Source of the DNA: Octopus vulgaris
Taxonomy: Eukaryota
Length of the DNA stretch: 64,000 nucleotides
NCBI GenBank assembly: GCA_951406725.2
Contig: OX597823.1
Location: 69,564,001 to 69,628,000 of the forward strand
Direction: 5' to 3'
A program made the position numbers and the translations under genes. The notes under the pieces were generated by a model that saw only the letters and a program-made list of their open reading frames with translations, ran no database searches and had not been told where the DNA came from. Shown here one piece after another: positions 1 to 64,000 of this stretch. Numbering within the stretch: the stretch's first letter is position 1; each line of letters begins with the position of its first letter.

Positions 1-684
1 TGATAAGCGTGAGATTTAACTGCTATTTTTCACAACCCACTGACTACATGTAGCAGGCATTCCCTCGTTGATTTCATATATTTCTTCTAATTAGTGACTA
101 TTTACAATTTGTTGTGTCCATTCCCCTCTTAGTAGTCTTAAGCATTTGGCTGCACCCCCAATTCTTCGTACCATATTCTTATCGAACAAATCATAAGTTT
201 CAGACATATACTGGGATCGATATGTTTCTAAGAAATATTGATTTACAAATCAGAAAGAAATCATTATTCTAGGACTTTATCTTCTAGATGATGTTTCATA
301 TAATTATATAATCCATTATATGTTTTACTTAAAATTTATCACAAAACTAAATTGAAATCTATAACTGTTACACTGTATATGTATAAATATCAATTCTGTT
401 CTAGAAACACGGGTTGTTGTTATTGTTTTTTAGCTCAGTATTCTTGATTGATCAGAGGTATCCTGTAATCAAATGCACAGTAGTTTGAACATTCGGTTGT
501 TTTATTAATTCACACGATGTCAAATATTAGACACACAAATACATATAGGGGCATTCAAACTCTAATGGAGTTGCAGGGATGACGTTGATATACAGTGTTC
601 TCCCTGAACATTTTAAACAGTGCGAATTTCATCCGTCTGAGTTCTTTGACGGATAAACTTCTTCCAGAAATAAAGACATAAACG

Positions 685-830
685 AAAAATCGACCCAGTA
701 TGTTTACTAGTTCATATAGAGTCTGAAAAGCTGAGAGGTAAAGTTGACGTCAGTGAGAAATGAAATCCGGGCGTAGTAAACCGGAACAAATGCAGAGTGT
801 TCTGACGACTCTGCTAATTCGCCGTCTTGT
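685..830 (-). mobile_element. Degenerate SINE family A copy
   Basis: Reverse-complement similarity to the family A head/body (ctgctaattcgccgtcttg, aaagttgacgtcagtg). Confidence 0.5.
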
Positions 831-3800
831 CTAAGACTATTGTATTCAATGTGTCATATTTGAAGACTGTACGATATGATCTGAGGTAGAATTTGTTACT
901 TTCTCTAACAATGTAAACGACAGTAGCAGAGCTCTCAATTTGGCTCGTGAAATTAGGTAGTTTTCTACAGGTTCACAATCAAATTAATTCGAGTACATAA
1001 TAAAAAACAAATTAGACTATTGCAATGGTTTCCCATTGATATAATTCTGAAACCCAATATAGTTGAGTCATGTGTTCTCTAGATCAGGCAACAGAATATG
1101 GAATTACATTCGCCTGTCTAACATGTATTCCCTTTAACTTCGGTTGTATTTGGCCACGTAAAAATGATCACAGCAAGATTGACGTGAAATATGCAATGTA
1201 TAAGTTATAATAGCTGAACAGCTGTTTATTGTTTGACGATCAGTAAAGGCAGCAGGAAAACTTTGAGGAAAGAGAAAAAAACTATATTCAGTGAAAACCG
1301 CACGGAAACCGGACATATTATTGGACATATTGATAAATGAGACACAGAGAACTAGAGAAAAGTAGAGAATATATGAGAGAGAAAGAAGGGAGATTGATAG
1401 CGCTAGGAAGAAAGATAATTGATTTACTGTTCCCTTAATAACGTTAGATTATTGTCCCAAGATAAAATGATCTATTGAATAAAGAAGTCTGTATATCAGC
1501 AAAAAAAGTGGGGCGAAAAACTTGTAAACAGGCACCAATTTAGTCGTTGGCTGTTTCAGCCTCCCAAATATTTTTATATAAATATTTATTGAATATGGAA
1601 TGAATTTTACCACCTCTTTTGTCTTCTGAAGCTTGAAATATGATGCCGGTAATTGATTTTATATTCCTCATATAGGCACTGCTGTGTTACATCAAAGCTA
1701 ACATTTAATAACCGGGTTTCTGAGAGTAAAATAGAGCAAAATGTAAGAATTTGTTTTGAGGAAACCTTGGTATTCCGAGTTTTTACTTTCGGTTGGTGCA
1801 TCTAATGATGGAGCTACATCAAACCTTCGAATTTTCATTAAGTATATTAATCTTTACTACTAGACCTTTTACCACCGCGTCTCAATTTGGCAAATTGATA
1901 ACTCGCTTTAAAACATTCTGGTGGGCTGTCTATTTTTCTCGGCAAAACATTCCAGGTTTTAATGTCTTGTTATCTAACACACACACCGGTTGGATTTCCC
2001 CTCATTTATTATTTATATTTTTTCTTCCAAAATTTCCTAGCTTTTGCAACGTTGTCAATGACAAGGTTGCAAAAGCAACGAAAATTTTGGAAGAAAATAT
2101 ATAAATGATAAATTCCAAGTTTTGTTAACAGTAAATATTGTAAAGCAGCCTTAGCACTTATGTTTTATTGCACAACAATAATCAACTATACAAGAAAAAT
2201 ATTCACCTACCTAAGACACCAATCTTTTGTCGCTGATTTTCGTCAGTCTGGGAGACTGAAATCATCATTACAAGGAGGTGAATCACTCATTTTGTTTACT
2301 TTATTTCCACCTCTTAACGCAGCGAGTAATGTCAAACTATAAGAGTTAATTGTAGATAATGGCTTCACTGGAGTATATGTAGCCTGTTATCAGTCACCAT
2401 GTCCACTCAATTAGCGGTAATTTTACATTTATTATTATATATATGTATGTGTACAAATATCGTATGTATTATGCTTATTAATCTGGATATTTGTAATGCC
2501 CGTGTCCTTGAAATTAAGAGGATTTATATTTCCTTGTGTAGACAGGCAAAATGCCACATATTCACAGGAGTGAAGACTCGATTATATCGAGCTGAATACT
2601 TTTATCAGTATTTTATCAACTCCAGAAGGTTAAAGTTTTAAATCATATTTGAAAACGGAACGTAAATAGACGTATTGGGTTACATTGCATAGGTTTAGGC
2701 GGAGATTTCTTGAGTGGTTTTGCAAACGCAGCCTCGGTTTTACATATTCTATTCACTAAGATATTGTCAATTTGTACCTATCAGCTAAACACTATTGTAG
2801 ATGATACTTATATTGGTTTTCACGCCAAATTGTTATAGGATGTCTAGAGACACAGAGACTACGGCTACAATTAGCCGGCGGATTACGAAGCAGACGCACA
2901 CTGTATTTTGAATGACAATTTGGACGACTATAGCGCTGATCATTCACTTTAAAACACTTGTGGAGACAATACTATGACGAAGACACATCGGAGATAATTA
3001 GTCCAGCCAAGGAGATTAGTTTGTTTTCATAATTTGTAGTAATTTTAGTGAGTAATGGAATATCATCTCCTGCTGCTCAGCTCTGGTTATACCAAAACCC
3101 AAGGAACATAAACAGATGCAGATTAAATATTGGTTTCATATTTTGGTACAAGGCCAGCAACTCCAGGGAAGGAGGCAAGTCGATTACATCGACCCCAGTG
3201 CTCAACTCCACTTATTTTATCGACCACTAAAAGATGAAAGGCTTGATTAATCCACTTAATTCTCAAATATAGTCTAAGTAGGGTTGTATTATACTGTTTA
3301 TTCTTCCGACCTTTGAAGATGGTTGGGTGTAACCTGAGGTGAGATTTGGTTTCTACTTCTAGCAGATTAAGCTCTGTAGTTGGTTCAACGCATAAAACCT
3401 TATTTTGGTATAACCGATGTTAATGTTGAAATGAATATTTTAGGCGGGGCCTTGCATTAGTCCAAACCAATGGTAGTTGAAGTTAAATTTTAATTGGTTC
3501 ACATTAGTGGTTAATACACACTGAATCATATTTCAGAGAGAGAGAGAGAGCATGTCTGTGTGTGTGACTATAATAGGAAATTCTGATGGGTGAGGGTGAC
3601 TTCGGTGACTTCGGTAGGAGGCTGAATACTCGTACACAGTCTGGGAAAGAGACACAACATGTAGATAAGAACTGAGTTATTGATTAGGATATTTTATCGA
3701 TAAATATTTCATCTATTAATTTATTCATTTCATTAGAGTTAGTTTTTGAGTGAAAGAAAGAAAAATAACATAAAGCAAAACTTAGTTGTTTTTTTATATA

Positions 3801-5184
3801 AAATAAATAGATTTATCAATTACTTCTGTTTACAGAAATTGATACGGGTATGTTTGCTGTCTCCTGTCTCTGAAAGCCAGGCATTAAGTTAATTACAGTT
3901 TAGATAGCTTCCAGAATTTGAATCTTTACAGAGTTTCCAGTCAACTAAAGGCTAAATCAATTATTTAATATTTATGATGTTATAATCACAGAGGATATTA
4001 CATCTGGAAATATTCAGAGAAATTTATAAGCAATCGTTGTAGGAAAAAGTAAATAACACCAATGAAATTCGAAGAATCCTTATGCCATCAATCGACTAAA
4101 AGCCTACGCCTCATGATAGTTTGGTCATTTAATGATGTATATTCGTGTTGCTTTTACTGTTATAATTTAGATATGGCTATGAACTATCAATGTATTATTT
4201 TTTTGTAGTTATTATACTGAAAAATATTAGAAATAGAAATCAATGTTTGCTTTAAGAAGGTAATAGGAAATATTACATTTTGGGAGCCTTCTGATACATC
4301 ATTTGAAATATGCATGTCTCATTTCCATTTAAGAACTTCATTTAGCGAAACTAAATATCTGCCCTGGTTTACACTGAAGAATTGTATTATATGTTACAAA
4401 ATATCTGCAACATTATTACTCTTGATCACTATATTGTACTTCAAAATGTATGTTCTTGCGATTTACATTAGCGGCATGAACATTTTCAACGAAGAGTAAT
4501 CGGTTTGTATTCTGCTCTGCTTATTTCAGTTAGGTATCAGTTAGATATATCTCATGAGACTGATGCAAGTTATCAATAATCATGCCGAATAAAATGTATT
4601 GCGAATCCTTTATGTACAAGGTTTCAGTGTTGCTGTTACAGCGAGTGTTTTATTGTCTCCAGCCCAGTGACTCGTATGATTGAGCAGACGTATAATCAAA
4701 TATTTCAACCAGTACATCCGGAGCTATATTATTGCAATGACTACTCTATTTTAAAGTCGACTAGGTGAGATTTGAATTAGAATTACCATCAATTTATTGT
4801 AAGCTGAGAGACAACGTAAAAGCTTCTGTCATTGATCTGTTGATTCGAGGGTTGCTTTTCAAGCTGGTAGCTCAGAAGGAATAAATGTATAGATCTTCCG
4901 TGAGAGCTTAAAATTTTCTGAGATAGGACAATATACAGTTCTTACAAACAGTGAATCACCTAAGCGTAAAAAATTCGAAAATGAAAAACATTCCCCAAGA
5001 TCCTATGAAAGTTGTTTGAAGATACGTGTTTAACTCTTTTTACATAAAAATAGTAGATGGAACCTTAGTTTCCCTGTTGCTAGGACTCTAATCTAATTGG
5101 AGCATCGATAAATTCGAAGCACGGCCTATGGCCAACAGATAATCATTGTTCATTAGTTTGTCGCACATCAAAAGATATTGCTAT

Positions 5185-6035
<851 letters not shown>

Positions 6036-6760
6036 TGGGGGCGAGGAGCAGGAGTTTATTTTTGTTTAGCCCCGCATCAATACTTATTAAACAGAGTTAC
6101 GCTTTGAAAACATTCTTGCTGTGACCATTCTTATTATTTCATATTTTTTTCTTTTGTTCAGTATGCTCCTTTCTAACGTTCAGTATGTTCCGTTCTAATT
6201 TTAGTCTTTGATTTGAGGACAACCGAATATCAAAAGAGAACCCAAGCATGGCATCAACACAATTTATTGACTAAGGCTTGCACTTTCGTCACACATGGTG
6301 ACAACTAATCGTATGTCCCGTCATATCATGTTTATACTAATTGAATTTTGTAGCATCATTATCCTTCGTGATAGTTTTTGACTATATCATTAGAAAGCCA
6401 CATATGTTTCATTCTCCATCGAAAATTATGTCTTCACAGACGGACAACACCGGGTATCTCAAACAATGCCTGCCCTCTTCTTTCAGTCTTGTACTTTAAC
6501 CGAGGGAGGTCTTCATAACTTAGTTCCTCACAAGTAAATGTTTGTATACAGGTGACACTGAAGCCAAATCGAAATTCGAAATGCTCCTTCTATATTTCCT
6601 TTGAAGACAGCCAGTCTAGGATCACCTCATGTTTTACAACCGGAGGCTGTGGTTCAAGAGGCAATTTGTCTGCTCTTTAAAGCGTGTCAGACGGAAGTTT
6701 CGTTTATTTTTGTGTTGTTGTGAGTCGCAACTATTAGTAATATGAAAATTGAAGAAGACG

Positions 6761-6802
6761 ATGTCCCACCTTAACGCTAACATGTCCCACCTTAACGCTA
6801 AC
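6761..6802. repeat. Exact 21-bp tandem duplication
   Basis: atgtcccaccttaacgctaac occurs twice in tandem. Confidence 0.95.
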
Positions 6803-7252
6803 AATTAGTATGATCCGTTTCATTAAAGTCAACATCACTTTGGTTGCAAAGAAATCAATTTAGATATCATAGAAAGAGATACTTTACACTCATTTAGTAG
6901 AACTTTATTTAATTAAGTGAGTTATATTAGTGTGATGTAATGAGAATAAACATTTAGTTCTGTCGCTTATAATACAGCAGACATTTTTTTTTATATATAT
7001 ATATTTCGGTTTTACGTTTTTCTTTACATTTTCTTTCTTTTACTTTCTTTCTTCCTTTTTTTTTTTCTTTTGCTAATGTGAACAACCACTTAATTTCTCA
7101 AATTCTAGTCATTATATATAATTAGTGATTATATTTAATTGGATTCGTGCTTCTATTTTAAATCAATATTTGTATATTGATTGTATGAGGTATGCAAGTC
7201 TGGAAATTCCCATAAATTTTTTTCTTAACAGATGTTATTGTTCTAGTTATTA

Positions 7253-7310
<58 letters not shown>

Positions 7311-7315
7311 CATCA

Positions 7316-8127
7316 TGGCAGCGAGCTGACAGGGTGCTTATGACACCGGATGAAATGCTTAGCGGTATTTCGCCCGTCTTTACGTTCTGAGTTCAAATTC
7401 CATCGAATTCGACTTTGCCTTTCATTCTTTCCGGGTTGATAAATTAAGTAGCAGTTGGGTATTGGAGTCAATCTAATCGACTGGCCCCCTCCCCCAAAAT
7501 TTCGGCCCTGTGCCTAGAGTGGAAAAGATTATTATTAGTGTTGTTGCTGTTGTTGTTATTGTTATCATCATGGCAGCGAGCTGTCAGAATTGTTAGCGTA
7601 CTGAATGAAATGCTTAGCGGTATTTCGCCTGTCGCTACGCTCTGAGTTTAAAGTATGCCTTTCATCCTTGCGGGGTCGATAAACAAGTACCAGTTGTTAT
7701 CGGCATTTCTTCCGTCTTTTTTTACGTTTTGGTTTCCGATTTCCGCCATTCGGAGGTCGATAAAGTAAGTACCAAGCAAATACTGTGCTCCATGTAATAG
7801 ACTTACTCTCTCCTTTACTGACACTGTCCTAACATTTGAAACCATCATCATCATTAATGATGTTTTTGTTGTTGTTGTTTATGATGTTGTTGCTGTTGCT
7901 GCAACTCTATGCAAGGCGGCGGGCTGGCAGAATCGTTATAATGCCGGGCAAAATGCTTAGCGGCATTTCGCCTCTCTTTATGTTCTAAGTTCAAATTCCG
8001 CCGAGCCGACTATACTTTTCATCAATAACATAAGTACCAGCTCTGCACTGAGGTTAATATAATCGACTAGCCCATCTCCTAAGAAATTTCAGGCCTTGTG
8101 TCTATGGTAGAAATTTTGTTGTTGTTG

Positions 8128-8159
<32 letters not shown>

Positions 8160-8860
8160 GGTGGTGGTGGCGTTAGTGTTGTTGGTGCCTTTGTTGTTTA
8201 GTCCTAGAGTAGTAATGACTGAGCGATCTATCATTAAAAATTTCAATCCAATGAATTCTTGTCTGTATTTTTTCCATATTCTGTATTTTTTGCTGAATCA
8301 ACAAATTAACAAGCAAGATGACGAGCTGGCAGGATCGTTAGCACGCCAGGGAAAACGCCTAGCAGCGTTTCGTCTAACTCTAGATTCGGAGATCAAATTC
8401 TGCCGAGATCAACTTTCCCTTTCATCCTTTCGGAATCGATAAAATGAGCACCGGTTGAGCACTGGGCTCGATAAAATCGATTCGTCCCTTACCCCGAATT
8501 TGCAAGTCTTGAGCCAAAATTTCAAACCAATGTTTATACAAACAAGTAACCTAGAAGGTAGGTAATTGAGATCTTGATCATGAGGTCATAGATTCGATTC
8601 CTGGGACAGAAGGCGTGTAATGTTCTTGGCCAATTTACTTCACTTCATTAAGGCGGTGGGCTGACAGAAACGCTAGCACACAGGGCGAAATGCTTAGCTG
8701 TATTTCGTCCGTCTTTACGTTCTGAGTTCAAATTCCGCCAAGGTCAACTTTGCCTTTCATCCTTTCGGGGTCGATAAATTAAGTACCAGTTGCGTACTGG
8801 GAGCGATCTAATCGACTGCTCCTCAAAAATTTCAGGCCTTGTGCCAAGAGTAGAAAAGAA
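7316..8860 (+). mobile_element. Cluster of five same-orientation SINE family A copies (about 7316, 7572, 7915, 8318, 8652) mostly separated by trinucleotide repeats
   Basis: Repeated ggcggcgagctggcagaa...gttctgagttcaaattccgccgaggtcgactttgcctttcatcc motif. The A-box/B-box-like (gagttcaaattcc) head suggests tRNA origin. Confidence 0.9.
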
Positions 8861-9297
8861 ATTTGCTTTACTTCACTCTTGAGGTTGAACCAGCAGTTTT
8901 CTTTAATATGCGACAATTTATATAAGAGCATTAGATTGCATAATCCGTTTTTCTGGGTACCTTTATTTCTGAAGTTCACTCTAGAAAAATGGTAACAGTA
9001 AGGTGACAACTGAAATATTCATATTAGAATTATTTTGTTTTTTTAATGGATTGTAGCTAGAGTTTGGAAAAACTCCAAAGTATGGAAAACTACATGTATT
9101 TGGAATATAACAATGGCATTTGAAGCAGAACAAAACATGAGCAATAATTCAATTCGGTCCGCTTAGCTTCTGTATATACTTCGTTTAATTCACTGATAAA
9201 ACTGTCGACTTAATCTTCAAACACATCTGTCAAACTTTGTAGTTGAACCTATCTATGTCTTGTGGTGAAGACTTGTTTATAACAATGAAAACGTACA

Positions 9298-9590
9298 TGG
9301 TGGTAGTAGTGATGGCGGTGATGGTGGTGTTGGTGGTGGTGGTGGTGGTGGTGGTTATCGTCGTCGTCGTCGTGGCTGTGGTGGTGGCGGTGGTGGCGGT
9401 GGTGGTGGTTTTAGTGTGCGTTTGGTGGTAGTTTTGGTGATGGCTGTCCTAGTAATAATGGTGGTAGTGATAACGGATGATAATTATAAAGACAATGATG
9501 AGGATGAGAACGGGAGACGACCATCAATATAACCACCACGGTGATGACGACGACAACGACGACGATGATGATGATGATGATGATGACTTT
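9298..9590. repeat. (GGT)n/(GAT)n low-complexity tract
   Basis: Direct inspection. Confidence 0.9.
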
Positions 9591-9977
9591 TGTTATTAAA
9601 TTTTAAAGAAATGTTCCTATGTCTAGCATTAATTCTGAACATGTCCATGGTGATTGTACAATCATGTTGGTATACATTTACATGTTCTTTTTCATTGTGA
9701 ATGGTTTATTAGCATTTGTCCACAAGGCAATTTATCTCAATAAACTCATTTAAATATGTACTCGGTTCTTGAAACAAATTCATCTCTCTACTGACACTGA
9801 CAGGATTTACAAACGCTATATGCTTGCTTAGTTAAAAATTGTAGTTAATAATATTCTGAAATTAAAATTACTAGTGTCAATTTGAAAACCTGATAACTTA
9901 TGCATGCGTCTGACAAATTCATAAATATATGCAGTTTATTAAATTTTTTCAAAGTAGGTTTGACTCAAATTTTTTTT

Positions 9978-10279
9978 CTCCCTTTTCAAGCCTAGCCAGG
10001 CTCATGATCCCGGTTTCTCTGTTTCTGTGGCGTATGTGTTCCCCCAGCTGGACGGGACGCCAGCCCATCGCAGCGTTACTCAAGAAACAGGAAGAAAGAG
10101 TGAGAGAAAGTTGGGGTGAAAGAATACAACAGGGGTCGCCACCACCCCACTGCCAGAGCCTCGTGGAGCTTTAGGTGTTTTCGCTCAATAAACACGCACA
10201 ACGCCCAATCTGGGAATCGAAACCACGATCCTCCGACCGCGAGTCCGCTGCCCTAAGCACTGGGTCATTGCGCCTCCAC
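9978..10279 (-). mobile_element. SINE family C (tRNA-like head), full length
   Basis: Reverse complement of 45489-45792. Head gtggaggcgcaatgacccagtg...ggtttcgattccc with A/B boxes. Confidence 0.9.
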
Positions 10280-11898
10280 AGGTTTGGCTCAATAGCAGCA
10301 CATAACAAATACAGAGAGTCTCTCCAAGCCCTAAATCATGAAAGATGAATTTGAAAACCTTCATGAAATTTAAACCTAGAATTTAAAATTGAGATTCAAA
10401 ATATTTCGAGAAACTTAGTAATATGTTTCGGCAATATTTTAACTCTGAAACTTTTTTTCCTTTGGCATCTTGCAAACATAAGTATACATAAATGCGTGGC
10501 GCAAGACACGCAGGGTGCCTGGTAAAATGCGTAGCGATATAATTTAATTTGTGTCAAAGTCAGACTGAAACAGAATGGCAAAGCGCGCAACACATTTATT
10601 GTCACATCAACCCTACAAAGCTCCGAGTCTTCCATATATTGCAATAAACATTAAACCTCTTTATTGCAGATCTACTTTCTATCTTAAGCAATTGCGTAAA
10701 CCGTAATGCTTTTCTGAGGATGACTACACATTCTTTTATAAAACGATCTGATTCTCGTAACCAAGTGAAAAAAAACCGACAGACTAAAAAGTTCGCTTTA
10801 TCAACACACTTCTATATCCCATATATAGTTTACATTAGCACTATCTCTTTTACCATGCCTACAATACTTTCTCCGACTTTGTATCACCGATCTAAAACTT
10901 CTGAAACACCATCCACCTCTGATATTCTGTATCTAAGCTGAAACTCCCAACACTAAATTATATCGCCAAAGTCACTTTTCCCAATAATGATCAATATACA
11001 GGAGTTAAATATGAACATTAGTGACTCCTACTTCATCATTCAGGGCAGATATGAATTAATTATTGTAGGTTGCTCTATCCTCTCATTGTTAATATACACA
11101 TATTTCATAAAGAACAATACTGTGCAGAAATACGTATAAGTAATTGACTCTCAAGACACAATGCGGAGTTGTAAATGACATTTATCTACGGTTTCATAGT
11201 GTTAAGAGGATGACCGATATATATTTTCAGTGCCGACATTAATTCAAATAAAACATCGAACACTGAGCTAAATTGATTGAATGTACTAAAAGTCACCTTT
11301 CTTATAAACACGACGAACGACATTCAAACAAGGAATCGAAACCGATCACCTTTGAGGAGGAAGGTCAATTCGATATTCTCTTGGCTACCTGCGCCTACAT
11401 ATACGCTCAGACATGTCAATACGACAAACGTAAAATCAAGACAAGATTCACGTAGGTACGTAAGTCTGATTGATGTATTTAATTTCTGTTCCTAAACATT
11501 AAGCAAATCGCACAGAAAAAATCCTGATGGACATGACACCAACTGGGAAACATTTGTTGGCATTCCAGACAATTTATGAAAATGTTCATTGCTTCATTGC
11601 CTAGACTGGAAAATGGTTAAATATCTTTGAAAAGTAGGAATAATTACATTGGTCGATTGCATTCTTCCCACGACACTACTGGTACATATCTAATTTAGAA
11701 GTATGGTTGGTTAAATTCTTTTGTATTCATATCTCATTTCAAATTATTGTATTTGAATATAGAAGATTAGTCTGCTATATTTTGTTTGTAACTCTACATC
11801 TCAATATCTTTACAATACACTAAAATATCAAGAATTATACGTGTGTGGGTGTGCGTGTGTGTATGTGTGCGCGTATCGTCGCGTATACACACACATAC

Positions 11899-11946
<48 letters not shown>

Positions 11947-12019
11947 GTGCATTTATATACTTACGTACATACCTTCACAAGCACATACTAATATTGGATA
12001 CTCAAATTGCTGTTAGTCA

Positions 12020-13075
12020 TTGAGGTGTTGTTTTGATAGTCTGGTGACTAGGATTGTTATAAACAGCTTACAGAAGTGAGACAAGAGGCATATGGGGCGA
12101 TAATTTCTTAATTTTCTTTATAATCCGTCGTATGAACCAAGATGTTACTCGACTCTTTCCACAGCGACGCTGTTTTACCCTCCTTCAAATAGAGATTGAA
12201 GTGTAGAACGAGGATTTTCAACAGTTCTTCACCTCTGCATCATAACGTATCTGTTGTTCTGCAATCTTTTCCTGGGGCTTTCTCTCTTTTCGTCAGCTTG
12301 GGAGCATTTTCAGTTTTACTGAACAGAATAAGCGGCACTTCTTTCAACATTTGTGGTTGTGGTGGATTGCATTTCACTGATGACTTTTAAGAAAGTTGTT
12401 GAAGATTTTGCATGCCTCTTCCATTTGCCCTTTGTATGTTACAGTGAACTCATCCTCCTTAAGCGCCGTCACTTCTGACCTACAGAGTTCGGGCTCTCCT
12501 CTAATTCTTTTTAGAACTGAACTTTCCTCTACAACCTGCATAATTTTCTAATTCCTTACCGTAATGTTGTCTGATCCCTTTCGAATGAACGGAATACTCA
12601 AGGTGAGATTTCATGTTCCTTTTCACATTCTTCTGTTTCTGTAGCATTTTCTTCGTTTCCTCTCAGATACTTCCGACAGGCACTCGCTGGCTTGTTGCTC
12701 TCGCCTTCAACTAGCAGCTTTTAATCTTCTGGACCAGTGAATTGTAGCCCTTATCCAGCTCTTCAAGCTGACTCCAAGCTTTCATCTTCACAGCGTCATA
12801 TCGAACGCTTCGACGTGTTGATTCTTTAATGACATGTGCAGTGTCTTTTTCTCTCTGATTTGTTGATTATGATCTTCGCCCCAGGCAAGTGATGGTCACA
12901 GCCTGCGTTGAATTGCGCTATCATCGCAACGTCCTAAAATATGCGCTGTTTTACCGGCAAGTATGTAGTAAATGTACTTTTTGTACAGAGCGTTGGGACA
13001 GTCCAGGTCCATCTCCTTCCAGATTACTTCCTAAATATGCTTTTCCGAATGTAGTCTTCGTGCTTTGCTATGGTA
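12020..13075 (-). mobile_element. Decayed RTE-clade LINE (end of AP endonuclease to start of RT)
   Basis: Manual minus-strand translation with stops and frameshifts gives RRWTW...FNAGCDHHL, then KAPGKD...LWKESSNIL...NYRPICLLSHFCKLF. Confidence 0.85.
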
Positions 13076-13199
13076 ACTAAACGTTCCCCTCTTTCTTTTC
13101 TCTCTCTCATTTTTCTTTTTTCTTTTACTTGTTTCAGTCATGTGACTGTGGCCATGATGGGATGGAAAGACATACATGCAGATAGACAGATAGACAGAC

Positions 13200-13283
<84 letters not shown>

Positions 13284-13438
13284 ATTAAGTGTCTAATGGT
13301 GTGAACTTGTTCATATTGTTTCTTTTAGCTGCGTCAAACATGTCTGTTACTACACATGCAGAGAACCATAAATGATTCTATGATTTATGTATGTATTCAC
13401 ACATACAGGCAGACGTGTCTTGTGCGTGCGTGCGTGCA

Positions 13439-13479
<41 letters not shown>

Positions 13480-13659
13480 AAATAGCCGCAAATTTCACTC
13501 ACCTAAACACAGGATTTTTGTAGTAGCTAATGGCCAATAAATATTCTAAACTTTGTGCTATTATAATATATTTATGTTAAGGAAATACAAAGGAAAACAT
13601 GAATATAACCTGCAGAGTAGGCATATGCACAAAAATGCACACACACACACACACACATC

Positions 13660-13930
13660 TTAGGGATACCGTCGAAAGCAACATTAAGGTTTTAATGATG
13701 AATGTTTAAGACTGGGAGCAGATGATACAAGATCGATCGGTTTGGAAAGAAGTGATCTAAAATGGCGATAAGACATTTTACATACGTAGAATCGGACAAT
13801 CCATCTTCAAACGAGCACTTCGTAAATAGGATCCCATTCCAATGCCAGACACTTTTCTCGCTGAACAAAAGGTTGTAACATCTGCAGTAGATTCCTTGCT
13901 ACTGCAGGACTTTTCAATTTCTGGCAGGAT
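13660..13930 (+). mobile_element. 3' fragment of RTE/BovB-like LINE ORF
   Basis: RDTVESNIK...DWEQMIQDRSVWKEVI*NG...KRALRK followed by a CxxC-like motif, typical of the RTE C-terminus. Confidence 0.7.
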
Positions 13931-14198
13931 CCAATTAGGTAAATAAGGTATGGTCGACCTGAAGCTATACAAAATAAAAACTTGCAAAAGATTCCACTTA
14001 AGGGAATTGAAATGGGATCAACAGGGTTAGAGAAAACTTCTTACCCATTCGGCTATACCCTGCCTACACATATCGACATACGTACACACATTCTCAAACA
14101 CATACACACAAACACACGCACGCACACACACAGACACACACACACATATATGGTTGTATGTATGTATATTTGCATACATGTATGCGTATATATATGCA

Positions 14199-14430
14199 AG
14201 GCGGCGAGCTGGCAGAAACGTTAGCACACCGGGCGAAATGCGTGGCCGTATTTCGTCTACCGTTACGTTCTGAGTTCAAATTCCGCCGAGGTCGACTTTG
14301 CCTTTCATCCTTTCGGGGTCGATAAATTAAGTACCAGTTGCGCACTGGGGTCGATGTAATCGACTTAATCCATTTGTCTGTCCTTGTTTGTCCTCTCTGT
14401 GTTTAGCCCCTTGTGGGTAGTAAAGAAATA
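14199..14430 (+). mobile_element. SINE family A, near-consensus full-length copy (tail type 1)
   Basis: Complete head, central domain and tail ending gggtagtaaagaaat. Confidence 0.95.
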
Positions 14431-14439
14431 TATATATAT

Positions 14440-14748
14440 ATACTACACGTTTTTCCTCTCCATTGGTCAGCTGAAGCTTAGGCACTGGTCACGTGACAGT
14501 TGGCCGAAACCAACGTAGCTGCTGGAGTCTACGGCGAACCACAAAGTATTTAAGGGAAAATTTGGCAGGATGGTTATTCACCTGCTGAAATTCGTCAAAC
14601 ACTACATCGAAGAAACGTCGAAAACGGTAAGTAATGGCCGAAACCGGTACTGAAATAGTTCACCCTGACGATGTCTTTAGACACAGGATCCTAGAAAGGA
14701 GTTGTTGAGGTAGCGTATATCAACTCGTGTGTTCCTTTTCACCCTTTA
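14440..14748 (+). mobile_element. Non-coding pLTR-like segment with tandem hammerhead-like motifs
   Basis: Bounded by TA repeats. Contains CTGAAG...GAAAC..GTA (about 14467-14521), TCGAAAA...GAAACcgGTA (14618-14649) and CTGACGA (14665). Confidence 0.5.
14614..14652 (+). ncRNA. Minimal type I hammerhead-like motif, U3-A8 variant core
   Basis: TCGAAAA c ggtaa-gtaa-tggcc GAAAC cg GTA. Stem III is palindromic (ACCGGT); stem I is weak. Confidence 0.5.
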
Positions 14749-14754
14749 TATATG

Positions 14755-14820
<66 letters not shown>

Positions 14821-15748
14821 AAAGGGAAAAATAAGTAGGATTTGGATGATTGCTGTACACCAAAGATTCTAAGTTCTTCAAATTTTTCTCTAAGCTGTAG
14901 AAGAAAAAACAATAACCTAGCGGTACATGTTAGTGACTATCAGAGACAAGGGAAGACATCAATAAATTTCTAAAGTAAATTTGTATGCTATAGGAAAGTC
15001 AATCCCAATTTTTGTAGTTGGCAAGAGATAATTATGAACATCATATTTGACTTTTCAAAATTCGTCATCGCAAAATACTCAATTACACAGATATACAAGC
15101 ATGCACGCGTACATAAATATGTTTCCATAGTCCTCTCTCAACACCCATTCCTATAACATGAAAAAAAAAAAAACAGCCAAATTTTTAGTGATTTTCTGTG
15201 ATCAAAACCAACGACTCATTGAAAGCAAAAGCCGCGAGATATTTAATCAAAACAACCATCCCAAAAGTCAATTTGTCTGTTTCATTCTTCAACAAACAGC
15301 AGACACTTATTTAAACACACGCACACTCACACACACGCACGCACACATACACACATACACACGCATATATTGAAATCAAAATACAGCGGGACATACGCAA
15401 CAAATATATCGCTGAAACAAAAGAATCTTCGTAAAAATCAACCTTTCCAAGAAATCATTTGTCGTCTGCTTAATCAATGATCACGCTCCCAGATACAACT
15501 ACTACACATACAGACATACTTACATACATGAATGTACAGAGTCAAAACAACAAACAGGTAGATATACTATTTAATTGACCACTCCCGAAATTCACTGATT
15601 CTTCGTCCAGCCCCAGATTCAGGTAAACAATTTTTTTTTAATAATATTTTATTTTCTAACATTCTCCAACAAACAGCTGACAATTTTCACACACACACAC
15701 ACACAAACACACACACATGGACAAACACACTCACACACACATACACAC

Positions 15749-15801
<53 letters not shown>

Positions 15802-15959
15802 GGTCCCTACTGCATACAGTAATCTGCACTTATGGAAATATTCTATGGAGAGGTAAAGTTAAGTAGAAAATAATAAACAATATTGCACCAACTTCGTACA
15901 CATACATACATACATAATACTTATATATATATATATATATACATACACACACACACCCC

Positions 15960-15996
<37 letters not shown>

Positions 15997-16002
<6 letters not shown>

Positions 16003-16840
16003 GGAGTCAAACGCAGGTGTTATTCAGATCATTTATACTTCCAAGATATGTTTCCAAGAAAGCATCGAGATTATACCGGAGGGAATAAAAATGATGTAAA
16101 ACAATGCAATCAACGTGTCAGGGAAAAAAAGAGAAGTAAAATACATCAATAAGCCATCTTAACCGAATGTGATAACCGCGTATGCGCTGAAGGAAAACGC
16201 TAGCAAGTTACTTTTTTAGAAACCGTTAATAGATTTAACGTGAAAGGTAATTTAGAGAAAGAGGAGAAATAAAATAACAGAAAGTTAAGAGTGGAAATTT
16301 ATATAGTGTGATAGATGAATGGGAATAAAGTTTAAAAGCGTGAAAATAGATATATTTAGTAGAAATGAAATGTAAGAAGACAGTTAAAGGTCGAATTTTA
16401 TAGACTGGTAGAAATTATTAAAGGAACTAAAGGTATGTTTGTGGCAATGTTTACGACGATAAACACGCTCCTTAAACGTGTTTACCAGAGTATTCACAGA
16501 GACAAGGCTGAGAAACTGTTCTTCGTTACCAAGTGGATAAAAAGATTTACCTTTGTCATATGGGAAGGATCTAGATAGAATTTTCCATTCGAAATCTAGA
16601 TGGAATTTTCCATTCCAAATTGAATTGTTTATTATGTTCCTTTAGAGACCAAATTAATTTACTAAGCCCAGTATTGTTGCGTTTATTGAGTTGTCTAAAT
16701 GTAGAGTAATAGTTAGATATTCTTTTCGACAACGGAGGTGATGAGCTACCTATATTAAAAAAAAAGACATCAGAACCGGAAGTAATTTTACATTGATAAG
16801 CAGAGTTTCTAGTCTTAGAACTACTGCTAAGGAAACGAAT
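15997..16840 (-). mobile_element. Penelope-like element 3' remnant (GIY-YIG endonuclease plus pLTR), same family as 23161-23910
   Basis: Minus translation AYQCKIT...NIGSS...KRISNYYSTFRQLNKRNNTGLSKLIWSLKEHNKQFNLEWKI...PYDKGK. The 3' region aligns to 23620-23755 and carries a decayed HHR (ctgacac...gaaacatatctt). Confidence 0.85.
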
Positions 16841-17379
16841 ACAATTCTAATTTATATCAGAAATATCAATATTGTTGTTATTATTGTTCAAAGAATGGTT
16901 AGCGTTAATGGTATTACTGTTATTATTTTCATTAAGTGGATTTGTATTTAACAACTTATTCTTATGCAAAGATATAATATATATATATATATATTACAAA
17001 TCTACTCACAACGCTTTCCTCAGTCTGGAGCTGTAGTTGAAGACCCTTACCCAAGGTTTCACGTCGTGGCATTGAACACGTATCTATGTGGTCGGGCAGG
17101 AAAACTCCAACCTCACACCCACATACGAACATTCAAAGAAAGATAGGAGAGTGACATAGGGAGATGCATATGTGTGGAGGAGGGTAGAAATTTGCTTCTC
17201 AACCACATGGTTCCAAGTTCAGTCCCAGAACTAGGCTCCACGCTGAGGAAAGCATTGCGAATGAATTTGCTAGGCGAAAATTAAAAGAAAAACAATAAAC
17301 ACACATATCACTCTCTGGTACTCTCTTTGTCTGTGTATGTATGTGTGTATGTACGTATATGTGTGTGCGTGTGTGTGTA

Positions 17380-17800
17380 TTCGGGTGTCCCATAAATAAT
17401 GCGGTTTTTATACTTTTATATTCAAAATTACTATAAAGAAAGTTTTTTTGTTAGTCTAAAATATACTCTCCATCTTCTACACTGCCCTTCGATCTATCTG
17501 GTAGATTTGCAAGTTCCGTCTTCCAAAATTCACTAGTATATGGCGAAAAATAAATACTCCTCCAGTACTGTACTGACCTCGTCTACAGAGTTCATATTTT
17601 TTTCGTCTAAATGATTTTGGAGACTGCGGAATAAATGATAATCAGATGGGGTAGTGTCCGGCGAATATAGTGGTTGGGGCATAGTTTTCCATTGAAACTG
17701 CACCAGCGTTTCGCATGTCATCTTCCCTGAATGTAGTTGAACATTGTTCTGATGAAAGAACATCTTTCGTCTTGAACCCAATGCTGGCCGTTTTTTATAA
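17380..17800 (-). mobile_element. mariner transposon 3' remnant with TIR
   Basis: ORF 17533-17781 contains FHQNN...YSPDTTPSDYHLFRSLQNHL (DD34D C-terminal motif). TA followed by ttcgggtgtcccataaataatgcg is TIR-like. Confidence 0.9.
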
Positions 17801-17806
17801 CTCTTT

Positions 17807-18287
17807 GTAGCTGCACGACAACGTGAAGTATATTTCCCACTTAAATGTGGCTAACCACTAAGGGTGGATGCTACTGTAGCTTGTAGCCCCAGGAGAACAT
17901 CTTCTCCAGCTGGCTATTGACACAATGTCTGTACCCTATTATTATTTGCAAAGGGAAGTCATCCTTCCCATCGTCGAACTGACGTGATACGCACGTACCC
18001 GAGTTTCTGGGTATTTACCCGTCGTCAGTGAGCGACAATCACCAGTCTTCCATGCGAAGGGGTCCCAATGCAAACACATGTATCCTTTTTCCAGAGACGA
18101 AAAGTCACTGATCTCGAAAAAGTGTAAACAAGCAATAATAAATCTCTGAACGAGGTATAAACAGTAGCTGCACGATAACGTGAAGTATATTTGCCATTTA
18201 AATGTTAGATGTCCTCCTGGGGCTACAAGTTACAGTAGCATCACCCTTAGTGGTTAGCCACATTTAAGTGGCAAATATACTTCACAT
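17807..18287 (-). mobile_element. Non-coding HHR-bearing element (retrozyme/PLE pLTR-like): 357-bp unit, 43-bp direct repeat and about 80-bp inverted repeat
   Basis: 17807-17848 is repeated at 18164-18205. 17823-17902 is inverted at 18207-18285. A second copy of the same segment lies at 61968-62064. Confidence 0.8.
17990..18034 (-). ncRNA. Type I hammerhead ribozyme motif
   Basis: Minus strand: cgctca CTGACGA c gggta-aa-taccc a GAAAC tcgg GTA cgtgcg. Core is intact, stem III near-palindromic, stem I imperfect. Confidence 0.65.
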
Positions 18288-19657
18288 TCTTTATACTCCT
18301 AACCCAGATTTCGCCGAAATCAACTTTACCTTTCATCCGGATTTAATTAACTGAGCTCTCCTCAGAGCGTTACGGTCTTGTGTCGTTATTAGTAATTATT
18401 TTTGTTTACATTATTTGAGAAGCATGGCAGAAACTTTAGGGTGATGGGCAAATGCTTTGTGCTAGTTAGTTAGGTTTTCTTTATTATGTTCTGAGTTATA
18501 GATCTCGTTATTATTACCCACTGTCAAATATTAGGGCTAGTTATAATTAACTATTCTCCTCCAACTAATGCCTTCTGACCCATGTTAACGTTACAATTTA
18601 TTAATGTAATTTACAGTTTTAGGTTTCAAGTACATTTATACAAATACTTTCTGCATTTATGAGCGAATTACTTTTAACAACCACTTAATCTAAGAATGTT
18701 TGGTATATACATTGTATTTTTCTCCTAATATCTCTCTTTGGTCTTATATTTAAGAAGTGCTTAACACCACATTACCTTTTTTCCAGGTGTTTATGAAAAC
18801 ATAAAGAGAGATCCTTGCAGTGTTCACACATGTAGAGTCTATTACATCGGTAACATTATTACATAAAAGCAGTTTGTCGCTTGAGACACTTGATACTTTG
18901 CAATCTTTTCTTCTACTTGATCTTAATGCTAGTGTTCCCATATACTAATGTATAAATGATTTCACGTTCTTGTCATGTTTCCAGAAGAATATGAAGTCTC
19001 TTTCTTTCGTCTAATAATTATACAGGAGGACAGAATGTTTCATATTCCTTTACACTGGGCGGTTGGTGTTCACAACTATTATTTCACAAGTCTTTTTGTT
19101 TGTTATCTTTCGTTTTTTTTTTGTGCACCATTACTGAACAACTCTGTGGGCCTCGGGTACGTAAATACTTTGGTTTCAAGATGTTTCATAACTTTCAATA
19201 AACACTATATAATATTATTCAATGCAATGTAGCGCTATTTCCTTTCTACTGTGCATGTGCGTAATACTGACGTCTTACGTTAGATATTTGTCTGCATCTA
19301 GTATAATCATTTCCGGGAAATCTGTTATTACAATGTCTGTTTCTGTTTTCACTCGTCAAATTCTGAATATTACTAATTGAATTTTGATGAGCTTCTCTAC
19401 TTCCATTACAGGTATATTGTCGTTTGTAGAAACGGAAGACTATGTTTGCAGTTCTTGATCGAATCGGTTAGACTTAGAGTTGTACGATGCATAAACACAG
19501 CCTAGGTGATAAGCACTTTCCATTGTGCGGGTGAACCCTTCTTATTTGTATGTTTTGTGTACTGATTTCAAGACCGTCTAAACGTATATTGTGCATTTAC
19601 CTATTCTTGTTTAACACATGTACGCACATACATGCGCTCACATACACACACATGTAG

Positions 19658-19776
19658 ATACATACATACATACATACATACATACATTCATGCATAGATG
19701 CATCCATACATACATACATACATACATACATACATACATACATACATACATACATACATACATACATACATACATA
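19658..19776. repeat. (ATAC)n microsatellite
   Basis: Direct inspection. Confidence 0.95.
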
Positions 19777-19829
19777 CTAACACTGGCCCAAATAAGTTTA
19801 AGATTGATGATGACAGTTCTATTTCGACT

Positions 19830-20312
19830 TTTTTCTTTATGGGTCGATGGAATATATATTACTTGAGCGTTGGGGTTGATATAATAAACTAGACCCCTTC
19901 CCCAAATATTTCAGACGAGTGCCTATAATAGAAAGCAAGGCGGCGAACTGGCAGAATCGTTTCCACGCCGGACGAAATGCTTAGCGGTATTTCGTCTGCT
20001 GTTACGTTCTGAGTTCAAATTCCGCCGAGGTCGACTTTGCCTTTCAACCTTTCGGGTCGATTAAATAAGTACCAGTTATGCACTGGGGTCGATATAATCG
20101 ACTTAATCCGTTTGTCTGTCCTTGTTTGTCCCTTCTGTGTTTAGCCCCTTGTGTGTAGTAAACAAATAGGTATGTCCTCAGCTGCTACGTGCTCAGTTCT
20201 GAGTTCCGCCGAAGTCGACTTTGCTTTTCATCCTTTCGTACCAGTTTCACACTGTAATCAACTGTTCTCCTCTCACCAAATTTCAGGCCTTGTGCCTATA
20301 GTAGAAAGGATT
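19830..20312 (+). mobile_element. Nested/tandem SINE family A copies
   Basis: Partial copy, then a full copy at 19939-20168 (tail 1), then the remainder of a copy ending in tail 2 (aatttcaggccttgtgcctatagtagaaagg). Confidence 0.9.
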
Positions 20313-20335
20313 ATTATAATTATTTTATTGTATTA

Positions 20336-20491
20336 GCACAGCGTCTAACGCTGGAGATGTACTAGGGTGTCAGCTGTTCACTTACCAGTGAACTAAGGTA
20401 ACACCCATTATTTTTCGAGCACCATCCGGGGTATTGCAGCGGTTCCAAGCAGTCCTGTTTTCTGCAAGTGGTCCATCCTTACTGCAGCCCC
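20336..20491 (-). mobile_element. 3' end of R4/Dong-like (restriction-like endonuclease) LINE within a TAA repeat
   Basis: Minus translation MDHLQKTGLLGTAAIPRMVL resembles the LQKxxLLGTAxILRxVL C-terminus of R4-type elements. Flanked by (TAA)n. Confidence 0.7.
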
Positions 20492-20528
<37 letters not shown>

Positions 20529-20629
20529 ATTATTAATATTATTATTAATATTATTAATATCATTATTATTTTTATTAATATTATTATTATTATTATTAAT
20601 ATTATTAATATCATTATTATTTTTATTAA

Positions 20630-20668
<39 letters not shown>

Positions 20669-20960
20669 CATTGTTATTATAATTATTATTATTAATATTA
20701 TTAATATTATTATTATCATTATTATTCTTATAAATATTATTATCATCATCACTATTATTATCATTATTATTATTATTATTATTATCATCATCATCATCAT
20801 TAATATTATTATTATTATTATCATCATCATTATTATTATCATTATTATTATTATTATTAATATTATTATTATTATCATCATCATTATTATTATCATTATT
20901 ATTATTATTATTAATATTATTATTATTATCATCATCATCATCATTATTATTGTTATTATC
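20492..20960. repeat. Compound (ATT/ATC/AAT)n array, about 470 bp
   Basis: Direct inspection; higher-order repeated blocks are visible. Confidence 0.97.
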
Positions 20961-20961
20961 A

Positions 20962-21172
20962 AGGCGACGAGCTGACAGAATTGTTAGTACGTCGGTCAAA
21001 ATAATTAGCGGCAGTTCACCCGTCTTTACTTCCTGAGTTCAAATTTCACTGAGGTCGACTTTGCCTTTCATCCTTTCGAAGTCAATAAAATAAGTACCTG
21101 GGGTGCACTGGGGTTGATGTAACTGACCTGCCTCCTATGAAAACTTACTGACCTTGTGCCAAAATTTGAAAT
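20962..21172 (+). mobile_element. SINE family A (tail type 3)
   Basis: Family A head/body; tail ccttgtgccaaaatttgaaa. Confidence 0.85.
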
Positions 21173-21417
21173 GAATATCATCATCGTCGTTACTATCTTT
21201 ATTGATGCTGTTGTTGGTATTAATATTTTTGCTATTATTAAAAATAATCCTATTGTTGTTATTCTAATTTGTTTACTTTTTTATAATACTTATTATTCTC
21301 CGTTTATTCATGAACATTCAAAGAATGCAAAGATGTGTTCTTAAAAATTTCTTTCATTCATTTCCTTGCAAATGTCTTAATGCTGTCAATGTAGGCATAA
21401 TTATTTTTATCGTGTAA

Positions 21418-21800
21418 CTAGCAGTATCGCCCGGCGTTGCTCAGGTTTGTAAGGGAAATAACTATAAAGTATTTTTAGAGAGTTATAGCCAAAAAATAGC
21501 AAAAAAATGGAAAAAAATGATGGTAAATTTTTTTTGAGATTTAAAAAAGGTGGAGTTGCGTCCCCTAGACAGTTTGTGGTTCGTGTTTCTGATTCTCGAC
21601 CCCATGTCGAATTTATCGATTTTTTCAGAACTGGGGGAACTTTTCAAAATTTTCGCTGCGTTAGTTTTGAATTATGACATTGGGCTATGTGTGTGTCAAG
21701 TTTCATCAGAATCGGTTGAAAGCCGTGGTCAGGGTGAGGGTACAACCTGACAGACACACAGAAACACGCACAGACAAACTGCCGTTTATATATAGAGAGA
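21418..21800 (-). mobile_element. Non-autonomous Helitron
   Basis: Minus strand starts a|TCtctctatatataaacgg and ends CTAG|t, with a subterminal GC hairpin (cccggcgttgctcagg). Inserted between A and T with no TSD; internal acagac repeats. Confidence 0.85.
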
Positions 21801-22119
21801 TAACTTTGATATTTGTTAAATATATTTTCTTTATTACATAATTCCAGAATTATATTTATGGAAACGCAAAGACACACGCGCACACATATATGTATATATA
21901 TATATACATATAAATGTACATGTACTCAAATATGCATATGTGTGGGCATAGGTGTGCATGTATGTGTGTACACATGATATATATATATATAAACACGTGT
22001 GTGGGAGGAAGACAGAGAAACTGTGAATATGATTGAGTGAAAGAAATTATTTTATTACTGGTTATTTGTGTTATGTATATATTTTAGATGAAGTGGTTTC
22101 GTTTCTGAGAATATTCGTG

Positions 22120-22470
22120 TGATGTGGTTAAGAAGCTTACTTTACAACAACATGGTATCGGATTCAGTCCCACTGCGCAGTACTTTGAGCATGTGTCTCC
22201 TGCTATATCTCCTGTGCAGACCCGTCGTATAGGAGTGTTTGTGTATGTGTATCTGTAACTTTGTGTTTATACTGGGATTGCCCCTCAAGGCTTGACATCA
22301 GATATTGGCTTACTTGCCTGCCCCTAACTTAGCAGTTCAGTAAGAGACCAAGAGCTTAATTAGCAGACTTAAGAGTATTTACGGGAGATATTTTTTCGAT
22401 TAAACTTTCCTAGCTGCGTCACAGCATGACCGTGAAGGAATCAGTGTTACACGGAAAAAGGATAAAGAAA
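22120..22470 (+). mobile_element. Degenerate SINE family B
   Basis: gtggttaagaagcttac...ttcagtcccactgcg...taacttagcagttc...cagcatgacc. Confidence 0.75.
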
Positions 22471-22547
22471 CAAAATTGATACCTCAAGAAAAGTCTGGTA
22501 TAATTCAATCTCAAATTTGTCAGAGCAACACACAAACACACACGTGC

Positions 22548-22621
<74 letters not shown>

Positions 22622-23099
22622 TCTTGAGCAGACGTGATTCTCTATGACCTCGGATCAGCCCATATAACGAGATTAGGATTGGCTGCTCGGAAAAATGTAA
22701 GGTAGCACGTCGGATGGATTAGGCATGAAATTCAAGAAAGGTACGGCCTTGTCATTCTCTACATCAGGCTGATCTCGTTTCACCTTATTTTATGGATACA
22801 CGTGCCGTCGGAATGCTGAACCACTTTCACGTTAATTCAGGAACGAGGGAATGAAATACAAGTAAACAAATGAATCCAGCTGGTCATGCGTTCGTGTTTG
22901 CATGCGAATACTTATATGTATGTTTGTGTGTATGTATGTATATATATATATATATATATATACCACTATATTTTTTATGTTTTTCAATTACATAATACAG
23001 TGGATAATACAAAGTCACATATAAAAATATTCATACACATATAAGTACACATACATATATGAGTGTGTGAATATATATATATGTATATACATACCTCGA

Positions 23100-23160
<61 letters not shown>

Positions 23161-23163
<3 letters not shown>

Positions 23164-23910
23164 AGTAAATAAATGGAGTTTAACGCAGGTATAATTCAAA
23201 TACTTTCACTTCCGATACAGGGCTCAGTAAATTAATTTGGGATCTAAAAGACCACAATGAACAATTTAATTTAGAATGGTTGATTCTCTCAATCTCGATA
23301 TCTTATAACAAAGGCAAGGAATTCTGTCTTTTCTGTAATTCTGAATTATTTTTTATTATTTTTTCTAAAGATCTCCATGTAAACATTGGCAAAAACACAC
23401 CTTTAGTTCATATATGTAATATCTATCATTATATATAATTTAAACATTAATTTTCTTTTTATACTTAACAATCACTAAACAAATATATTTCCTCTTTCTA
23501 TAGGCTACTTCTGACGTTATATCATATAACGTTTTTTCATACAATGTTAATAGCATTCAGTAAATCAGAATACATATCCATCATTTTCTTTTAAAATGTC
23601 TTATTGACGTGTTTCATATTTTCACTTCCCTGAAGAGAAGATTACATTGTTTTAGACCATTTATTCTTTTGGAATAATATCTGTGAAATCTTCGAAACAT
23701 GTGTCGGAAGTAAAAGTATTTGAATTATACCTGCGTTAAACTCCATTTATTTATTTATATATTATACAAAAGATTCCACGGAGACCCGAAGTTTCTACCT
23801 TTAAAAACAAGGAGTTACAACCTCTATACTTGTGTGATTTTTTGCTACCCTGATAACTATTTATTTTTACCGTGTTAATTTTTAACAAGGGAAAATACAC
23901 TCATCTATTT
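23161..23910 (+). mobile_element. 5'-truncated Penelope-like element with inverted 5' pLTR piece
   Basis: From about 23217 translates TGLSKLIWDLKDHNEQFNLEWLIL...YNKGKEFCLFCNSELFFI (GIY-YIG C-terminus). 23161-23213 is the reverse complement of 23706-23758. Flanked by (TA)n. Confidence 0.9.
23624..23711 (+). ncRNA. Type I hammerhead ribozyme, canonical core
   Basis: Stem I acttcc/ggaagt; CTGAAGA (23630-23636); stem II gaagatt/aatcttc with a long loop; GAAAC atgt GTC (predicted cleavage after 23705); ACATGT palindrome in stem III. Confidence 0.85.
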
Positions 23911-23955
<45 letters not shown>

Positions 23956-24148
23956 CATATACTATATAATATATTTTTAATAATATCAGGAAATCAATAT
24001 CAGAAAATTCGTCAGAAAGCTATATACGTGTGTAGAATACTTGTTGTATTAAAAATATAAATATATATAAATATACGTAAATATGTATGAGTATAAATAT
24101 ATAATAATAATAATGACAGTTTAAAAGTTTCGAATTAAGTTTTTAAAG

Positions 24149-24240
24149 CAGCTTACGATCGCTTCACAGAAGTGTTGTCCCTATAATGGAATCCTATATT
24201 GATAAGCATTTATATACAACACTTCTGCTCCTCAGAGATA
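24149..24240 (-). ncRNA. Type I hammerhead motif in PLE 3' region, one core substitution
   Basis: Minus strand: CTGAGGA, 13-bp stem II gcagaagtgttgt/acaacacttctgt, then GAAG c gatc GTA (GAAA>GAAG) with a near-palindromic stem III. Confidence 0.75.
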
Positions 24241-25074
24241 TAAAATGTGAAATTTTTATAATTTATCGAATGGTAGATTTTTAAAATATGAAATAATATG
24301 GGAAAATGGTGTTTGTTTGCAATATAAATTAAAACTTACTGCTTTTGATTTTGGTAAGTACACTTTAGTATAAGAATCTTGAAATCCATATAGGCCTCCT
24401 TGGTAAATCTTCTGCAGTAATCCTAATATTTATGTATAAAATCCATTATATTGTCCTCTATTTCATAGACTTAGATAATATAAAATAAAATATATATGAA
24501 ATATGTGAGATTATAAAATTATAAATTGGTCAAAGTATTTCTTTTATAGTTTTATTTGAATAATTGGAAGATGCCACTATAAACATTTTAATTTTTTAAT
24601 TTAAGGCAAGTGTAACTTTCCATTTTTTTATAGATTAAATGTGCACGGGTTCTGATTCTAAGAATACCTATTCAATATTTATTTAATGTATAATATATGT
24701 CATGTAAATGTGCGTGTAGTCAAATAATTCTAATTAATTTATCTATCAATCTATTTGTAAGTATCACCTTATATTTTGATATCACAAAAAAAAACTATAT
24801 ATATAGTCACTAATTTAAATCCTTGTTAGATCTCCTATAATATTTCAAAGTTTTATAAAACCCATGTCTACATGTTGAAAGCACTTCTGATTGACAATTA
24901 ATAAGTTATGTTTATATAATAATATATATTGTGATTCCTTCATACAGAGACGGCAACTATGTGTGTATGGTATGGCTGAATCTATTATTGACCAATCTAA
25001 TCTGTAGTTAACTTTGTTTTTCTTAAGTTTATGTATATATGTAGCTAATGACGTGGTATTTTTTTCTTTGCCTT

Positions 25075-25482
25075 TAACCATCCAACGCGGAGTATAGGCC
25101 ACTTATAATTGAATTCCATGTCGCATAATTTTTCGCCGCTGTACTTATACTCTGCCATGAAAGTCCCCCTTTCTCTAATTCCTTTTGTGTTGCTCTACGC
25201 CTCCCTTTCTTTCTATATCCATCCGGATTCCACTGTGAAGCACTTTTCGCTATATTTGGTGTGTCTTTTCTAATTGTGCTACCAATCCACTTCCACTTTT
25301 TCTTAAATATTTACTCCCTAATCCAAACTTGATTTGTTCTTTGCCATAGCTCCATATTGCTTATGTGTTCGGGCCATCTTATTTTAAGTATACTACGCAA
25401 ACATCTGTTGGTGAATGATTGTATTTGCTTATTTGACTTAACTGTTATTCGCCATGTCTCAGCCCCATATGATAACACCGCT
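25075..25482 (-). mobile_element. 5'-truncated RTE-clade LINE nested in the PLE endonuclease
   Basis: VLSYGAETW...FTNRCLRSILKIRWPEHISNMELW...KWKWIG...QWNPDG.RKKGR is a typical RTE C-terminus. Confidence 0.85.
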
Positions 25483-26863
25483 TAGCTATTTTCGGCTTAA
25501 AGGAGTGTATGTGTGCTAAAAATCTTAGTTTAAAATTAACGGAGCGCCCTATATATACCATACTATGTGAACGATTAGTTAATGTAACCATGCATTTGTA
25601 TATTACGTTAAATCTTCTACAGTTGCCTACAAAGCATAATTATTTATTTTTACATGAAGAGTTTTTATTTTTATTTTTATTTTCCTGTTCAGATGAATAG
25701 TGCTTACTATTATTATGATTATTTGTGATGTATGGTATTATTATTGAATTTATTGTAGTATTATTTATCGTAGAGTTAGATACATTTATTGTTTGTGAAT
25801 TATTATTTTTATATTTATTAGCTTGTAGTGATGTATAATCTACGGCATTTCGTATATTTTCAAATGTATGGGAGTTAGAATTTTGCTGGGGTTTTGTTAT
25901 ATCAATGTTATTGTTAGGTGTTCCAGGATTTTGAGTATTATATATACTCATATAGCTACTTCTTATCTTGTTATTATTATTACATCTGCTTTTATATTTG
26001 TTAATTTTTCTTTTATTAGAACAGGCGATAATAGATCCTATGTTTAGTGTAGTAGAGAAGGATATTTTAATTGATGATCTATTAAATATGTGGCGATACT
26101 TATGATTCCTAGGGAAAGCTTTTTTAAAACTCTACTTAAAACCTTTTATGCTAAACCCTTAACATTTAATAAAAATGGTGGTGTGTACCATATAATTTTT
26201 CTCTTTCCTCTCCTATTAGGCAGTTTATCACATTTATATATTGATTTTGGGACTTTATATTTTTCACTGAGTTTTTATTGTTATTATTATATTTAGTTCT
26301 TTGCCTATCATTATTTTCTTTAGGTTTTTTATTGTATTGTGTAGAAGTTTCCTCATTTTGTATTCATTGTGTATTATTGTTATAGTTAAGGTGATCTTTC
26401 TTTCTTATTTTAGTATCACATACAGTTTTGTTTAATTCCATTTGTGCTATGTAAATTTTTAGTTTAGTATCCTTTATGTATTTAATATTTTGTTTGAATC
26501 CACTAGCAGCTAAAGCCTGATTGTAATAATTGCCATGATTATTAAAAATTTCTCCATTATGAGATAGGTCAGATATTCTAATAGATATACTATTCACGAT
26601 ACTTTTAAGTAATGATATATGATGATATGAATTATTTATATATTTAAAATATTCATTAGGTTTATGAAATGGAGAGTAGATTGAATTATTAAGGTCTAAA
26701 GTTACGTCTAAAAAGATTTGCTTTCGAATAACTTTCCTCGAATGTGATAGATAAACCAAAATTTAATAGTATTAATACTTTGATACAATAGAGCATTCAA
26801 TGTAAATTCAGAATATAATATTCTCATTGAATATATTTAACTAAAGATTTATATATATATATG

Positions 26864-26899
<36 letters not shown>

Positions 26900-26901
<2 letters not shown>

Positions 26902-27104
26902 TTTCTTTTATTTGTTTCAGTCAGTCGACTGCAGCCATACTGGACCACTGCCTTTAGTCGAACAAATCGACCCCAAGACTTATACTTTGTAAGCCTAGTA
27001 TTTATTCTAGCGGTCTCTTTTGCCGAACTGCTAAGTTACGGGGGCGTAAACACACCAGCTTCAGTTGTCAAGCGATGATGAGGGACAAACGCAGGCATGC
27101 AAAC

Positions 27105-27189
<85 letters not shown>

Positions 27190-27350
27190 TGTGTGTGTAT
27201 GTGTGTGTGTGTGCATATATACGACGGGCGTCTTTCAGTTTCCGTCTATCAATTCCATCCACAAGGTTTTGGTCGGTCCGAGGCTGTAGTATAAGACACT
27301 TGCCCAAGGTTGGTAAGCAAGCTACTTACCATAGAGCCACTCCTGCGCCT
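26900..27350 (-). mobile_element. SINE family B with internal (TA)(TG) microsatellite
   Basis: Tail tttcagtcagtcgactgcagccatactgg through head cactcctgcgcct. Confidence 0.9.
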
Positions 27351-27384
27351 ATATATATAAATACTTATATATTTGAGTCCGTAT

Positions 27385-27605
27385 CTATGTTTGTCTCCCC
27401 ACCCACGCTTTACAACTGATATTGATGTGATTCCGTCCTCGCAATTACCATAATTTAGCGGTTCGGCATCGGTGACCGATTAAATAAGTAGTAGGCTTAC
27501 AAAGAATAACGCTGGGGGTCGATTTGTTCGACTAAAACCCCTTAAGGCGGTGCTCCACCATGGACTCAGTCAAATGACTGAAACAAGTTAATCAATAAAA
27601 GAATA
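27385..27605 (+). mobile_element. SINE family B 3' half
   Basis: ttagcggttcggc...ggggtcgatttgttcgactaa...aaggcggtgctcc...cagtcaaatgactgaaacaag. Confidence 0.9.
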
Positions 27606-27660
27606 TATGAGTAATGCTTTCTAAACACTATAGAAAATGTTTCAAAATAGCTGCATGCAT

Positions 27661-27855
27661 TTAGGAGGGGCGGGGGCTTAAAAGTTCCTGACTTTAAGGG
27701 TATCGCGAAAGACTTGATTGGAGGCCCAATCTTCGGAGTTTCTTACAGGGCTCAGAAAAGCTGAATGACCGCTGCAATAAGTGTTTAATTCTGATTGGTT
27801 AATATGTTGAGTAAGCTCAATATTAACTGATCTTCCTGTATTTTCTCATACCCAA
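27661..27855 (+). mobile_element. Internally deleted mariner-like fragment
   Basis: TIR-like gagggg...aaaagttcctgac followed by DRCNKCL.LIG*YVE* (mariner C-terminus). Confidence 0.6.
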
Positions 27856-28208
27856 TGGCGCGGTGTGTTTCCGTGTGTATGCGTGTATCTGTTTGTGGTG
27901 TGAACTCTCTACACTACATTTAATTTCTCTAAACAAAGTTCCCTTCATTTGCAATGATCAACGAACAATTAAACGCTGCCCCATTTTGTTAAATCTGAAA
28001 AATTTCCAAAAATGAATAAGTAAATATAGAAAATAGGATTATATTTCCTTTAATCTACTTTACCTTATCAATGATATTTGTTTCTGCGTTGACAGAGTAA
28101 AAGTATCTCGTGAATTTTAGTTATACATATATTAGTGTCCAGTGTTTGATACAGAAACGATTGCGTGCAGTTGTTACGGGTAGGGAAGAGAAACAGTGCT
28201 GCATTTAA

Positions 28209-28575
28209 GGCGGCGAACTGGCAAAAGCTTTAGCACGCCGGGTGAAATACTCAGCGGTATTTCTTCTGTCGCTACGTTCTGAGTTCAAATTCCGCCGAGG
28301 TCGGCTTTGCCTTTCATCCTTTCGGGGTCAATTAAATAAGTACCAGTTACGCACTGGGGTCGATATAATCGACTTAATCCGTTTGTCTCCTTGTTTGTCC
28401 TCTCTGTGTTTAGCCCCTTGTGGATAGTAAAGAAATAGGTATTTCGTCTGCCGTTACGTTCTGAGTTCATCCTTTCGGGGTCGATAAATTTTAAGTACCA
28501 GTTACGTAATCCCTTTGTCTGTCGTTGTTTGTCCCTTCTACGTTTAGCCCCCTGTGGGCATTAAAGAAATAAGGG
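28209..28575 (+). mobile_element. SINE family A with partial tandem second copy
   Basis: Full copy to about 28437, then a restart at ggtatttcgtctgccgttacg with a second tail 1. Confidence 0.9.
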
Positions 28576-29284
28576 ACAAGTTTATACACCTCACCGGAAT
28601 AATGCTGCATAACGAGGTGGGGAAACTCTACAGTATCCAACACTGAATTAAATTTATGAGTGGTACTGTATACGTAACAATAAGACACGCATGGGCTCCA
28701 CAAAGTACACCTTAATTCGTACAAATAACATAATACTTTTTTTTCATAGATATAATACTTTCGTTTCTCTCGTACTTAAGTATACATACATCGAAGCATA
28801 CATACATAAAAACACAAACATGTATATATACATGCATATATGTGTGAACTTGAGAGTACGCGTGTGTGCGCATATATATATGTACATGTATATAGATGTA
28901 AAACAGATTAATCTGACACAAAACACCAATGGCCACGCATTAGGTAAGCATAGAAATTATTTAGTAAACAGCAGTAATAGATTTTGGCTTGAAAATAACT
29001 ATTACATCCAAAGCGGGTTTTGTACATTTCTGGGATATCATTCAGAACGTACCCTAGAGAAATAAATGCTTTATATCAAACAGAACGAAAGACGCATGTA
29101 TATTAATATACATTTCATCCACCTGCCTAAGATGCATTATAATATAAATGTAAACGGATATAAAGGTAAGATTAAGTATTTCTTTAAACGCTTATTATCT
29201 AATAACAGGAAAACTCTCATTCATATATATTGTCTGTTTTTCCTTTCCTTATCAATAATAAACCTAACATAGGCAAATATTTCA

Positions 29285-29504
29285 TAACTATTAGAAATAT
29301 TTCACCGTTTTCCTGCGTATAGGAAATAACTTAAAAGAAATTACTTTAAACTAAACGATAGATGTGCGTCACGAATATTATACAAATACTTCTTAGCTAT
29401 AAGAAATATTTCACTGTTTTCCCGTGTTATAAGAAAATAATTTAACAGAAATAACTTGAGACTAAACTATAAACGTGTATCACAGCTATTATGCACTTAA
29501 CTCC
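29285..29504. repeat. Diverged tandem duplication, unit about 109 bp
   Basis: taactattagaaatatttcaccgttttcc versus tagctataagaaatatttcactgttttcc, collinear across the unit. Confidence 0.85.
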
Positions 29505-30238
29505 AAGTAACCCGAAAAAATAACTGAGCTAAACCGCGCATACAGAAAAAGTGCTTAAGTTCTCTAAACCAATTATCTTAGGCTTAAGTAATTACTTATA
29601 TGTGAGTGGTCATCTACACATAAATAAGCCTAGATATCAAGTACAAACCTGATGTCGGTATGGTAGTGGATAAACGTAAGAAGTGGCATTCAAACAGTGG
29701 TTCTTCCTTGAGGAACAAATGAAAGAGGAATGCGACCAAATTATGCAACTATTACTGTGTATTGAAAGGAAACAGTGCTGCATTTTATATCAACTGGAAG
29801 ATAATTACATGTAAGCTACGCACAAATGTACCTAAAATGTAAAAATTGCGTAAACTGAGAAATATGTAATACTCAATAGCATTGATAAAGGAGTATATTA
29901 TAAAAATGTGAGATCAGAGATTCACTTCGGGAAATTCTTTCCTTCTGTTTGGAATTGTATAAAACTATAGACCAGAATGGATCTATCAAATAGCGACATA
30001 CCACGAAAACTTGCACACTCACCTAATTTCTTCATGCACTTGTTGTATCTTTAAAGAAACAATTTAACTACAGCTGTTTGGCAGAGATTTATGCTGAAGT
30101 TTGATATCTGAAACTGCCCTGTTTCGAAGTAAATGCATTTTCTCTTGGTATAGATTCATCATATTTGTGCTTGCATATATAATAATACTGTGTATATATG
30201 GTGCATATATATTTCTGTGCATATATGGTGTATATATA

Positions 30239-30466
30239 TTTCTTTATTACCCACAAGGGGCTAAACATAGAGGGGACGAACAAAGACAGACAAAGGTATT
30301 AAGTCGATTGCATCGACCCCAGTGTGTAACTGGTACTTAATTTATCGACTCCGAAAGGATGAATGGCAAAGTCGACCTCGGCGGAATTTGAACTCAGAAC
30401 GTAACGGCAGACGAAATACCGCTAAGCATCTCGCCCGACGTACTAACGTTTCTGTCAGCTCACCGT
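30239..30466 (-). mobile_element. SINE family A (tail 1)
   Basis: Reverse complement of 14199-14430. Confidence 0.95.
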
Positions 30467-31590
30467 TTTTGTACGTGTCGTTCACAAAGGTTTTTTCAAA
30501 CGAAAGAACATAAGCATAAACGTCCCCTTCAAACTTTTATTTCGTATTTAAAAAGAAAAAATATTCAGACTGTAAATATTCTAAAGAAAACTAAGCTCGA
30601 CTTACCAACTGATCATCGGAAATGAAATCATTCCTAGCATTCATGTTTAATACTAGTATCTATTCGATTGGAACATTTTTCTGAACCGCTGGGTTACGGG
30701 AACGTAAACAAACCAATACCCGTTGACAATCTTGTGCCAAATATTCCGCACCTAGAAATGTAAATCATTTCTTGACGAATTATGTCGCATTGTGAGAATT
30801 TTCCAAAAATATGTGATCAGTATTGGAACATTTCATGTTATTGAAAATTTTACAATACTTAACATCCTCAGCATATTTGTTCTGTAATTATTTTATGTAA
30901 GGAACTTTCGGTGTTGTAAGAGAGTTCATTCATTAATGAAAGCTTGATCTTATTGAGATGAATATGCGTAATCAACTGAATTTGTCCAATGCAGGGCTGA
31001 TGTAATGTTGTGGTGAATTCCAGTCAACTTGCTGTCAATTTACCTTCAAGAAACAAAATACCGAGGTCGATTTTATCGATTATATAATTCCTCACATTGG
31101 AGATGTCGTAGATATGATATAAATCGATATCATATTTCGTTATTCTATAGCACTAATTCGGTCATGTTCGAGCCGGTATGTCATTATGCACTGCGTCAGT
31201 CTATTTTTAAGACGATACGTACTGGTTTGTGGGAGATTTGGCTTCTATTTCTAGTATATCAATCTATTATCTACAGCCTCTTTTGTAAACTCATTACATA
31301 ATTGATTCTATATGCGAGGGAGTATTAAGTCCATTCCAGTTGAAACTGAACTCAGAACAGCTAGAGATGAAACTAAATAAAGCTAATATAAGCTATTTCA
31401 TCCAAACTTTCTGTAACGTATTGAATATTCTTCCTTCATTCGTTCAACATGATTCAACGTTATCGCGCGTGTGCTGTGAATATATATATGCGTGTGTGTG
31501 TGTGTGTATGTATGTATGTAGGTATGTATGTATGTAGGTAGGTAGGTAGTTAGGTAGGTAGGTAGGTAGGTAGGTAGGTAGGTAGGTATG

Positions 31591-31625
<35 letters not shown>

Positions 31626-32429
31626 ACATTATATGTATGTCTATATGAAAATATGACCACCTTCCATACAGTTTCCGTCAACCGAATTCAGTCACAAAGC
31701 ATTGTTCGTCTCAGGGCTACAGTAGACATTTGCTGAAGGTGTTGCATAGTAGAACAGAACCCGAAGCTATGTGACTGCGTAGCTAACTTCTTAACAATTC
31801 AGTCATGTCTGATACTAAATGAACTCTACATGTGAGTCACGATTGTCTCACGCATTGTGAAATACTGACTCACTCTGACGATTACATTCAACAGTACACT
31901 TGTCCGTGAAATACTGAGCAATTTGCTCTATATTGCAATAAGTAGGTAGTTCATTTACTCAAACAACTGAACTATTCCTAGTTGAAACAGACGGGGTTTC
32001 ATTCATATAAAACAGAAATGTTATACAAAACTTCTCACTGGTGTAGATTTCTGTTTTCAGTCATACACTGTGATGTTTGCCAAATATCTGAAACCAATAA
32101 AAGAGGGTAACCGACGTATCTTCCTTTATTCTTTTACTAGTTTCATGTCACAGGATCGTGGTCATCCTGGAGCACTGCTTTGAACGGTTTAGTTGACGAA
32201 ATTGATCCTAGTATTTATGTTTGATATAAGTATTTCATCTATCGGTCTATTTCGATCAAACTGCAAACAAATACATGTTGTCAAGTAGTGGGAGACAAAC
32301 ACAAACACATACACATCTGTACATATTCCTTAATCTTGGGACTATAGTAGAAGACACTAAACAGGAAGTGAGTGAGTTGAATTGAACCCTTCTATTAAAA
32401 TGGTAAGATAAAACTTGATTGAGATTTGC

Positions 32430-34315
32430 TGAAACTTCTAGTCGACGATAAGGAGAACTTCGCAATAATTTTCCAATGGTGTGACGCACCTTGGTATTGT
32501 AGAAACGCAGTGAAATCAATTACAGAAATTGGAAAGATTTATAAAGTTTATAAAACGACAGGCTCTACAGTGGAGAAACTGGGAAAATTATCACGCTCAA
32601 TTTACAATACAGGACAGGAATTATTAGGAGTGAAAGAGATATCCGATTAGCGAAAGAAAAGTGTAGACAAAGCAGGAGGATCAAGAAAATAAAACAGTTG
32701 AGGAAGGAAAAGACCAGCCTAAGAAAGTGATGGAAATATGCTACAGAAGATGAAAAACCTGGCCTCGCGCTGTTGTATGACGATTTGAAAAGGAAATGTT
32801 GTTATGTGCAACGACATATCCGCCGATATGAGCGTCGAAAGGAGAGTAAAAGGACTTGGGGGCAGTTTCTGAGGGACCAGTACGGGTTTACTAAGAAGCT
32901 GTTCATGGAGCCGAAGAGTGGCTCTTTATTGTGCACAAAAGACGAATTGCACGCTCATATCAAAGAAAGAAAAAGCGCACCAGCCCCTGCCACCTCTACA
33001 TGGGTTAAATCATGTCTCAGAACCTGATATCGAACTCCAAATTGAGGACATCAGGGAGAAGAGGTGAATGATTTCGTGAGAAAAGCTAGAGCAAAAGTGA
33101 CCCAGGAAGTGATGGCGTCTCATATGAAGTTTATAAATATTGCAATCGTCTGCGAAAGAAGCTCTTTGTCCTACTCCGGCAGCTGTGGCGCGAAGAGACT
33201 CTAGTAGAGGATTAGTGTAAGGCAGGTGGTATATACCTGCCGAAGGAGGCCAATGCAGAGACTATAAAACAGTTTAAACCGATATCTTTATTAAATGTGG
33301 AAGGTAAGATCTTTATGGGAATCTTTCGAGGAGAACAGTGACATATTTACAGAATAACGGATATGTTGATGAATCTGTTCAAAAGGTCAGAATCCCCGGG
33401 ATCCCTGGATCCGTTGAACACTGTTTTCGATTTGGAAAGCGATCCAGGATGCCAAACAGAACAAGAGAAATCTGATCGTGGTATGGCTTGACCTAGCTAA
33501 TGCATATGGCTCAGTGCCACACGAATTACTGATGAGAGCCATGGACCACTTCCACATTCCAGACAAAGTGATCAAAATAATGGGGACGTATTATGACAGT
33601 TTCGAAATGAGGTTTACAGCTAGAGATTTTACAACAGATTTGCACCGATTGGAGATTGGCATTGCTGCTGGCTGTACAATATCTGTCACGGGATTTATCT
33701 TAGTCGTGGAGATGATTTTGGAAGCTGTGGATTTTTCGGAACAAATCGCCCATGTACAACCGCCTAAGAAAACCTTGATGGATGACGTGACACTTCTAGC
33801 TTCAGATAAACAAATCATGCAGAATGCCCTCTTGGGATTAGACGAACTAGTGAGGTGGTCAAAGATAAGGTTTAGAGCAAACAGACATTTATTAAGGAAA
33901 TGCAGAAATAATTTCAGTTTCGAATAGCGGAAGAAAGCATTCCAGCAGTCAAAGTAGAACCAGTCAAGAGCTTGGGGCGAGTACACGCTGGAACATTGTC
34001 AGATAGAGTTGCGGGATTGAAATTATGAAACAGGCCGAGGCTGGATTATCAGTGATTGATAACTCGAAGTTACCAGGTAACTATAAAATTTGGTGCTTGC
34101 AGTTCGGCTTGTACCCATGACTTTCGTGGCTACTTTTAATATACGAGGTAGCCTTGTCACGAGTTCAGATCATTGAAAAAAAATGTAATGTGTTCATTAG
34201 AAAGTGGCTAGGCCTACCTCGGATGTTGAACAGTTCAGCTCTTTATCGTAAAAGAGGTTCGTTGCAGTTATCACTAGCGTCAATATGTAAACTGGGGAAG
34301 ATACGGACATGGTTA
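32430..34315 (+). mobile_element. Decayed Hero/NeSL-like non-LTR retrotransposon (RT region)
   Basis: FKPISLLNVEGKIF; VWLDLANAYGSVPH; GIAAGCTIS; LMDDVTL; LPGNYKIWCLQFGLYP; IRKWLGLPR. Multiple stops and frameshifts. Confidence 0.9.
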
Positions 34316-35626
34316 TTAGTACATGGTTATTATCTCCCCTTTCCACAAATATCTCATTGAATATTGATTTCTCATATTGGTTCAAGGCCACATGTTTGGG
34401 TGAAGACACACTGACATAGAAAAAAAGCACAAGGCCTTATATTTTGGAGGAAGGCGTAGTCGACTATATATATATGTGTGTTTGTATGTGTATGTGTGTG
34501 TGCGTGTGTGTGTAAAATATTCATGTGAAAGCATAAATAAGATGAATCCTTACCAAGAGAAAATGCATTTATTTCGAAACAGAACCGTTTCAGGTGTTAG
34601 ACTTAAGCATGGATCTCTGCCAAACAGCTCTTGTTAATTTGTTTCGTTAAAGATATAAGAAGCGCATGAAGAAATAGGGACATTTCTAATAACAGATGGA
34701 CTTTTCTCGCTATTACATGGCAGGAAATCAATTTGAAAAAAGACAGAAATGAAGAATGGCTTTGTTTCGCTTTCCTTTTTCTTCCTTTTTTTTTCTTTTT
34801 TTGCTTCGAAATGTAAAATGCTGATAGAGAAAACAAATAGAATGATAATTTTTTCTGTTTGTTTTGTTTTTTTTCTTTTGTTTGTTTTACATTTTTCAGC
34901 TTGTAGCGTTTTCGTATTATATTTCTAACAGCTGTAAAAAAAATGCGAAAAACAATCCTGGTTAAATAATTCCTTCATGATGCTTGTTGTAATAACCGAT
35001 TTACATGTTCTGCTACGAAGCCAAAATTCTGAGGTAATGAAATATATATATATAGTTTCATATTACTACGATGTAACAATATTCCTTTTGATTGAATGTT
35101 TTCCACAGCAGAAAAGAAGTTCTGAAATACTAAATAGCCAAGGTTTTAAAAAAATGAAATTATCAAAAGCTTATTCTTTATATAGAAATACACAGCCAGG
35201 TGTGGGTTATTAACAAAGTTTTGAAAATATTAAAAGTGACGATATTAGAATTTCCATTTAGATGGTGATTTGTAAGAAACAGCCAGCCATCCGCGCCATT
35301 AATTTCTACAAATGTCTTTTTAAAGTTCAAATAAAGCTGCGAGTGTCCTTGTTAATCATTTGTCTGCTGAGTCAAAAAGACGCATACCACTTATATTCTT
35401 GCATTTATTCTAAGAATTCTTCTTCTTCCACTGCAATATTAGAATCCTACCGAAAGGGAAGAAATGTACGAACTTTTATGCCTTTATTTATGTATTAAAT
35501 ACATTAGTTAACAGCTGTATTGTGTGATATAACGGGATAAAACCGGACTGAAGGCAACTCATGTACGACATACAGTTGAATAATAGCGCAAACCCGTTCT
35601 TCTATTATTTTACTGACAAAATATTT

Positions 35627-36200
35627 ATTTCTTTATTGCCGACAGGGGGGCTAAACATAGAGGAGGCAATCAAGGACAAACAAAGGGATTAAATCGATTA
35701 CTTCGATGCCAGTGCGTAACTGTTACTCAATTTATCGGCCACGAAAGAATGAGAGGCAAAGTCGATCTCGGCGGAATTTCTTTACTACCCACAAGGGGCT
35801 AAACACAGAGAGGACAAACAAGGACAGACAAACGGATTAAGTTGATTATATCGACCCCAGTGCGTAACTGGTCCTTAATTTATCGACCCCGGAAGGATGA
35901 AAGGCAAAGTCGACCTCGGCGGAATTTGAACTCAGAACGTAACGGCAGACGAAATACCGCATAGCATTTCGCCCGGCGTCCTAATGATTCTGCCACCTCT
36001 CTGCCCTGTTACTTACAAAATATTGGCTTCAAATTTCGGCACAAAGACAGTAATTGGTGCGTATTTTATCGACCATGAAAGGATGAAAGTCGATCTTCAC
36101 GATCAACTTCGAAGTCGATTTGAACTCAGAACATAAATACGGACGAAGTACCATAAAGCATTTGGCCGGGAAGCTAACTGTTCTGCTAACTCACGCCTTA
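35627..36200 (-). mobile_element. Three nested/tandem SINE family A copies
   Basis: Tail-1 copies at about 35627-35779 and 35776-36005; an older copy at about 36025-36200. Confidence 0.9.
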
Positions 36201-37625
36201 TTTTACTGACAAAAAATATCTTAACATATTAAATACTGAATAAAGGGCAACAGATTAAAAATTTAGTTTTAACCCAGCTCTCTCACGTCCAGATCAACAA
36301 CTATATTAAATATAGCCTCTTTGTTTTAAAATTTTTCTTTATTAACCACTAAATAACAGTAAACAAAAAAAAATCTATTTGAATACAACTCGGTCAAAAG
36401 AAAAATGTAAATTTTTGACACATTTTATTCACGAAGAAAATTGTTATAATGTACCGTCCTAATCATAGTAAATCTGGTCTTCAAAAAATGAAAATTCTTA
36501 TTATGCCCAACTCTTTCTCTTGATATCCTAAGCGTTCTTATTTTGCTTTGTACCACGGAGTGCACATGCAATATAATCTCTTGTCAAAAAGATTCCAAAT
36601 ACATTTTCGTTTTGAAAGGAAAATATGTCACATATATTTCTTAGTCCTCTGTCTTATAAAGTCTTTAAGAGAAGATAAATGATTTTTGTAAGAACATGTA
36701 GAATAAGTTCTCATATTGGCACTGTTGTTTTTATAGTTGTTGTTTAGATCGGAGCCTCTAATTTAGCACACCTATCATAACGATCACATTTCACTTTCAA
36801 GATTTCACAATCTGCTGTGTACTTCTCCTTTTAAAATAGTGAGGTATGATACGAGAGAGGGGGATGGCACACGTGAATAAGTTTTGTTAAGAAATTAGAC
36901 CGATATTCAACTATCTCAGCTTCTAACACTTGCAGTCATTCTAGAATTATGAATGATATGATTTCTCATATGGACAGAATCCTATGTCAAAATGCGGGAT
37001 CAAGTCTTATCAAAGTCGATTACATCGGATCAGTACTTTGGGTGATACGTAATTTTAACGACTCCAGAAAGATGGGAGTCAAAGTCAATCCCAGCAGGAT
37101 TTGAACACAGGACATATTAGGATGGGACTAAACTTCGCAAGCCATTTTATTCGAAGCATTACTCATTGTAATGCCGCCTTTTTTTTTTCTGGTGTTCTAC
37201 CACATCTATCAATCTACCACCATTTTGTTTGACATTTTACGATTTTATTAATATATGTTAGATTTGAGAATAATAATAATAATGTGGATATTTTGGTTAG
37301 CTAACAGTTTTCCAGACAAGTGTTGAAACAGAACTTTTGCTCAATGAAATTGCTGCAGTAAAGACAGTTAAAGAAAAATAATGTCTGAAAATATGTTCGT
37401 AATTAATTCTGAAACAGCAACTTTTCCCGAGTATTATATGCATTACATTAGAAGTTGGGTATTGAATTAGATATTAAATATACATGTGCCTCCGGAGAGA
37501 AATTTCATATGATACGATAATACAGCAATAAAGCTATTATTGTTATGATCAGCATGAAATGATAGTTTTTCATTAAATGATAATCTTTCAAATATTTTCA
37601 CAATCAAATAAAGAAACTATTACTG

Positions 37626-37809
<184 letters not shown>

Positions 37810-38208
37810 CATCATTACTTGCGTCCAACGTTGCACAATCATCAAAATATGAGAGACAAACATCGGTTTAGTTCAATCTACCGATACATTTTGAATTTGT
37901 AATATTGACTGAACTTCCAAACATTTCGCAATGCTATTGATTTTGTAATCATAAAATAAATATAGAAAAAATGAATATAAACATTTAGAGAAAATTGTAT
38001 ATAAAAATCCCACAAAACAAAAAAAACTTGTGTATAAATCATATACAACACTTGAATTTAATGTTAAGCTTCAATTTGCTTTATTGTTCCGTGGTTTAAT
38101 GTCGGTAACATCGAAATAGTCGAACACGAAACAGCGTTACCTTACAGTATATAGGCTTTTTTCATATACATTCGGCTCCCACCTAACATTTCGTATCTGT
38201 TTCTATTC

Positions 38209-38299
<91 letters not shown>

Positions 38300-38320
38300 G
38301 ACAGAGACAGAGACAGAGAC

Positions 38321-38357
<37 letters not shown>

Positions 38358-38557
38358 GTAGTGGTACAACAAGGCACCAATGTTTACTGGAAGTAGCAGT
38401 CGATAAATTTTTGACGCTATAGTAAATCTTCACTGTGTATATACTAGCAAAGACGTGTAAGGGCAGCGAACATAAAAAATTACGTCTTACCTCTAGGAAG
38501 AACATGAGATAAATGGACAACCCCGAATCGGATAATCCAGTACCTAGGTTTCGTGTA

Positions 38558-38595
<38 letters not shown>

Positions 38596-38600
38596 TACAT

Positions 38601-38860
38601 ATGCGGGGGTACCCTAAAGAAACCAGAAGTTTGCAATATTGTTTTAGTCACTTTGTTTTACATGTTTACACTTGTATCACCTTCAAAATATTCTCCATTT
38701 GAAGCAAAGCATCGGCCCTGGCTCGTTTTCCACTCTTCGAAGTAGTGCTGGAAATCATGCAAATTGATGCCTTATAACGCCTCCGTCTTTCAAGAGTCGA
38801 CCAGCACGTTGGAATGTAACTTCTTTCTGAAAATGCTTCCCCGATGAAATACTCAATTAA
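38601..38860 (-). mobile_element. mariner 3' remnant with TIR
   Basis: Minus translation DFQHYFEEWK...RCFASNGEYFEGD; terminal gcgggggtaccctaaagaaacc is TIR-like. Confidence 0.75.
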
Positions 38861-39025
38861 CAAATTTCTAAATGAAGTTTTTAATTAATTTAATTTAATT
38901 TAATTTAATTTCTCTATGGAAACGAATGTAGGGATAAGAATTTCATATTACATTGATTTGAGTATCTTTGAATAAACTGATGTCTATACGTCAATTTCTC
39001 CATTTTGTTTTTTTATCTCATTCAC

Positions 39026-39026
<1 letters not shown>

Positions 39027-39060
<34 letters not shown>

Positions 39061-39193
39061 TGTATGTATGTATGTATGTATGTTTGTATGTATGTATGTA
39101 TGTGTGTGTATGTATGTATGTATGTATGTGTGTGTACGTATCTATGTATGTATGTATGTATGTATGTATGTATGTATGTATGTATGTATGTAT
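39027..39193. repeat. (TATG)n microsatellite
   Basis: Direct inspection. Confidence 0.95.
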
Positions 39194-41357
39194 GAAATAA
39201 ATCAATATATGCATATGTAATATATTTGTGCAGGCATATATAAGTGTGTGTACATAATACATTTATATGTGTATGCATATTATGCATTATGAGATTTTGG
39301 AAGTGCACTTTGAGGAGGGTTGAACCATGCAGGTTATAACATTTATTTGTTTTTCATTATTGAACATCGTCTATGACATGACGCGTCCTTGAGGCAGGGA
39401 TTCTAATTCGTTATTTATTTACCTTATTGCTTCGTGCGACGAAACTGATTTGTATGCTGGAATTAAATGCTCTTCTGCGTATGATTATTTATTTGTTGCA
39501 TGTTAATTTTGGAATTTACAATATATGAATTCTGACTTATCCCTATTTTAGCTTCCATTCACAAAACTAAAATTTGTCTAATCATTATAACAACACCCAC
39601 TGAATTGTATATTTTTGCATTTGCTTCATAAGTATAAGAAAATATGTACAGCCAATTTTTGCTGATTTCTCTACGATTTTACCTTTTAATTACTTAGAAC
39701 TGGAGACTCAGGTATGTATGCAAATTAGCTATGCTCTTTATTTAACAGTTAGAGATCGGCTTACAAAGTGTGTTCGTACACATATCAACTAGATCCATCT
39801 CCATTTGTATTTTACACATTCGCCTATGGTACTTTCCAGTCGATTCCTTGGCCGACGCGCCACCTTTTTCAATCTGTTTAGTTAGCAATTTTCACTACCT
39901 GTGGTTTTCTTTTGGTCCTTATCGATTACTATTTTTCCAGTAATATAGAAGAAATTAATGTAAAGATTTCTGTATAAATGATATTTTAGTTTCACCTTTG
40001 TCAAGCAATTTTAGCTCATAACGTCTGAATGCCAAGTCTGGCATGACAAACATGACAAAGACAGACATGATCATTTTGGATTCTTTGTTGTCACCTTGTC
40101 AATGTAGACAGTGATAAATTTTATCCAATCAGAAGTTTCAACAGTTTGAGCCATTTTTTAAAAATATTTTAACATGTTTTTGAATTTTTTAGCAAACTTC
40201 TCACGTCCACTTGGCGCATCCAAATATTCAATCTTGTGACAAATACGCGTAAGCTGCTAATTCATCTCACCTCATCGTTATCCACAACCTAATTTCCAGT
40301 ATTTTAAATACACGTACGTTTGCCTTTTCTTTTTATTGATGGCCACTTATATGCCTGCACATATTCAACTCTACTACACACATCTAAGTGATTCGAAAAT
40401 ATGAATGCTGATATGTGTATCATCCATAGCATTTTTAAACCATGATTTATTTACTTTACTCATCAATCTGCGATTTCACAAACACATTCATATAAATATT
40501 GCCTTGAATGTTTTAAGTTATGATCTGAAATGTTCCATTTCTGGATTTTGTGCTATATTAACATGCATTCATAAACTACGTATTTTGTAATTATTAGCAC
40601 TTATTCTACCAAGAAGATCTTTCGAATTCTACGTGTTAGTTAGTATTTAGAAATTAAAGGGGTGGGAAATATACACAACCAATGTTTGTTTATATCACTA
40701 CGAAGTCAATTTTTAATTTCCTAAACATCTTTATAAACTGAGTCAGGAAAAACATAAGTAAATAGGTTATAGCGTATTTATAAACATGGACCCGCACACA
40801 TACATATTTATATGTATGTGTATAGGGTGTGTCGTATTTGAGCATCAGTGTATGCGTTTGTCTCGGCAAATAATCAATTACATTTATTTGCTTGCAACTG
40901 TTAATGTACACACGCTTACAAACACATGCATATTTACGTATGTATATACTTATGAGTGTGAAAGGTTAACAATCACACGAGGCGATAATATTTAAATCGT
41001 TAAAAATGTTTTTACTTCGCTTGTAGTGTTCGTTAATTATCCCCCTTCCTTTAGAGTTCAATTCATGCTCTATAATTATCAAATGTAATTAATAATGTAT
41101 TCCTTTTTAGATTTTTCCGTCCAATTCCGTTTCTTTTTATCCCTTTTATACCTTAATCCTTAACACCATATCTCTATTCCATTCTTAATACTTTTTTCTA
41201 CTATTCACTGTTAATTTTTCTAGTTGATATTCATTTCTACTTTTCATCTTGCTGCTCGTCTACAGTTTCTCTTTCTTCTCTCCTTTCCATAGGCCTCCGC
41301 AACATCTCTTTATTTTTACATTTCCATCCTTCCATCTATCAATATAATACTTATCCT

Positions 41358-41409
<52 letters not shown>

Positions 41410-41813
41410 GTTACCTAACTATCTAACTGTCTAACTTCTCTCGCAGTTTTTAATCTGCATGGATGATAACTGGAGGAGATGTAATATTTATTTATACCAA
41501 GTTGTATCAAAGAAGTAATAAAATTTTATCATGTATTACGTTATTCATAGCAAATCCGCAAATCTACTTTTCAGCATTTCTAGGAATAAACTATACTATT
41601 ATAACAACCTGATTACTTTGTCGCTTATTTTTACAGAGCCATGTATTCAAGTTTTAAATAGTACATGCTACCATTTTTAAACACACACGTACATGCACGC
41701 ACACACGCACATCCACAGGAACACACACAGGCACCAACACACATATGTATGCGTATGTATATCTCTATGCATATATATATGCATATATATATATAAATGT
41801 ATATTTATATATA

Positions 41814-41845
<32 letters not shown>

Positions 41846-41920
41846 CATGTGTTTGTGTGTGTATAAACATGAGAATGAAGATACGCCATGAAGAAGACAC
41901 TTCAGAATGCATACACACAT

Positions 41921-41984
<64 letters not shown>

Positions 41985-42049
41985 GAAATATCTATAAAAC
42001 CGTCAAAAGGTTCTTTATTTTTTGGTTTTTTGATTTATTATTGGTGGGG

Positions 42050-43037
42050 TTTTTTTTCTCTGGTTTCAGCTCAGAGCTGCAGCCATACTGATGCACCGCC
42101 GTTTTGTGCTACACTGTTATTACGAAGAACCTCGTCTAATATGTGGCACTTGGTGAAGAATGGAGTTTGATATAGCTACCCTCATTTGCACCTCTTGCCG
42201 TGAGGTAGGTTCATCTGGGACTCTCGACAGGAAGATGCCCAGCTTTGATTTAAAAACCGCTACATCTACTTTGTGCAAGTTCCTCAGACTCTTTGGGAGA
42301 ATATTAAAAAGCGGTAGGCCCTTGAAACCCAGGCTGTTGCAGAAGCTGGTCCTGAAGCGTAATGGCATTGCTGGGATCTTTGGCACTATGCAGTGTCGTC
42401 CCGTTCTAGCATTGGTGTAGCTTACAATGCCAAAATTTGGCACAATTTCTTCCAGGATCTTCCAGACATATATTACTGCATACCTCTCCCGTCTTCTCTC
42501 CAGGGAGTAGAGTCTTAGCTGTTTCAACCTTTCGCAGTAGCTGAGCTGTTGCAAAGAGACAATCTTCTTTGTGAATCTTCTCTGGATTGCTTCAAGGTCC
42601 GCTGTTAATTTTACACTGGTGGGTGACCATAGCTGTGAGCAGTAATCCAGGCGGCTGAGGACGAATGTCCGCCAGAGGAACATCATGGTTTCCTTACCTC
42701 TGGTTCTGAATGTTCTTAGGATCCACCCAGCCAGTCGTCTGCACTTTGTCGCTATCCTGGTAATGTGCACTTGGAAAGAGGTATCATCACTCATGTCGAT
42801 ACCCAGGTCCCTCACAGACTTAGGCTCCGGGATTGATATTCCCTGTGGACCGGTGTTTCCTGTAAGTTTAATATTCAGTTTTGGATGCTGGTAGCGCAGG
42901 GCCTGGAATTTTTCAGCATTAAACTGCATATTATTATCCTCAGCCCATCTGTAGATTGAGTCCAACTCCTGCTGCAGGTGTGCAACATCGCTGGGGTTCT
43001 GTATTTTCTGCGAGACTATCGTATCGTCTGCGTAGTT
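42050..43037 (-). mobile_element. CR1-clade LINE, 5'-truncated; uninterrupted RT C-terminal reading frame plus 3' UTR
   Basis: YADDT...LQQELDSIYRWAEDNNMQFNAEK...VRDLG...LDYCSQLWSP...LYSLERRRER. The frame is open from about 43037 to 42120, followed by a short 3' UTR and A-rich tail. Confidence 0.95.
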
Positions 43038-43039
43038 GT

Positions 43040-44126
43040 TTAATGTTTTGCTAAAATTGCTACTTCTTTTCAGATATCAGGAAAAGGTAATTAAAATTCA
43101 TTAAAATGACGGATCTATTGGATTTGCAAAGAAGTCAAATTGTTGGTGCTCGTATGGCAGGTGCTAGCGTAACGAAAACAGCCAAAATGTTTGGTGTATC
43201 AAAAAGTTACGAAAGTAATGACAGTCTTTAAGAAAGAAGGAAAAACCTCCTCGTCGAAACAAAACTCCGGAAGAAAACCAAAACTTTCAGATAGAGACCG
43301 TCGGACTCTTATACGAATTGCTAGAAAGGATCAGAAAAGTATAGCTCACAAAATTACTGCAGAGCTTGATGACCACCTCGAGAACCCAGTTTTCACAAAA
43401 ACTGTTTGGCGGGAGCTGCACAAAGCTGGATTTCACGGGAATGGTGCAATCAGAAAACAACTACCTTCAAAAACAAATGTTGCATAGCGTTTAGAGTGGA
43501 GTAAAAACCTACAGAATTGGTCCCTAGATCAGTGGAAGAATGTTATTTTCTCAGACGCATCATTCTTTACCCTATTTCCGACCACCGGCCGCGTATACGT
43601 GTGGAAACAGCCAAAAGAAGTATCTGACCCAGACAGCCTTCTTCCAACTGATAAACATGGCGGAGGATCTGTGATGATTTCTGGGCTTATATATTGGAAA
43701 TCCACCGGCCCAATGATCAAGACTACTTAAGCATTTTATCTGACCAAATTCATCCTATGACTGCGGAATTGTTTCCGGAGGGAAGCGCAATCTTTCAGGA
43801 TGATAATGCACCAATTCACACAGCTAAAGTTGTTACTGAATGGCACGAGGAACATTCTAGTGAAGTTGAAGAGTATTATTGAACATTTAGGGTGCATTTT
43901 AGAAAATCAAGTAAGGAGTCGATATCCTCCACCATCATCACTACAAAAACTGGAGACTACTTTAGCTGAAGAATAGACAAAAATTCTTTTGGAAACAATT
44001 CAAACTTTGTGCAACTTCATCCCTCGTAGAATTCAAGCCGTAGTTACTGCCAAAGGCGGTCCTACCCCAAATTGAAATAAACTTGTTTGAAATTTTAAGG
44101 TGCTCCATTATTCTGCCCAACCCCTG

Positions 44127-44128
<2 letters not shown>
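43040..44128 (+). mobile_element. Tc1-family transposon, decayed transposase, right TIR present
   Basis: ATG at 43106: MTDLLDLQRSQIVGARMAGAS..SGRKPKL; WKNVIFSD; KHGGGSVMI; FQDDNAPIH; AKGGPT. Ends ttctgcccaacccctg+TA. Confidence 0.95.
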
Positions 44129-44219
<91 letters not shown>

Positions 44220-44304
44220 ATATATACATATATATATATATATGTATGTATGAATGTATGTATATATATACATATATACACATATATATTCATATATTCA
44301 CATA

Positions 44305-44340
<36 letters not shown>

Positions 44341-44362
44341 TGCATGTATGCATGTATGTATA
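44127..44362. repeat. Compound TA/TG/TATG microsatellite
   Basis: Direct inspection. Confidence 0.95.
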
Positions 44363-44744
44363 CTGATGTCTGCTTCATGGCACAACTTCATGCTCATATT
44401 TACATATGACTGTTTCTTTTTTTCGTTGGTTTTTTTTTATTGGTTTTGTTCCTTGTTCGTATGTTTCAATGCTCCTGAAATATACTTTTATCTTAAATCT
44501 GGGCATCAAGTCTCTTACTATTACTTCTATGGCATCAATTCTCTATCTATGGAATCAAATCTCTAGCTATTGTTTCTAATTTTATTTTAATGTAATTTTT
44601 GTAGTCTGTACAAAGTACAAGCTCAGGTGAATACAAATTGTCGAATATCAAAGAAGCAAAGGCTAGAGTGACAGTTAATATATTTTTTTTGTAAACATTA
44701 ATATTCTTCGTGATAAAATTATGTCTATACTATTCAATTTTTTA

Positions 44745-45085
44745 ATGCTTTAGTTTCAATTTATTTTTTTGCAGCAAAAGCATCACTGAGAGATAGACTT
44801 GATACAGTGTCAAACAAAATGCTTCCCTTTATTTATTTACTATTCTCTACTTTCTGAGTTTAAATTTGTCAAAGCTCACTTAAACTCCAGTGATCTTGAG
44901 CTTGATAAAATTAAGTACTATTCCTTATCCGCGAGGGGTTTCCTTGTTGTTTAGTCCCCCACTCCCATCCGCCCCACCCCACACGCGTACACACGCAATC
45001 GGGTTCTAAACAACGGAAAAACAAAAGTATGTTTTTAGTGTTATTGTCGTTGTTGGTTAAACCAAACCCATCCTTTATTAAGGTC
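44745..45085 (+). repeat. Old local duplication, copy 1 (paralog at 53609-54490)
   Basis: Shared ctgagtttaaatttgtc.aagctcactt, cttgataaaattaagtac, ctaaacaac.gaaa...caaaagtat and catcctttattaag in the same order. Confidence 0.75.
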
Positions 45086-45488
45086 CACATTATTTAAAGT
45101 CTCCTTCATTTGCAGGCTAGTATATTTACGCGAGATTTGACTACTGCTTCTAGCCTTCCCGTTGTGTAAGTTTAAGCTGATATACACGTATTTCCCAAAT
45201 TTCAGACAAAATGTTTAAAATATCATCTTTTATAATTTCAGAAGCATATTTCAAAAGCATTAAAACATATGAACAAAGAATATTCTCCATTTATTCTGTC
45301 GTCTCTGCTATATATTCCTGCTAATTTCTTATATGAACAGCTGACTGTGGTGAAAACAACAACAATATAACTAACAATAGTAGCAGCAACAACGCGATGC
45401 AAATAACATCTTGCTCTCTCCCAAACTATACGCTTTTTTCCTTGAAAACGGATGAACACATTAGATAATGTTTCCCTATTTACCACTA

Positions 45489-45792
45489 GTGGAGGCGCAA
45501 TGACCCAGTGGTTAGGGCAGCGGATTCGCGGTCGGAGGATCGTAGCTTCGATTCCCACACCCGGCGTCGTGTGTGCTTATTGAGCGAAAACACCTAAAGC
45601 TCCACGATGCTCCGGCAGGAGGTGGTGGCGACTCCTGTTGTACTCTTTCGCCCCAACTTTCTCTCACTCTCTCTTCCTGTTTCTTGAGTAACGCTGCGAT
45701 GGACTGGCGTCCCGTCCAGCTGGGGGATACACATACGCCACAGAAATCGGGAAACCGGGCCTATGAGCCTGGCTAGGCTTGAAAAGGGCGAC
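45489..45792 (+). mobile_element. SINE family C, full length
   Basis: tRNA-like head; high similarity to the reverse complement of 9978-10279. Confidence 0.9.
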
Positions 45793-46559
45793 GTTTATCG
45801 TTTTTTATTTACCACTAAAAATACAAGATAATTATAGCATTGATCATAGGTGTAGAAAATCAAGGTTGATATGGGGCCAGAGCAGCAATGACTATACAGA
45901 CGAAGCAGAAGCAAAACTAATAATTAGAACTTCAACAGAAAAAAGATCTATAGCAACGAGATATTTTAGTAATCAAGTGTTTTAAATATGTCTATCATTC
46001 AAGCGCAAGGAGTGATAGATTTAAGACTCGTTAATGCAGCGGACAGCATTGTTTACTGCTTTAATTTCCTTTACGTTCTAAGTTTAAAATACCACCAGAA
46101 CCGAAATGTCCCCTCTTCCCACAAAACAAACACCAGCTAACAGGAAGGATATGTAATAGAGAAATAAACAATGAATGTCTAATATTATTTAGAAGACACC
46201 GTGGGAAAGGTTTTGGTATTATTTCATCAGCAGAAAATTTATTGTAATTAGTAATAAGAAAATGTACAAAATTCTACATGATATTGCGTTCGACACTTTA
46301 TTGCTTTTTTTTTTTTTAGTTCAAGCTAGACAAGTTATTCTGCATGTATAATTTCGTTTGGACGGCGGGACTTAATTTTAGAAATTTTTGGAAAGCGACC
46401 AAAACCTGGCGGTCACTCTAACGACTGGGTTCTCATTTTATCGACGGAAGTATCACATACGCCGAGAAATTCCAACTTGCAATTGAGCAAATAAATCGTC
46501 ATCTGTAAGAGAATAAATATTTTCTACAATCACCTTTATCTGTTCTTTTTACAGACCTT

Positions 46560-47560
46560 TGTTGTAGACATGTATTACAGCGCTTATAAGTGAACGTTAC
46601 TGTTATATGAACCTCATCCCCATCAATTTCCAGTTTGAAGGCGAAGGAAATGTGAGGATGTACTATGTAAGTGAAGCTTAGACCGGTTGCTGGCATTGCC
46701 CAGTGGACAGCAAGGTCCACAGGGGAATAAGGTTATCCTCTATAGAAGAAGTCCTCAGACAACTGGAAGAAATTGAGAGAATGGAATGGTGAATCTTTGG
46801 TTGAGAGGGAGTGTAATACGAATAGAGGTGAGAGACAGTGGCCTTCTAATGGACAGGGGCAAATAGATGGTGGATGCCAACGATGGAAACATCTAGAAAT
46901 TGAATGTCTGAAAGAAGTTAATATAAGAGGTGAAGCTAACGAGTTGCTGTTGTTTGCTGGGTAAGATGGTTCTAATGTATTTGAATATATAGCGTCCGTA
47001 TACCTCTGAAGCGGTTCAAGTGGACTGCGTAAAAATTATTGATCAATATTGCCGAGAAAATCATTTGTGAAGTTTGGGCTTATTTTGCTCCTGTGGTGAC
47101 AGCGCTCATTTATTCATAAAAGTTCGGCCAGCTGGAAAAGGTTAGTCATTTCGAACTTAGATGCTAAGGTTGTAGCTGTGGGGCATAATCGTATAAAGCA
47201 TTTAAACGTCCTTCTTGAATAGCATTTTGAAATGTCTTGAGGAAAAGTGAAACTATTCACAGAGAGCTCGAGAATAACTGATATCCATAATGTGTGTTGG
47301 TAAGGCAGGAACAAAGGTTTATAAAAGTTTATCGAACTACCTAGAAAGACGTTCGATGGAACAATTAATTGCTGAGATGATATTGGGTGGGGGCTAGGAT
47401 TATCGAGTTGGGGAATTTGTTGAGTGAAAAGAAACGATTGGAGTTACACTGAATTACTTTATTGTCAGAGGGTGAAATGAGTTAGAGAGATGTGAGGATG
47501 CACGGTTGTAGAGTGTTGCAACTGGTTATGGTAGAGGAAGTCTCTAGGCAACTTGCTATT
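46560..47560 (-). mobile_element. Ancient Neptune-type PLE reverse transcriptase remnant
   Basis: Manual translation gives HPIISAINCSIERLS, LFQLAELL, PNFTNDFLG, VYGRYIFKYI (RYIDD-like) and IQFLDVSI...VH*KATVSH.Y in the expected order. Confidence 0.7.
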
Positions 47561-48124
47561 AAAGAGAGGTTAGTTGAGTTCAACACAGTTGGCCAATCCA
47601 TTAAACACTTCTCTGTGTTCAGTATAAACGCCTCTTAATAACCCCCACAACTCACCTGCTGTGTATGAATGCTCGTTTGAAGACAGACTTACTGAGAATG
47701 CTTTCAAATTAAGTGCCATGCATTATCATTTTTAATTTTAGGTTCATTTTAATATTATTTCTAACAATAATATCGTTTACGTCCTTCTGTTACTGTTTAC
47801 GTGTGCATCAATATTATTTGGTGTGCGTTCATGCTGACGCTGTTACAAGAATTATTTTCTTTTCTTTTTAAGTCATTAAGAATTTTGCTTTTGCATCTCA
47901 TTTTTAATATGATTGCATGGATGTGCGTACAATCTACAACTCACGAGCTATTCATACAGGTTCCATCTTACTTGCGTATGCAAAAAACCCATGTAAATGT
48001 ATGTGTCTCAATAAAGTCGTTAACAAACTTCCTCTTCTGTTTTCTGATCAATCCAAGGAAAAAAAAAACACTATTCCTTAAGCTAAATATACTTTCAAAA
48101 TGTAAGGCTCCACACCCTTATTCT

Positions 48125-48330
48125 TTTATCCTTTTATTCTTTCATTCTTTTACTGTTTCAGTCCTTTGACATCGGCCATGAACGAGCACCGCCTTCAAGG
48201 ATTTTAGTCGAACAAATCCCCCCCAAAATTTATTTTTCAAGACTAGTACTTACTCTATCAGGCTCTTTTGACGAACCACTAGGGTTGTCAAGTGGTGATG
48301 GGGACAAATACAGACACACACACATAAAAA

Positions 48331-48418
<88 letters not shown>

Positions 48419-48429
48419 ATATAAATATA

Positions 48430-48475
<46 letters not shown>

Positions 48476-48480
48476 TGTAT

Positions 48481-48555
<75 letters not shown>

Positions 48556-48812
48556 TGTACCGGAGTAAGCCAATAAATTCGAAACAAGGTGGAAAAAAAT
48601 AGTACTCGAATACCAGAGGTAGAGTAATATGCTGTATTGAAAACCAGCAAAAATATCACAAAAACTCTTCCGTGTACCAAATCCATTCACAAGGCTTTGG
48701 TCGGCTAGAGGTTATAATAGAAGACACTTGCCCAAGGTGTCACGCAGCGCGACTGAACCAGAGAGCATGTGGTTAGGAAGCAATCTTCTTACCACACAAC
48801 AGCGCCTGCGCC
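48125..48812 (-). mobile_element. SINE family B interrupted by (TA)n and a roughly 120-bp insert (48556-48678)
   Basis: Tail at 48125-48320 and head at 48678-48812 (aaatccattcacaaggctttggtcgg...gacacttgcccaaggtg). Confidence 0.85.
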
Positions 48813-49010
48813 ATATTTTTCATATTCTCTCAAGACCTCATTCCATCTTGAAATTTCCTATTCTCTATCACTCTCACTCTCTCTCTCTCTCTATCTCTCT
48901 CTACTTCTCTCCTCCAAACACACGCATACTCAGGTACTAACTCTCTACTACATCCCGTAATTCTCTGGTCTGTTCCCACTTACATGAACTAAGAAAACAA
49001 AATGTTCTCT

Positions 49011-49045
49011 CTCCTCGAAAAAGGACGTCGTCCGAAACGTCGGAG
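49011..49045 (+). ncRNA. Minimal type I hammerhead motif, U3-A8 variant core
   Basis: ctcc TCGAAAA a ggac-gtc-gtcc GAAAC GTC ggag. Stems I and II are perfect; stem III is the ACGT palindrome. Confidence 0.7.
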
Positions 49046-49190
49046 CCATGTATTGAAATGGCATACGAACATAAGAAACTTTAAACATTACCAGTATATA
49101 ACATTTACGATGGATGCAGAACCCTATTAAACTCCCTAGATTGTATTTCTTACCTATGAGTATGTGCATACATACACATAAACATACACG

Positions 49191-49240
<50 letters not shown>

Positions 49241-50711
49241 TATATGTAATCATAATTCAATTTCCTTGCCTTCATTGCGTGCGATTTTGATCTTTCGAGA
49301 TAGAATAATTAAATATGTAGTATAGACCGAACGACAGCTGCACTTTCGTGCATTTATATTTCTAAAAATTCACGTTTTTATCTTTTCTTAATTTATACTT
49401 CATCACTATATTTCGTTATTATTTAATATTCATATTTTCATTTTGTAGTTTGCTACTATTTTTCTCCCATCCTTAATAGTCTTCTATAACACTTTTCACA
49501 TTTTGCCCTCAGTCTTTTCCTCGTTTAATTGCTTTAGTTCATTTAATTATATTTCTTAACAGTATTTGATTCGGTTTTGTGTCAGAATGAAAACAACATT
49601 ATCAATAAACACAATAGAAATCAATTCAAAATGAGTTTTTAAAATTACTCCAACCTCAAATCTGTTTCAGTTTTGAAAGGATTGAGTTATGCTTTATCTA
49701 AAGTAAACAGAATAAATAGGAAGACCTATTTTTTCTTTGAATCTCATTCATAAATCTCTTATAAAAGTATTTCAGAGAAATATGATAAACGAAACAAATT
49801 AGATTAAATATTAATTAGGCATCTCATTTCCCTAATCGTCGAGTTTTGCTGGAATATACAGCTTCTATCGAAAGAATGATAATACCAAACGCGATTTATC
49901 TTTGCTGGTAAATTATGCATAGTGAGCCAAGAAGGTAACTTCATCGACAGCAAAACAATTCTGTATGTTTTTTTAAACCACTTCAGCTATAAAGGTATTC
50001 ATTTAATTGGTAATTCTGTGAAAACACGTTTCTTCATTTCATGCAAGAAAGAAAGAAAGAAGTAAGGAGAAAGTCATGGTCTGAAACAAAACTGCGCATT
50101 ACTAGAACGCCAGGTATCCTAGTACGTTACAATCTGGATATGTTAATAGCTCTCTGTACTAAAAGAATGAGCTTGTTTTGTTAGAATACGTTGGTGTGTT
50201 ACCAGTCCATAGTCTAACATATAGGAAATACTTAAATAATCTAAGAGATAATATGAGCTCATGGAAATATATTCGGTGAAACCTAACTGCTTACCAGAGT
50301 TGCGCAACTTCTTAAATACCACAGAATAAAATCAGTATCAAGTACTACTAACTGGCATGTTACCCCTAGAAGCAGTGTATCTCAAAGCACATAAGGTTAT
50401 AAATAGTAGCATGTAAATATTAAGTTGAAATTCCCTTTTGGGTCCACGGGTCAACATCTGCGAGCATGACAGACGTTCTCCCATTACACCAAGCAATCCT
50501 TCCAGTCTCTCTATCAAATTTAGAAACTATATTCCACCAGCGAGGAGTATAACTTGTTGACATCATAAAAAATTATAAACTTCGGAGAGAACGCGATCTC
50601 AGGAAATTTATAATCCCTATAACGCCAATAATAAATATAAACACAGTCATATATATATATATATGAGTGTATGTGTGTGTGTGCGTGTATTTGTGTGTGT
50701 ACGTACATGTG

Positions 50712-51112
50712 TTTCTACCAATGCCATCTACTGCACCTCCTACTCTCTCTGCCCTTCTCTATACATCTGGCAAACGGGACGCCGCTTGGCTGACAGGTTC
50801 GCGGAACACCTCCGAAACATCCGACTCGGCAATGACACCTCGGTCTCGTGCCATTTCCGCTCTACCGGTCACTCTTTGCAACACCTCTCTGTTTTCGGAT
50901 TGTCCTTGCACAGGGACCATCCGGACTCCCGTTTGCGCCTTGAACAGGGATTAATCTTCTCTCTTCGCTCCTTTCCGCCACATGTTCTCAACACTCCCCC
51001 CTCTTCATCTAACCCCCTCCCCTCTCCTCTCTCCTTCTTACACCTACTTCCTCCCTCCCTCCCACCTCTCCTCTATTGCTCCGACTCCTCTTTACTCCCA
51101 CTCTCCTCTTTT
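50712..51112 (+). mobile_element. Neptune-type PLE GIY-YIG endonuclease fragment with pyrimidine-rich 3' UTR
   Basis: TNAIYCTSYSLCPSLYIWQTGRRLADRFAEHLRNIR...VSCHF...HS...RLRLEQGLIFSL...PHVLN. Confidence 0.9.
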
Positions 51113-51119
51113 GATAGTT

Positions 51120-51545
51120 GAGATATTAGTTATTGATATATTTAATGCTTTAACCGATTTCATAGTTTACACTGATTTTCAAAAATGATCAAATAGAAAG
51201 GCATGACTTATGTCTTGCTTCTGAATAGTGTTTGAAGCTTAGCTTGTCCTGTTTTTATAGGGAGTTTCTGGCTCAAATTAGTATATGTTTTGAAGAGAAT
51301 TTGATTGGTGGAGGATAGTCACATGACTGGTCTTAGAAATCTTTGTAGGTTCCCCGCTATGTCCACATGTAAGTATCAAGTGACAATGTTTTACATCGTA
51401 AGTTAAGGCTGACCCGGTTGATTGCACATGTCAAAATAATCAATGCTCTGAATGCTTTCTGTCAAGTGCATTTTCAACTTCTGTTTTTCCCATGTATCAG
51501 GCATGCAGTGACCGACAACAGAATGTTATAGTCGAGACCACTGCG
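51120..51545 (-). mobile_element. Highly decayed PLE endonuclease remnant with downstream HHR-like motif
   Basis: Minus translation SGLDYNI...YMGKTE...RKHSEH, then ttt TTGAAAA tcagt-gtaa-actat GAAAT cg GTT aaa at 51148-51186. Confidence 0.45.
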
Positions 51546-52026
51546 TCTCTGACAATATATGTCTAGTTTGCGAATAAAGGTGTAAGGGACCCGTGGGCGT
51601 TCGCGTGGTGATCGCGTTTTAGTGGTGAATTTTCATTTATTATCGTGCGTGCTTGTTTTGTTTGATGTGTCGAAGTGGAAGAGGAAGCTAATGAGTGTAC
51701 GTCTGTGTGTGTGAGTGAGTTTGTGTATGTGTTGTGCTTGTGTGAGTGTGCGTGTGCGTAGCGTGTTCTGTTTTATGTATATATCTTTGTGGAGGAAGCT
51801 ACTGGGTGTATGTGTATGTGTGTGAGTGTGTGTGTGAGCGTGCTTTTATGTATTTATACGTGGGGAATGTATATATAACAAAAACAATGTCACATTTTAA
51901 ACTGTACGCATATTTGCCCTTACCTGCCTCGTTTGTGTATGTAAAATCTGTAAATTTCCAAGAAAATGAGATGAATGTCGAAAAACCCGTATTAGTTATA
52001 ATAGTCCATGTGTTTTTTTAAACCAC

Positions 52027-52138
52027 CAAAGAGCCGACATCTTGCAACGTGTATCAAAGAGCCGAGATATTGCAACATGCATTAAAGAGCTGAAATATAG
52101 GAACATGCATCAAACAGACGAAATATTGCAACATTTAT
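52027..52138. repeat. 28-bp minisatellite, 4 diverged units
   Basis: Approximate consensus caaagagccgaaatattgcaacatgcat; units are head-to-tail with no spacers. Confidence 0.9.
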
Positions 52139-52438
52139 GGAGAAAAGGAAGAAATGCAAATTAACACTTACTATTGATTAAAAGGAATGCGAAAGAAAGA
52201 AATATAAATCACATTTCTATTAATTTTAAAACTAAATTAAACAAGATCTGTGGGACTATACAAGATCACGCTAGCACACACACAAGAACAAGCACTCATA
52301 CACATGCACATACACACACAAGAATAAGTGCGCGTACACACACACACAGACATACATACATTAACTGCCACTCCATTAGGAGAAATACAGTATATATATA
52401 AAATATTACAAGCGTTGCCTTGTACAAAACTAGAAAGG

Positions 52439-52853
52439 AAAACTGCGTACGCTCAAAACAGTTACAGAATGTCATAATAAACCTTAAAATTATGGGACTA
52501 GCATTGTTGCTCAAAAATATTGGAGTCACTATATGTTGGACCTTCTGTGGTATCCTTTTATCACAAGAAATTTGTTTACTTTATCGACATCAAGTTATAT
52601 AAGAAATCGATTAAGTTAAATTATCGTGTCCTCAGTTTTAACAAAACATTTATGGATATGTACTAATGTGATATTTACGATATAATTCAATCTATGAAAG
52701 ATAATTTCGATGAACTAAAATTTTTTGTGATAGAAGAATGCCCCAGAATGTACAACATATAGTGATTCCAGTATTTTTGAGCAACTATGCTAGTCCCATA
52801 CTTTTTAAGGTTTATTATAACATTCTATAACCCTTTTGAGCATGCGCATTTTT
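52439..52853. mobile_element. Long inverted repeat (foldback/MITE-like), arms about 145 bp
   Basis: aataaaccttaaaattatgggactagcattgttgctcaaaaata versus tatttttgagcaactatgctagtcccatactttttaaggtttatt. Confidence 0.85.
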
Positions 52854-53643
52854 CAATAACATATATATATTTATGCAGGGTGCGTAAGATATCTGAGAAC
52901 AGATTTTGTTTATAAAACAACAGATATATATAATAACAGATAATAATTTTATTTATCAAAAAGTGTTATGAGGATATAAATAAACTCTCACACACACGTA
53001 TATATCTACGTATATATATGTAATTATATATATGTGTGTATTTTTGTTTGTGTGTGTGTGTGAGTGCGCATATATATATATATATAGACATAATATATAG
53101 ATACATGAATATATGTATGTATGTATATAGAATAACGTTGTTGAAAAAATGGTGCTTGCCATTTAGGAACATGCACATACCATGACATTCTTTTTACATT
53201 TATTCCATAACATTTGCGCAAACTATAAAGTGCCAAAAATTCTCGTAGGCCATCTGCGACATGATCACTGACTAGTTTCAGTACGTCTATTAAAAGCCGG
53301 TTATTAATCAGATTTTGAAAACTTTGATCTGTTTTTTCTTATATTAGATGTTTTCCATTTATTATTTACGTTCTTTTAAAAATGGAAGTTACAACTGAAT
53401 GATAACTGATATAATCGAATGCGTTTGAATACAGCGTTACGAGCCCAATATAAGTTTGTATCCAATAACTCTTGTATAAAATAAAGATGTCACAGAAACC
53501 CAGTTTGTAAAATTTTGCTTCACTCGTTAGCGATCAGCTATTAGATAATAAAGAGTGTTAGAATATCCAACACATTTTGAAGAATCCTTAAAGACAAAAC
53601 ACTTCTCAAGATATGCTTTAGTCTCACCTTCTTCCAGTAAATA

Positions 53644-54216
53644 TTGGATTATCCGGAAAGTTTGTGCCGATTTATAGTAGCTTACCTTTCGACTTATTTT
53701 AGAACATGGTTGAGTCCATAAAATAGGATTTGACTACACCTCAATTTAGAGCACAAGTTACGCTATATTTTCGTGGATGAAGGTTTATGTCCCTATAACC
53801 TATGTTAATTCTGTAACCCTTTAAAATGGAAGATAAGAAAATTCATTTTCGGCATTTGATGCTATTCTTTTACCGTAAAGGGAAAAATGCCTCACAAGCA
53901 ACGAAAGAAATATGCGCAGTTTACGGTGATGTTTCTTTATCCGAAAGAATTGTACGGAAGTGGTTCGCAAGGTTCCGAGCTGGAGATTGTAACCTCATTG
54001 ATAAAGAGCGAACGGGCAGAACATCCGCTATAGATGTTGACCAAATCAAGTCATTAATTGAGAATAATCCGCATTGCACAACCCGAGAATTGGCAGAAAG
54101 CCTCAACCTATCAAAATCCGTTGTTCATGAGCACCTGGTAAACTTGGGTAATGGCAAGTATTTATTGACCTTTTTCTTTCCTTTAGAAATCGGCACGAAC
54201 TTTCCGGACAACCCAA
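53644..54216 (+). mobile_element. Internally deleted mariner with both TIRs and TA TSD
   Basis: TA|ttggattatccggaaagtttgtgccgattt ... aaatcggcacgaactttccggacaacccaa|TA. Confidence 0.95.
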
Positions 54217-54227
54217 TATATCAGTGA
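53826..54227 (+). pseudogene. mariner transposase N-terminal bipartite HTH only (no catalytic domain)
   Basis: MEDKKIHFRHLMLFFYRKGKNAS..ICAVYG..VRKWFARFRAG..RTGR..IENNPHCTTRELAESL, open frame from ATG. Confidence 0.85.
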
Positions 54228-55966
54228 GAAGATGGACTTGGTACAGTGTCGGCCAAAATGACTCCCGCTATTTATTTATTGTTCTCTACCTGCTGAGTTT
54301 AAATTTGTCGAAGCTCACTTTATTTTCATTGATCTTTAACTTGATAAAATTAAGTACCAATCATTATATACCAGAGGTTTCTCTTATTGTTAGCTCCTCA
54401 TTCGGATACTAAACAACAGAAACAACAAAAGTATTTGTTGTTATTGATATTGTTGGTTGACCCCCAAATCATCCTTTATTAAGTATCCTTGTATTCAATG
54501 ACGTTTTCAGTAGTGACCATCATATCTCCCCCTTACTTGCAATAGTACTCCCAGAACCACATTATTTGTCTCCTTTATATGCATGATAGCATGGTGTAGT
54601 TTAAGTGAGATTTTACTATATGTCACAATACATAAAACATTTTGAACAATCTTTAAAAACAAAACACTTGTCAAGTTATGCTGTTGAAAATTTTCCAAGC
54701 TTCTCAGTGAATTAGAATCTATGAAAGATTTTGCGAATGTGTCATCCTGCATCTCGAATTGGCAGTTATGCAAGCTGTTAATAACTTACGACCATTCAAC
54801 TAGATTAACCTAGATGGTGCAAATCAATTGATATTATACTTGATGTCAGCAAAGATTTCAACTAACCAACATAATAACAATAAAATTTCTCAACACTCTT
54901 TAGACCATTGCAGCGTCAAGTGGAATCACTCGTTAAGCTACTATGATATAGTCAAAGAACTTCCAATCGTTTTTGTTTTCCACTTTTATTCAAGACTTTG
55001 CAGCAACATGAGCGTCCTTGTTTAAGATAGAAAATAGTTGCTTTGAAGAACAGTACTCTGCTTCTTTTTGCAGGTCTTGCGACCGTGTAAATTCTCTCTT
55101 GTTATTACTGCTGGAGCTAGTAGTGGTGTTATTAGTGGTTTTTAGCTTAATGATAAGCTGACATTTCCGCAATTCCCTCGTTTTTATTCAGTAATAGTAT
55201 ATCTAGGAGTACATTATCAATGCACACATTTTTGAAGGAAGTCGCATAGGATTTAAGAGACATTTGGCTGATGTTTCTAGCATTGTAGTCGTAACAATCC
55301 TTTCTTTTCTATTTCAGGGAAAATGCTATCTAATGTACTCTTTTTTTATATACGTTACTAGGTGTGAATTAGAAAAGAATTGTTATAATTTTTACCAGAT
55401 CAAGCGACCACGTTGAAGTATTTTGGAGCATGTTAGATTAAAGTGAAAGCAGCAGTATAACGGGGGAATATTTCAGGAATAGAAGCGGCTATGTATATGA
55501 AAATATTGTATATCTGTGCGGAGCTTTAAGAGAATGCAAAGCTTTGCATCATAATATTCAAATTCAAGAAATTCAAGGGCAATTTTAAAATGTGTATGGT
55601 TAACATCGTATTAAACAATCTGTGTGGGGATGTATTTGAAGTTTCAGGAAGTAATTAATTCGTTATGGTTCGTGGAGACAGAGAGGTCGACATATTACAT
55701 AAAGCTAACCGAAACACGGAAAGTGAATTACGGGCAAGGATTGCTAGATTTGATGATGCTGATAATGGTATCAAGTCGGCATTCAACGTATTATCCGTAG
55801 ATTTCAATTATAACCTTTGCCAGATATTCGAAAATATGTTTTCAAACTATAGTAGGCTGATGTACCTTGGGTTAAATTTTTTTCCGTAACTGCTTCATTT
55901 AGTTTTTAATAAATAAAACAACACCGGAAGGAGAAAGTGTTTAGTGTGAGCCCTAATTGGATTTAA

Positions 55967-56186
55967 CCCATTAATACATAACGTTCAGAAAAATGGACGC
56001 AGGAAACATTACTATTGCTCGTTAAGTAACTACCTATTGAGCTTATTTTTGGTATAGTCTGCCTCTAAACTAGTGCTCTATGAGTGAGCAAGTACTGCAT
56101 ACAAACAAACCAACTATACACACGTACGAAACAAGTAAATACTAATTTTCCTGCATCCATTTTTCTGGACGCTACGTATTAATGGG
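55967..56186. mobile_element. piggyBac-type MITE, 220 bp
   Basis: TTAA|cccattaatacataacgttcagaaaaatggacgcaggaaa ... tttcctgcatccatttttctggacgctacgtattaatggg|TTAA: about 40-bp TIRs, CCC/GGG ends and TTAA TSD. Confidence 0.92.
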
Positions 56187-56464
56187 TTAAAGGAGGAATG
56201 TAATGATAATGGATTTGAGTATCGAAATGGACAAAGTACTAAGGTAAGCTAGGCATTCGCGTTTAGTCACAGTATAGAAGGATTTTATATCGATGGCAAA
56301 TGATGGGCGAGGCGACCTGGACTTAAGTAAGAAGAATTAATATAGGGTAAACCATGGTTGGTATCTTTCTGCAACGTCCATACTGCTAGAAATGATACAT
56401 TGCTCGAGGCTTGTTTATACGTAGGTATTATGATGAGGTTTGTTTAGGCAGTTATCTTGCACTT

Positions 56465-56855
56465 ATCTGGCAGAATCTTTAGAACGCCAGAAAAAAATGC
56501 TTCGCGGCTTTTCGACCGTCTTTAATTTCTGAGTTCAAAATCCTCCGGGGTTGACTTTGCCTTTCATCCTTTTGGAGTTGAATAAATGAGTACCAGTTGA
56601 ACACTGGGGTCAATGCAATCGATTTTACCATTCTCCTGAAATTGCTGGTCTTTGCCTAAATTTGAAACCATTATGACGAGGTTTGTTAGGCAGCTAGAGA
56701 GAAGAATCGTTAGCACGGCTTTAGTTCAAATTCCGCCAGGTCGACTTTGCCTTTCGGTATCGATGTAATAAGTATCAGCCGAACACTGGGGTCATTGTAA
56801 CCGACTAAGCCCCTCCCTAAACATTTTAGGTCTTGTACCTACAGTAGAAAATATT
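56465..56855 (+). mobile_element. Two tandem SINE family A copies (tails 3 and 2)
   Basis: gactttgcctttc core occurs twice with different tails. Confidence 0.85.
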
Positions 56856-58014
56856 ATGACGAGGGTTGTAGCAATAATTGAGAGATACTCTTTGAAAACG
56901 ATTGTATTTTATATTCGTATATCACGATGTTTGTTAAATGAAATCATCCCTGAAAAAAAATCTTTATTTGCATTTAAATTATAATTATCAAAATTCCTTC
57001 TCAATTCTTTTGTGAGAGTTCTAACAAAATTCAACGGAATAGCAGGTGTTCGTTTCAAAATCGGTTTTTTTTTTTGTTATTTACTTGATACAAACAGATC
57101 TCGGCATAGAAATGTAGAAGCATAGGAAATGAGCTGACTCGAGTTATAATGGTGTAGATGCTGTTTTCTTGTGGGAATTCTGTATATACTTTTATGACAT
57201 ATTATATTTTGTTTGGAAGCTAGTAGTGTTATTGTTTAAAGTATCGGGTTTAACGGACTAGATTCTCTCATTGATTGCCTGGCAAAGTATTTTATAGTAT
57301 AGAAAAAGATTATTCAAACTCGAAGTTAATAGAATTTTGCAGTTTGCACCTGAAAGCTTTTAACTCAGGAAAACAACTTGAAAACTTAATTGTAAGATGG
57401 AATCTAAACATTGAATTACTCTTAACAGAGACACTTAATTTTACTTCTAAAATCTGGATAATTTTAGTTCCAGTGTAAGATACTTTTAAAACACAGTAGA
57501 TGATTATTAAAGTTATCTGTTTCCAGCTGAGACAGAGTCATTTATAGAAATTTTTTACAAAGTTTCTTGGCAAAATACATTTCGTTGGACACAATATCGC
57601 TACATTACTGACAGATAATAGTGAAGGTTGATGTGAGGATTTTCAAACACTTCTTGGCATATTATCAAGGCAATTAACTTTTATCAATACCTTCACAGAA
57701 TGCAAGAACATGGTAAAGTTTAATGTTCTTGATCCAACTTATTTTCTTATACGGTGAGATATTCATATTACACCTGAATTCAATAGTTAAACCTAGCTGT
57801 GATTTCCTGGTAGGATGTTAAGAATGTTAAGAATATTAATAAAATCTTGATATGATGATAAAATACTCTTCCATAATAAAAAGTTGTTTTGCTTATATCC
57901 ATGAATATATGCATAAACCCTAAAACTGAGATTTTCTATTTCTTTCAAGGTATCTATTTAAACAAATATGTTTATGAATTTATGCAAACACACGCACAAA
58001 CACACACACCTATA

Positions 58015-58400
58015 GGCGCAGGAGCAGCGCCTATAGGTGGTAAATAGCTTGCTTACCTACCACATGGTCCCAAGTTCAGTCCCACTGCGTGGAAACTTCG
58101 GCAAGTGTCTTCTACTGTATCCTCGGGCCGACCAAATACTTTTGAGTGGATTTGGTAGATGGAAACTGTAAGAAGCCCGTCGTATATGTGTGTGTGTCTT
58201 TGTCCCCATAACATCGCTTAACAAGCGATGATGGTGTGTTTACATCCCCGTAACTTAGCGGTTCGGTAAAAGAAACCGATAGAATAAGTACTTGGCTTAC
58301 AAAGAATAAGTCCTGGGGTCGATTTGTTCGAATAAAGGCGGTGCTTTAGCATGGCCGCAGTCAAATGACTGAAATAGGTAAAAGAATAAAAGAATAGGAG
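58015..58400 (+). mobile_element. SINE family B, near full length
   Basis: ggcgcaggag...gttcagtcccactgcgtgg...ggcaagtgtcttctact (CORE-like segment)...ggcggtgctttagcatggccgcagtcaaatgactgaaa plus A-rich tail. Confidence 0.95.
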
Positions 58401-58650
58401 AATATATATGCATGTATGTATGTATGTATGTATGTATGTATGTATGTATGTATGTATGTATGTATATACACGCATGCATACACGTACAAATAGGTGTGCG
58501 TAAGTATACATGTATGAATATGTATGGGCATATGTATATATATGTGTGTTTACATTTGTGTGTATATATGTGTGTTTGTGTGATTGCGTGCGTGCGTGTG
58601 TGTGTATATATGTGTGCGTGAGTGTGCGCGCGTGTGTTTGTGTGTGTGTA

Positions 58651-58710
<60 letters not shown>

Positions 58711-58752
58711 TGTGTGAGAAGTATGACATGCTTATATATATTCTCAATACCT

Positions 58753-58903
58753 CAAACTCCACCGATGTCGACTTTGCCTTTCATCCTTTCGGGGTCGATA
58801 AATAAAGTACCAGTTTCGCACTGGGGTGGATGTAATCGACTTAATCCTTTTGTCTGTCTTTGTTTGTCCCCTCTATGTTTAGCCTCTTGTGGGTAGTAAA
58901 GAA
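58753..58903 (+). mobile_element. 5'-truncated SINE family A with 19-bp TSD
   Basis: atatatattctcaatacct at 58734-58752 and 58904-58922. Confidence 0.92.
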
Positions 58904-59499
58904 ATATATATTCTCAATACCTACCGGCAGATTCGAGCGCAAATATTTGCTACTGTATACCTCACATGAAGCATCTTTCCGACGACAGTGTTCTTAAGTC
59001 ACTTGATCCACTGGTGTAAGTAATTCTGTGATACTGGTGTCTCGATGTGTTGTGTCTCCTAAACCACAAATATACGGATCTTTTAATCTAAACAAGAGCC
59101 GGTAACCATGCTTATAGTTTCAGTGAACTCTTCGTTCACTGATTCGTGCTGATATTCACCGACCGATAATATGTATTTTATTCGCTCAGTAAACGGTTCT
59201 TGTTCATAGTCAAACGTCTGGTACTTCTGACTGATGACTATTAAGTTGCTCAACCATCTCAATGCTTCATGGTTGGCTCACAATGGTGTATTTAAGATAT
59301 TATCATAGAACAAATATAACGTTTATTTCCATTTTTTCGTAATTAATGTTCTAAAATATGATTAAATAGTAAATGTGTGAGCATGAGTGCACATGTGTGT
59401 ATATGTAGGGTGTGTGAACTTAAATAAACTTTGATATATTTTGTTCTTTGTTGGCTTACACCATATCAAACACTTAATATGACTGCTTAGTAAGCTTCT

Positions 59500-61500
59500 T
59501 TAAGTCATGGTAATGTCATGTTTTGTGTAACTGTACCTCACTCAACTAGAGAGTGGTTGACCGAGACGAATCTTGGTTTTGGTAGTTTGTCTCGTATTCC
59601 TTGGAAAAATTTGTTTGAAATTGTTCAGATATTGTTTGAAAGTTATGTTTTTCTTTTTACCAGGTTTGTTTCGGGATGACATTTTTTAAAAAAAGCAGCG
59701 TAGGTTAAGGCAAAGTAGTTGTATTGTAATGTTTTTATGTGTTGTCAGATTGATTAGCGCAAGATGCGCATGATTCGGTGTTCCTAGTTTGGATGGATTT
59801 TAAACTTGATGCTAATATCGTTTAGGCAACGTTTTTATTATATTTTTATACTATGCTGTTGATGTAACGCTCACGGCGGTGCGGAAGGATTAGAATCTGA
59901 ACGTTTCAAGGTGATCCCAATAATCAAGGCCCGTCATACCATTGTTTTTCTATAGATGTTTTGGAGTGGTTCAATTCTCATTAGGTTTTGTTTAGTATTA
60001 GGAACCCATTGGGTTAACATTATTCTAGATGTGATCATACAAAGGAAAGAAGGGAAGGATGGCGGCATCTATATCTCTGAACAGTAAAGTTTAGATATGC
60101 AGGAGTGCATTCGACGAATCACATCACGTATGCTACTGATGCGGAGACTCAAACTAAGCTTATCGCCAACAATTGCTCCTGGAGCTCTGGTATTGTTAGA
60201 TACTACAAATGCTTCACTCGAGGGAAGAGTCAATGGTCGTTTGCTCAAGTGAACTTTATACAAAAGTCGTGAGTTCAAAGTTTTCCCTAGTTTATCAAAA
60301 TATTGCTTTTCAAACTAGAGTTTTATTCGATCATCTCCTTCGATAAATGTTTGAAATATTTTTAAAATATTTACATTTCGCAATGTTTTATGATATCTGT
60401 GATGCTATCTGTGGTTACAAAGAATTCTAAATGCCAATAGTAACTTTAGCTAGACTTGAATGCATTCTATTGAATGTATTTTATTAAATTCTGCTTATCA
60501 CAAAATTTTCATTCCAGCAAGGCAGCTTTCCACGAACTCCAGTGTTAAACAATTTCGACAGAAGAATATGGAAGGGCTAACTGAAGTCATGATATTTTAT
60601 GTCCGCGTTTCTCCTTTCTCCTAAACCTTTTAAAATGTCAAAAAAGTGATGTAAAGCAGCATCAGCCACAACGAACGGTATGTTTGTTGTAAATTGAGAT
60701 TGCTGCTCACCAGGAGGTTATTTGTTCTTCCCTTCATTATTCTTTCGAATATTTTGATGATATGAAACGTAAGACTCAGACGATATATTGGGATAGGAAG
60801 TGTTTCAGTAAATAGTTATGTCTACTGACCTCAACAACAGGTTATTTAGAGGAGATGCAACATGGTGTCGGTATGCTAGAAGAAAACTATCGGTGGCTGT
60901 TGCAAAGTAATATTTAATATCATTTATTGGTTTGATGAGATCTGGGATAACAAAGCTTATTTATATTGGTGATGATATGTCGCGGGAGGATTTCACTGAC
61001 ACGGCTGAAGTCAATCTCAGTGAAAGCACTGAAGATAGAACAATATTGTCTCAGCAAAATCTGTGTCATTTCCTTGGCAACGTTTTAGAAAATGCTGTTA
61101 TCATTGATCAGTGGAGCAATGGGTGAAACAGCCGCTCTCGTAGATTTTGGCAAATGAGTAAAAAGCATTTGAGAGATGTTGGGTTTTCTTATAGACCAAG
61201 TCCTTCTCTGTAGCCATTTGATTTTTGGTGTGAGTTTTCATGTTGTTATGCAGCCGATATATTTGTGACAGTTTTTTGTTGCAGACAATTGCAGGTGTCG
61301 CTTCTTGAGGAGTTTTAGTTCATAATTTTTTTCATCAATCTTTTAAGTTTCTTGGTGAAAACTATTTTCTCTCACGGTAGCCTATGCTTACTTTTTAAAA
61401 TATACCTCCATGTGTTAACATTTACCTCCTTGCGACAATGTAAACTTTCCTTTAATCAAGATATTCTTGGCCTGAAGAGTAACCTGCGATATACACCTCG
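59500..61500 (-). mobile_element. Ancient CR1-like LINE RT remnant
   Basis: Fragments in order: FHIIKIFERIMK; ADIKYHDFS; LSKLFNTGVRGKLPCW..FVISR; GMTGLDYWDHL...(H)RRERY. Boundaries are uncertain. Confidence 0.65.
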
Positions 61501-61693
61501 GTTGTACGCCATTCCTTAACTTTTATATATGTGTGGGGGGAGGTGGTGTCTGTGTTTGTATGTGTGTGCGTAATGTGCATGTATGTATGTATGTATGTAT
61601 AGATGGATGGATGGATGGATGGATGGATGGATGGAGGAAGGGAGGGAGGGAGGGAGGGATGGATGTATGTGTGCGTCTATGAGTGAATGATTA

Positions 61694-61733
61694 AGATTAT
61701 TGTGTCTTATATCAGATTATTGTGTCTTATATC
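61694..61733. repeat. Exact 20-bp tandem duplication
   Basis: agattattgtgtcttatatc occurs twice in tandem. Confidence 0.95.
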
Positions 61734-61967
61734 AAACTTACTATTACATTCTTTTATAGTTGTTAAACTATTTTGTTTATATCATCATTATTTCAAAATC
61801 ATTTTTATGATTTTTCTTTTTAGTAATAGAGGATGAAAGAATTTGAAATTGGTTTCTTCCGGATACTTTCATTTGAATCGAATTTCCCACTCTTATATTG
61901 ACTTTTCTATCGCATATTTATGACTGCCCTTTTACCTTGTCAGATAATTTATTATATTAACAATATA

Positions 61968-62064
61968 TCGTGAAGTTTATTTGCCATTTGAATATGGCTA
62001 ACCCCTAAGGGTGGATGCTACTGTAGCTTGTAGCCCCAGGAGGACATCTCGCTCAGAGATTTAT
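61968..62064. mobile_element. 97-bp inverted-junction insertion of the 17807 family, with 13-bp TSD
   Basis: 61969-62049 matches 17822-17902, and 62048-62068 matches the reverse complement of about 18134-18154. tattaacaatata at 61955-61967 and 62065-62077. Confidence 0.9.
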
Positions 62065-64000
62065 TATTAACAATATAGTAATAAAAGATTCGTGGCAGGG
62101 ATCGAACTAACTCCATTGCCTTTCAAATCCAATCTATTTGCTCTGTCTCATCCAGTGATCAATTAGAATGATTGCCGTTATTTCATATGGAAAATTTGTT
62201 TTACAGATGACACACAGTTGCATATACACCGAAAGATATACACATCATCATACAATCACACAGTTCTGTTTATACAAAGAAATAAAACAGTGGTATGTAA
62301 CAATCACAAATAAGTATATAGATATACACAAACAGATAAACGGATAGATATCACATTTCCTAGAACATATTAAGACACGCAGATTCATAAAGTAATATAC
62401 AGATGCGCACTCACTTACGTACACACACAATAATACACACATGCGACCAAGTGTCTGTAAAGGTATATACACAAACATGTAGAGAAAATACAAAGAACTA
62501 TGTTCAATGAAGAACTTGTAATGTCCAATGTAAAGACTAATTGACAAACTCTGCTTTCTTCCCAATTTATACCAATTATTTAATTGAAGTAGAATCTTTT
62601 AGATGATCTCTTAAGGATTATGAAATTTATTTTACTCCAGTATTTAAGATCTAACCATGCTTTCTTTTCTTTGAAGTCATGTAAGCATTCATAAAATATT
62701 GTTTCTTGTACTAAATATTTTAAAGTTGGACGCAAATAGAAAAAAGAACTTGTAGAATATCAATCAAATTAATAGAGATTGAATTTTCTCTTTCATCAGT
62801 TAAACCAGATAAAACCAAAGGTATAACACAGAGATAACAGAGATAACGTGGTTACAAATGCGATATTCAACTCACGAAACACCTGAGCGTTAGCACAATT
62901 ACAGAATTTACGTATTTTCTTTGAGAAATAATTTGATAGTGGTTTTACATTAAGAAAATTTCACAATTCATTTGTCACTATTTCTTCCTTCTGTCACAAT
63001 AATCGAATACTTTTGAACAACAGTAATTGAGAGGCGCCAAACTAGATGACTTGTCTTGTAGTATCTATAACTTTATATAATGCTAGTGATAAGTTTCGTT
63101 TTATTTTTCCCAGGCTTCTAAATAAGTCGCGATCATAAATCTGACTATTTATGTTCAGCAATGTACGAAGTTATATAAAACTTATGTTAATATGCATTGT
63201 TATCTCCTTCTCAAAATATACTATTTCACAAAATCCCTCCAAATGTGAAAATTTAGATTTTCATTTGAACTTTTCGGAATTAAACCTATTTCCAGCAACA
63301 TCTCCGATTTTAAAATATTGTTCATCGCAAACAGGATTGCAATAAAATAGATTCAAATTGTAAACAGAATTCTAATGGAACTGGATACATGAGATATTGT
63401 TCTTAACTCATTACATTTCCTATTCATACTGTTCAGTGTATCCTGTTTACATAAACCAGCAGGAGAGAACTGGCTATTTGTAGTATCAATTTTCCAGTCT
63501 TTTATTACATTTAATGACTTCTATAATCTCAAAACCAGTATATTAGTGATACTGAATATTATATGTCGAACTATAATTTTCATATTTATAAGTACGCAAT
63601 AGGATCCATTTGTAAATATACTTCGAAACTTTAAACGGAACATTAGATAAGCGAGCTTTATCAAACGTTGCAAATATTACTCGTCGCACATATTATTGTC
63701 TAGAAGTGTAGGCGTGCTTATGCATTTTAAGAATTCACTTTATCAACTACCATGTTTTAAGTTCTCTTCGACAGCACTGAACCCTGGCCAAGTATTCTCT
63801 GTCTTAGCTTTGAGGCAGCCAAAACCATGTGAAAACGACGAACGTGAAGAAACAATATGTTCCAGGATCATCGGCTGCAAACTGTTAGTGTAATGTACTG
63901 TTGCCAATTATTAACCATTGCCTTTACAAAAGTGTCTAATTGTGGCGAACCAGAACAATGATTGAGGTGGCTGTTATGAAGATCTAACAATACAGCGACG

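Follow-up and report, generated by a model that had tools for sequence, protein, structure and literature searches.

Nearly coincident flip points in two head-to-head insertions of a retrozyme-like repeat in Octopus vulgaris, probably made by a Penelope-like enzyme

Two copies of a retrozyme-like repeat in the Octopus vulgaris genome switch strand in mid-element, and the first-pass annotation placed both switches at the same nucleotide, reading that point as a fixed end of the RNA (a start site or a second processing site) or a hairpin-primed step in integration. The question is what the coincidence reflects. The window analyzed is a 64-kb stretch of contig OX597823.1 with 35% GC and abundant microsatellites and dispersed repeats. 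It holds the family at two loci, locus A (17807-18288) and locus B (61968-62064), and nhmmer found no further copies in it. A short dispersed repeat is present in roughly 10 copies of 70 to 93% identity (14197-14435, 19936-20168, 28207-28570, 30231-30465, 35620-36008, 58752-58919, 7314-8860, and 56467-56670), some of them partial tandems (35627-35927, period 148). Self-inverted stretches at 52438-52854, 2004-2113, and 55962-56191 (110 to 420 bp, 71 to 88% identity) are MITE-like or fold-back in form.

At locus B, a 97-bp insert lies between exact 13-bp direct repeats at 61955-61967 and 62065-62077, as first annotated. This target site duplication (TSD) is AT-rich (A/T at 12 of 13 positions), and a direct repeat of that length has a chance probability of about 10−5 (25 offsets, local composition). 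The inversion is real, the two arms of the insert aligning to opposite strands of the unit. The inverted arm, antisense to the ribozyme strand, occupies 61968-62049 (plus strand) and corresponds to unit positions 17822-17902 in the numbering of locus A (61969-62049 aligns to 17822-17902 on the same strand with 91% identity; 73 of 80 positions are identical to 17823-17902). The sense arm (62050-62068, minus strand) comprises only the last 15 to 19 nt of the family (18152 to 18134), with 62048-62068 aligning to 18154-18134 on the opposite strand, and 4 nt of it are common to the TSD. Between the arms lies a junction microhomology (62048-62050), 2 nt long when scored on the window unit and 3 nt long with the C that the family commonly has at 17903 (86%, 54%, and 98% of the depth in DNA contig sets X1, X3, and X11): 62048 and 62049 fit both arms, and 62050 does so too if 17903 is C. 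Because 2 to 3 nt fit both arms, the break can lie anywhere in 17900-17903.

Locus A begins with a sense arm (17807-18205, minus strand) holding 1.1 units of a 357-nt noncoding repeat, i.e., one unit plus 42 nt, seen as a 42-nt direct repeat (17807-17848 and 18164-18205). One base that fits neither arm (18206) separates it from the inverted arm (18207-18288, plus strand), which is the reverse complement of 17902-17820 with 94% identity (76 of 80 identical to 17823-17902), so that the inversion annotated at 18207 is real as well. The inner break is exactly 17902. The claim that both loci flip at the same nucleotide is thus exact for A and holds for B only to within 17900-17903, a coincidence expected by chance in 3 to 13% of cases (four arm pairings, span dependent). 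The annotation missed that the loci share their outer end too (17820-17823), and with it the same piece of ∼81 nt. It had also read the TSD as a sign of mobility, which stands for B as a true target-duplicating insertion and does not extend to A, where we found no exact TSD and only candidates with 6 of 7 and 10 of 13 matching positions. The best of these (17794-17806 versus 18290-18301, 10/13) resembles the reverse complement of unit positions 18149-18161 (11/13), just past the start of the arms, and the target at locus A may have been paired with the RNA before priming. On its left, locus A cuts off a mariner-type transposase remnant (17380-17806, minus strand), the translation of which we take, from its motif, to be the end of a mariner-like transposase; a second such remnant (53817-54227, plus strand) carries a Mos1 HTH domain (E = 3 × 10−22). 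The right flank matches a piece of a dispersed repeat.

We took the minus strand as sense, so that each locus consists of two 5′-truncated arms joined head to head with their 3′ ends outward. The family unit has a period of 357 nt, is circularly permuted, has 45% GC, and contains stops in all three sense frames, which makes it noncoding; there is no open reading frame (ORF) within it, no ORF of at least 120 amino acids overlaps either locus, and no LTR arrangement was found at A or B. It folds better than its shuffles on both strands (z = −3.3 for minus and −3.7 for plus) and is highly self-paired. Contigs cross from 18196 to 17841-17867 and run through 18081 and 18130, indicating that the unit is circularly continuous; no piece among those listed spans all of it.

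A putative type I hammerhead ribozyme with a minimal helix III lies at 17990-18033 on the minus strand (motif, 17996-18028), with a predicted cut after 17996. By itself the loose hammerhead pattern lacks significance, since 5 matches are reached in 11 of 100 shuffles. The call is strengthened because the common family alleles improve the motif: the window copy has GUA at the predicted cut and the family GUC (17996 T>G, 91 to 99% of the depth), 18029 T>C stands at ∼87 to 91% and 17999 C>T at 36 to 52% of the depth, and the family alleles supply a closing pair for stem I and, often, a palindromic loop III. Read in this way, the motif fits the type I hammerheads with a short palindromic helix III that occur in Penelope-like elements (PLEs) and metazoan repeats, as described in the excerpted text of PMC4209133. 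Rfam returned no match at the gathering score in the window and, near locus A, five weak matches, none of them a ribozyme; the two to microRNAs reflect the inverted repeat. Matches to the hammerhead pattern in metagenome, prokaryote, and viral collections (0, 0, 0, then 1 and 2) were dropped as chance because the similarity of the three outside loci was limited to the pattern itself.

The flip point lies in a GC-rich hairpin (17892-17907, minus strand; folding and allele table). As previously annotated, this stretch folds in the minus-strand RNA, where it sits within a longer stem-loop (−15.5 kcal/mol; z = −2.3), and its distance from the hammerhead site, put at ∼95 nt, is 94 nt from 17902 to the predicted cut. 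The variants at 17896 and 17903, which are given unphased, all keep the pairing in this RNA (A-U, G-C, or G-U). No short hairpins of the sense RNA are more stable than this one and a second at 17953-17969, 61 nt away. The two are alike, with 6-bp purine/pyrimidine stems and similar loops of 4 to 5 nt, and could be repeated protein-binding sites.

Other copies of the family were drawn from 4 of 24 public runs, with three DNA contig sets under three species labels (X1, X3, and X11) and one set of RNA reads (X24) aligned to 17785-18206 at 80% likeness. The unit drew 7,606, 6,606, and 3,459 contigs from X1, X3, and X11, respectively, and 437 reads from X24. Loose ends were examined as the best 24 of 1001 rows by support over the four runs, 18 of these rows coming from the DNA. 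They mark a zone of recurrent ends on the minus strand (18081-18179). The listed ends fall at 18081 (at least 40, 52, and 31 contigs in X1, X3, and X11), at 18130 (at least 38, 52, and 31), and at 18135 (at least 43 in X1 and at least 18 in X11, with no X3 row among those listed). The flanks at these positions are unrelated, mixed, and AT-rich, with a (TA)n-like consensus at 18130 and 18135 in all three DNA runs. These positions are 3′ ends of the family. Position 18179 (= 17822) is probably another recurrent 3′ end, which brings the spacing in the zone to 44 to 49 nt. It rests on few records, namely, 34 reads of X24 that cluster at 17824 next to (TTA)n, 3 of the 24 listed long pieces starting there (P = 2 × 10−4), and the outer ends of loci A and B. 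Part of the pile at 17822 may be an alignment effect: of those 24 pieces, 4 begin at 17943, next to substitutions that the window copy alone carries.

The sense arm of locus B stops at the recurrent 3′ end 18134/18135, and the outer end of its inverted arm is the probable family end 17822/18179. The arms thus begin at 18179 and 18135, leaving a 44-nt extension on one side only. The left end of locus A (17807 = 18164) is absent among the listed family 3′ ends. Loose ends at 17844, 17915, and 17972 were rejected as alignment breaks, the letters beyond them being family-like, as was an X24 row at 17903. Loose letters at 17924 and 18191 (60 reads in X24; 2 contigs in X11, median of 131 nt), on the side toward the 5′ end of the sense RNA, might continue into a longer parent element.

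The inner junctions of other copies were less regular. Joints were taken as the best 15 of 89 by support, and 37 unlisted rows of a companion table may hide letters inserted between the arms. Five of the listed joints change strand (17856/18124, 17894/18175, 17902/18148, 18014/18079, and 18020/18194), their orientation, head to head or not, not being given. Their ten ends fall at unit offsets 11, 30, 49, 87, 95, 207, 213, 272, 317, and 341. One joint of the five has an end at 17902 (P ∼ 0.08 to 0.18 by chance). It comes from an X3 contig, has at least 36 letters on each side and a 1-nt microhomology, and, with 18148 as a third partner, is neither A nor B. A further joint, 17894/18175, was seen in X1 and X3 and brings the ends within the 16-nt hairpin to 2 of 10 (P = 0.07 to 0.19). 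The share of inversions that use the 17902 site has a 95% interval of 0.5 to 72%. Dispersed junctions in other copies, the outcome named in the original claim as its refutation, are largely what this small sample shows, with 9 of 10 ends spread. This count omits three joints close to the hairpin that keep their strand (17863/17905, 17898/18142, and 17894/17943), since alignments can break at the alleles that the window copy carries at 17896, 17900, and 17903; including them would favor a hot spot. The summed contig depth across 17875-17919 drops ∼10-fold in X1 and less in X3 and does not drop in X11, a pattern that we left unused, as such depth does not measure copy number and the common alleles there are not those of the window copy. 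That A and B flip at nearly the same point is likely due to coincidence or to a weak preference and not to a fixed RNA end. The hairpin may be a weak hot spot, given that a third copy breaks there too. The open-licence literature, searched by title and start of abstract, yielded no map of inner-junction hot spots in PLEs or retrozymes and no description of this family.

On balance, we think that loci A and B probably represent truncated arms joined head to head and inserted by a Penelope-like enzyme that copied RNA from both ends of the target. The 3′ ends on the outside would then be the points that recur, with an inner junction that can probably vary freely. The minus strand would be transcribed as a multimer or circle, and a GIY-YIG/reverse transcriptase (RT) protein would nick the two strands of AT-rich DNA 13 nt apart. 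Each nick would then prime a cDNA at one of the internal start sites (18081, 18130/18135, and 18179), and priming at different sites would leave a tail of 44 to 49 nt at one end only, as at locus B. Both cDNAs would stop early and be joined through 1 to 3 nt of microhomology (locus B; 1 nt in the X3 contig) or, at locus A, through template jumping that adds one base. A and B would share their outer end because one arm of each began at the same preferred start site, and that both arms stop ∼81 nt on, at the hairpin, would be chance or at most a weak preference. The anatomy, the TSD of locus B, the recurrent outer ends beside AT-rich DNA, and the scattered inner junctions are observed; the steps themselves we infer.

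Much of this picture has precedent in endonuclease-bearing PLEs (Penelope/Poseidon, Neptune, and Naiad, with their pLTRs). Common to both are a head-to-head inverted 5′-truncated arm, a partial tandem, more than one internal 3′ end, targets that are AT-rich or (TA)n, and a hammerhead, here predicted, with a short palindromic helix III; a tail confined to one end may be a further shared trait. According to the available parts of PMC8557442, PLEs typically carry an inverted 5′-truncated copy and a 30- to 40-bp tail at one end, and inserts with an inverted pLTR have TSDs of 8 to 10 bp (PMC3846280, in part). The Poseidon protein of the anole cleaves and extends both strands, favoring DNA that is AT-rich; it has two adjacent internal sites of RT initiation, which set the tail, and can dispense with hammerhead cleavage in vitro (excerpts of PMC11167929). 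The family differs from these elements in that its unit has no ORF between repeats and runs on into itself, lacking the autonomous PLE hallmark of an RT plus GIY-YIG ORF between pLTRs, and in its end spacing (44 to 49 nt versus the published 30 to 40 nt), which counts against a Penelope-type insertion. So do the left end of locus A, off the listed 3′ ends, its lack of an exact TSD, and the two joints (17902/18148 in X3 and that at 17894) that place 2 of 10 ends in the hairpin.

A linked autonomous partner was not found, which also speaks against this reading. The window holds a GIY-YIG endonuclease domain remnant of the type found in PLEs (50711-50998, plus strand; Atlas feature score, 0.95), with no Pfam match and no DNA similarity found to the 357-nt unit. 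The remnant suggests that endonuclease-bearing PLEs exist in this genome and is itself unlinked to the unit. Broken AT-rich frames at 25640-26762 (minus strand), including one at 26367-26762, resemble the end of a Penelope-like RT; Pfam and Atlas gave this no support, and the latter frame was dropped as a PLE RT piece.

A variant that we regard as possible, at clearly lower probability, keeps Penelope-type priming of an animal retrozyme and makes the conserved hairpin, which lies 94 nt downstream of the hammerhead site, a real hot spot that sets the stop of the second cDNA. A cDNA begun at 18179/17822 would stall there, or fold back and be opened in the loop, and the recurrent 81-nt piece would be reused to seal the second end. 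Locus A (17902), locus B (17900-17903), and the X3 contig (17902/18148) all break at the hairpin, with 17894/18175 close by; the hairpin ranks second in stability among the 24-nt folds of the sense RNA and keeps its pairing in the variants; small deletions recur at 17900 (6 to 19 contigs per DNA run); and self-priming was proposed in 2013 for the palindromic head-to-head inverted junctions of Penelope (PMC3846280, in part). Against this stand the count of 1 in 10 independent ends within 17900-17903 (P = 0.11 to 0.18) and the loose ends, none of which lies at 17900-17903 among the 18 listed DNA rows, compared with 18 to 52 contigs at each 3′ end. In addition, at 17896, 17900, and 17903 the window copy does not carry the common alleles, a difference that can itself break alignments, and a fold-back origin of the locus A junction was rejected because the junction lacks the microhomology.

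That the enzyme of an ordinary LINE (RTE or CR1 type) made the inversions by twin priming on one RNA, with no Penelope enzyme, is improbable. It would account for the 13-bp TSD and junction microhomology of locus B, and on one RNA the inversion would have deleted ∼25 nt at locus B and duplicated ∼28 nt at locus A; LINE RT remnants (RVT_1 in Pfam) are present in the window at 42120-43076 (minus strand) and 33418-33927 (plus strand). In the model of Ostertag and Kazazian from 2001, however, the second arm reportedly starts wherever the target overhang matches, and here it starts at one site in both A and B. Moreover, the 3′ end of locus B has no poly(A) or simple-repeat tail, and the family has several discrete internal 3′ ends. 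L1 inversions with deletion and with duplication have both been described (PMC12350158, in part), and the L1 twin-priming 5′ inversions resemble the present loci in having a TSD-flanked insert, an inverted arm, junction microhomology, and a small deletion or duplication between the arms; they differ in their poly(A) tail, absent here, and in that the arms here appear to start at family-specific internal sites. Type I hammerheads, furthermore, accompany PLEs (PMC4209133, excerpted).

The fixed RNA end of the first-pass proposal, taken as a 5′ end at 17902 (a start or second self-cleavage site) at which cDNAs run off their template, fares worse, and we consider it very unlikely. Three junctions lie at or beside 17902, which is what it would predict, but 4 of the 5 listed inversions break elsewhere, many long pieces pass through 17902, and no Rfam ribozyme matches. 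In X24, no pile of RNA ends is listed there and the depth rises from 221 to 235 across the position; this is a weak negative, the 437 reads (∼6% of the run) being fragmented, apparently unstranded, and under another species label, and the hammerhead cut site shows no pile of ends either in the same reads in both directions. Equally improbable is descent of A and B from one source copy that was already rearranged: the ∼81-nt piece with its two nearly equal ends is common to both, but the flanks, the starts of the partner arms (18205 in A versus 18152 in B), and the alleles at 17840 and 17857 (both common in the family) differ, and the inverted arm of A is nearer its own neighbor arm (76/80) than B (73/80), so that the two look like independent insertions, as the annotation had it.

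The family agrees with the non-LTR retrozymes and behaves like a nonautonomous Penelope-like passenger, an architecture that is already known. Animal retrozymes have units of 170 to 400 nt, type I hammerheads, and TSDs of >4 bp (PMC7229834, by Cervera and de la Pena in 2020, and PMC7761336, each in part). Non-LTR retrozymes as a class are marked by noncoding units of ∼150 to 400 nt, tandem copies with at least two ribozymes, self-cleavage, circular RNA, and the lack of a PBS, PPT, or LTR. The octopus family shares with them a noncoding unit (357 nt, against 350 to 390 bp in mussels) with GC below 50% (PMC7229834), one type I hammerhead per unit, a self-paired fold, many copies, and a TSD of >4 bp (13 bp at locus B). 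It differs at locus A, which has one predicted ribozyme only (1.1 units) and for that reason falls outside the two-unit definition of an active retrozyme. A term search of the available text of PMC7229834 and of a 2026 preprint by Li et al. (10.64898/2026.07.22.740005) did not find inverted arms or tail-defined ends; the word "inverted" occurs 0 times in the former text and once, in a reference title, in the latter.

How PLEs form their inverted ends is still called undefined (PMC8557442, in part). If true, a stop set by the hairpin would be a sequence-encoded rule for these unexplained ends. A fixed inner junction would matter more, and the evidence for one is weak. The thousands of short copies of the family are material for junction mapping. 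The retrozyme-PLE link otherwise rests on co-occurrence and phylogeny, by which Li et al. tie retrozymes to pLTRs (10.64898/2026.07.22.740005, in part); in this family a retrozyme-type unit bears the insertion signature of Penelope, and its ends lie far from the ribozyme cut site.
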